Shown in pieces: positions 1-64,000 of a DNA stretch of 64,000 nt; positions within the stretch are counted from its first letter, which is position 1; each line of letters opens with the position of its first letter. The notes beneath the pieces are model-generated. The model saw only the letters and a list, made by a program, of their open reading frames with translations. It did no database searches and was not told the DNA's origin. Source of the DNA: Felis catus (lineage: Eukaryota); the NCBI RefSeq assembly GCF_018350175.1, contig NC_058368.1:38690001-38754000 (forward strand), given 5' to 3'. The translations under genes were made by a program, and so were the position numbers.

Positions 1-271
1 GCAAGAAAGAAGCATATAATTAATGGTCTTTATTTAATTAGAGCTCTTTGGATTATAAATTAAATACAAACATGACTTAAAAGAGGTGTTTTATAGATTC
101 CAAGAGTAAGAAGATAGCTAGGATTCTTGTTTTTCCCTTGTTCTGATTTTGTTCTTCTTTCTGTGTTTCTTTATATCTCTTTGTGAGAAGTGAGATGATT
201 CATTTTTAAAAATACCAAATAAAAGCTGTGCTGTCTAGTTAGCAATAGTTTTACAACCTATTAGAAATATG

Positions 272-697
272 TGTGAACTGCCCTCCCCCACCCCCACCCC
301 AATGGAGTCCCTAACCCTTAGACACTTCACTTCCTGGTTCTTCTTCCCCTCTTCATTTCGCGGGCTTATTTTTCACTGGCTTTGCAATGAGCATGTGCCA
401 AAGAGCTGAGGTCTCTGCATCACCTCAAGGAATGAACCTTTGTTCCTATCAGGCTACTTTTTGCCTTACCTGGGCATAGGCGACTCCAGGTAAGGCTGTA
501 ACCTCTGTAGTACTCAGCCAATGAGGAATTAGGGGAGGGACTTGCACAATAGGAGATAAATTGTCTGCTGTAACTGCCCCAAGTGTGCCTGTGCATTAGA
601 CACCCACTCTTGCAAGAACGTTGATTAAAGCTCTGCTTCACTGTGCTCCATGTCTCTATGTCCTCCTTTGATTGGGTCAGTAGGTTTATTTGTCACA
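272..697 (+). mobile_element. ERV-type solo LTR
   Basis: TGTGA...TCACA inverted termini; internal CCAAT box (cagccaatgag), TATA-like GATAAA and ATTAAA poly(A) signal in U3-R-U5 order; no clear TSD. Confidence 0.7.
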
Positions 698-799
698 CTG
701 TTTATCTCTTTTATTCTCCCAAGATAGAATATTGCTACTCCATGACTCTTAAGATTACACAGGTGACAGAATAAGATGTTAACCTGTGGCTTTTCTGTA

Positions 800-1860
800 G
801 CCCTGTTTTGGACAAGGCCCAGTGCTGAGAACAGGAGTCAATTCCATTTACCTGTGGCTTCAAATGTGAGAAACTCATCTGTCACTGCAGATATGCTAAT
901 TCTGTAAACTCCTTTTGCTAACAAGAGCCATCACTTACTTCTGGACTATTTAGGATTCATCAAGAGAAAGACTTTATTGGGAGGGAAGATTCATTTTTAG
1001 GTACAAGAGATAAAAGAATGAAAATATTTGGAAGATGTTTACCACCACAGGAGAGAGGAAGGAGTCTTCAAATACCTTTCAGAGAGCTTGATATGTATGT
1101 CTCCCAAGAATTAAGTCAACATGAAAACTGATAAGTAACTCATCCCTGAAAAGTCTAAATAAAGATAATGTAGCCAGAGGGATCATATTTCAGAGCAGAA
1201 GTTGGGGCGGGGGAGTATAAGACTGGAAATGGCTTATATTTTTAGAATGTGGTCAGACCAGGTTGCTTTTATTTCTCTTGTCCTGGTGTACCCAGATAGA
1301 AAATGGTGGATAACGAGGATGTGATATCCCATTCTAAAAAGACTGCCATGAAGGGTAAGGGGACCCCAGCCAGGTGAATAGAATGTCAAAGGAGTAAACA
1401 GCTCATCAAAAAATCCAAGAAAACTTTCCATAAGAGATTCCATTAATTAGGCTCTCCAAATAATGAGGGTCATCCAAGTAACCCATAAAAGTATCCCACT
1501 AGAGAGAGAGCCAATCAGAGGGTATGAATGTTTGATAACCACTGCACTAATCAATAAGACCTTTCCTTATCCTCATTTCATGTGCCTCATCCTGTTCTAA
1601 TTGAGAAGATTCCCCTATTCCCTTGTATATATATCAAATTTTTCAGTTGAGGAAGAGTTAGAAAAAGAGAAGAAACCTACCACAAATCACTGTGCTGAAA
1701 GTGGGACCAATCCAGGAGAGGGAGAGAGTTTTAATTAGTTGATATTTAGGTGTGAAAAAACATAGCCACTGGACCCATATGTTTTAGTTAGGTACCAGAA
1801 AAGGGATGATGGCTTAAATATATTAACACTCTTCCTTTAATTAATAGCTTTATCTTACTG
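800..1860. mobile_element. possible ancient LTR remnant (LTR78/Gypsy-LTR-like)
   Basis: Purine-rich stretch, more GC-rich than its flanks, loosely resembling old eutherian LTRs; no termini identified. Confidence 0.25.
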
Positions 1861-1925
1861 TGCCAAATTTACAACAATAGAAGCTCAAAAACAACATAGT
1901 TCTAATGGCATTTATAATAAAAAAT

Positions 1926-2615
1926 AATGTTGGTTTTGAATACTGCAATTTTACTGACTTGATTATTTTTAACAGAGATTTTCTACATATCAGTTCATGT
2001 CATCTGCAAACAAAGACAGTTATACCTCATTTCTGATTTGGATGTCTTTTATTTTTCTTGCCTAAGTGCTCTGGGTAGGATTCCCAGTACTATGTTCAGT
2101 AGAAGTGGTGAGAGTTGGCATCATTGTCTTGTAGCTGATATTAGAGAAAAAGCTTTCAGTTTTTCAGCATTGAGTATGATGCTCTCTGTGGGCTTATAAT
2201 ATATGGCCATTATTATATATAGAGAAAATTCTTTGTATGCTAAATTTGTTGAGTTTTTATCATTTAGGGTGTTGAATTTCATCAAATGTTTTTTGTATAT
2301 ATTGAGATGATCATATGATTTTTAATCCTTCATTCTGTTAATGTAATATAGTAATTGATTTATACATGTTGAATCACTTTCATCCAAAAAATAAATTTCA
2401 TTTGATCATGGTGTATGTTCATTTTAATATGCTGCACCGTTGCATTTAGGATGTTAATATGTGCAAGGATATCCTTGATGCAAGTTCATCAAGGATATTG
2501 GCCTATAATTTTCTTGTTGTGCCTTTGTTTGACTTTGTTATCAAAGTAATGCTGGCCTCATAAAATGAGTCTGGAAGTGTTCTTTCCTCTTCAATTATTT
2601 GGAAGAGTTTGAGGA
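1926..2615 (-). mobile_element. L1 ORF2 (RT region) fragment, inverted 5' part of a twin-primed L1
   Basis: Reverse complement is homologous to about 41689-42652 of the L1 in this window, including the FADD motif (catgtcatctgcaaa on +). Confidence 0.85.
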
Positions 2616-3670
2616 ACTCCTACACCTCAGCCAAAAAACAAAAAACAAACAAACAAACAAGAAAAACAAATAGCTAGAGTAAAAAGTAGGCAAAGGACCT
2701 GAATAAACATTTTAGTTTCAAAGAAGATATACAGATGGCGAAAAAGCACATGAAAAAGTGTTCAAGGCCATTGATCATCATCAGGGAAATGCAAATCCAA
2801 ACCACAATGAAATACCACCTCAGACCTGTTAGAATGGCTGTTATCAGAAATGCAAGAGAAAAATGCAAGTGATTTGTGGAGAAAAGGGAACTCCTATGCA
2901 CTATTTGTGGGAATATAAATTGGTATAGCCACTTTAGAAAATAGTATGGAAGTTCCTCAAGAAATTAGAACTACCATAAGATTCAGCATCTGGATTGCAC
3001 TCCTGGGTATACCCAAAGGAAAAGAAATCACTATTTCATAGAGGTATCTGCAGCCCTGTGTTCTTTGCAGCATTATTTACAATGGACAAGATTTAGAAAC
3101 AACATAGATGTCTGTCATTGGATAAAAAAAAAATGAACACCCACACACATACATAAACAATGGAATATTATTCATCATAAGAAAGAAGGAAAGTGTGACA
3201 TTTACAACATAGGCGAATCTGAAGGGGAATTTGCTAAGTGTAATAAGATGGAAAAAGGCAGATACTGTAGGCATTACTTCTATGTGGACTGTAAAAGAGC
3301 CAAACTTAAAGAAACAGACAGTAGAATGGTGGTTGCCAGGGGTTAAGGAGTAGAGGCAATGGGGAGATGTTGGTCAGAGGGTATAAACTTCCAGTTTATA
3401 GTTATAAATAATGAACTCTGTTGATCTTATGTACAGCAGGGTAACTGTAGTTAACAGTACTTGAAAGTTGCTAAGAGAGTAGATATTAAATGTTTTCACT
3501 GTGACAACAACAAAAAAATAGTAAATATATGAGGTGAAGGGTGTGTTAATTACCCTCATTAAGTAATCATTTTGCAATATATATGTGTATCAAATGATCA
3601 CAAGTACACCTTACACTTACACATTGTTTGTTATATGTAAATTATATCTTAATGCTGAAGAAAAAAAATA
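2613..3670 (+). mobile_element. old L1 (L1MA/L1_Carn-like) ORF2 C-terminus, 3'UTR and poly(A)
   Basis: gcaaatccaaaccacaatgaaataccacctcagacctgttagaatggc is the typical L1 ORF2 end; ends aattatatcttaatgctgaagaaaaaaaaa. Confidence 0.85.
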
Positions 3671-3679
3671 TACAAACAG

Positions 3680-4035
3680 TATACAAATAGTGGGATTTTA
3701 ATCTGTCTTTACAGAGAAGGAAATCCTGACCTATACAACATGAACAAAACTAGAGGGCATTCTGCTAAGTGAAACCAGACTAGCCATAGGAGGACAGATA
3801 GTACATGATTCCTTCTATAGGAGTTACCTAAATAAACCCATAGAAACAGCACAATGGCTTGGGAGGGGGAAAATGAGGAATTGTTCTACAGGTATAAAGT
3901 TTCTGTTCTGCAAAATGAATAAGTTTTAGAGAGATCTGTTGTACACAGAGTGACAGTTAACAATTCAGTGATGAATACTTAAAAATTCAGAGGATAGATT
4001 TCCTATTAAGTATTTTTATCACTTAATATAAACAT
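3680..4035 (+). mobile_element. older L1 (L1MB-like) 3' end fragment
   Basis: aaggaaatcctgac...ctagagggcattctgctaagtgaaa...ggtataaagtttctgttctgcaaaatgaataagtt, typical L1 3'UTR motifs. Confidence 0.7.
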
Positions 4036-6809
4036 TTTAAATATACTTTAAAAAAACAAAGCTGAAAAAATTTTAATCACACCATTTTCCTACACCATTT
4101 TCCTAGTAACAGGAGTGGAAGAGGGGGTGTGGGAGGAGAGGGAGTGGGGAAGTAAGTTGAGGGGTGAGGGAGGGGCTTCTTTTTTCAAAAGATAAAACAG
4201 TCCACCTCCCTCTCTTTAGTCCTTTACAAGTACATTATCTATTTTTTATTTTCTACCTTTTGTACAGAACATAGACATCTTCTGAAACAATCTGGGTATC
4301 TTCTCTTTGTTTTATAGTCATAGACTTTCTCTTCTGAACCCTTCTTTCACCACCTTCGCCCAGTGTAGTCCTTCCTCTTCTGTTAAATTTCTCCTTAGTA
4401 CTCTGAGCCACTTTCCTTTCCTTGTCAAAGACACTGAAGTTCAGAGTAGACTCTAGTCCCAAGTCTACTCACCTCTGAACTGAAACCGTTCAGCCTGTAC
4501 TGAAATTGAAATTATCTGTAGTGCCTTCTGGCCTTCTGGTCTCACCTTCTTACTGGCTACCCTGTAAGAAATAGAAGTGGAATGAAATTAATGAGGTGAG
4601 AGACCTCTCCCTTACCTTCGGAAAGATCTAAACCCACATTGCTCTCTGTACTTTCTCTTTTCAAATTCTTTTTTAAAAATTCAGTGGAAGTTATATACAA
4701 ATTACTGTAGGATAAATGGTGGTAGCACATAGACTACATATAAATGCTTGATTGCTCATTAGTTGTTTCTTGTTTTTACCAAACTTAATGAAAAGGTTCT
4801 TGAAGACAGGAATAATGTCTTTTCCACTAAGGTATACAGAAACTTAACAAAATGTCTTTTAATTGAAGCATATTTTTTTTTAACTTAAAATTTAGATACC
4901 CTGCTACCTACTATTTTCTCTATGGAATATTTGTCTGCATTTTTCCCATTATCAGTGGTATAACATTTCAAGGTTTAAACTTTATAATACCATTTTATAT
5001 GCTTTTTAAAAATATTTATTGTGAAACATTTATTTGTACTTTCTTTTTACACTGCTCAATAAAACTGATAAACTATTAATGGGAAAATTAGAACCATTAA
5101 CCTGTAATATTCATGCCATCACTGGCTATAATTGAACTAAAATGTGTATCACAAAGCCTTCCATTTACTCAACCAGACTTTTGAATTTTTTTTTAATGTA
5201 AAAGAGTAGGGTTTTTCATGCACTTAAGATTCACATAGCATCTTCGGGTAATAACTCTTATAACTAACAACAGTGTATGTAATACTAAGTCAACAAAATA
5301 GAAGCATATTTTTAAAAAATTGATAACTAATAAAATGGAATATATGATTCCAACAATTTAGAGCTTGCTTTCATTTTAGGAAACTTTATGGAGAAAATGG
5401 TGTTAGGCATCCAGCTGTGTTTTCTAAAAAGACATTTATTTTAATTTAAATTCAATCTATTTTTACTTTAATGACAATGCCAGTGGCTATTTTATGAACA
5501 GTTGCTTAGATTCAAATTACAATGTAACTTTCTAATTAAAAAGTTTAATTTCTTCTTAAGTATAGTAAAAAATAATTACATTGTGTGAGCTGTTAAAAAA
5601 AATTCTTAGCTGTTCTCCATACATTCACTGTTTTGTTGAATTCTCATTTGGAGAAAAACTTTGACTAAATTAGTACCAGGAGTGTGTACATAGATTCCTA
5701 CATTGAATGAATATTATTATTTTTCTGTAAGCTCAAGGAGTATTGTTCTTGGAAGTTTTCATTCTTTTCCAAAATAAAATAACTTGGGGGAAAGATGTAT
5801 CAACTTACTCACATTTGGTGATAATTTGAAAGCACTAAAGTATTTTGAAAAGTTTTTGTGAAGTCATGCTATTGATGAGCCTAAGTAAGTTCCCAGTAGA
5901 AAATTGGTCCCTCTGGGAGGATTACATTTAGTCCGGCTAATAGAATATCGTGTGTCATACTTCTGATGACACAAAATAAAATGTCAATCGGGACTAACAG
6001 TTACAAGCCTCTACTTCCTCTTCAATAGTATATTTTGTACTTTTGATGAGAGTAACTTTATTGTTTGCCCTTTGTTAATAAGATATCCTCTCATATTTAG
6101 CAATTAAAATATACTTTAATTATATAGAGATCAGAGTTTTCAATTTTTATATGGCAATTACAGTTGATCATGCTCCATGTTCCAGATTAAAAGTGTTGGA
6201 AACGGAGCAGGCAGGGCCAAAATCAGGAACTGGAATTGGCTGAGGTGATCCCTGTGTGAGTGAGAGACCTGGGCATAGATAATGGGGAAGAGTTGAGGTT
6301 GAGAGGCAGGGCCTGGGATTCATGATATGAAAACAGAGGTAACTGGTAGTCTGGATGTAGAGTAAAATGCAAACCAAAGAAAAGAGGTTACCTTAGACTG
6401 CCCTACCATAGCACGGCAGCAAGAGAGCTGGGCATTGGTGATCATAGAATTAATCAGGCTGCTGTTTTTCTAGCATGAGTTCATTAACCATTAGCAGCAA
6501 ACATAGCAGTATTAATCTGGAACTGGCTGCACAGCACACAGCCCCAGGGTCCTTCAAGGGAGAAGGGAATTGCTGATACATCTGAAGCAGGGATTCAAGC
6601 ATTAAAAACAGAGAAACCAGTTAATAAGGCACAGAGTCCTAAACAACTAACATGTATGGTATATAATTAGTCTCATTATATTGAACAAAACTTTCTTGTT
6701 AGAAATCAGTTGCAATGGGGGTTTGTTGGTATTTAGAGAAGAGTGCTTCAGGGAATGAAATACAGACACAGCCTGATCATTCTTATTTTGTAGGAATGAT
6801 GCCCTGAAA

Positions 6810-6955
6810 TAGCTTCTTATATGCATTTGGGAAAACTTAAAAAGTACATATTCTTATGCCCCGTATCAGATTCATCAAACCAAAGTTCCTGAGCATTTTT
6901 TTTAAACAATCTTTTCAGTGGAATACCATGAAATTTAAATTTGTAGTCCATGACT
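6810..6955. mobile_element. MER5-like hAT MITE remnant
   Basis: aaaagtacatattcttatgccccg...cattttttt aaacaatcttttcagtgg resembles a degraded MER5 core. Confidence 0.35.
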
Positions 6956-9733
6956 GACATTGAGGACTCAGGGAATAGTTTTTATTTAATTAGTATTAAA
7001 AAAAAAAAAGGTAAAACTGGTATAAACTTTATTGACATATTTCTTTTCTTTTGTAATTTTCTTTGGAAAATAGCAGGAGTTATTTTATTGTTTCAAAATT
7101 AAATATTGTTTAAAGAAAATGTGGGAGAAAAATGAGCCTAGAAAGTTACTTAAGCAGCGTGGAAATGTGTTTCTTTTCCGTGTGTTGTGTTTTTAATTAC
7201 TATTTTAGGTGTTAAAATACATAGATAATGTATGTTTTGATGTAAACTTATGCAATTTATTTGCAATTTGGTCTAAAAGTAAAATGATGAAACTTTGAGA
7301 GGCATTTCAATGGGTTATTTAGTGAGCTTAGAAGAATGCTTACCACACAAAATAGAATAGAATCAACCTAATTTTTCTCTGGCCATTGTCACTTGGAATC
7401 AATTTTTCTGTTATTTATATAGGGCAGCACAGGGTTTTAAATTTGCCACTAAAAGGTAAAATCTATATCTTTCCCGAAACTATTATGGATTACCCTATAT
7501 ACCTGCTTTTAGCAGATATCTACTCTTCAAAAAATGAGTATTTGCACATTTGAAGCAATGTGTCACATTTCTGCTCCACTGACTAGCATTGCTTTAAATC
7601 TCTTGGATCTCATCTTCTTGTGTTATGTCAAATCACATTGGCTTTTCTATGTGACAAAATATACAGTGATGGAAGGTGACAGAAGAAATGTAATGCAATA
7701 TGACACATCAGAAATTTAAAGGGTAAAGAGATTAGCTATTTGGTGTCAAATTAGATAGAGAATGTCAAATCAAAAATGAATCTGGCAGTCACTAATGGAG
7801 TGAAAGGTGCAGTATTCACCCTGTCTATGAAACAATGAATCCTGAACTTCATCAGCAAATATTTAGCTAACTCAGAGGTACAACTTGGAACATCAAAAAG
7901 TATCTTGGTATCATGGGCCTGCAATGCACTTCAAGGTCATTTCATGATGACACTGTTTACAAAGATGATTTGATCCACATGATTCTTCTACAGAAAGCCA
8001 GTGTTACTGGTTGTTGCTGATTTGGTACATATTTTTTTGCTGTATTTGAGAAATTATAATTTATAGAAGAGTAATGCAGTGGCATTCTGCCATGTTATAC
8101 TTGGTGCCAATATGTCACACAAACAAACAAAAAGCATTTTAAACTAGTAGCAATGGAAGAAAAAGAATCCTTGTGATCATAATACAGATTTCTGAAGATT
8201 TAGTTTGTACCTGTTTATACCTAGATTAAGCTATTGAACTCCTTGCCTTAAAAGGAATTTGACCCAGAAAAAGGGCTGGAAAAAATGATGAATTTATTTC
8301 TTGCCCTCTCAAGGAGATAATAGTAAGTGAGGATCAAAAAAGTGCTAGACAGAAATTACCATTTCTCTAGTCTCCTGGTTGGTAAAGTTCAGTGACAGTT
8401 AAAGTTTGCTATTTACCTGGTTTTGCATAGAGTGGATACAATAATTTCCCTTACCTAAGTCAAAAGTATATTTTGCTGAGAAAACCATATATCTGGGTAT
8501 TTCCCATGTTACCATTTTCCATTCACAATTGTTAATTCTATATGGCATTTTGGATGAAAGATTGGGGAAAAACTTCTTTCTATGTATTTGGCATCCACTT
8601 TCAAAGAAAAATATTCAGAAAATAACCAAAATATTCATTAAATTTAGGAGAAGTGCAATCTGTCATTCATTTTTTTTAATTATTATTATTTTACCTTTCC
8701 CTGATCTCTTTCTCCTTAATCCTTTCAGGATTGGTGATCCAAAACAAATGATCTCTATTGGTGACCCTTAACCCTTTTAAAAAGACTTGCAGACACTGAA
8801 GCTCTAATATTGAGCTGAAGCAAACTCTAAACCATTTTAATTTTAGCTTCCTCCATAAATTAAGGGGTGTTTAGTTCTCTAATGTGAAAGGTTAAAGAAC
8901 AATCTAAATGTAAACACCCAGATTGATTACTTGCAAATCCACTACTTACACTTTCTATCTTTTGCTACCCTGAGTGAGGTTTCTATTTTTCTTTTTGTCT
9001 TAGTAACCAGGGAATTTCTGAAAGGAAAGGAAAGCAAAGATATAAAGAACTCTACAGAATAATTAACTGAAATATCTATCACTCTGGATGAATAATCGTT
9101 TTTAAGGCTATTAGGATACATTTATCAAAGATTAATGAAGGGTATTGAGAAAATTGGTTTAGATAATTAGACTATTATGATTTTTCCTCCACTCTTTATC
9201 TCAGAATAAAAATATTTTAGTGAAAAAAGAGTCATTATATTACTAAAGCCCTTTCCATATTCTTTTCTGTTTGTATGTTTTATAAAGCATTTACCAAACA
9301 ATATTTACGAAAAAGAGATTAAAAACTATCACCGAAACTTTCAGATTTTAAAACTTCTGAAAAAGAGTATCAAAAGCTGTAAGCTAATATTTCATTTTTT
9401 GCATTACCAAGTATAATAATTCTGCCACTCTAGAAACTACAATCCAAGCAGTTCATGTAAAAACTGGGAAATTATTAATGTATTTTTTAATATTAAAAAC
9501 ACTAAAAATACACTCAGTGTTCTAACATGGCTACTTCTTTCTTAACTTCAAGTCATATTGAAATGATATTTTTGTTCATACTTAACATTTACAAAATTTT
9601 GCTTTGAAGTTCACTGAATTCTTTAGCTATTGTTACATAGTTGGAATATATGTCAATAACCTACTATTTAAAGATATACATGAAAGCTACATATCCATTA
9701 TTTAATAATTTGTTAACTGATATAGTATTTAAA

Positions 9734-9942
9734 TTTTTTTAATGTTAATTTATTTTTGAGAGAGAGAGAGACAGAGTATACAAGGGGAGGGGCAGAGGGA
9801 GAGGGAGACACAGAATCCCAAACAGGCTTCAGGCTCCGAGCTGTCAGCAGAGGTCCCAATGCAGGACTCAGACTCACAAACTGCGAGATCATGACCTGAG
9901 CCGAAGTTGGCCACTTAACCCACTGAGCCATCCAGGCTCTCC
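9734..9942 (-). mobile_element. Can-SINE (felid SINEC_Fc type)
   Basis: tRNA-derived head, (CT)n tract and A-tail on the minus strand; diverged TSD tatagtatttaaat / tataatatttaaat. Confidence 0.95.
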
Positions 9943-10249
9943 ATACCTGGTATAATATTTAAATGAAATCCAGCCTTTGGACCCAATTCTTCTGTATGTT
10001 TAAAGATTTATGTGTGTGCAGTATAAATTTTCTTTTTCTTGGTAAAGTCCCATTCTGCAAGGCTAGGCACCTCGAGCAGTCTGGGAAAACACATTCTTCC
10101 AAGATGCAAAATATTTTGATCTCTACAGAAGACCCCTGGGAGAATACAGATGCAATGGGATATTAATTCTTACATGATGTTCTGAAGGTATTTGACTGCT
10201 GGGCTGGCATGATTCATATGCCTTGTTCATGCAATGAAAGTGGCTCATG

Positions 10250-10617
10250 CAATCTCTGTAGTGAGGTGCCTCCTGGCTTGTTAAATTTTGTGGTTTGTCA
10301 TCTTGTAAGATCATCTTACTGTCTGTGCTTGCAAGTTAAAGGAGAAAAGAGTTAGAGAATGCACATCTACTTTTTATATCCAGAAATTAAAGGAAAAAGA
10401 AAAGAGAATGTGAAGGTACTTTTGAAATGTACCTCAGGCACAGAAAATGTACATAATAATTCCTCTCACACTGCACTGGTGAAATAAGTCAAGAGCTCAT
10501 AACTAAATGAAAGGGAATATAGTACAAAGTACCTGGCTGGACATCTGCATTTCTACACACAGTGTATGCTGTGAAAGTGGCAGCATGACTTTGGTAAGCA
10601 GTTGGCATCTATGGCCT
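10250..10617 (-). mobile_element. MaLR LTR remnant (MLT1H/J-like)
   Basis: aattcctctcacactgcactggtgaaataagtca...ttggtaagcagttggcatctatggcc, MLT1-like motifs. Confidence 0.5.
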
Positions 10618-11419
10618 GACTGGTCAAACACATCCATGAAATAATACTAGTTTCACCTATGTTATTTAACAAATGTCTTGGGATAGGTTTTGATAATTGT
10701 ATTTGAAGTGCTTAAACAACTACCTCTGGTCTGTTCATCCACGGTATGTCAAACCTAACTAACCACAAGCAGAGTATAGATTTACCATTAGAATAATTCA
10801 TAACAAACTGAGTATACTAACATACTTTTAATGCAAATGTCATCATAGCAACCTGATAAATACAATATTTACATACAGTGTGCTTTCCATCTAAATATTT
10901 TTATATAGGCTGAGTTATGCAGTAAGTAAATATCATTGGGATTTCTTTAAATTCCATAATGAATATGGAAAAATCACTTAATATACCAGGAAAAAATCAC
11001 TTTTGTAGAAAAAGTGAGTTTGGGATTTTCAATACCACAAAGTAGTATCTATTTTCAGGGGCAGTACAAAAGGAAAAATTCTTTCAGCTGGGAGTCCTGT
11101 TTATAATACAATTGACAAAAACTCATGGGACTCTTTTTAATACCACCATACCTCCATCTACTACACAGTGAACTAACAATTTAAACTCATACAATGCCTG
11201 AAATTTAATTTTGACTTAAGCAGAAAGATCTCAACTAAGGTAGAGGATTCTTTCAAGTTTATCATTACAAATTACACTTGATCCAAATTATAGTCCACTT
11301 TCTAATAAGTGCCTTTCAAATATTCTTAAAACCATTATTACTGTTTTGCTTGTCCAACATATAGTATGTGTTTATGTAATTCTTAGAATAATTTCAGCCA
11401 AACTTAAGTTTTTAATTTT

Positions 11420-11807
11420 TACTTATTTTTTTATTGAATTGTAATTAGCATGCAATGTTACATTAGTTTCAGGTGTACAACATATTGATTAAGCAGTTCT
11501 ATGTATCACTCGGTACTCTCCACAGTAAGTGTTGTCACCATCTGTCAACATACAACATTATTACAATATTATTGATTATATTCCCTATGCTGCACGTTTC
11601 ATCTCTGTGATTTATTATATAACTGGGAGTTTGTACCTCTTAATCCCCTTTACCTATTTCACACATCCCACCCATCTCCTCTTTGGCAACCACCAGTTCA
11701 CTGTATTTCAGTGTCTGGCTTTTTGTTTGTTTGTTTGTTTGTTTTTTAGATTCCACATATAAGTGAAGTAATAGGGTATTTGACTTTCTCCATCTGACTT
11801 ATTTTAC
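11420..11807 (-). mobile_element. carnivore L1 3'UTR fragment (5'-truncated)
   Basis: T-tail then aatgttacattagtttcaggtgtacaacat...tttagattccacatataagtgaa; possible TSD ttaagttttta / ttaaggttttta. Confidence 0.85.
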
Positions 11808-11964
11808 ATTAAGGTTTTTATGAAGTTTTTCAACTGTCATGTTATATACCAGGCAATAGTCTACCTATCCCAAAATTCCCAACGTTTGTCACCGAAATCT
11901 GCACTGTGCTAAAAATTTCAGAGCCTTGAGGTAAACTAAAAGTAAAGGAAGTCCATTGGTAGGC

Positions 11965-12100
11965 TTTATTTTAAATGTTTATTTAGAGAGAGTGAGAGGG
12001 GAAGGTGCAGAGGGAGAGGGAGAGAGATCAAGCTGGCTCCAAGCTCAGCACAAATAATCAAGAATTGGACACTTAACTGACTGAGCCACCCCAGTGCCTC
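11965..12100 (-). mobile_element. Can-SINE with internal deletion
   Basis: Tail aaatgtttatttagagagag and head cttaactgactgagccaccccagtgcc present; middle segment missing. Confidence 0.8.
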
Positions 12101-13640
12101 TTTAGAGGATTAGAAGGCATGAAAAGTCATAAAATAGGTAGTCAACCCAAACCAAAAATAAACAGATAAAGCCAAAGGCCCAAATTCACATTATCCCAGT
12201 AAGTCATCAGTGTATTTCTGAAGAAAAGTATGGAGATAAATTATTTCTGGAATTCATGCATATTAATTGTCCATTCATTGAAAAAGACATTGCTGAGAGT
12301 AAATGTATAAACCTGCTATCTAAAACTGTGAACATTTATTTTCAGATAACGGAAGGGTTAAATTGAAGGCAGAATTGCAGGTATATTTTTAGTATACAAC
12401 ATATTTTCTACTAAATACAAACACATACACACTTAGAACAATTACTGCATATTCTTGTCTGATTATAGAATACATAAATATAGTTAGTAGATCATTTAAG
12501 AGCATCCCCTATAATAACTGTGATAATGGTTGATAGTTCTGACCCATTTGAAGTAACGAGAAAGTTAAATTAAAAATAAATATATTGGTACAAATTTGAC
12601 TCAAGTTTGCTTTCAGAAGAATTTGCCTGAGTGAGTATTTTGTGTGTTCTGGAATTTACAATGACAACATCTGCTATTTATTCATTATTAGACTATTTCA
12701 ACTTGCTCTGAAAGGGTTCTTGAACAGCCTTTTAAGCCATCTGCCAGAGAGATGGGAATGTTTGCCTACAAAATTACCATTTTATGCACTCATTACAAAG
12801 TGGATAGTATGTCACCCTTATCACTTGCATGAGGACATAAGAGGCTGTTAAACTAGACTATGTTGCAAATATATGTAATTTACATAATGTGATAAAGTAT
12901 AATATTTAAGATACACAGGGCTAAAATGGATTTTAAATCATTTTAATTTTCCATTATTTTGGCCAGTGTGGTAGTCCTAAAGGGCTTGGAGCCCTTGAAA
13001 TTGATTTTGATTATAATCATTATGGTTTTACAATGAAAAGTGACTTTGTATGAGAGCACACCATCCATCGTAACTTTAAATGTAATTTCAATGGACTGGG
13101 ACATAGCAATACTAATTCAATCAAATAGATATTTAAAAATATATTACACAGCATTCAGAGCTGCCAACTAAATATACAGTAATGGATTTTCTGTTTCATT
13201 GTCTAAATGACATTTATAAGGCTATGGTAGAGATGCAAAAATGATCATTTCTGAGCAATTATTTATTTTAGGAAACCGGTAAATCAATTAGGCTACCTGA
13301 CACCTCATCCTCTGATGAAAAATTTATAAGCTTGTTTGATTGTCATAAAAATAAAAAGATATCTTTGAAGATGCTAAAACTCCTCTCAAAGAGCTAATAT
13401 TACTGATAGTCCATTGTTCAGACAATGAATGGATACCTTGAAGTTCACACCAACAAGGGCAATCAAGGAAAAGTCAGAAAATTCTTTTTATATTTACTGT
13501 CTATATTTTATTTGCCCTTTTTCAGTAGAAAGAAATGCAAATGTTAATGCTATGACTCTCTACAAGAGCGAATTATGTTTTGTTAGTTGCTCCAAAGTTT
13601 CAGTAATCATATTAATAGTTGTTTATTTGAAAATATATTT

Positions 13641-13868
13641 GGGGCGCCTGGGTGGCGCAGTCGGTTAAGCGTCCGACTTCAGCCAGGTCACGATCTCCCG
13701 GTCCGCGAGTTCGAGCCCCGCTTCAGGCTCTGGGCTGATGGCTCAGAGCCTGGAGCCTGTTTCCGATTCTGTGTCTCCCTCTCTCTCTGCCCCTCCCCCG
13801 TTCATGCTCTGTCTCTCTCTGTCCCAAAAATAAATAAACGTTGAAAAAAAAAATTAAAAAGAAAAAAA
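13641..13868 (+). mobile_element. young Can-SINE (SINEC_Fc)
   Basis: ggggcgcctgggtggcgcagtcggttaagcg head with CpGs intact; perfect 12-bp TSD gaaaatatattt at 13629-13640 and 13869-13880. Confidence 0.97.
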
Positions 13869-15669
13869 GAAAATATATTTAGTTAAAAGACTAGGTGCAT
13901 AAACATGTTGGGATTTTTGTTTTTTTTGTTTTTGTTTTTTGGGGATTTTTTTTTTTTTTACTAAACCACTTTTAAAAGATCCATTAACAAAATTGCTTCT
14001 GGCAGTTTCATCTTCAGATCAGCAATTTTAAAGCCTTCATTTTCACCAAACAGAAGAATCTGGGGGAAACTTAATAAAATAAAGTTAGAAAGAAATGAGA
14101 AAATAGTTAGGGTTCAACGTTGGGATTCAATTTATAAAGACCTAGGAAAACCAAGGTTTTTGTTCATGATATTTGCACTCAGTTCTTCCTCAACTTAATC
14201 TTTTTGCAATAACTTTTTTTAAAATAACTTAAATCCATACTTTCTGTTAGAATTCAGATATTAGTGGGTTTAGATAGTTCTGTTATTATATTCAATGGTG
14301 TATGTTCATTTATAGAAAGGGCTAGCAAGAGTCACATTTTAATATGTCTAATGATCTATTTTAGAGTACCTTTTTTTGTGAGAACTTAAGACATTAAAAA
14401 ATACATGTTGTCCTGAGTTTTTATTGCCAAAGTAAATTTTAAAATGTTTTTATAGTTGACTGATTATATTATTTTTGTAACTTTTTATGGTTGGTAATAT
14501 TAATGATTACAATTTATTCAGTAATAGTCCACGTCAAAGGATATTTTCTGGTTATCTAAAAATATCTATATTACTAATAGATGCAAGAAAATGCATTGCT
14601 ACATTATAGGGTGTGTTTCATAGATAGGTAACTTTATAAAAATATCATAAATAGCTAAAGCTTTATATGTAATTTTTCTATTTAAAAATTTATTTAAAAA
14701 GAAAATGTGACTCATATTTGAAATACAATCATATTTATCCAATCTTTATAATAGGTCTTTTCTCAGAGGGGTCAGCTCCCTACAGTAATGTATGGAAAAG
14801 TGGCAACAAGGGACTTCCAGGATCAAAATCCTCTCAGGACACTAATGAAAAAATATGTAGCTAAGTGTTTTCCTAATACTGCATCTATGCTCTTACATTG
14901 TGTTCTGAGTAAAAATATTCCTGCCTTCACATTTTTTCTCAGTTTAATATTGTTATCATGTATGTTCACCAAAAAGTAAAACCTTCAAGAAGCTATATAC
15001 ACTTTTACTTACTTTTTATGTATGGAAATGTTTTCTCACTTCTAGTAACAAATACATTTACAAGAAGGATCAAGTGTAAACTATTGTATTTTTGTAATCT
15101 GATTTGCTTCACTACATTCTTAAATTACACTGTTTTCATAGTTCATCTATCTGTTTATTACCTATTTTATTGATTCATGCTTAAAAATACATGCTAGCGT
15201 AGGTGCAGTGACAGTATATATCCTAGCTTCTCGAGAGGAAGCTGTTCTACACATTTTTCTTCTTAACATCAGTGTCCTGAGTTGTATTTTCATAATATCG
15301 ACAATTCTTGTTGCTGTTGCACTGCACCACGCCAAGTGTGCTGACCCTGCTGAGAAAGACCTTCTGTTGTCAAATTGATGCTAAATCCAAGCGGTTAGCA
15401 GCAGCTTTTTATGTGAGTGCGGTAGATTGAACCAACAGTGTCAGTGTCCTGGAGTCATGGGAAGGTCACAAACAGCTCTGACCATTAAATGATATCTATT
15501 AATTTTGCTCTGGAGAACAAGCTGCCCAGTTAGGCAGTGATAGAGATAATTGCTTTGACTGTGAAGCCATTAGGCAAGTTTAAGGAATTTCAGCTGTGGG
15601 AAGTGTGATAATGCCTACTTAATGCTTTAAGATAAACATTAGAATTCGAGAGGCAAGAAAAGCCTCTGT

Positions 15670-15825
15670 GTGTGTACAAATATATATGCATATACACATG
15701 CATATATATGTATCTATTTTATATATCTATTTTATATCTATACATATTTATATATCTATTTTATATATATTTATATTTATTTATATTTATATTTTATATA
15801 TATTTATATTTATATATATATATAA
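15670..15825. repeat. AT-rich low-complexity / (TA)n-derived repeat
   Basis: Degenerate tatatatctattttatatat units. Confidence 0.85.
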
Positions 15826-15915
15826 TTTTTCTATGAGACAGACTCTCATAGAAATTTAAAGTCCCACTGTTAAAAATATTTGGATTTATCCGCTTAAGAA
15901 GCTATGTTGTTCAGT

Positions 15916-16490
15916 TTTTTATTTTACTTCTTATTTAAGCATAACTGTTAGCTTAAGGTATATATCATAATGAGTCAGTATTTTTATACATCATGAAATG
16001 ATCCTCTTGAAAAATCTAGTTACCATCTGCCACTGTACAAAGTGTTTATTATTGACTATATTTCCTATGCTGTATATTACATTCCTGTAACTTATTTTAT
16101 AACTGGAAGCTTACCTCTTGATTCCCTTCACCTTTTTCACTTGTCCCCAGCCACTATGCCCTATGGTAACCAACAGTTTGTTTCTTGTATCTATGAGTAA
16201 GTTTCTGTTTTGTTTATTCGTTTATTTTTTAAAATTCTGCATATAAGTGAAATCAAATAAGATTTGTCTTCTCTGACTTTCATATTTTCTTCTAGATCTA
16301 TCCATGTTGTAGCCAATGGCAATTTCATTCTTTTTTATGGTTGAGTAATATTCCCGTGTGTGTGTGTGTTTACACTATATCTTCTTTGTCCATTCATTTA
16401 TCCATGGACACTAAGCTTGCTTCCTTATCTTGGTTATTGTAAAGGATGCTGCTATGAACATAGAGGTGCATATATCTCTTAGTATTGGTT
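15916..16490 (-). mobile_element. carnivore L1 3' end (last part of ORF2 plus 3'UTR)
   Basis: tctagatctatccatgttgtagccaatggc...gctgctatgaacatagaggtgcatatatct are L1 3' motifs; T-rich tail at the left end. Confidence 0.85.
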
Positions 16491-17995
16491 TTACGTTATT
16501 GACATGATATTTTACATTTTTTTGTTTTGTGTATCCCTTAACTACTTACTGTAGTTATAGTTGACTTTACTATTTTTGCTTTTTAACCCTCATACTAGAT
16601 GTTATGTGGCCGATCTACTGCCTCTAATATGGATTAACCTTTGCAGTGTGTTTTTTTCTTTCATATTTTTTTAAAATTTCTAGTTAAAGCCTTTTTCTCC
16701 CACTTAAAGAGGATGCTTTAACATTTCTCATATGGCTGATTTACTGATGATGAGTATCTCTTAAAGATAACCTTGCTGGGTAGAGTATTCTTAGTTGTAA
16801 GTTTTTACTTTTCTGCACTTTAAATATATCCTTCAACTTCTTCTGGCCTGCAGAGTTTGTGCTGAAAATCAGCCAATAGTATTGTGGGGCTTCCCTTGTA
16901 TGTGTTTTTGTCTTGCTGCCTTTAAGATTCTCTCTTTATATTTAACTTGTCACTTTAATTACAATGTGTCTTGGTGTGGATTCTTTGAGTTCATCTTTTT
17001 TGGTGCTCTCTGAGTTTTCTAGACCTGGATGTCTGTTTTTATACCCACATTAGGGAAGTTTTCAACTATTATTTCTTCAAATGAGTTTTCTGCCTCTTTC
17101 TTTCTTTCTTCTTTTGGGACCCCTATCATGCAAAAGTTAAATATGCTTGATTATTGTCTCAGAGGCCCCTTAAATTGTCCTCATGTAAAAAAATATTTTT
17201 ACAGTTCTGTTGTGGATTTCCACTCTTCTGTCTTCCAGATCATCGATCTGCTCTTCTGTATCATTTAATCTACTTTTGATTCCCTCTAATGTATTTTGCA
17301 TTTCAGTTTTTGTATTCATCAGCTTTGATTCTTTTTTATATTTTATCTTTTTGAAGTTTTTAGTGTGTTCCTCCATTTTTTCCCCAAGTTCAGTGAGCAT
17401 CTTTATGACTATTATTTTGAAATCTTTATCAGGTATATTACTTACTTCCATTTTATTAGGGCCTTTTCTTGGGGTTTTATCTTGTCCTTTTTTGGAATAT
17501 ATTCTTCTGCTCCATAATTTGTTTGACTTTCTGTGTTTATATCTATGAATGAGGTGGAACAGCTGCCTTTCCTGGTCTTGAAGGAGTGGCCTCTTATAGA
17601 AACATATCCTGGTCAGATTGCATGTGCCTGACAGCTGTGGCAGGCCATCTGGGTCTGGAGCAGGTGCAGTTGGGATCCTAGGTTGCACCTTACTAGGGCC
17701 ATCTTGGTGGGTTGAATGAAGTTGGTGGGGGTTGGTCCCAGGTCTGCTGTGTGGGCCCATCTTGGTTGGATCAAACAGCAGGAGCAGGTATGGGTGGGGG
17801 GAGGGGGGGTGGGGCCTGGGGCACTCTGCACCACGGCCTCCTTGATGGCAGTGAGTTGGGTGTGGGCTCAGTGGGTTCTGAGGTGTTCTGTGCCAGGGCC
17901 ACTTTGTCAGGATGGCTGGAGCTACAGTGGGTACAAGTCAGGGCTGCCTTGGTAGGAAGCTAGGTTTGGAGTGGGTTTGGGCCAGGGATGTCCTG
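16491..17995 (-). mobile_element. L1 5'UTR, ORF1 remnant and inter-ORF spacer
   Basis: ORF 17170..17760 encodes an ORF1p-like coiled coil (PDKDFKIIVIKMLTEL...NTLEGIKSRLNDTEEQIDDLEDR); GC-rich 5'UTR at about 17560-17995. Confidence 0.85.
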
Positions 17996-18394
17996 TGAGT
18001 CTTTTTCTCAATGTTTCAATGACAAATGAATGTTCTTTTCTAAAATTAGCTAACATTTAATGACTATCCCATACTACATATATGCTGTGAATCACAGTTA
18101 TTCAGGTTTCTTTTCTTTTCACATGTGTGTATGTAAATATCATGTTTTTGTTAGGAAGTCTTGGACAGTTTTTAAATATGTTAAATATTGTGGTACAGAA
18201 TGGGTTTTGGAAACTGGTCTGTTTTCTCTGCTGTCTTGATCATGTATGGAGTTTGTAAGGCTGGTTTCAGAAGGAGGCAATGGAGATAAAACATAGGAAT
18301 GTAAGAAAAGTGTAGGGACTCAGAAGGATAATTAAAGACTATGAATTATGAACTAGTTCCACTCCTTGGGAGAATCTAAAAATTGTAAGTAAAA

Positions 18395-18486
18395 TGCAGA
18401 AGAGGAAAATAATTTTCCTTGTACTTTTCTAGGTTCTTGGCTAAGGCACCTTTGCTCCCCAATATAAAGATAAAAGGATAAGATCA

Positions 18487-18525
<39 letters not shown>

Positions 18526-18910
18526 ATAGTAGCCCCACAAAGATATGAGAGTCAAGGAGTGACCAGAGCAGGAAACATTTATATGTTTTAGACAAAGAAC
18601 CAATACATTTATGAAGAATTGATAAGACAGAGAGGTTTGGGCCAGGTTTAGTAAAATGAGAAAGAAGTAACAAGGTTTATTTATAACCTTTTTGGTGCTC
18701 AGTTCTCTGTCTCTGATGATAAGTATCCCTTCTACCTTCTTGATACAGGGAGGATATCTTTCATGTGTGGGAGATTTATCTCCTTTCAGGGGAACAAAGG
18801 AGACTCAGAATGTCTTTCTCTTACTATCTGTTTTGAAAGTATCTTCAATTCAAAATAATCAGTGTGCCAATGTGGCATGTTTGGGAGTAATATATTCTGA
18901 ACCCCTACCA
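18395..18910 (-). mobile_element. ERV1 solo LTR (MER34-like)
   Basis: Minus strand starts tggtaggggttcagaatatattactcccaaacatgccacattggcacactgattattttgaattgaag, matching the MER34-family 5' motif; contains (CA)n at 18493-18523. Confidence 0.75.
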
Positions 18911-19744
18911 AAGTCCATTAAACTAAAAAACTTTCATTGAGAAATATATATATATATATATATTTTTTTTTTTTAAACTGTGGAAATCTGAATATTACGA
19001 CAGAGCTGTTAAGTTAAAGGACAAAGGAAGCAAATAATCCATGGTGGTCCAAAATAATGGGGAAATATAAGGAGATGTGCATGTTGGAGTTAATATCTTT
19101 AGGAGGGATTTGGAAGCCCATTTGAAAAGGAGGGACTCAATGTAATATCACCCAAATCTATACACTGACAGAGGCTGCCAGCTGAACATATGGGTTACAG
19201 CCACATGTGGTTTATTTTCTTTTGGTGAACTATCACTTTTCTAAAACTGAAAGTTTCAGAAAAGAGTATTTATGTCCCAGTTTTTAAGATGAACTCTCAA
19301 TATATTAAATGTTAAAGAAGACAGTCAAACCCAGGAAACCACATTCTATAATATTCTGTAAGAATATAGTGTATAACAGAGGAACAAAATACAATGATAG
19401 CATGATCATCAGATCATGGGTGATCTGATCTATCACTCTGAGATGAAGAAGTGTCAGGTTAAAGGAAGATAGGAGATTATATGGCAAACAGAAGGGTACA
19501 TTAGAAACTTTATCCTCTGACAAATTATCCATCTTTCCTACTTCTCTAATAGTGTGTCATACAAGTCCCTGGAAAAATCATTTTTCTGTGTGTGGCTAAA
19601 GTAAACGGAAATGAACCTGTGTCTGTAAATCGCTCAGCAGTCAACAAGTATCTATTCGTTTGGCACAAAGATATGTGGACTAGTTCCTTCCTCTTGAGCA
19701 CAGAGACTACGCACATCAATGGGTCTTTCTTTAATAATGCTTAC

Positions 19745-19890
19745 CATAATGTAGTACTGTCCCTCCCTTTTTAAATTGAAAAACATGAAGCTTGAGGAAG
19801 TTAAATACCTTCTCACCGTGTTTTGGTCATAAAGTTGTGGAACTCAGATGTGAATCCAACTAGTCTGTTTTAAAGTCTGAAAACTTACAT
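19745..19890 (-). mobile_element. MIR
   Basis: aattgaaaaacatgaagcttgaggaagttaaatacctt...gatgtgaatccaactagtctg resembles the MIR core. Confidence 0.6.
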
Positions 19891-22112
19891 GCTTTATTTC
19901 ACTGTGTGTGGTGTTGGGGGTAGGTCTTTTCTCCATCCCCAGAAACTCCCTTACCTTTTTTCTTCATCTGTCTCCTGCCCTCTGTATTTATTCTCTCCTT
20001 CTCACTCCATCTCCACTTTCCTTTTCTTTCTGTCTTCTTAACTTTCTTCCTTTCCCCCCTTTGTTCCCTCCTTCATTTCTTTTTCATTTTTGGATTACAT
20101 GCTCCTCAGAAACTGTTTTAAATTTTTGATGGTTAGCAAAGGCTACAAAGTAATCTGCATACCTCAGAAACTTCGACATGTCAGACAAGAGCCCTTTGGA
20201 ATGTGGTTACATGAAGCCCTTTATCTTCTTTGGGGAGATGGAAAAGGGAACCTTTAAAATTTTGGAATAAGCTTCACAATACAGGGATGAAGACCACAAA
20301 GGGAGAAATCTGCCATATCCAAGAGTACCTTAATCAGGATCTGAACCTGCCTCTTGGATGTGAAAAATGCAATGCATATCATTCTTCACAGACATGAAGA
20401 CAGTTTCTTGAAGATAAAGAGGAATGATTTTCAGGGTCTCTCCTGGTAACAGTGCAGCGATTCCTGCATATGAAAGTGTAAGGGATGTCAAATAATGAGA
20501 AGAGGCTTACATTGAGAGAACTGGCATTGTTTATTATGTTTTTGTTTGCTTAAGGATCTATAAACACTAAAGAGGAAATGATTCTGAGTGACATGTCAAA
20601 ATATGTCACCACATATGTCAGCCATGAAACAACTGGGTGGGAAGTCGGTTGGTAGTTATAGTCACTAAAATGAAATGGTTGCTAATAACATTCACTGAGA
20701 CCTCGGGGACACTGTGAGAAAAGAAGAGCCTTTTATGGCTTGGATCATTAACTTTAATTAACATTAATGTTAATTAATTAATGTTAAAGGTGTTCTACTG
20801 CATTACTTGAATACCCTCAACAAGGAAAATATAGAATGGGAAGAAAGTTATATTTCATAAAAAATTCTCCTAATCAGAGACTTAGAGCCAATACACATGT
20901 CAGATAAATTTAAAATGCAGCATCCCATATTTGTCAAAGGGTAATCTCCAGAGAAATCAAAATGTGTAAAAGCTGTCTGATGATGTTAAATTCATTTCTG
21001 TAAAATGTGATTGCCTTTATTTTACAGTATAAATGCAGTTATCAAATAAAGCTTTGTTTTGCTACCTTGCAGAATATATTTATCCCAATATTTACTTGAT
21101 ACTTTTCCATATACTTAGTAAATGTATGTGTTGTGATTGTTAATTGTATTTCCTGTTGACATATTTCACTATTGGTTGGGAGGTATCTTTCTAGGAGTTA
21201 ATTATTCTGTAAAAAGATGCGAACTTCTTGGACTGTACTGAGGAAACCGTTGAATGTTAATACAGAAAATCAGTTTTTATTCCCCTAAGTGAATTCTAGT
21301 AGCTTCTCAGGGGTATAGATTTCAATGTCTTATCTCAGGCTATGGCACAATTATCTTCATGGTGTCACACAAAATTCCCATGAAAACAAATGAGGTTGTT
21401 AAGTTCAGCAGGGAAGAAAAAGAAACAGGTCAATGCTCAGAGTACCAGGCTCCGTCTTCTCTCACAATTTCAGACTGCAGTGCAATAAACGAGTTGTCAA
21501 GGATCTCCTAATTCAGCTTCTTGAAAAAAAAATTGAAATGCTGAAAGAAACATTTATTAACCCATTTTATTAAAATATTTACATCTCCTTAGATAGCTTT
21601 ATATGGTTGCCTTATTCAATAGTTTAGATATAAATAATGTTTTTTCGTAGCCATAATTACTAACAATCCTAACATAATGAACTCAATTTCATGAAGCTTC
21701 AGCATGATTAAATGCATTTTGTCAGCACTGGGTTACTTTGCAGAAATGTGTTTAGACTTCTCACCCTGACAGCTGTTCTCTTTGCACTCTGTTTTTTAAG
21801 TAATACACTTGAGGCAGGGTGACATCAGTCAAGCCATATTTGAACAGAAGAGAGAGTTCCCTGTGTTAGAATTTCCAGATGCATCATTTAACTTGAGATG
21901 ATGCAGAAAGCACAGTTATTTTTTTTAAGTCTTAAATTGTAAAATATGTGGAATGGTTTCCTTGTTGTATCAAAGTAATCACAACCATGCCAGGTATAAC
22001 TCAGTTTGCTAAATGGTAGCTCAGGCACACAATAATTAAAGTAATAGACAATGAAAGTTGTAATGTTTTGAGAAGTTTCTACACCGATCAGCTTGTTAAA
22101 ATATTGGGTAGA

Positions 22113-22115
<3 letters not shown>

Positions 22116-22151
<36 letters not shown>
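22116..22151. repeat. (CT)n microsatellite
   Basis: Uninterrupted CT run. Confidence 0.95.
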
Positions 22152-22154
<3 letters not shown>

Positions 22155-24298
22155 TTTCTCACTCTCCCTCTTTCTCCTCTCTGTCTCCATTCTGCGAACC
22201 AAGTCATTGCCTGAACAAGTCTGAGTCACAATAAGAACTGAGTCACAATAAGAACTAACGGTCAAATAGTATACAGGAGGATAAAACCTCATTTCAGAAC
22301 TATCTTATGTGTTAGAAAATCAATATTATTACATAGGAGCATGACACCTTGTTAAATTATTATTTAATAATGCCGACAAAGTTATGGGTTTTGTTTTGTT
22401 CATTATGAACCAGCAAGTTTTATACTGATAGAAAAAAACCTGGTCAAAAATATAGATAAGGCAAAAAAAATATATAGATGAGGCCAGAAACAACTGGATG
22501 TTCATCAATATTAGAATGTTTAATTAATGAAACTCTCATATTATTCAGCAATAAATCATAATGAGGCTGATATTTATATACTGACATGGAATTAAATTTT
22601 TAAAAAGATAGATTGAGAAAAGACAAGTATCAGAACATTTTGTAAACAAAATACAACCAACCCTTGGTATTTCGGCTTATGAGGATTTATGCTAAATTGT
22701 TAAGCATACGGTTTTGTCATTGGAAACAGAAGTTCCGACATTTATCTTAGCTGCTTTGCTTTCCCCTTATTCATGAATGTAAATGAAAATATCAGGAACA
22801 TTCATGTCAGAACTGTATCCTCTTATCAAGTGCAACCATATAATAGCTACAGATACCAAAGTTCAGCAAAAATCAACAAAAGTTTTCTAGGAAAATGAAA
22901 TGGTTGTTTGGAATTCACCAAAAAGTTTTATACATATTTCATACTTAGCAGTGAAACCAGATGCATCCCACAAGTTTATGTGTGTTCATTTTGTAAGTTT
23001 TAGTTAATCTTCTCCCACTTCAAAAATCAGTGACTTCAGAGATGTTCTTTTCTGTTTTCCAAGATTGGCCAATATAACTATATTGTCCAATTAACCTAAT
23101 GTATAGGAAAATCCAGGGCCAGGAACTTGTATCAGAAATTTTCTGTAAAGGGCATAAGTACTTGTTCTAATCTAATGTGGCTCTTTTGTTTTGTTTTCCA
23201 GTCAGTATACTGACACATAGTTAATTGCTTGCTACAAACTTTTAGTAAATCTTATCACATCTAAAGAGATGCTTATTTCTTGTTAGTACTTAGTAAACAC
23301 TGAGTGCTGAATCCTGGCTCATGAAATTGTATTTCATGTTCTGTCAGATAGTTGAATTCCGAGACTTTGGGCATGTCTGAGCCAAGTATAACTCCTAGGG
23401 CACTGTTATAAATGCCCTAGTAATATAATTGATGTAGCAGCTATAATTCACTAATGCCAGTTAATACACATATCCATGTTTGATTCTTCCTTAGCACACT
23501 TGTAGACCACAAGCAGAGCATTTGTGTTTAATTGGAGCCATATGATTCCCGCCAAAGAAATGTGAGTGAAAGGGTTATGTCATTGGCACATGAAGTGAAA
23601 AGAGGTGAGGTCCTAAAACTCCTGTTCCTTGTGAACAGGAAAGAGGTAATCCTACAAAGATGACTGAAATTTAGTGAACAGCGAAGGAAAAGCAGGAGAC
23701 GAGTACACTTAGACTCTGAGCAGGGAGTGCCGCAAGAGAAGTTGGCAACAGTGTTCAGCACTGCTTAGAAATCTAATAAGATGATGTCAAGGATTCAGGT
23801 TTGACTGGGAAGATCCTGGTTTATGTCGTTGCCTCGCCTGATTATTAATCATTTCCTTTCTACTTTCAAGAATGCCTGATTCGGTAGTTGTATCATACAG
23901 TCCTCGTTATTCCTGACATCAAGGAGAGCCACTTTGCATGTGCTATAGGACTGAAAGCCTAAGCCTAATGAGGTTAGGGAAATGAGGAAAATGAGGAAAA
24001 GGAGATCAGTCTGAAATTAACATTAAGCTTGGTTGTGAAAGAGAGAAATTTCCTCATTTTCCTCATTTATCTTACTAGGATAGAGAGTTCCTAGGTTTCT
24101 AAGATTTTACCATCTTGCTATAACTTTTTTATTTGCTCTGGTTTTTGGCCTTTTCTCTTTTGTACCTCCTGTCTCTCAAAAGTAGAAACACGCAATATTT
24201 AACTTCTGTAATATCTTTTGGCACTTGCCTAATAACCTTCTTAGATTTCCCCGTTCTTTTAGAATTTTATTAAGACTTTTTAAAAACAAAGCTAATTT

Positions 24299-24521
24299 GG
24301 GGCGCCTGAGTGGCTCAGTCGGTTAAGCGACCACCTTCGGCTCGGGTCCTGATCTCTCAGTCTGTGAGTTTGAGCCCCGTGTCGGGCTCTGTGCTGACAG
24401 CTCAGAGCCTGGAGCCTGCTTCGCATTCTGTGTCTCCCTCTCTCTCTGCCCCTCCCCTGATCATGTTCTGTCTCTCACTGTCTCTCAATAACAAATAAAT
24501 GTTAAAAAAAATAAAAATAAA
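24299..24521 (+). mobile_element. Can-SINE
   Basis: ggggcgcctgagtggctcagtcgg head; perfect TSD taaaaacaaagctaattt at 24281-24298 and 24522-24539. Confidence 0.97.
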
Positions 24522-25699
24522 TAAAAACAAAGCTAATTTTTTCAGCTGTTAAATAATATACTTTTCCTTTATATTTTTTCCACACTGTATTCCACACTCC
24601 ATCCCATACCCCTCAGCATTGGAAACTTTGGGGTATAAAATGCATGGTAGTTTTCCTACCTAGGCATTTATTCATGATAAATCAACAATATAAATGTAAG
24701 TATGTTACTAGAATTGTTAGTTTTTCTTAAGCAGAATCAAAAGGTTCAGATAATAGTAAGTGGTGAACCCAATGTTTGTGTTACAAATGAGACTATTCTT
24801 TCCATACAGGTGAACGGTGTTTGGTGGGTTCTTATGTCAAAGAACTAACTTATGCCCTAGCTCTCTACTGTCCTTTATTCTCTTTCAAGGTGCATCTGGC
24901 AAGTTTAGCTCCCTAGAGACTGTACTAAATGTCATTATAATAAAGAGCAGAAAGTAGTTCCATATGATTGTTTATGCAGAGGCAAGTAATATCAGTAGAA
25001 CATCCTCCTTTGAAAGAACCATGATTACTGTGTGTTCTCATATCAAACTATAAATGTATTCTTTTATATTTTCACAATGCAAAGCTAATAGCTACTGTCA
25101 AAAAATGGAACAGAATAAACTTCCATTAGTCACTATGCGAGAGGAGTTATTCACATGTGTATATATGTATATATGTATCAGAAGTGTGTTCCTGACACCC
25201 ATATGATTGATTAATATATACTTTTTTTTATGTTTAGCAATATTCAGAAACCTTTTTTATTAACTTTAGGCCCAATTTTGTGGAATATTTTTTTTTCTGT
25301 TTAGTTTTTACTCTCAATGCAGAGTTCATAAAATGTAATAATTTAAGTTAAGCAATTTATGTTTGCCGTTCTTTTCAGGTCTCAGTGGTGAAGCTTGTTA
25401 ATAAAAATATTCTATTTCATTACATGTGTAGGAAAATAAAATATGTTCAATTCATTTCAACCGAATATGTTCAACTCGAAAGTCTGTGTTTAAAATAAAA
25501 CCCTTCTCAGTTTTGATTTCTGTTTAACTGAAAAATTACCCCTCTTCATACATTTTGTATTAAAATTTCACTGTAAGAATCTAGTTTTAAAATAAAGGAG
25601 CACTCATCACCATGAATTTTATGTGTAGCAAAATAATAAAAACAATAATAATAAAAATATGGCAGTTTCCATTTACATATTTCAAGTAGAATAAGAAGT

Positions 25700-25840
25700 A
25701 TAGAGTTTGAATTTGGAAACCAAAGTTGGTCTCAATTTTCTCACTTACTTGTGTGACATAGAAGCAAGTCTGTAATCAGTACTTACCCTCAGCATCTTGA
25801 TCTGCAGAGTGTTTGATTTGCTACAATTTAGGCATAAGGA
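25700..25840 (+). mobile_element. MIR remnant
   Basis: cacttacttgtgtgacatagaagcaagtc...ccctcagcatcttgatctgcagagtg. Confidence 0.5.
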
Positions 25841-26029
25841 TTTACTGTAATCTGTTTGAGGAGCATATACTAAAATTGCTATTATTGATCTGTGTATTTC
25901 CTACTGTATTAGGTATTGCTATACTGTGATATCACTGAAGTGTAAAATGACATTATAAATTTTTATTTTAGGATTTAGAACATGTATCTACACATATGAA
26001 ACATTCTAAGCAAAACACAATATAGTATT

Positions 26030-26260
26030 TAAAATGCTTACACAGCTTGTCATGAAGCATATTCTACGTTTCATATGTAATTATTCATTGAACATTTACA
26101 GCAATTATATAAGTACAGGTGTTTTTATCATCTCTGTTTTGCAAATAAACCAAGGCAAGGAATGTTTAAATAATGTGCTCAGGCTTACATGACTAGTAAC
26201 CACCAAAACCAGGTTTGAACACCACCCGTCTGTACTCAATTTCTGTGTTCTTGGAAGCAT
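26030..26260 (-). mobile_element. MIR
   Basis: tatcatctctgttttgcaaataaaccaaggcaaggaatgtttaaataatgtgctcagg...ccaggtttgaacacc. Confidence 0.65.
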
Positions 26261-27457
26261 TTCACTCATAATGATGAATATTTGTTTAATTTGTATAAAT
26301 AGGTCGGGGGGGTGGACTGTATTCAGAGCAATTTCTTTGCCTGAATGAGTATTTTATCTCACATAGCCAGTGCCATTTTTAATAGCTTCATAAAAATGTA
26401 ATTGTTAAAAAATAAAACGCTCTAAGTGTTGGTTTATTTGATCTAGTAACTGCAAACATCATCTTTTAGTTGTACACCACATTACCCTTTCAATACATAT
26501 ATATCCTATTTGAAATTGAATTTGCTATGGTAATTAAACATTAATTCTGAATTTTAAAATAAGTCATATAATAAAATTTGCCCACAGATTCTTTAAGATG
26601 ATTCTGCAAAACTGCTTTGCTTTTAATAAAATAAACAATTCATGAGAAAATATAACACATTATGGAACAATTTCACTCCACTTTTTCTGCCATACTTATA
26701 TTTACAACTATGTTATGATACAAAGAGAAGGGATTCACAAGAGGAGAATACTGGCAATATATTCTCTTCTATAGAAGGGATGTGCTAATGTGCTGTTTAA
26801 ATGCAGCATTAACATTCTATGAATTGGGACTCAGCCAATTACTTTCTGCCAGCCACAACAAAGAAAAAAGGCCAATACTGTTTTTCCCTTTGGAGCTTTG
26901 TTTTTATTTGCTCATTGCATGCAGGAGGTGAGAAAACATGCTTTTAAGTGCTTTGTTAGCTCATTAAGCATAGACTGTTATTGTAAATCAGTCAGAAACC
27001 CTTAAATATAAAATCCTTTGAGCCATAAATACATTATGCCCTTAGGAAATTTCTTTGTAGTATGGATACTTCTTTCTGTTTCCATTGATATTACAAAATG
27101 CTATTTTAATTTGAAAAAATATGGCGTTATTCACATTCCGACACGTTAGCAAGATTGAGCAAAAGTTTTTATAAAGAGCAAATAAGTCTGAATGCAGAAA
27201 TGCCTTCAATTGTAGCTAGTCTACTAAAATTTTATGCTAAGAAATTTACACCTCAGTATCTTCTGTTACAGAAATCCTTTATCATCCTACATAAGCTAAC
27301 ATGCAGTGTTTTCCCTCCAAAGATCATTCTTGATATTTTACACATTTTACATATAAATCTATTTTCTATGATTGAAATCTTACTATAAACCAGGCGTATC
27401 ATTAGGCACTGGAAGACATTTAAAAACATGTCACTATACTAAGAAACTAAGAACTCT

Positions 27458-28446
27458 TGGGAAATAAGTGATCAAAAGCTGGCCATTGGACTCTCTAAAC
27501 AATAGAAATTGATAAGAGTTTTGTTGATTGTTTCCTTTGCTGTGCAGAAGCTTTTTATCTTGATGATGTCCCAATAGTTCATTTTTGCTTTATTTCCCTT
27601 GCCTTTGGAGACATGTCTAGTAAGAAGTTACTGCGGTTGAGGTCACTCATATGTGGAGTTTAAGAAACACAGCAGATGAACATAGGGGAGGGGAAGGGAA
27701 GGAAAAATAAAATAAAAACAGGGAGGCAAACCATAAGAGACCCTTAAAGTGGAGAAACTGAGGGTTGCTGGAGGGGAGGTGGGTAGGGGAGGAGCTAAAT
27801 GAGTCATGGGCATTAAGGAAGGCACTTGTTAGGATGAGCCCTGGGTTCTTCCCCTGAAACCAGTACTAACTGTATGTTAACTAACTTTAATTTAAATAAA
27901 TAAATAAGTAAGTAAGTAAGTAAGTAAGAGGCCAGATGGGAGTTTCAGGCTAAGCTTTATTGGAGTTTATGTAGAAGCAAAGCAGCACCAAGGAAAGTCC
28001 TCACGCTGACACTTCCAGTAGAGGTCAGGGAGAGTTTGTTAAAGAAACTTAGGTGAGAAAAGGGTGATGTCTAAGCATGTAGAGGTGGAGATTTATTAGC
28101 ACTTGCACGCTTAATGATCATGTTTCTTCATGTGTCACATGTCTAGTATGTTAATCTCCACCTCGTGTGATTTTTGTATTCTAATGAGGGAAAAAGTCAG
28201 TGTAAGTTCAGCACTGGGACCAGCTTGACATATACTGGTTTGACTAGGTGTGCACCAGTCTTTGTAGTCCAGTCCCTCCTTTCAGTAAGCATCCTGCTTC
28301 TGCATTCCTGCAAGATATGCTAACTGAAGGGCATAGAGTTTTAGCTATCCTGGGAGATCTACTCAAGGGGCATAGGGTTTGAGGTATCAAGTTATGCAGA
28401 TTTGGTGAATAGGATTAAGGGGACCTGAGTCCTGTTCTTTCTCACA
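27458..28446 (-). mobile_element. ERV-type solo LTR interrupted by an L1 insertion
   Basis: Minus strand begins TGTGAGAAAG at 28446; minus-strand AATAAA at about 27956-27961; sequence rejoins across the taagag TSD of the L1; left boundary approximate. Confidence 0.6.
27519..27924 (+). mobile_element. short 5'-inverted L1 insertion
   Basis: 27519-27645 is antisense ORF2, 27643-27905 is sense 3'UTR; tail decayed to (TAAA)/(TAAG)n; TSD taagag at 27513-27518 and 27925-27930. Confidence 0.88.
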
Positions 28447-28608
28447 TTTATAGTGTTGTGACAGGAATATGTACCGAGTGCTTTGGGAAAACCCCTTGTC
28501 CATTCCTTGCCAATCTGTTCAATGATATAATATATGCAACTGCAGCAGTGGGTCTGTCAACATTGTGAACGCATTATACACATAACAGTGTTATTTTTTA
28601 GTTCCTAA

Positions 28609-29140
28609 AGTTGGCACAATTCTAAGAATACCCCTAATGCCCCACACTCTTGCACAAGCCTCTACTGAAGGCAGGACTTGCAACATTTTTCTATTCATAG
28701 GGTGTAGCAAAGTGGGTAGGGAGGGTGTCACTCCTGTGATGATATTCCATTATATGGTAAAAGGTTAAGAAATTTCTCAGATGTAATTAAGATCTCTAAT
28801 CCGTTGACTCTAAGCAAATCAAAAGGTAGTTTTTCTAGTTGAATCTGCCCTATAAAAGAGGATCTAGAGACTAGAGAAAGAGAAATTAGAGACTTTCTGT
28901 CACTTGCTGGCCTTGAAGAAACAAGTCACGATAAGTTCTATAGATGCAAGGAATTAAATTCTGGTAACATTCATGTGAGCTTTGAAGAGGATCTCAGAGA
29001 GGATCACATTCCTAGTAGACAACTTAATTGCTGCATTGTTAAACCCTGACTGCTCAGGGTCCCATTTAAGCTGTTCCTGAACTTCTGATCATGAAATAAT
29101 AAATGTATTATTTTGTTATATTTGTGGTAAAACTAACAGA
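28609..29140 (+). mobile_element. MaLR LTR (MLT1E/F-like)
   Basis: gtcactcctgtgatgatattccattatatggtaaaagg...cagatgtaattaagatctctaatc...gctggccttgaagaa...aataataaatgtattatttt. Confidence 0.75.
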
Positions 29141-30198
29141 CCCACTAAATATTTTTTTACCATATAAAGTAGATAAGGTTGAACAGTGAGAATTATGAAG
29201 GAAGAAAAATAAGGCACAGTTCCTGAGCAAATAAGATCATATATATATATATACATATGTATATATATATATAGTAATTGAATAAGTGGTTGAAATAACA
29301 AAAATGAATCAAAACATAAAATGACAAAAGTTATAAAATAATACAAATTAAGTGGTTTAGTCACTAGGAAGAGGAATAACTTGAGCATCTTGGGAAATCA
29401 GATGAGATATTAGTTTAAACTGTTACAGATTATTGATATAAGGAAAGTCTGTGCAGGAGAGAAGAAACTATTCTAGAATGTTTCAGTAAGTTGAGGAGAG
29501 GTCTACAGATGAGAAATCTTTACAAAAGTTCAGTTGGAGTCTAATTTGATCAATAGATGAAGTGATTCATACATGCAAGTCATAGAGGCTAATGTTGGAG
29601 AGGAGAAGGGGCTCAGATCTCTCAGGTTTTTAACTGGAAGGCTAACCAGTATAGGTTTTATTGAATAGATACGAAGAATATTAATATTGCCATTTTCCCA
29701 CATAGTTTACTCCAGCAGAGTATCCATTCTTTTTTCTCAGTAGTGTTTACCTTAAGAATTATTTCTCAATATTTTCCCTTTGATTTTCTGTATTCTTCTC
29801 ATTTGTCGAGGTCATGCTTCAAATGTGAGATGACTAAATGATCCCATGTTGATTCTTCTTCCTCTAAGTCCTTTACCCACTAATTTGACCCTGAAATATA
29901 TGCTCAACACATAAATTATTTCTTCTACCATGAAATGTCTTTACAATAGACATCCATACACCTACAACCTAAATTCTAACCTTCCATAGTACTTGTTTTA
30001 TCACATCTATTAATCTTTTTCCCCATTGTTCTTATACCCTTTCACCAGATTTCTCTGATACATTGCAAGTAAATTGCAGAAATTAAAATCTCATCCAGTA
30101 CTCATCCAATCTCATCCAGTACTTTGACATTCATGTCTTAGCTAAAGTTCAATAATTATTTGTAATGTTTTAAATGTAAAACTTACAAAGAAATGCAC

Positions 30199-30445
30199 TG
30201 TGAGGGTTAATTTTACGTATCAACCTGCCTAGGTCACAGTGCCCAGATATTTGGTCAAACACTAGTCTGGATGTTGTTATCCTGGTAATTTTTAGAAGAG
30301 ATCAACATGTAAATCAGTAGACTTTGAGTAAATAAGATTATCCTTCATACTGTGGCTGGGTCCCATCCAATCAGTTAGAAGCCTTAAGAGAAAGAGGATT
30401 GCCCTGTTCCCCAGAAGAAGGAATTCTGCCAGTAGACTGCCTTTT
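30199..30445 (+). mobile_element. ERVL LTR fragment (MLT2-like)
   Basis: tgtgagggttaattttacgtatcaacctg...cagatatttggtcaaacactagtctggatgttg...aatcagtagactttgagtaaa. Confidence 0.8.
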
Positions 30446-30993
30446 GATGATACATGTTAATTTCTGATCTTATTTCATTATTTCCTTCCTTCCACATATT
30501 TTGGGTTTTCTTCACTTTCCTTTAATTAGGCTTTTAAGGTGGAAGTGTACATCATTGAATTTATATTTTTAAAGTAATAACCATATAACCAAAAATATTC
30601 CTTCATGCCTTCAATTACCCGTGCACCATACATTTTCATGTTTATTTTCATTATCATTTAATTCAATTTTTTCCTAATTTTTCTCCTATACTCTTCTTAT
30701 GTATAGGGATTATATGGAAAATTATTTTCTGAATTTATCAAATATTTGGTATTTTACTAGCTATCTTCTTGGTATTGGTTTCTAATTTAATTCTGTTGTG
30801 GCTAGAGAAATATTGTATAATCATTCTACATTTGTTATTTTTGGACCAAGAAGATGATTAATCCATAATAAATATATCATGTACATTTGGAAAGATTGTG
30901 AATTATACAGTTGTTGGGTATAGTATTCCATATACTAATTTCATCATGGTGGGTTGATAATGTCCATCAGACAGTCTACATATTTGCTGTTTG

Positions 30994-31047
30994 TTTTTTT
31001 AAAAATTGTTTAATGTTTATTTTTGAGAGCGAGCACGAGCAGGGAGG

Positions 31048-31088
<41 letters not shown>

Positions 31089-31214
31089 TCCAAAGCAGGA
31101 TCCAGGCTCGGAGCTGTCAGCACAGAGCCCAACATGGGGCTTGAACTCTCAGACCCGAGATCATGACCTGAGCTGAAGTCGGATACTTAACCAACTGAGC
31201 CACCCAGGCGCCCC
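30994..31214 (-). mobile_element. Can-SINE
   Basis: Head cacccaggcgcccc, (GA)n tract, T-tail; TSD atttgctgttt on both sides. Confidence 0.95.
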
Positions 31215-31243
31215 CACATTTGCTGTTTTTTTGTGTATAGTTC

Positions 31244-31805
31244 ATTGGTTCTCAAAAGTGTGGTCCAGGTAGACCATCAAGAACTCTCAAAAGGTCCATT
31301 TAATAAGCAAGATGAAGCATTGGGTTTTAATTTAAAAATGTCACTAATATGGCTTCAGTTTTCATATTACAATGAACTTTAAAAGGTACTTTTAAAAGGT
31401 ACTTGCTGTGGCTTGATGTAGTGTCAAAAAAGAATATCTAGCATTACCTAAGATGGTTATTAAAAGACTTCTTCTGTATAAACATCATATATGTGTAAGG
31501 CCAGATGTTTTTCATATACAACTAACTAAACAACATAATTGCAACAGATGAATATAGATGCTGATGTAAGAACCTAGATTGTCTTTATTAAATTATGTGA
31601 TAAAGAAATTTAAAAAAATAAAGCAAACTTCTAAATTTTTGTTTTTGAAAATACAGTTATGTTATATTAATAATGCAGCATTACTTTACTATGTAATAAT
31701 TTATTATTTTAAAATAAAATAAATTATTTTTTATTCTCATTTGATAAAATGAGAATATGAGTAGCTATAACCTGATGAATAAATTTTTAAGAATGTTACC
31801 AGTTC
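31244..31805 (+). mobile_element. Charlie1-like hAT DNA transposon remnant
   Basis: TIR-like cattggttctcaaaagtgtggtcc; degraded hAT C-terminal coding sequence (gtagtgtcaaaaaagaatatc...ggttattaaaagacttctt...gcaacagatgaatatagatgctgat). Confidence 0.7.
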
Positions 31806-32679
31806 CATGGAAGGTGCGTACATATTTATGACTAATGAATTGACCCTTTTGTAATTACAAAATACTCCTCTTTATTCCTGTAATAATTTTTGCCTGGATG
31901 TCTATTTCATCTGGTATCAATGTAGCCAATTTGGCTCTATTGCTTACTATTTGAATGATACACCTTTCTTCATTTATTTGTTGTCTTTAATCTGTATCTT
32001 TATATTAAAATATATCTCATTTAAACAGTAAATTCTGTATGTGTGTGTGTGTATATATAAGCACAGATAAATATTTATATCATATGTTATAATTATTGTT
32101 TAGGGCATATTACATTTTACCATTTACTGTTTTGTGCCTATCCCTTGTTAATTTTTCTTCACTGCTCCTCATGTTCTGCTTGTCTTTTGGATTATTTGAA
32201 TATTATTTAGGATTAATTTTTTAAGTTATTGTTTCCCTTTTTAAAACTATCTTAGCTTTTCTCAAAGTCTTTAAAAATTAAAAATACTCTGATAATTCTA
32301 TTTTTATTGTATTGAATTTTTTGGATCCTTTGGGAAATTGTATATCATTATGATAATAAGTAATTCTACCTGTGAACGTGCCTCATCTGGGCCTTAATTC
32401 AGTTTTTCTTTTATGTCTTTCATCAAGTATTTACATTTTAAACATTAATATTTTCCAAGTATATTACTGGATTTTATCATAAATAATATATACTTTTTCT
32501 TAACCCTTTGGAATAGAATCATTTTGTTCCAGCTCATTTTTTAATGTTCTCTTCTCATGTAGAAGGATGGTTTTTGTTGTTTATGATGCAAATATTTATA
32601 ACTCCCTTTAGTTTGAATAGTTGGTGGAGTCTCTTGAATTTCAAATAGAGATGACTATGTTGTGTGAAGAATCGGACAG

Positions 32680-33061
32680 TGTATTAATTTGCTATGACTG
32701 GGACTGCCAAAACCACATACCACAGCCTGGATGGCTTGAATAACAGAGATCCGTTTTCTCCAAGTTCTAGGATTCAGAAATCAAGGTGTCGGCCGGGTTT
32801 TTTCCTGAGGCATTTTTTTCTTGATTTTATGGGCTTCTTCCTCCTGTTGTCTTCACATGGTTTTTACTCTGTACATGTCTTTGTCCACATTTCCTGCTCT
32901 TATTGTGCACCAGTCATAGTGACTAGGGCCCACCCTAATGGCTGGCTTACTTTTAAGAGTCTTTTTAAGAGGGAACTATCCCCAAATAGTCATCTTCTGA
33001 GATAGTAGCGGTTCAGACTTAAGCATATGACTTTCGGTGGAACACAATTCAGCCCATAACA
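32680..33061 (-). mobile_element. MaLR LTR (MLT1A/B-like)
   Basis: tgtattaatttgcta...ataccacagcctggatggcttgaataacagag...aacacaattcagcccataaca, TG...CA termini. Confidence 0.85.
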
Positions 33062-33210
33062 GATAATATTCATATTCAAGTCCTTTCCAGCCGTCTTTTG
33101 CTATGGTATGCTAGTCTATTATCGGGAGATTAGTTGCATATGACAGATTACACTATACTTATTTCAAGCAAAGAAGTATTTGTTAAAGGATATAGATATA
33201 TTTGGAAGGG

Positions 33211-33688
33211 ATCAGAAGAGGGGAAGTATCCGCTTCCTTTCTTCATTCTTGTGGCTGGTCTAATAATTGACACAAGACAGATTGACAGGAGAGAAAAATA
33301 ATTTCATATGTATGCTCTCATAGATACGGGACCCAAGAAGTGACTGAGGTTAGATGTCCATATACCTTTTAGACAATAAATTTGTGAAGAACTGAGAAGG
33401 AAAACTTAGGCTTAGGTACTGATTAGTGAAGAAACTAAGCAGAGTTTGTTTACATAGATTCTTAGCACTGTATCCTGTATCCCTGGGGAGAAGGATACAA
33501 GGATGTGACTCCACCTCCTGCTGCAGGGAGGGTACCTGTCACTTGAGATTTATTTCCTGCTTTCAGGGGGACAGAGAGGACGGTCAGAGTGTCCCACTTG
33601 AACCAGCTGCTTCTCAAGTAACTTTAATTCAAAATAATCAATATGCCACTTTAGCATATTTCAGGGCAGCCTGCCCTAAGCCCCATCA
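33211..33688 (-). mobile_element. ERV1 solo LTR (MER34-like), nested in an older MLT1 remnant (about 33110-33985)
   Basis: Minus strand starts tgatggggcttagggcaggctgccctgaaatatgctaaagtggcatattgattattttgaattaaag; homologous to the LTR at 18395-18910. Confidence 0.75.
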
Positions 33689-34807
33689 GAGGAAAGAGAA
33701 AAAATTAGGCTGACCTTTCAAAACCATTTTCACAATGATTCCTTAAGGACATGGCTGTCTTGGAATAATTAAAAATGATGGATTCGGGAAAAAGCCTCCT
33801 CAACTGCTAGATTCCTCAGAAATTCCTTTCTACCATGATTTTGGGTATCATTACTAACATTTGGCACCCTGCACGGATTTCCATGAAACTCATTTTAAAA
33901 TTAAGTTTCATGTATCTGTCCTGATTTGGCAAAACCTATATCACATGTGGGGCCGTAGCTGCAAAGAAGACAGAAATCATAATTTTTGCTTTCCAGCTTA
34001 GCATGATAGTAAACAAATGGTATTAAAATACTGTTATAATATTATAATATTAACAACATTATATATAGTTAAACAATATTCTAACAGTTCTACATGATAA
34101 TGTACACACAATTTCATGAAAGAAAATTACATATATTTTATTAATTTTATATGTGTTTTGTAAACACGCTATAGCTGATAACAGTTGTCTTCTCATGAAT
34201 GAGGTTGTCTCTTTTTTGTGTGTTTGATATATTTCTAAAATCTTATTTTCTTCTAGTTACAGTTTTAAAAAAATTCTATTATTTTTTCCTTCTTTCCTAA
34301 ATCTTTGGCTTAAAGTTTCTACATTGCCCCCTCCTTTTCCACATACTGATATCTTTATTTAAATTTTAATATTGGTTACTAAAATGTTTTTAAGTACTTT
34401 CATATATACTTATATAAAATTGCCTTTTAAAATCTAAACTGATTTGGCATTTTTACCCTCTGACATGACATAGAGGTTAGCCTATTATGATTCACAGTTG
34501 AACTTGCCATTGTGCACATGCACACACCCCCAGCACACACAGTGTTATTTTTTGTCAAGGATTTTATACTCTCTTTTTTAGGCAGAAAGAGATGGTCATT
34601 TGTGTTAACACTTTACTGACATGGAATATGCAGACAGAATATTTTGCATGTTTGATTTACCATGGATTGATGAAACTAATACCCAAAACAAGATACGTTG
34701 CTCCTAGCTCTCCAATGATCCTGCCTTTTCCCCCTTTCAGTGAGTACCCGTCCCAAGGAAAACTATTTATAATTATATTTAATAGTCAATATGTTAAATA
34801 TTTTGTT

Positions 34808-34980
34808 CTTCAGCTCAGGTCCTGATCTTGCAGTTCATGGGTTCGAGCCCCACGTTGGGCTCTGTGCTGACAGCTCGGAGCCTGGAGCCTGCTTCAGATT
34901 CTGTGTCTCCCTCTCTCTCTGCCCTTCCCCTACTCACACTCTGTCTATCAAAAATAAACATTAAAAAAAAAATAAAAACA
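34808..34980 (+). mobile_element. 5'-truncated Can-SINE
   Basis: Starts at cttcagctcaggtc, lacking roughly the first 36 nt including the A box; body and A-tail intact. Confidence 0.92.
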
Positions 34981-34987
34981 TACATTT

Positions 34988-35184
34988 GGGGCACCTGGGT
35001 AGCTCAGTCACTTAAGTGTCCAACTTCAGCTCATGTCATAACCTCACAGTTCGTGAGTTCAAGCCCCATGTCAGGCTCTGTGCTGACAGCTTGGAGCCTG
35101 GAGCCTGCTTCAGGTTCTGTGTCTCCCTCTCTCTCTGCCCCTCCACCGCCCCTCTCAAAAAATAAACTTAAAAAAAATTAAAAA
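34988..35184 (+). mobile_element. Can-SINE (tandem with the preceding copy)
   Basis: ggggcacctgggtagctcagtc head, shortened CT tract, A-tail. Confidence 0.95.
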
Positions 35185-36014
35185 GATTTTGTTAATATGT
35201 TTGCACAGTATTTTTGTTTTATTTTTTGTATCTTGTTTTTTGTGTTTTGGTTTTTTTTTCCATATGGGGTCATTTTTCTTCATGCAGAATTTCTCATAAA
35301 ATTTTCTCTGGTTATGTTTTGTAGGTAGTAACAATCCAGATTTTTATAAACATGAAAATGTCTATTCTTTCTACCTCGAATAAAAATAATTCTACAAATC
35401 TTAGTTGGCCCTAACACTCTGATGAAATTATGCATTTTTGTCTTTAATTGCCTTTTTTCTTCAAAAAATTATTTTATTGGTGGCTTTAATTTTATGTGAA
35501 ATGATTTTATATTAACATTAGTTCCATTTTGGCACTTACTTTGTTTTACAAGCTTGTCTTGTTTTGAGTGGGAATTTCTTTCTTTCATTTTGTAGTTTTC
35601 TTAGTCTAGGCCCCTGCTCACTCAGGTGCTATTAGATTACAAAATGGCAAATTGGATCTGTTGTGATAACGGGAAATCACAGATTTTTCTTTGAGCCAGT
35701 GGATATACTTTTCAGTTCCATTTAAGGGGATTTATTTTGTTCCCTCTACTTCCTCAATCCACACAGCTTTGTGCAGGCTTTCATACAACAATGGAAATGT
35801 CAGCAATCTGTATTTTTCATATTACTCATTCACAAATGAAAGGACCTAATTAACCTGGGACACATTTTCTTTTCTTATGGACACTTTTAGTCAAACTTTA
35901 ATCCACTACTCTTCTCTTGTACCCCAAACCCTGCAGGTACATCGTTTCAGCCCTACTGTGTATTGATTATACTCCTCTCCCACAGAGATACTTCTATAGG
36001 TTTTAAGAAATTAT

Positions 36015-36216
36015 GGAGCACCTGTGTGGCCCAGTCGGTTAAGTGTCTGACTCTTGATTTTGGCTCAGGTCATGTTCTCATGGTTTGTGCGTTCAAGCCC
36101 TGCATTTGGCTCTGCACTGACAGTGTGGAGCCTGCTTGGGATTCTCTTTCTGTCCCTCTCTCCCTCCCTCACTTGTGCTCTCTTGTGCTCTCTTTCTCAA
36201 AACAAATTTAAAAAAA
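36015..36216 (+). mobile_element. older Can-SINE subfamily
   Basis: ggagcacctgtgtggcccagtcggttaagtgtctgactcttgattttggctcagg (variant carrying the cttgattt insert). Confidence 0.93.
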
Positions 36217-36412
36217 TGTTTTAGCTCAGTTCTAGTTTCGTAAGGTTTAAAAATATATTTTATGTGTATTGTAGAGGTGAACGTAAATAAGAATATCATT
36301 GGCAGTGTTCTCTGAAAATCTTGATGAAATATTTGTACAACCACACAATATATAGTAGCTTTGTGATTAAAAAAAGTCATAACTTTTATATAAATGTGTT
36401 CTTTTATAATAG

Positions 36413-37062
36413 TTTTAACCTTAAAAATATATAACCGCTACTTTACCAGCAAAAATGGGTTTATTTGGGAATAATAGAGAATTGCAGTTTGGGACATGAA
36501 AGCTATGGAAAAACCATAGGCAAATTCAAGAAAGAAGGAGAGAAATGTTATTTTACAGAGGAGGAGGAGAAAGTTGAGGTGTTGTTTTGAAGAAAAATCC
36601 ACTAGAGAAAGTAAGAGTTCACAATGATGACAGTTTCTCATTAGCTGAGTTGCTTGTTGATTTCTTTTCTTTTCTTTTCATTAAATTTTTGTAATGTTTT
36701 TTAATTACTCTTGAGAGAGTGAGAGACAGAGTGTGAGTGGGGAAGGGGCAGAGAGAGAGGGAGACACAGAATCCAAAGCAGGCTCCAGGCTCTGAGCTGT
36801 CAGCACAGAGCCCTATGCGGGGCTCGACCTCACAGGCCATGAGATCAAAACCTGAGTTGGACACGTAACCAGCTGAGCCACCCAGGTGCCCCAGTTTTCC
36901 TGTTGGGACCTGAAATTGAGAGTTCTTACCTGTTTAGGATTCTTCTGTTGGGATTCCTAATTGATAATTCTTCCAGTAATCCACCTAAGTCTCCCTCTTC
37001 CAGCCTCCCCTTCTAGCCCTCCAAGTCCATTTTGTTGAAGCCTTCCTCTATTAATTTTCACA
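36413..37062 (-). mobile_element. ERV1-type solo LTR with a Can-SINE inserted
   Basis: Minus strand begins TGTGAAAATT and has AATAAA near its 3' end (tttatt at about 36460); flanked by a 4-bp TSD ATAG (36409-36412 and 37063-37066). Confidence 0.7.
36661..36892 (-). mobile_element. Can-SINE
   Basis: gagccacccaggtgcccc head, GA-rich tract, T-rich tail. Confidence 0.95.
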
Positions 37063-37279
37063 ATAGATATCTATATGCCATTAGCTTTCAAAGAAATGGT
37101 AAGGCATTCTATCAGGCTAAAGTTTTCTGTGCTTTGTATTACATAATACTTATGCATTTATTCTGTAGCCTATTATTTTGTTTTTCCTTATTTAAAAACC
37201 CTATTATTCTGGTATTGTTAATTTTTCTTTTTTTTAATTAAAAAAAAGGTATCTCTAAATCTAACGCTCTTGCTGCCTC

Positions 37280-37645
37280 TTTCTCCTCAAACTGCCATAA
37301 CAAAATACTATAGTCTGGGTGGCTTAAACAACAGAAATTTATTTCCTCACCATTCTGGAGGCAAAGATTAAGTTTCCAGCCAATTTAATTTCTGCTGAGA
37401 ATTCTCTTCTTGGCTTGCAGACCGCCACTTTGTCCTCACATGACTTTTTCTCTAAGAATGCAAAGAAAGAGAGATCTCTACCTATTCTTATAAGGCCATA
37501 GTCTTATGGGCTTCAACCTTATGACCTCATTCAATCTTAATTACTTCCTGAAGACCCTTTCTGCACCCTCTAATATGTAGTCATATTAAGAAATAGCACT
37601 TCAACATATGAATTTAGGAGAGGGGGTACAATTCAGTCCTTAACA
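37280..37645 (-). mobile_element. MaLR LTR (MLT1A-like)
   Basis: ctgccataacaaaatactatagtctgggtggcttaaacaacagaaatttattt...cttatgacctcattcaatcttaattac...acaattcagtccttaaca. Confidence 0.85.
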
Positions 37646-38398
37646 GTATATTACATACAATATATAATAGATTATACACAAGATGCTTTGCATTTAGGTC
37701 TGTATAGGAAAAGTAATCTCTTGAGGGATATAAGGACATGGTACTTATTCATTCATAGATCCTGTTAATGAGACCGTATAGGAAATTATATGAACTTGAC
37801 CATCATGTTCCTTATTATGGTTTAATTTCCCATTTTTAAAATTTAGCCACATATCATATTGGCTAAATGTTTCTGAAATCAATATTGGGTCTGCTTAACT
37901 TCTCCCAGACAACATTATATTTTTGGGCTTTCATTTTAATAGTGCTTGTGCTGCCATTATTAATTTTATCCATTTAATGATACTCTTGAGTTGATGATTT
38001 GACTCCAACAGTATTGTCAGAGTTGAAAAAATAGGTATTAAAATATAAATGTGCCACCTTGGTCAGAGTCAGTGTCACTTAGTCATGAACTGCTTAACTC
38101 TTTAAAAAATTGTTTTTTAGCATAGTTGGATTTATTAAAATGTTATCTAAGTGTAATCTTGTCTTCTAGTGAGAAGTATTTGATGTTTGTTAATTCTTTA
38201 AATAAGTGCTGTGGAATACACTTTGGAAATCTAAATGAATAACCATTACTAAAATTTACTTAGCGTTTGATTTGTTTTTGAAATACACTACCTATCATTT
38301 TTTAAAATTGCGTTTGATATAATTAAAGAAAATAACATAAATACATTTTAAATATTTTCTTATTTATTTTGGCTTAACAATTTAAAAATAATTTTGAG

Positions 38399-38611
38399 GG
38401 GCTCCTGGGTGGCTCAGTGGGTTAAGCGTCTGACTTCAGCTCAGGTCACAATCTCGCGGTCTGTGAGTTCGAGCCCCGTGTCGGACTCTGGATGGCTCAG
38501 AGCCTGGAGCCTGCTTCCGATTCTGTGTCTCCCTCTCTCTTTCCCCTCCCCGGTTCATGCTCTGTCTCCTCTGTCTCAAAAATAAATAAACATTAAAGAA
38601 AAAAATACAAA
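38399..38611 (+). mobile_element. Can-SINE
   Basis: Head ggctcctgggtggctcagtgggttaagcg; 16-bp TSD taaaaataattttgag / taaaaacaattttgag (38383-38398, 38612-38627). Confidence 0.96.
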
Positions 38612-38627
38612 TAAAAACAATTTTGAG

Positions 38628-38728
38628 TATAGTTGACACACAATGTTACATTAGTTTCAGGTAACATAGTGATTCAACACCTTGTATGTTGTACTATGCT
38701 CACCATAAATGTTGTTACCATCTGTCTC
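38628..38728 (-). mobile_element. carnivore L1 extreme 3' end fragment
   Basis: tatagttgacacacaatgttacattagtttcagg...gttaccatctgtc, homologous to 11440-11546. Confidence 0.75.
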
Positions 38729-39288
38729 TTTTTACCTAACGGTTATTAATTATAGACATCATGTTGCTAGTTTTGTTATCTTTTATTTATCTCAAAAATT
38801 GCATTGGTCTTGGGAGGAAGATTGTGGCATAGGAGGATGCTGGGCTCATCCTGTCCTGCTGATCACTTAGATTCCACCCACATCGGCCAGAAGACTAGCA
38901 GAAAGGATTCTCCAGAGCCAAGCATAGACAAGAGGCCCACAGAAGAGGGGCCCCTCCTGAAGCGGACCACCAAAGGCAAAGCAAGCTGAGTCTGCCCCTC
39001 CCACCCCTGTGCACCTTGCGGATCCACCCTGGCTAATAAGCCAGATCTCACAGAAGCAGCACCACAAGCCTGGCAGTGTGCAAGTGGCCCAGACAGGGGC
39101 CACACCACTCAACAGTGAGACCTGCCTCTGGGAGAGGAGAAGATAAGGGACACACCAGTCTGTGGCCCCAGCAGTGGGCTGGGGGCAGACATCAGGTCTG
39201 ATTGAGGACCCGCCCACCAATCCAAATTACTCCAGACAGCACAGAGGAAGAACCCTGCAGTTCCCCTCCACTCCACGGACTATCCAAA

Positions 39289-40175
39289 ATGACAAAACAG
39301 AAGAATTCCTCTCAAAAGAAACTCCAGGAAGTAGTGACAGCTAACAAACTGATCAAAAACAATTTAAGCAATGTAACAGAAAATGAATTTAAATAATAGT
39401 CATAAAATTAATTGCTGGGCTTGAAAAAAGTATAGAGGACAGCAGAGAATCTGTTACTACAGAGATCAAGGGACTAAGAAACAGGAGGAGCTAAAAAATG
39501 CTATAAATGAGCTGCAAAATAAAATGGAGGTGAACACAGCTTGGATTGAAGAGGCAGAGGAAAGAATAGGTGAATTAGAAGATAAAATTTTGGAAAAAGA
39601 GGAAGCTGAGAAAAATAGAGATAAAAAAATCCAGGACTATGAGGAGAGAATTAGAGAACTAAGTGATGCGATAAAACATGATAATATACGCATAACTGGG
39701 ATTCCAGAGGAGGAAGAGAAAGGGAAAGGGGCTGAAGGTGTACTTGAAAAAATAGCTGAGAACTTCCCTGATCTGGGGAAGGAAAAAAGCATTGAAATCC
39801 AAGAGGCACAGAGAACTCCCTTCAGACATAACTTGAATCAATCTTCTGCACAACATATCGTAGTGAAACTGGCAAAATATAAGGATAAAGAGAAAATTGT
39901 GAAAGCAGCTAGGGATAAATGTGCTCTAACATATAAAGGGAGACCTATAAGACTAGTGACGGATCTCTCTACTGAAACTTCGCAGGGCAGAAACGAATGG
40001 CAGGAAATCTTCAATGTGATGAACAGAAAAAAAATATGCAGCCGAGAATCCTCTATCCAGCAAGTCTGTCATTTAGAAGAGAAAAAGAGATAAAGGTCTT
40101 CCCAAACAACAAAAACTGAAGGAATTCAGCACCACTAAACCAGCCCTACAAGAGATCCCAAGGAGGATCCTGTGA
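39289..40175 (+). pseudogene. L1 ORF1p (RNA-binding protein), disrupted
   Basis: ATG at 39289 (MTKQKNSSQKKLQE...); ORF 39524..40093 has EEAEERIGELED, NIRITGIPEEEE, ENFPDL and YKGRPIRL motifs; premature stop and frameshifts near 39394 and 40030. Confidence 0.92.
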
Positions 40176-40225
40176 GACAAGGTACCAGAGATATCACTAC
40201 AAGCATGAAACCTATGGACATCACA

Positions 40226-43200
40226 ATGACTCTAAACCCATATCTTTCTATAATAACACTGAATGTAAATGGAATAAATGTGCTGACCAAAAGACATAGG
40301 GTATCAAAATGGATAAAAAAACAAGACCCATCTATTTGCTGTCTACAAGAGACTCATTTTACCCTGAGGACACCTTCAGATTGAAAGTGAGGGGATGGAG
40401 AACTATCTATCATGCTACTGGAAGTCAAAGGAAAGCTGGAGTAGCCATACTTATATAAGACAAACTAGACTTTAAAAGCTGTAACAAGAGATGAAGAAGG
40501 GCATTATATAATAATTACAGGGTCTATCCATTAGGAAGAGCTAACAATTATAAATGCCTATGCACCAAATACGGAGCCACCAACTATATAAAATAATTAA
40601 TCACAAACATAAGCAACCTTGTTGAAAACAATGTGGTAATTTCAGGGGGCTTTAATACTCAACTTAGAACAATAGGTAGATCATCTAGACACAGGATCAA
40701 TAAGAAACAAGGGCCCTGAATGATACATTGGATCAGATGGACTTGACAGATATATTTAGAACTCTGCATCCCAGAGCAACAGAATATACTTTCTTCTTGA
40801 GTGCACATGGAACATTCTCCAAGATATGTCACATACTGGGTCACAAAACAGCCCTTCATAAGTATACAAGAATTGAGATCATACCATGCATACTTTCAGA
40901 CCATAATGCTATGAAGCTTGAAATCAACCACAGGAAAAAGTCTGGAAAACCAGCAAAAGCATGGAGGTTAAAGAACACCCTACTAAAGAATGAGTGGGTC
41001 AACCAGGCAATTAGAGAAGAAATTAAAAAATATATGGAAACGAACGAAAATGAAAATACAACAATCCAAACACTTTGGGATGCAGCGAAGGCAGTCCTGA
41101 GAGGAAAATACATTGCAATCCAGGCCTATCTCAAGAAACAAGAAAAATCCCAAATACAAAATCTAACAGCACACCTAAAGGAACTAGAAGCAGAACAGCA
41201 AAGGCAGCCTAAACCCAGCAGAAGAAGAGAAATAATAAAGATCAGAGCAGAAATAAACAATATAGAATCTAAAAAAACTGTAGAGCAGATCAATGAAACC
41301 AAGAGTTGGTTTTTTGAAAAAATAAACAAAATTGACAAACCTCTAGCCAGGCTTCTCAAAAAGAAAAGGGAGATGACCCAAATAGATAAAATCATGACTG
41401 AAAATGGAATTATTACAACCAATCCCTCAGAAATACAAGCAATTATCAGGGAATACTATGAAAAATTATATGCCAACAAACTGGACAACCTGGAAGAAAT
41501 GGACAAATTCCTAAACACCCACACACTTCCAAAACTCAAACAGGAGGAAATAGAAAGCTTGAACAGACCCATAACCAGCAAAGAAATTGAATCAGTTATC
41601 AAAAATCTCCCAACAAGTAAGAGTTCAGGAACAGATGGCTTCCCTGGGGAATTCTACCAGACATTTAAAGCAGAGATAATATCTACCCTTCTCAAGCTAT
41701 TCCAAAAAATAGAAAGAGAAGGAAAACTTCCAGACTCCTTCTATGAAGCCAGCATTACTTTGATTCCTAAACCAGACCGAGACCCAGTAAAAAAAAAAAA
41801 AAAAAGAGAACTATGATATACCTGATGAATATGGATGCAAAAATTTTCAGTAAGATACTAGCAAATCGAATTCAACAGCGTATAAAAAGAATTATTCACT
41901 ATGATCAAGTGGGATTCATTCCTGGGAGGCAGGGCTGGTTCAACATTTGCAAATCAATCAATGAGATACATCATATTAATAAAAGAAAAGATAAGAACCA
42001 TATGATCCTGTCAATCAATGCAGAAAAAGTATTTGACAGAATTCAGCCTCCTTTCTTTTTTTTTTTTTTAATGTTTATTTATTTTTGAGACAGAGAGAGA
42101 CAGAGCATGAACAGGGGAGGGTCAGAGAGACAGGGAGACACAGAATCTGAAACAGGCTCCAGGCTCTGAGCGGTCAGCACAGAACCCAATGCGAGGCTCG
42201 AACTCACGGACTGCGAGATCATGACCTGAGCCGAAGTTGGTCGCTTAACCGACTGAGCCACCCAGGCGCCCCTCAGCCTCCTTTCTTAATAAAAACCCTC
42301 GAGAAAGTCGGGATAGAAGGAACATACTTAAACATCATAAAAGCCATTTATGAAAAGCCCACAGCTAATATCATCCTCAATGGGGAAAAACTGAGAGTTT
42401 TCTCCCTGAGATCAGGAACACAACAGGGATGTCCATTCTCACTGCTATTGTTTAACATAGTGTTGGAAGTTCTAGCATCAGCAATCAGACAACAAAAGGA
42501 AATCAAAGGCATCAAAATTGGCAAAGATGAAGTCAAGCTTTCACTTTTTGCAGATGACATGATATTATATACGGAAAACCCGATAGAGTCCACCAAAAGT
42601 CTGCTAGAACTGATACATGAAGTCAGCAAAGTCTCAGGATACAAAATTAATGTACAGAAATCAGTTACATTCTTATACACTAATAATGAAGCAACAGAAA
42701 GACAAATAAAGAAACTGATCCCATTCACAATTGCACCAAGAAGCATAAAATACCTAGGAATAAACCTAACCAAAGATGTAAAAGATTATATGCTGAAAAC
42801 TATAGAAAGCTTATGCAGGAAATTGAAGAAGATATAAAGAAATGGAAAAACATTCCGTGCTCATGGATTGGAAAAATAAATATTGTCAAAATGTCAATAC
42901 TACTCAAAGCTATCTACACATTCAATGCAATCCCAATCAAAATTGCACCAGCATTCTTCTCGAAACTAGAACAAGCAATCCTAAAATCTGTATGAGACCA
43001 CAAAAGGCCCGAATAGCCAAAGTAATTTTGAAGAAGACCAAAGCAGGAGGCATCACAATCCCAGACTTTAGCCTCTACTACAAAGCTGTAATCATGAAGA
43101 CAGCATGGTATTGGTACAAAAACAGACACATAGACCAATGGAATAGAATAGAAACCCCAGAACTAGACCCACAAACGTATGGCCAACTCATCTTTGACAA

Positions 43201-44274
43201 AGCAGGAAAGAACATCCAATGGATAAAAGACAGTCTCTTTAACAAATGGTGCTGGGAGAACTGGACAGCAACATGCAGAAGGTTGAAACCAGACCACTTT
43301 CTCACACCATTCAGAAAAATAAACTCCAAATGGATGAAAGACCTGAATGTGAGACAGGATACCATCAAAACCCTAGAGTAGAAAGCAGGAAAAAAAAAAA
43401 AAACCTTTCTGACCTCAGCCGCAGCAATTTCTTACTTGACACATCCCCAAAGGCAAGGGAATTAAAAGCAAAAATGAACTATTGGCACCCCATGAAGATA
43501 AAAATATTCTGCACAGCAAAGGAAACAACCAACAAAACTAAAAGGCAACCAACGGAATGGGAAAAGATATTTGCAAATGACAATCGGACAAAGGGCTAGT
43601 ATCCAAAATCTATAAAGAGCTCACCAAACTCCACACTCGAAAAACAAATAATCCAGTGAAGAAATGGGCAGAAAACATGAATAGACACTTCTCTAAAGAC
43701 ATCCAGATGTCCAACAGGCACATGAAAAGATCCTCAATGTCGCTCCTCATCAGGGAAATACACATCAAAACCACACTCAGATATTACCTCATGCCAGTCA
43801 GAGTGGCTTAAATGAACAAATCAGGAGACTATAGATGCTGGAGAGGATGTGGAGAAACGGGAACCCTCTTGCAGTGTTGGTGAGAATGCAAAGTGGTGCA
43901 GCCACTCTGGAAAACAGTGTGGAGGTTCCTCAAAAAATTAAAAATAGATCTACCCTATGACCCAGCAATAGCACTGCTAGGAATTTACCCAAGGGATACA
44001 GGAGTGCTGAGGCATAGGGGCACTTGTACCCCATTGTTTATAGCAGCACTGTCAACAATAGCCAAATTATGGAAAGAGCCTAAATGTCCATCAACTGATG
44101 AATGGATACAGAAATTGTGGTTTATATACACAATGGAGTACTACGTGGCAATGAGAAAGAATGAAATATGGCCCTTTGTAGCAACGTGGTTGGAACTGGA
44201 GAGTGTTATGCTAAGTGAAATGTCATACAGAGAAAGACAGATACCATATGTTTTCACTCTTATGTGGATCCTGA
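40226..44274 (+). pseudogene. L1 ORF2p (endonuclease/reverse transcriptase), disrupted
   Basis: MTLNPYLSIITLNVNG, CCLQETH and SDHNA (EN); [16 protein letters not shown] at 42547-42558; C-terminal LWKTVWRFL; multiple frameshifts, stops and a SINE insertion. Confidence 0.95.
42058..42272 (-). mobile_element. Can-SINE inserted in the L1 RT domain
   Basis: Perfect 15-bp TSD tcagcctcctttctt at 42043-42057 and 42273-42287. Confidence 0.97.
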
Positions 44275-44902
44275 GAAACTTAACAGAAGTCCATGGGGGA
44301 GGGGAAGAAAAAAAAAGAGGGTAGAGAGGGAGGGAGCCAAAGCATAAGAGACTCTTAAAAACTGAGAACAAACTGAGGGTTGATGGGGGGTGGGAGGGAG
44401 GGGAGGGTGGGTGATGGGTATTGAGGAGGGCACGTGTTGGGATGAGCACTGGGTGTTGTATGGAAACCAATTTGACAATAAATTTCATATTAAAAAGAAA
44501 AAAAAAGAAAAAAAATTGCTTTGGTCTTAGAATAGAAACAAGGGACTTTTCTCTGTCTAATACTCTGTGAGGCTATATTAACAAAATCGTGTTTTACTTT
44601 ATTTACTTTTGAAGAGGTATTATGATGTTTTATTCCTTTTCCGTAAAAAATGTCACTTTAACACTTTCTTCATATATTTCACATATTTCCTCTTAAATTT
44701 TTAATTATATTGTTTCTACTAATAGCAGTTTTCTTTTATGCTTTAAAATCCTTTTTTCTTAAGTACTTATGTGTCATGTTTTCTCATACTCCATAGTAGT
44801 TAACAGTTATGATTGTATTAGAAAAAGTCAAGCCTCATTTTGAATACTCTATGACTTCATCTTCTCATGAATCCTGGATTTCACATAGAGATACAGTATA
44901 AC

Positions 44903-45430
44903 TGTGACAGACATGCCAATTTTGTCTCTATTTTCCATTCCCTCTTTATTGTTAGAAGATCCAATATCTTTTAAGTGTGGCACTGTTCCTATGCAATTGT
45001 CGCATCATTATCGACCTAATCCAACCATGGCATTCTTTTTCTCCTTTGCTGGGAACTCATTTTCTCCTACTCCCTGTATTCAGAGGTGTCCCTAAGACCC
45101 ATTTCTAGATAATTAGTCCCAAAAGAAAGTACATTGGTGGTTTTTAGTTAACTTTTTGCTTTCCTAATGAAAGGAAAAGCATGACTCAGGAATCACAGGT
45201 GATTCCAATTCCCCCTTTGGAAATTTCTTGCATTGCCTAGAAGTACAGCAGCCAACTTGTGACAATAGATTAACAGGCTTAAAAACAGAAGTACCTCCTA
45301 AGGTTGGGTATCTGATGGCATGATAAAGAAGTCAGTGCATCAGTTGAAATGCCTGTGACCACACTTTTTATTTTTGAGAATTGTCTGTACTACTCAGGTC
45401 ACTGCAGAGATGTCTGTTAAACCTGATACA
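44903..45430 (+). mobile_element. old MaLR LTR (MLT1H/I/J-like)
   Basis: tgtgacagac start, cctagaagtacagcagccaacttgtgac motif, ends cctgataca. Confidence 0.55.
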
Positions 45431-45949
45431 ACAGTGTTTTTAACAACTTCAAACAATTGGGTGTGGGTGTGTGTTCATATATTAGATAATCAGGTAGAAT
45501 TTGTATGGAATAGATAATAAGAATGTAAAGTCTAATTCAGTTTAGAAAAAATGACAAAAAAAAATGATGTGAGTCAAGTGAAAGTGGTAATATAATTCCT
45601 ATGGAAAAACATTATTATATTAGCTGTATATAATGTTTTTAGAATTAATGTTTACTGGGTTTATTTGGCAGATATCTTCATTCTCTTCATTGCGGTGATG
45701 ATTTCATAAATCAAATGACCAAATTGTCAACATTAAATGTGCAGTTTATTGTACATAAATTATACGTCAGTAATGCTGTTAAAATATAGTGAATGAAAGA
45801 ATTATGTTGCATATTATTTTTTGGTATGTCCAAAGTGAGAAAATGGGAATTCGTTTTGTCTTTACCTTTTATTTCTTAATTAAGGAACATTTCATATAAA
45901 ATGAAGGTTCTGAGTTAATAACAATATTCAGAATATGATTAATAATAAA

Positions 45950-46175
45950 GGCAATGAGCATTTAATAAATGACTCTAATGTGCCAAGTCTATACTAGCCT
46001 TACCTCTTATGTTCCTAGCAAACAAATAAGGAAAGGTATTATTACCTCTAATCCGGAGGTGAGAGTTAAAAAGTAAACTCTGAGAAGACAAGTTGATGAA
46101 GCCACATGGCTAATTATGTTTATCAGCTGTGCTTTCAACATAGAACTATCAAATTCAAAACTTGTGCCTTTTCCA
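45950..46175 (-). mobile_element. MIR
   Basis: gagcatttaataaatgactctaatgtgccaag...aggtattattacctcta...aagccacatggctaatta. Confidence 0.55.
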
Positions 46176-47399
46176 ATCTGCTGTTTTGTTCCCTGTATTA
46201 CTGCACTCTAAAAGCACTCATTATAAATCTGAGTACTAGTTTCATCATCTGTAAATGTGCATAATATCTTGTATCCTGACTACTATATGGAGTTTGTTAA
46301 GACCAAATGATATATGGGAATGCACTTGAAAGCCCTGTAAAATGCTAGCTATCATCATCCAAATTCTTATTCAAGTCCATGATATGTCAACTTTTCTTAT
46401 ATACCATGAATATATTCTCAATGACACAGAGTATTTTTTTGCCCAAATTAGCCTTTTTCTCACAACTTTATCAAATATTTGTATTTGATCAGATCCTTAT
46501 AGAAGTTGTAAAGAAACAGAGTAGATCATATTCTGCATATGTAGTGTCACGGGTATAGACAGTAGATGAGGTCATCAGTGTTCATAATGTTGTAATTCAG
46601 GTTTAGTATTAATAAATGTTTGGGAATACTGGAAGTACCTGCTAGCAATAGTGAGGGGATGTCTTCCCTTCAAAACTTGATGTTTAAACTTATGATAAAA
46701 TAGGGTCATTTAGGACACATTGCGTTTTCTCTTAAGAATAGCGTTTGTATCTTGTACAGTAAAGTGTTCATCAAATTTTGTAGTTTCCCAAGATACAAGT
46801 GTCGATTAATTTTGGGGGAGTTGATTCATACTAACCCAATAAAAAATGTTTAAGCTCTAAGCCAAATGAGTAAATCTTTTCTGTGAGAAAACTTATTGAC
46901 AGAGAAACAATAATTTTTCTCTTCATAAGACAAATCTGAAGCACCATATGGAAGATTGCTTGATGAGCTTAGGTTATAAACAACATGGAATTAGGAATTT
47001 TGAGGAAGAGTTCATTAAGACCACAGTAAAACATTGTTTTATTATTTCATTTATTTATTTTGCATATATTTATTTTTAACTCTTCTATGCTCAGAATTAT
47101 TCTGAGGGTATGAGTGAGAGAAAAACAAATATGGAGCTGAGATTATGAAAAAAAAAACTATGCCCTTCTGCAGAGACTTCAGTACTAACAGCAAGATTCA
47201 TTGATTCTCTACTGGAGCTATTAGGTAACAAATGCCACATTTCATCTTAGGGACTCTCTTTCTCTAGTTTCCATGTATGTTTTCTATTTACTTCGACCAC
47301 ACTTCTTCAAATATAAGAATACCATTTGCAATGTTACAGTCTGCTATCGTCTAGGTAATTATGCACTGTCTGGTTTCATCGTAAATTCTACAACTTTAT

Positions 47400-47620
47400 A
47401 TTATGTAATTCTTTCCCTGGCTCACTAGCCTTGTTCATTTTCAGTGAACTTATCCAAATTTGTAATTATCTTTTGATTATTTTGTTTACTTATTTATTTT
47501 ATATTTCACCAATTGAGTCATAAACTTCTTTGTTTCATTTGGCACCTAGAACAGTGCTTAACGTCTAGGTAGTCCTTCTTCGATGAATGTTCATTAAAAT
47601 GAATGAATGAATGAATGAAG
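47400..47620 (+). mobile_element. L2 3' end
   Basis: gcacctagaacagtgctt...aatgttcattaaaatgaatgaatgaatgaatg, the diagnostic (TGAA)n tail. Confidence 0.7.
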
Positions 47621-47766
47621 AAAGAGTTCTATACACAATATATAATTTCTTTCTATTTTCTTTTACAACCTGGGAGTCTGATATTAAAATGAGTTATATA
47701 TTTAGAGCAATGCCTGCAGCATATATCTTTTATGTGCTACCTTGCAATAAATATTCCTGATTTTCT

Positions 47767-47987
47767 TTATTTTTAATTTTTTTTAACGTTTATATATTTT
47801 TGACACAGAGAGAGACAGAGCATGAACAGGGGAGTGGCAGAGAGAGAGGGAGACAAAGAATCTGAAACAGGCTCCAGGCTCTGAGCCATCAGCCCAGAGC
47901 CCGACATGGGGCTCGAACTCACGGACCGTGAGATCGTGACCTGAGCCAAAGTCAGACGCTTAACCGACTGAGCCACCCAGGCGCCCC
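47767..47987 (-). mobile_element. Can-SINE
   Basis: Perfect 12-bp TSD tcctgattttct at 47755-47766 and 47988-47999. Confidence 0.97.
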
Positions 47988-49326
47988 TCCTGATTTTCTA
48001 ATTTATGGTGGGTGCTTCACCATTTTGCCCATGTATTGTCTATGTACTTTTCTTTAGGCAGAAAAATATCATGAATAATGTTGCATGTCCTTATGTATAT
48101 GAAGAGTTTTATATCTCCCAGTGGAGTTCAGGTAGAACAAAGTGATATAAACTTTAATTTAAATTTTATTATTGTCTAGGGAATTCTCAACTTAAATATC
48201 ATTTTCTTTACATTTCTTTCTTTTCCACTCTCATTCCACCTAAACTCTGAGTTAAATATATTTTACCATTTTAAGTTTATTTTGCTTCAGGAGAGATAAA
48301 TATGAAGTTTAGCTTAGGGTTAAAGAAAGATGAAATAGATTAAATGGAAAATGAAGTGAAGTTAAAAAAAATTTTTTATGTGGCTAGTCATCTATGGAAT
48401 AATTGTTGAAAAACTGTAAACCATTTTAGCATTATTATTTACATATGTTTTCTGGAAACTGCAAAGCAATTAGTGTTTATTATAGCCCTGTGGAATTGCT
48501 CAGCTTTCAAAGCCTACATATTGTAATGTCTCAAATACTGTTTTAAGTGCAGGATTCACAGCTTAAGACAGGTCACCCATGAATGATTAAACTTTTAAAA
48601 ATTATTTGCACATGTGGTATTTTCATTAGTTTTTCCAAAAATAGTTTTTCATTGGATAGTCAACAATGAGTAATGAGATTAACCTGTGTTATGAGTTGAG
48701 CAACTAACTATGCATGTTGGGTTCTAGAACTAAGCAGATTCCAATTGTGAGGAATCACTTAGATGAAGAATATCATGAGGTCAGGGCAGGATTAGGTCAT
48801 TGTGCAAATAACTTTATAGTCTAACATTTTATAACCTCTTTTAGTATTGAAAAAATATAATGGAGATAAATTTAAGGTCCAATAGGCTTTGCTCTACTCT
48901 ATAAGAGTTTGTGAATTGTAATGAATATATAAACTTTTATATTGGAGTGGGTACTTTAGAGAAACCCTTGTGGCAGACATAAGCATTTCTGTCTCAGTTG
49001 AAGCAATATCAATATGTTAATTACAGGACATTCAACTATATTTTTCTCTCAAAATAACAAAATTATGTGCTTTATCAAAAAGCATGTAACAAGATAGAAT
49101 TTGAAATTTTTTATTCCTAAAAAAAACTTAAATAAATAAATAATAGATGAATTTTACAAAGAGGATGTTTCAAGATTTAGTAAAGCAAGGAATGAGACAT
49201 AAATCTAAGACAACATTCAATTTGTTGAATGGAGAGCTGTGTAATTGTTGGGCTAAGTTTGGATATGTAGAATCTTTATTACACACTTCATATGTTAAAT
49301 TAAGTTCAGATGTGTAATTCACTTCA

Positions 49327-49836
49327 TGTGGTAAATAGACTATTAGTCCTCCACCCCCAGATGTCTATGTTCTAATTTCTGGAAACCATGAGTATAGTAT
49401 CTTAGATGGATAGGAAAAAAAAAAAAAACTTTGAGGATATGATTAAGTAAGGGCCTTAAGATGGAGAGATGATCCTGGATCACCCAAGTGAGCCTAATAT
49501 AATCACAAAGATCTTTGAAAGATGAAAGAGAGAGGCTTAATAGAGAAGGAAATGTGAAGACCGAAAGAGAGGTCACAGAGAGAGGAAGGTTGGAAGATGT
49601 TTCGCTACTGGCTTTGAAATTGGAGAGTGGGGCCATGAACCAAGGAATGCAGACAATATCCAGAAGCTAGAAAGGCAAGGTAATGGATTCTCCCCTAAGA
49701 GCTTTGAGAATGAAAACATACCTCAAGACCCACTTTAACCTTCTGACCTCCAGAACTATAGAATGCTACTTTATGTTGTCTTAAGCTACTTTAAGTTTGT
49801 GCTAACTTTATACAGCGGCAGTAGGAAAGTAATGCA
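49327..49836 (+). mobile_element. MaLR LTR (MLT1D-like)
   Basis: tgtggta...gagatgatcctggatcacccaagtgagcctaatataatcacaa...cttctgacctccagaactata...cagcggcagtaggaaagtaatgca. Confidence 0.85.
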
Positions 49837-50409
49837 CTGATCACTTATCTGAGACAATATGAGCTGGAACATTTTTAAAATAGCATAAATTATATTCACA
49901 GACAAAGTGATGTGTTTAATATGGTATTATTGGACTTTAGATGACATATCTTTTGCGCCATTAATTTGAAATTTGTGATTTTTTTGTTTGTCTAAATGAT
50001 TAATAGGGATTCAGGGTTTTTCTCTTTTCTTTCCTGTTAGTTGACTGAGGGAAAGAAGTTTTACTCTTTGTAATTTTCCATGTCCTTCCAGTCTGAAAGG
50101 AAATGCTGTGAATTATAGAACAGAAAGATGGAGGGAATATGGGACAGTCATTCCACTGTGGAGTCACTGCATGGCCGTGTATCACCTGTGTCTAGTTAGG
50201 TTCTGTAAAATAAGTAAGTAAGCTGCTTTAGTATCAAATCCCACTTTCTTTTTCTTAGTAGCTGGATCCATACTGATCACATCAATTATAACATTAATGA
50301 ATTGTTTTTCTAATTATTTGTTTTAAGCTAGTTTCCCTGCTACATTATAAGCATACTATTTAGTCCTTTTTTTTTTTCTTTTTTTTTTTTTAATTGCTAT
50401 ATCCTAGAA

Positions 50410-50620
50410 CCTAACTCCACATCTGGAGTATGATATTTGAGTAAGTGACTTAACTTTTCTAAATTTTAGTTTCCCCCAACAGATATAATAGTTTAATAAA
50501 ATATAGCTGGTTGATTGTTAAAATGAAATAAGATATGTGTGTGAGATTTGAAAAGGAGTAAAAAGGTATCATAATACATATGGCACTGAGAGGAAAAAGC
50601 AAATATATTGAGCATCTACT
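50410..50620 (+). mobile_element. MIR
   Basis: tgatatttgagtaagtgacttaacttttctaaattttagtttcccc...gattgttaaaatgaaataagatatgtgtgtga. Confidence 0.55.
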
Positions 50621-50669
50621 ACCAGTAAGAACAAGGTGACTTGAACTCATCAGTCAGTTTAATTTTGTG

Positions 50670-50840
50670 TAACTTTCATAACTCTGTATAATAGGTGATG
50701 TCATTACCACTTACAAGTGAAGAAATTTAATTCAGGAAGGATAAGGAACTTCACCAGTACCACACGTATAGTATAGTGCTGGCAGTGTGGATTTGAACCA
50801 AACCCTGAATCCAAAGTTCATATACATTCCGTGGTATCAC
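50670..50840 (-). mobile_element. MIR
   Basis: cacttacaagtgaagaaatttaattcaggaaggataaggaacttcacc...ggatttgaacc...gaatccaaagttca. Confidence 0.6.
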
Positions 50841-53056
50841 ATTACATTCCATGCATCACATGCTACAAGTAACTGTATACTACGTAGTATGTAATTCTTA
50901 ATTTTAACTGAACGAAATGATTGGTTTAGAATTGACTTTAGTATTCACATTTAATGTTTATCTTTGTGTATGAAATTTTGTCATTAAAATTTGAACAAAT
51001 TCTACCTTTTTAGTTGATTCTTTTTGCCTAAAAAATGATTTCAGAGTTCTTAAAGAATAATTATTCCCTAAGTGGTTGTTCTTTAGTCAGAGTCTATGAA
51101 AATCCATGTGATTTTTAAAAATATAATGTAGATTTAATGTGAATTCAAAAATACCATGATTTTGACTATTTTCTGCATGTAAACTCATTTGACATAAGCA
51201 GAATTAGAATGAGAAATTCATCTCCTTCATTTGTCATATCAGGAGCCACTTTGGCTAATCCTATTGTCTGTGTAGCCAGATGACTGGCACGTCAAAAATC
51301 GCCCAGCCACTCCTGTTAAAGTCAGTGGAAGTCACACCGTGTATCTCTACTCACCATTTTGACAGTTTGGGAACAGGAGATAACACATCATAAACAATCT
51401 ACCAGGAAATGTGTACTAAAAAAAAAAAAAAGAACATAATAGGATTGCAATTTATTCTGTTCCCCTTACTTATCAGCTTTCTGCATGTGGTTGATTTAAA
51501 ACCTTGTAAAAAAGTCAGAAGATTATTTATAGTTTTCTTCCCTAGAAATGAGCACATTTTGAGCCCAGGCAGGTTAAAATATGAAATATGTTAAAATGGT
51601 ATTTCTATTCGATCCAAGACTTTAAAAAGATGCAATGTAACAGAGCATTCTGACTCAAGAAGATGACTATTTTCAGGGAGATAAAAGCTGACATTGATAA
51701 CAAAATGTTTATATTAGTGGTTTATAATATAGGTGTCCCATGGATGATTTTGATAGATCCCTAGTTAGAAATATATACTGAGTTTGCATATTTTGACTTG
51801 TTTTCAGGGTGAAAAATATGCTTTTCAGAATATAATGTTTTTATCCAGTAAAAAGGAAACTGAGTTTGTGGTATAATCAATATATAGATAATAGCCAATT
51901 TGGCAAAATGAGCAATTTTGTCTGCTCTATTTTAGTATGCATTGTATTCTTTAAGAAATGAAAATACAAAGACTACAATAATTCTCACATTGATAATAGT
52001 TGGATTCTGAAAGATTTACATTCAATAGACCACATAATAATTTATGGATTTTCTTATACATTTCTAAAATGTCCAAAAACAGGAACAATCTGGTTACCTT
52101 ACATTTATTCTATATGATCGTACCATTATATTAATTACTGTTGTGTACTAATTACTGTTGTGTACATTCCTGGGAAGTGGATGATAATTAAAATGCCAAA
52201 GGATACACTGAGGAGAACAAATACATGGATTATTTCACCATAAAATTATCAATGCTTAAATAAAAACAATTTTTTGGGCCCAAATGTTCCTTGTATAATA
52301 AAGCAATTTCTAAAGATTGTTTTTCAGAAGGACAGATATGCAAAGGGCCTTGTGCAATTTATGTACATGCATACATTCATTTAAAAACATCAGTTTAAAG
52401 TACCAAGAAAACATATTTTTCAACATTGTCTTTAAGATAGAAACTAATTTGTGTACATTAGGACTAAGACTGAAATGAATTCAGTTATCTAATTTGCAAA
52501 ATGAGGTAAGCGGAGAAATGAGGAACCAAGAATTTGCTCACGGCTACCCTACGTTACAAAACACTAAGATAATGAAGACAGAAACAGCTTATAACAGTAG
52601 TGTGCTGCTTCAAAGTATAGATGTCTCCTGACCCACCTTCCATAACTGCACGCAAGAGTCAATTCCTTTACTCATCCAAGTGAGAATTTTCAATTCACAT
52701 CAACCACACCTCCACTACCAGAGAGAAGAGACTCCAATGAGAACCTTAGAACAGTTCCCTCATATTTTGCCTAGTCCTTGGGTTTGATACCAATTGGAAC
52801 AATAGGAGAGACCAATAATCCTAGAACTAAGTTGACACTGAAGACAAACAAGTGGCCAATCTAAAAAAGGAGGGGTAAAGGAAATGGAGAATTTATTTTA
52901 GAAATAATAGGACTTTTTATGAAGCCATGCTCTATAATATATTGTCACATATATAGTGATCCATGTAATAGTCTTGTGCACACAGAAACAAACCTACAGA
53001 TTCATAGATAGGTGATAGAAGTAACGCTGAGGAAAATGGGTAAAGGTAGACTTTTC

Positions 53057-53381
53057 TTTTTTTTTTTAAATATATGAAATTTATTGTCAAATTGGTTTCC
53101 ATACAACACCCAGTGTTCATCCCAAAAGATGCCCTCTTCAATACCCATCACCCACCCTCCCCTCCCTCCCATCCTCCATCAGCCCTCAGTTCTCATTTTT
53201 TAAGAGTCTCTTATGCTTTGGCTCTCTCCCACTCTAACCATTCTCTTTTTTTCTTTTTCTTCCCCTCACCCATGGGTTCCTGTTAAGTTTCTCAGGATCC
53301 ACATAAGAGTGAAATCATATGGTATCTGTCTTTCTCTGTATGGCTTGTTTCTCTTAGCATAACACTCTCCAGTTCTGTCCA
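53057..53381 (-). mobile_element. 5'-truncated felid L1 3' end (same family as 38812-44510)
   Basis: Closely matches the reverse complement of about 44186-44495; perfect 15-bp TSD aaaggtagacttttc (53042-53056, 53382-53396). Confidence 0.96.
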
Positions 53382-53431
53382 AAAGGTAGACTTTTCAAAT
53401 CATAGTGGGAATGCATTACAAAATTAAAATG

Positions 53432-53649
53432 GGGGCACCTGCGTGGCTCAGTCAGTTAAGCGTCTGACTCTTGGTTTTGACTCAGGTCATGATCTCACTG
53501 TTCATGGGTTCAAACCCCACATCAGACTCTGAGTTGACAACATGGAGCCCGCTTGGGATTCTCTCTCTCTGCCTTTCCTCTGCTCAATCTCTCTCTCTCA
53601 TTCATTCTCTCTGTCTCTCTCTCTCTCTCTCAAAATAAATAAACATTAA
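53432..53649 (+). mobile_element. older Can-SINE subfamily
   Basis: ggggcacctgcgtggctcagtcagttaag head; TSD aaaattaaaatg / aaaattaaagtg. Confidence 0.94.
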
Positions 53650-54404
53650 AAAATTAAAGTGAGTCCTTGTCTCAGCCCATAAAATAAATCCCTTCCATGT
53701 AAATCAGTTATTCATTGTAAACAGCAAAACTATAGTGTTAAAAAATATTATAAGATACTATCTTAATGAAACCATAGTAAAGAATTAAAAAATTATTTTC
53801 TTTACTATTAATCTTAAAGGAAAAGATAGTACATTAAAATTAAGTTAATCACCATATGCCAAAAAGAGAATGAAAATGTGACAGTATGTGCAAAAGCCAA
53901 AATGTGGGAGTGAAAAAGCCAAGTGTGTAGGAAGGTATTTTCAACATGTATTTTTCAATACATAGAACCAACAAATGGCAAGTGATCAAAATATGGAAAG
54001 AAGTATATATGAAAGAATTTTTTTAAAATATACTCTAAAGAATGGGCAAATGACTTTAAAAGCTACTACAAATACAGTAAATCCAAGTGTTAAAAAATAT
54101 TAATGACATTTTATTCCAGGAAATCAAAATGGCCATTAAAATGTAATCACAGTAGGCACATTCTAGAGTCAGGTGGCAATGCCAAAGTGAGCTCACAGAC
54201 CAAAGACAACTCTTAGTATTCTGCTATTAACTGGTATAACTTCTTTGGGTATAATGTAACATTGTCTAGGTAAGTAAAGATATCCAGAGCCTGTGGCCCC
54301 CTCTTACATAAATATCTCAAATAAACTCAAGTATTCATGTAATTAAGATATGTTCTCAACTGTTCATACTATCCTTTCTTTCCATTATGGTTCCAAAATG
54401 TGAA

Positions 54405-54407
<3 letters not shown>

Positions 54408-54466
<59 letters not shown>

Positions 54467-54513
54467 GTATACGTATATGTATACATATATATATGTATAT
54501 ATATATATATATA
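54408..54513. repeat. compound (TA)n/(TATG) microsatellite
   Basis: Long TA run with TG interruptions followed by a T run. Confidence 0.95.
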
Positions 54514-56311
54514 TTTTTTTTTTTACCCACATCAAAATGGATTTAAAAAAATTTAGTCTCCTCATACAATAGGATACTATTTGGTAACAGAAGGATGAGC
54601 AAATTCCAGTTACAGGCAACAACTGTGAAAAATCACATAAAATAATATTAAGGAAAAGACACAAGACAAAAAATAAACCCATACTGTAAAAGTCAGATAT
54701 AGTCTAAACTAAAATATATTGTTTATGGTTGTGTCCATAATTGGTAAAATTATCATTGAGTGCAAGGTTATGATTATCGCAAAAAGGAGAATGGTTATTT
54801 CTATTCCACTATCTATTATCCACCCTCTCTAATTTGGCTTCTCTTCTAGTTTTTTCCTTTTCCTATTCCTCTCATCGTTTTCACTACAACATCCCTACAT
54901 AAAGCATTCTACTTAGAATGAAGTATGTAGTCGATTAGCCCATTGCTGCTTCATTTTTAGCAAAACGCATTTCTTGGATAAGAGTTATATTGAATAGGTT
55001 TGATATTGGGTCTATTACTTGTGTGAGTTTTATTTGGTTGACTATTTTTGCTGTTAAAGGAAATCCTATTGTGGTGCTCTCTATTTATGGGATGAAGACA
55101 AAAACATTTTTCAGATAATAGTTCTATACCATAAACCAGAGGCGAAATGTTTTTGCTCCAAGAGAAAGTCCACCCGGAAAAGCATCTGTGTATGAGGCCA
55201 CCATCCTAATATGTTTCTAATAGTGTGCCATTAATTTCTAAGAAGTAACCATATTCAATATAGTTCAGCCTGGAGAATTCATTATAAGTGTAATGAGAAT
55301 CATTTTTTTTTTTGGTCAATCCTTATAGTCTCTTATTCTGTCACTAATTTCTGGGATTTTATGTTTTACATTATTATTTTGAATCTTGTATTTTGAGTGG
55401 GGTAAATTGTGCCAGGTCATTTATTTTGCTTTTTCCTTTGTAATTGATCTTAGCCTTCAGTTTAGAGACTTAATATGTTACGGCAATTATAGTTACAACT
55501 GAAAACCAAGTATGTGAAGCGTTGACTCTGGGATTAATGCAGGGACACCCTGGGCCTACAGTGAAGAAACTCTTTTTTCCCATTTATCACTTGACCTTCA
55601 CAAAACACCTGCAAGAAGTAGATGACAGTAATTCTTATTTCTATGAAATTAACATCTCAAAATTGGTATCTGATAATCTCATGTATACCTGGACATTTCC
55701 TTTTCTCTTGTGTACGTTATGATGGTAGATAGCAGGAGGTGCCTTTAAAAGATTAAGGGAAATTTTAAGGTATGTACTTCTGATATGATTTCAGGTACTT
55801 CCTTGAGTGTATTTGGTGTCTTTTTTATTCAAAGGGAGTTAAGTCAATGGACTGAAGCAGTCTGCTAACTGAAGACATTAAGAATGGTTAGGAATTTGTT
55901 TCTCGGCTCAGACATCTGTTAAGTTGATCATATTATTATATCTCAATTATACTTTGACCCCTGAAGATGTTTATGGTACTATCCCTGGTGTGACTCTGCA
56001 ATTACCTAGTTTTCTAATATCTAGGAAAGAAAGGAAAAGTATTTTCTATTTATTGGGTCAATTTTATAGCTATAAATTTTTCCGTGAGTATTGTTTGGTT
56101 GCATCTCACATCTCAAAGCTTTTTTTGTTACGCTTCTGGTTTTCTAAAATTAAGGTATGATTGACATACAATGTTTTGTTCATTTTAGCTGTACCACATA
56201 ATTTGATATTTGTATGTATTGCAAAATGATCACCACAGTTACAGAATTTGTGTGTGTGATGAAAACTTTTAAGATCTACTTTCTCAGCAACTTTAAGATA
56301 TACAATAAAGT

Positions 56312-56370
56312 TATTACACTGATAAGAACAGATACTACACTTGATCTTAGCCAAAAGGCCGAGAAGCAAT
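56312..56370 (-). pseudogene. U2: U2 snRNA 3'-truncated (tailless) retropseudogene, U2 nt 1-59
   Basis: Minus strand reads ATTGCTTCTCGGCCTTTTGGCTAAGATCAAGTGTAGTATCTGTTCTTATCAGTGTAATA, the U2 5' end with 2 mismatches, including the branch-point recognition sequence GTAGTA; perfect 16-bp TSD tacaataaagttatta. Confidence 0.96.
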
Positions 56371-57342
56371 TACAATAAAGTTATTAATTATGGTCACCAT
56401 GCTGTAAATTACATCCCAGTGACTTACTTATTGTATTACTGTACCCTTCACTCCCTTCACCATTTCTCACACCCCAACCCTCTGCCTCTGGCAACCACCA
56501 ATCTGTTCTCTGTATCCATGAGCTTAGGTTTGTTTGTTTATTTTAGGTTCTACATATAAGTGAGATCATATGGTTTTTGCCTTTTCTGTCTGCCTTACTT
56601 CATTAAGCATAATGCCTTCAAGGTCCATCCATGTTGTCACAAATGCAAGATTTCAGTCTTTTTTTTTTATGTTGAATAACATTCTGTTGTGTATATAGAC
56701 CCCATTTTCTTCATCAATTCATCCATCACTGGACACTTAAGGTTGTTTCCATATCTTGGCTAATGTAAATAATGCAGTGAATGTGGGGATGCATGTATCT
56801 TTTCAAGTTAGTGTTTTTGTTATTGGTTAAATGCCGAAAATTGGAGTTGCTAGATCTTACAGTAGTTCTATTTTTAATTTTTTGAGGAACCTGCATACTG
56901 TTTTCTGTACTGGGTGCACCAATTTACACTCCCACCAATTGTGCACCAGGGTTTTGTTTACCCACATCCTTACCAGCCCTTATTTCTTCTCTTTTTGATA
57001 AGAGTCTTTCCAGTCGGTGTGAGGTGATCCCTCATTGTAGTTTTGCTTTGAATTTTTCTCATGATTAGAAATGTTGGGCATCTTTTCTTATACTTGTTAG
57101 CCATACGTATGTTTTTGGACAAATGTCTATTCAGATGCTCCACCCATTTTTAAGTGGGATTGTTGGCTTTTTCTATTGAGTTTTTATATAATTTTGGATA
57201 TTAACTTATCAGATATATGATTTGCATATATTTTCTCCAATTCTGTAGCTTGCCTTTTCATTTCACTAGTTTTTTACTGTGCAGAAAATTTTTAGATTGA
57301 TATAGGCCCACTTATTTTTTTAAATAAGTAGCTACTTATTTA

Positions 57343-57458
57343 TTTTTTTATTTATATAATTATTTTTTAGTGAGCTCTACATCCAATGTAGGGCTTGAAG
57401 TCACCACTCTGAGATCAAGAATCACATGGTCTACTGACTGAACCAGCTAGGTGTCCCT
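57343..57458 (-). mobile_element. short tRNA-Lys-like carnivore SINE (no CT tract)
   Basis: Minus strand gggacacctagctggttcagtcagtagaccatgtgattcttgatctcagagtggtgacttcaagccctacattggatgtagag plus an A-rich tail. Confidence 0.85.
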
Positions 57459-57960
57459 AGTCCCACTTATGTAGTCCCCCTTATTTTGTTACCTTTGCTT
57501 TTTGTGTCAGATTGAAAAATTATTACAAGACCAGTGTCAAGGAGCTTATCATCTATGTTTTCTTCTAGGATTTTTATGGTTTCACGCCTTACATTCAAGC
57601 CTATAATTCATTTTGAGTTAATTTTTGTGTGTAGTGTAAGATAATGATCCAATATTATTCTTTTGCATGTAGCTGTCCAGTATTCCCAACACCATTTATT
57701 GAATACTGTCCCTTTACTATTGTATATTCCTGGGTCCTTTTTAATAAATTAACTGAGCATATATGCAAGAGTTTATTTCTGGACTGTGTCTTCTGTTCCA
57801 TTGATCTTTATGTCTGTTTTTATGCCAATACCATACTGTTTTGATTACTATAGCTTTATAATAGAGTTTGAAGTGAGGGAATATAATGCCTCCAGCTTTG
57901 TTCTTCTTTCTTAAGATTGCTTTGACATTACAGGGTCTTTTGTGGTTCCATACTTCTGAT

Positions 57961-58935
57961 TTTTTTAGACATTGTTTTTTAGAGAAGTCGTAGGTTTACA
58001 TTAAAATTAAGAGAGAAGTACAGAGATTTTCCATATACCCTTTGCTCCCAAACATAAAAAAACTTTCCCATTATCAACATCACTAACCAGAATGATACTT
58101 TCTTTTTTTTTTTAAACAAATATGGACTTACATGGATACATCATAATTACCCAAAGTACATAGTTTACCTCAGGATTCACTCTTTCTGTTATACATTCAG
58201 TGGGTTTGGACAAATGTGTAATGGAATATACCAGTCATTATAATATCATTATAATCATCTGTTTTTGCCTGTTAATCTCCTTATCCCCATCCCCAGAAAC
58301 CATAGATCTTTGTATTATCTCCATACTTTTGCATTTTCCAGAATGTCTGTAGTTGAAATCATATAGTATGTAGCCTTTCAAGATTGGTTTCTTTCACTTA
58401 CTAATGTGCACTTAAAATTCCTCCAGGTCTTTTTGTGACCTGATAGCTCATTTATTTTTAGTGATGAATAATATTCCATTATCTGAATGTATTCGAGTTT
58501 GTTTATTCATTTACCTACTGAAGGACATCTTGGGAATTACCAAATTTTGGCAATTATGAAAAAAACTATAAAAATATTTATGCAGGTTTTTTTGTGAATA
58601 TAAGTTTTCACCTACTTTGGATAAATACCACAGAATGTGATTGCTGGATTGTATGGTAAGAGAACTTCGGTTTTATAGAAGACTGTCAAACTGTCCTCCA
58701 AAGTGGCTGCACCATTATGCATTCCCACCAACAGTGTCTGAGGTTTCCTATTGCTCTACATCCTGGTCAGCATTTGGTGTTGTCATTGTTCCCGATTTTG
58801 AGCATTCTAGTAGACCTGTAGTAGAGGTACCTTGTTGTTTTCAGTTGCATTTCCCTGATGGCATTAAAATATGCAGTGTCTTTCCATATGCTTATTTTCA
58901 TCTATATACTTTTGTGAGATTTTTGTCTCTCATTT
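57961..58935 (-). mobile_element. older L1 (L1MB/L1MC-like) 3' end
   Basis: aagtacagagattttccatataccc...ccaaagtacatagtttac...gactgtcaaactgtcctccaaagtggctgcaccatt. Confidence 0.8.
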
Positions 58936-59109
58936 TTTATATTAAATTCTCCCATTTTTTATTCCTAAGTAGTTTAAAACTGCAGTTTATTTCTGTTATT
59001 ACACAAAATTAATTTAAATATTTAAACTGAAATTGGTTAATTTTATTTCATTTTGGTAATGGGCCATTATAGAATATAATTATTTTCCCTTTGGAATTAT
59101 TTTCCCCCC

Positions 59110-59310
59110 AATGGCTACACTTTATAGCACATATAATTGACATATATCACTGGGTGAGCTTAAGGTATACAATATGATGATACGATACATGTATATATTG
59201 TAAAATGGTCACCACATGTTGGTGAACACATCCATCAAGTCACATAATTACCATTCTATTATTATTATGGTAAGATCAAGTATAATCTTTCAGAATGTAA
59301 AATCTACACC
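59110..59310 (-). mobile_element. L1 3'UTR fragment
   Basis: tataattgacatatatcactg...aaggtatacaatatgatgat...cacatccatcaagtcacataattac. Confidence 0.65.
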
Positions 59311-59668
59311 TATTTATGTCTGTATGTAAGGATGAATATATATACATTTTTTTTATTAATTTTAACGTTTTGTGTTTGTAGATACTTACTCAACTTGAGT
59401 GAGTTCTTGACTGAGAGTCAGATTTTAAATTCACAATAGTTGCTCATTAGAACTTGCCAAATGTTTTTATATAAAATTTCATACTTTTTAAATAATGTCT
59501 TATGTGACATATCTGGTAGAAATTTGAATATATTTTGTTTCCTTTGGAGTTTGCCAGTTTTGTTTCTGTTATTTTTATCTTTGGGTATTTTAAGAGTTTT
59601 AATGGTATTCTGAAATTTTATTATAGTCTGTTGAGTTTTAGTAATACATTTGGATTTGCACTACTCTA

Positions 59669-59906
59669 TTTTTTAAAAATTTTTAATGTTTATTTTTGAG
59701 AGAGAGTTTATTAACTCTGTTTATTAATGTTTATTTTTGAGAGAGCAGGGGAGGGGCAGAGAGAGGGGGAGACACAGAATCCAAAGCAGGCTCCAGGCTC
59801 TGAGCTGTCAGCACAGAGCCTGATGCGGGTCTCAAACCCACAAACCATGAGATCATGACCTGAGCCGAAGTCAGACGCTCAACTGACTGAACCACCCCGG
59901 TGCCCC
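59669..59906 (-). mobile_element. Can-SINE with rearranged tail
   Basis: Head gaaccaccccggtgcccc; tail segment ttaatgtttatttttgagagag occurs twice. Confidence 0.94.
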
Positions 59907-60167
59907 TACTTTGCTATTTTAATTCCACTGCAGTGGGCATCTTCATCTCTGGGATTTTTTTTTTTTAAGTCACTGAGTATTATGTTCTAAACTTTCTTCT
60001 TTCCCATGATGAAAATTCTGGGACTTCTCTATTACATGCATGTTATCTCTTTTAACTTGTCCCTCTTACTTTCCTCACTTTGTGTCTAATGCTATATTGT
60101 ATACAAAATGATAAACCTCTACAATTCCAGCAAGTAATTTATTTGAACAGTTTACTTACAGAGCCAG

Positions 60168-61390
60168 TTTTTTTTTTTAATTCCAGTTATATTAGTTTCA
60201 GGTATGCAACATAGTGATTCAACAATTCTATACTTTACTCAGGATTCATTACAATAAGTGTACTCTTAATTCCCTTCACCTATTTCACCCAATCTCTGCC
60301 CCTGCCCACATCCCCTCTGGTAATCACCAGTTTGTTCTCTATGGTTAAAAGTCTTTTTTTTTTATTTGTCTCTTTTTCCTTTGTCTTGTATATTAAATTC
60401 CACATATTAGTGAAATCATACAGTATTTGTCTTTCTCTGACTTATTTCACCTAGCATTATACTATCTAGCTTCATCAATGTTGTTGTAAATGGAAAGATT
60501 TCATTCATTTTTATGACTGAATAGTACTCCAGTGTGTGTGTGTGTGTGTGTGTGTGTGTCTGTGTGTGTCTGTGTGTGCGCTCGCACGCACACACAGACA
60601 CACACCACTTCTTCCTTATCCATTCACCTATCCATGGTTACTTGGTCTGTTTGCATAATTTGGCTGTTTTAACTAATGCTACAATAAACACAGGGGTGTA
60701 TATATTTTTTATAATTAGCATTTTCATATTATTTAGGTTAATACCCAGTAATGCAATTAATGAATCATAGGTCATTCTATTTTTAATTTTTTGAGGAATC
60801 TCCATACTGTTTTTCAGAGTTGGCACACCAGTTTGCATTCCCACCAACAGTGCATGAGCGTTCCTTTTTCTCCACATCTTCACCAATACTTGTTGTTTCT
60901 TGTGTTTTTGAATTTAGCCATTCTAACAGGTGTGAGATTGTACTTCATTGTGGTTTTGATTTCCCTGATGGTGAGTGATGTTGAGCATCTTTTCACTTGT
61001 CTGTTGGCCATCTGGATGTTTTCTTGGCAAAAAGCTTATTCATGTCTTCTGCTCATTTTTTAATTGGCTTATTGGGTTTTTTGGGTGTTGAGTTTATAAG
61101 TTATATATTTTGGATGCTAACCCTTTATTGGATATGTCAGTTGCAGATATCTTCTCCCATTCAGTAGGCTTTTAGTTTTATTCATTGTTTCCTTTGCTGT
61201 GCAGAAGCTTTTTGTTTTGATATAGACCAACAGTTCATTTTTGCTTTTACTTCCCTTGCCTCAGAAGACATATCCAGAAAGTGTTTGCTTCGGCTGATGT
61301 CAGAAAAATTATTGCCTGTGCTCACTTCTAGGATTTGTATGGTTTTAGGTCTTATATTTAAATCTTTAACCCATTTGGAGTTTATTTTTG
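60168..61390 (-). mobile_element. carnivore L1 3' part (ORF2 C-terminus plus 3'UTR) containing a (TG)n microsatellite at about 60533-60578
   Basis: T-tail, attagtttcaggtatgcaacatagtgattc 3'UTR, and tttttgaggaatctccatactg and gcagaagctttt ORF2 motifs. Confidence 0.9.
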
Positions 61391-61849
61391 CTTATTGAGT
61401 TTGCTCAATAAAAAATTTGCTGCTTTCTAATGAAATACAAAGGCTTCATTACACAAACTCTGTTGAACTTCCTTGAAATTGCTATTGAGTAATCCCTTAG
61501 CCTTAAGATATCACTGAACTACAAATATTTTATTCAATATCACGTTTCAGTGTGTCTCTGGCTCTTACATGCATGGAGATAAATAATTTCTGAATTTTGA
61601 AAGCAATAGGTGATCTTCTCTGATACAGATAGTAAGGATTATAAAAAACAACAACAATAAAACAACAACAACAACAACAATAAAAAGTACAGTAGAGCAA
61701 GATTGTAAGTTTGTAACCTTCCTTACATTCATAGCTTCAAAGACAGGAAAAATTCTCCATTAGCAAGTTTAGAAGTTTGGCCAAGATTTCTTCTTGTCGT
61801 CCTTTTAATCTTATGGATTTTTAAAATATGGCTTTAAAATTAGAGTGTA

Positions 61850-62078
61850 GGGGACACCTGGGTGGCTTAGTTGCTTGAGCATCCGACTTCGTCTCAGGTC
61901 ATTATCTCACAGTTTGTGAGTCCCAGCCCCACATAGGGCTCTATGCTGACAGCGTGGAGCCTAGAGCCTATTTCAGATTCTGTCTCCCTCTCTCTCTCTG
62001 CCTCTCTCCTGCTTGTGCTTACCCACTCGCTTTCTCTCCCTCTCTGTCTCTCAAAAACAAACATTAAAAATTTTTTTA
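61850..62078 (+). mobile_element. Can-SINE
   Basis: ggggacacctgggtggcttagttg head, CT tract, A-tail; partial TSD aaaattagag. Confidence 0.93.
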
Positions 62079-62144
62079 ATGGATAAACAAAATTAGAGCT
62101 TTTGATTATGCCATAGACACTAATATTTTGAGTAAGTTAATTGT

Positions 62145-62293
62145 ATGTGGATGACCTTTGACAGCATCATCCAGGATGATTTATAAAAATGCAGATCCTG
62201 AAACCTCCCAAGCTTTTGTGATAGTTTCACGTAATGTGCATTTTAACAAGCTCCCCAGTGATACTTCCACTCACAAAAGGTTGGGTATCACTG
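62145..62293. mobile_element. MER5-like hAT MITE
   Basis: aaaaatgcagatcctg...tgtgcattttaacaagctccccagtgatac...aaggttgggtatcactg. Confidence 0.7.
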
Positions 62294-63052
62294 ATAAGAA
62301 CATTCTCTGACATATTTGCAAACTTCATTATGTTAGAGATTTTGAGAATATGGAAAACAATCTTTTATTTCTCCGAGAAACGCTGTCAACATGAACACTG
62401 ATATTCATTGAGAGGGAAAGGGAAAGTTAAAAATAAAAGTATCAGTAAAGTACATGAATATCTATGTTCTTAACTCTCCATTAACATGAAACAAATATGC
62501 CAGATGGTAAATGCCCTACTTACAAAACACCGGGAATTCACTGATCCCCAAGCAGAGATCCCTAGAAAGTAATTTGTGTCACTCAAGGCAACAAAACATA
62601 TTGATAAATTGTGCTCAGTGTTCATGAAAATGATTGGATTCAAACCGAGGAACTTGAACATGTGGCATTATGGAGCAGAGAGCATTTAGTTTATTAAATA
62701 AAGTTCTCTCACAAATATCCCATACCAGAGAGCAAAAATAAAAGCAGTAGTATAATGACTTTCTTAATTGCTATAAGATTAAGAAGTATTGAAACTTAAC
62801 TTTTGGTTATGTATCATATTAATATATATATGAATTATTTTTTCAGATACCATAAATAACCATAAGAGTTAGAGAAATATACGCTCAGAAGGTCCTTGTA
62901 ATTTTAGACATTCTGTGGCAGTAATATAACTTTTCTTAGAAAATATATTACATCTTCAGGTGGGTCAGTTACCACCATTTAAGTTATTTTAATTCTGAAT
63001 GATGATTGTACATTGATTTTTAAAGATTAATTCTAAGTTGCAGGCATGCTTT

Positions 63053-63276
63053 TAAAATTTTTATTTTTTTTATTTTTTTTTTTTTTTTGAGGGAGAGAGA
63101 GACACAGAGCACAAGCGAGGGTGGGACAGAGAGAGAGGGAGACAAAGAATCCAAAGCAGGATCCAGGTTCTGAGCTGTCAGCACAGAACCTGACGTGGAG
63201 CTTGAACCCACCAACAGTGGGATCACGACCTGAGCCAAAGTCGGATACTTAACTGAATGAGCCACCCAAGCACCCC
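63053..63276 (-). mobile_element. Can-SINE
   Basis: Head gagccacccaagcacccc; TSD ggcatgcttt / ggcatgtttt. Confidence 0.95.
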
Positions 63277-63344
63277 GGCATGTTTTTTTTAAAGATATGT
63301 AGTAATCTTATCAGTAAAATTTGGTATTAAACCAGAACTCATAT

Positions 63345-63510
63345 TTATTGAGCATTGTCCTAGATGTTTAACATAGATTTTTCTCTCATTTCTCATTTAC
63401 TAAACCAAAGTTACTCTTCAGATAAGTTTGTAAAAACCTGAGGATGAGAAGGCTTAAATAATTCAAATTCAAATTTGTCCAAGTGATTCCAAACCAAAGC
63501 TTTCTTTTAC
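63345..63510 (-). mobile_element. MIR
   Basis: catatttattgagcatt...tctcatttac...aaacctgaggatgagaaggcttaaataatt. Confidence 0.5.
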
Positions 63511-64000
63511 ACTAAAATGTCATATATTACTGGTAAATTTTTTTGGTCTTCCATTTATAAAGTGCATGCATTTGTATTTTCACTCTTTTCTGATTTTATA
63601 CTTAATATATTTTTGGGTGGGTAGAAATTTGGTACATACATAGCCATTCACATATTACTACCCACAGATAATTGATTATAAATCTGATGTGTGTGTTGTA
63701 TATATCATTTTCTGTATGTTTGAATTGTGTATCTATCTATCCTCTGTATTTATGTTTTACTTTTAGTTTGTTTTGTTTTTGTTGTTAAGCATCCCCTTTC
63801 TTTTAGAAACAACCATGGTTCTTTGAGGACCTGCACATTATTCATTCTAGAGAGAGAATGCCAAGCTCTTAACTGGTTCTACTGCTATAATAATGGTTGA
63901 TTGATTCAAGGGTAGGCAACTGTCTTATAATGCTTTCCCAGAATGTTTTCAGATAGAATTCAGAGGAAAAGTTCACTGTGTTAGAAATTGTGAAATACAA

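Follow-up and report, generated by a model that had tools for sequence, protein, structure and literature searches.

In the current study, we analysed a 64-kb stretch of cat DNA (the window) that carries a felid L1 of 5.7 kb on the forward strand (38812-44510), bracketed by an 18-nt target-site duplication (TSD) with one mismatch and ending in a poly(A) tail. The bottom-strand nick context is of the L1 endonuclease type, reading TTTT/G and not TTTT/A, and with the TSD, the poly(A) tail and this T-rich site the insertion carries hallmarks of target-primed reverse transcription (TPRT). As an earlier note on this DNA had claimed, the element starts at its true 5′ end directly after the TSD: alignments of other copies begin in the bin 38800-38819, and only 477 nt of 5′UTR separate position 38812 from the ATG of ORF1 at 39289, which is likewise retained. 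The copy is old and dead, with both ORFs broken, a SINE in ORF2 and CpG depleted (observed/expected 0.10-0.14 in the retained UTR), and no second copy of its 5′UTR was found elsewhere within the 64-kb window (Table 1). The SINE in ORF2 is an antisense insertion that, together with its perfect 15-nt TSD, occupies 42043-42287, and another SINE lies directly upstream of the L1 (~38395-38605). An older L1 on the reverse strand (~16320-18000) differs in its C-rich 5′ region, and its ORF1 has decayed; the element appears to jump near 16480 into L1 3′-end sequence, without most of ORF2, and appears to be a deletion or a half-L1-like element.

Table 1. Features of the felid L1 and its surroundings, in window coordinates.
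Feature	Position	Strand	Basis or remark
5′ TSD, 18 nt	38794..38811	+	Nicked at TTTT/G, a variant L1 endonuclease site
5′UTR retained block 1 (putative exon 1), element 5′ end to splice donor	38812..38948	+	Other copies start in bin 38800-38819 and depart after 38949
Separate 21-nt deletion site between two 5-nt repeats, not GT-AG	38884..38886	+	Loose ends; 7-codon gap; 0/125 others
Proposed splice joint GGGG; GT-AG register cuts at 38948/38949; 426-429 nt lost	38947..38950	+	
5′UTR retained block 2 (putative exon 2), acceptor to ORF1	38949..39288	+	Other copies enter at 38948; ATG 39289
Equivalent of the probable downstream alternative acceptor of P0078; CGG here, CAG in at least P0090	39019..39022	+	Inferred from translations
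ORF1, disrupted by frameshifts and stops; approximate end	39289..40175	+	
ORF2, disrupted by stops, frameshifts and a SINE; both ends approximate	40226..44274	+	
Later SINE in ORF2, own 15-nt TSD (42043-42057, 42273-42287)	42058..42272	-	
Polyadenylation signal and degenerate poly(A) tail (tail 44492-44510)	44477..44510	+	
3′ TSD	44511..44528	+	

The letters at 38941-38960 are as first read, including the GGGG at which the earlier note had placed a splice junction. Three cuts yield the observed joint, and the middle one (38948/38949) removes a piece running from GT to AG. The flanks of this piece were read from other copies. Four of 24 listed public runs were aligned to 38760-39340 at 80% likeness, namely two DNA runs from two organisms (X1 and X4) and two RNA runs; loose-end figures come from 24 of the 677 rows listed. 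On the donor side, the alignment of contigs extends through 38949, after which they read TAGGA.. (108 in X1 and 65 in X4 among the rows listed), and on the acceptor side contigs enter at 38948 from pyrimidine-rich sequence that ends in ..CCACA (80 in X1 and 72 in X4, again among the rows listed). Because contigs leave and enter in this way in the DNA runs of both organisms, unspliced copies read AGG/GTAGGA on the left and CAG/GGCCCC on the right. The earlier note had given the donor flank GTAGGA as well as an acceptor made of a pyrimidine tract and CAG, and had expected the missing segment to begin with GT and end with AG at 38948/38949; all of this agrees with the flanks of the other copies. 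In two unspliced translated copies that span both ends, the removed piece measures 426 and 429 nt, and therefore the whole UTR would be ~925 nt long with the donor near nt 159.

Pairing of this donor with the motif at the 5′ end of U1 is calculated at -8.6 kcal/mol, where a perfect site would reach -11.6 and the 13 other GT sites of the retained UTR reach -5.8 at best, and the residues G-R stand at the donor in the translations of 99 of 118 unspliced copies. On the other side, 16 of the 20 bases preceding the acceptor are pyrimidines, and C, the residue that defines the acceptor, is read in 56 of 58 antisense copies that are in frame. Within the range looked at for a branch point (18-40 nt upstream), a candidate A lies at -29, and the stretch from this A to the acceptor is free of AG. 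Its majority context is CGAC; the CTGAC given in the earlier note is not supported as the family majority. The antisense residue at this position (n = 42) is S in 26 copies, L in 11 and another in 5, a mix that would fit a CpG decaying to TGAC in some copies. The RNA runs, of which 1-2% of each was read, cover the UTR; six loose-end rows were listed for each, and none of these falls at the junction. No piece crossing the joint was among the 16 contig pieces listed out of 12,287, and the depth around 38948 is compatible with either case.

Two further observations may bear on the strand opposite to the L1. In RNA run X24 (38820-39060), first mates on the plus strand (~48-70) outnumber those on the minus strand (~14-37) within the initial 140 nt of the UTR, which, if the library is stranded in the usual way, would mean antisense transcription out of the felid L1 5′UTR. 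The UTR also holds an antisense frame (38867-39226, minus strand) of 119 codons without a stop. In many other copies this open frame extends to ~150-250 codons and often starts with a Met in a comparable position; it has no Pfam match. This frame may reflect chance in GC-rich DNA, or it may correspond to primate ORF0, which we take to be its possible counterpart.

A loss with these boundaries could also have arisen on DNA, by microhomology-mediated repair or by the L1 reverse transcriptase jumping, at a short run of G common to both ends, the GT..AG being coincidental. The two ends of the lost piece share AGGG, their longest common word (4 nt), and GG in the observed register, and on account of this 2-nt ambiguity a DNA or reverse-transcriptase jump could leave identical letters. 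Loss at the DNA level does occur in the window copy: 60 nt upstream, at 38884/38886, there is a true microhomology deletion of a net 21 nt between two 5-nt repeats, accompanied by one substitution and with ends that are not GT-AG. It is supported by 46 loose ends ahead of 38886 in run X1 and by a 7-codon gap relative to other copies, and it was seen in the window copy only, none of the 125 other sense-frame copies described below lacking these 21 nt. Internal deletions in the removed piece are also found in two other copies (P0079 and P0080), and the joint of a third (P0090) is ambiguous. Against such an origin stands, first, the register of the joint. Collapse of the longest microhomology is rejected, since a 4-nt word predicts three G (EGPSS in the antisense translation, EEGPS followed by a stop in the sense one), whereas GT-AG removal leaves the four that are observed, and the argument that the earlier note had built on this difference holds; the 2-nt register is compatible with four. 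All five copies known to carry the joint are of the four-G form, and the three-G reading occurs in 0 of 77 antisense matches and in no sense tail among 125. Secondly, GT..AG boundaries are rare by chance. With the retained UTR, not the removed piece, as background, 0.33% of 79,003 possible deletions of at least 70 nt can be read as GT..AG in some register and 0.11% as GTR..YAG, and Markov resamples put to the same test gave 0.57% and 0.14%, respectively. The joint is thus more than chance, at 0.1-0.6% per random deletion, and a stricter filter (G at -1, G at +5 and a pyrimidine tract) was passed by none of the 79,003 retained-UTR deletions. Thirdly, the same left end is paired with other AG right ends in further copies. 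A loss at the DNA level is, in our judgement, very unlikely.

Recurrence of the joint was examined through chance frames of the GC-rich UTR that gene callers had translated in public ENA contigs, queried with the window frames across the joint; for these other copies, there are only translations of short contigs to go by, and contigs can swap copies. In the antisense frame, 75 of 77 matches reach the site, and 74 of the 75 read into the removed piece while one (P0048) has the window joint. The sense frame gave 125 distinct matches (24 from one search and the best 120 of 443 from another, 19 of them shared, with 323 weaker ones outside the count), of which 118 read into the removed piece, three (P0073, P0075 and P0146) have the same joint and the remainder comprises P0078, P0089, P0090 and one other. 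As the queries carried the spliced form, these counts bracket the frequency (3/443 to 3/125 in sense, 1/75 in antisense) and do not measure it. A naturally short-UTR L1 subfamily is rejected by the 118 sense and 74 antisense relatives that read into the removed piece. The family consensus is not contiguous at the site, and the joint is not unique, being present in four other distinct copies. These four differ beside the joint from one another and from the window copy, and all of them keep the 21 nt that the window copy has lost. DNA-pattern scans of viral contigs and metagenome contigs returned no match, and of the 9 candidates from a protein scan for ORF1 in viral contigs, none was confirmed.

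In P0089, the same donor is joined to an acceptor 120 nt upstream, a distance that agrees with that in the unspliced P0091, and four mismatched residues follow the joint. In P0078, it is joined to a downstream acceptor, a microhomology joint also being a possible reading. Judging from these translations, both probably represent the same donor joined to other acceptors. P0090 joins the same donor region to a point ~20 nt before the main acceptor, which fits either a 4-nt microhomology or an AG arisen by CpG decay.

P0205 and P0075 have the same flank and the same first 56 residues, the former being unspliced and the latter spliced; public contigs therefore mix L1 copies, and their flanks and distant sites are unreliable. 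With L1 being a high-copy repeat and chimeric contigs present in public data, one might suspect an assembly or library artefact in the window as well, but matching TSDs enclose the element and the joint also stands in four unrelated contigs with other variants. Moreover, an assembler should not be able to join sequences on an overlap of only 2 nt, nor should such an overlap between contigs be able to produce the joint itself. We consider an artefact exceedingly improbable.

Recurrence could instead mean that a single spliced or deleted ancestor remained active and founded a small subfamily with a short UTR, to which the five copies belong as descendants. A tree of 43 columns (4 spliced and 26 of the 118 unspliced copies) has no well-supported branch and does not reject a single spliced clade (p-AU 0.286); P0073, P0075 and P0048 have a common allele type just downstream of the joint; and a human element of this kind revived by a host promoter has been described in the available text of a recent preprint (10.1101/2025.02.02.635956). 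In the unconstrained tree, however, the 4 spliced copies take 4 changes, and spliced copies show no excess likeness to one another (0.78 for spliced-spliced, 0.78 for spliced-unspliced and 0.77 for unspliced-unspliced pairs), the four nearest neighbours of each spliced copy being unspliced. The window copy differs from the other spliced copies at a site segregating 51 to 64 among unspliced copies, and at a linked two-site subfamily marker (n = 56) it is of the type found in 50 of 56 while P0048 is of the type found in 5 of 56. The alternative acceptors, too, require separate events. Descent from a single ancestor strikes us as quite unlikely, and the spliced copies may well have arisen independently.

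We hold with high confidence that the window L1 is a spliced integrated L1 (SpIRE), that is, one that came from a full-length RNA spliced within its 5′UTR and then retrotransposed in cis. The interpretation of the earlier note, a spliced and retrotransposed L1, is supported and withstood the three refutation tests that were run. The element bears TPRT hallmarks, its joint is exactly compatible with GT-AG removal and the joint recurs; the cut itself was presumably made on RNA. Because the loss matches a splice cut and the same cut is found in other copies, SpIRE-type copies also arise in cat-family genomes. In this scheme, a full-length felid L1 would have been transcribed from its internal promoter, and the spliceosome would have excised a GT-AG intron of ~430 nt from the ~925-nt 5′UTR, using the donor near nt 159. 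The spliced RNA, with ORF1 and ORF2 intact, would then have been translated, reverse-transcribed in cis and inserted at the present site by TPRT, the copy later decaying through the 21-nt deletion, frameshifts, the SINE and loss of CpG. This splice would have occurred repeatedly, affecting ~1-2% of the copies that have a 5′ end, and at times the donor would have been paired with other acceptors. To judge from human SpIREs, the promoter would have been crippled and the window copy is probably a dead end.

The window copy itself is an inert fossil. Some 'full-length' cat L1 annotations are probably promoter-dead, and the joint supplies a junction k-mer whose occurrences can be counted in felid assemblies at large. 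The 5′UTRs of primate and carnivore L1s are not known to be related. The RUNX3 motif is TGYGGT. With a second mammalian lineage showing the same layout at a similarly low frequency, the retention of splice sites by L1 becomes a comparative question. In the available text of their paper, the SpIRE authors ask why L1 retains splice sites that cripple it (PMC5860796), and the accessible part of an accompanying primer takes up why the donor is kept, citing overlap with a RUNX3 site (PMC5860798). While the human donor is explained there by this overlap, no TGYGGT motif was found at the felid donor within the retained block. It is conceivable, if doubtful, that carnivore and primate L1s keep a donor 100-160 nt from their start as a promoter-proximal U1-binding site needed for full-length transcription, and not by an accident of RUNX3 binding. 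Should this be true, SpIREs would be a price that L1 pays throughout the mammals. That price would be tuned as source elements age and their decaying CpGs give rise to branch points (CGAC to TGAC) and acceptors (CGG to CAG).

Like an ordinary internal DNA deletion of L1, of which the 21-nt loss at 38884/38886 is an example, the window copy lacks a piece whose ends share a few letters. Unlike such a deletion, the large loss does not use the longest microhomology, agrees with splice signals and is found again, with ends identical to the base, in other copies. The nearest known system is that of human L1, in which SpIREs were defined by Larson et al. (2018; PMC5860796). According to the available text of that paper, human SpIREs have TSDs and poly(A) tails and lower promoter activity, and both this loss and the splicing of the RNA were shown by experiment; one donor, at nt 98, is used with several acceptors, 524 nt being lost in the commonest form, and 116 of 6,609 full-length copies (1.8%) are SpIREs. 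In the open literature searched, SpIREs are described only for human L1, with no carnivore case. The words 'cat' and 'dog' are absent from the available text of PMC5860796, 'spire' occurs 0 times in that of a 2026 review of dog retrotransposons (PMC13756887), and the accessible portions of two other reports (10.1101/2022.02.16.480772 and PMC6466679) hold no relevant case.

As far as the same texts allow a comparison, the felid copy resembles the human intra-5′UTR forms SpIRE97/622 and SpIRE97/790 (PMC5860796) in its full 5′ end, its GT-AG-bounded loss within the 5′UTR, its TSD and its poly(A) tail. In both lineages, one donor within the first 100-160 nt is used with several acceptors, the loss being 524 nt in human and 426-429 nt in felid copies, and the frequency is low (1.8% in human; 1/75 and 3/125 in felid copies, with search bias). 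A RAP1GDS1-driven human SpIRE source element regained activity through a host promoter, as described in the available text of the preprint cited above (10.1101/2025.02.02.635956); it and the window copy are both intra-5′UTR forms, but the human one was reactivated, whereas the window copy has broken ORFs and no sign of progeny. In contrast to the human SpIREs as reported in these texts, the felid copies, known from sequence only, belong to a carnivore L1 lineage with a donor and an acceptor of its own. The mechanism has been known in human since 2018, and it is the lineage, felid and carnivore, that is new.
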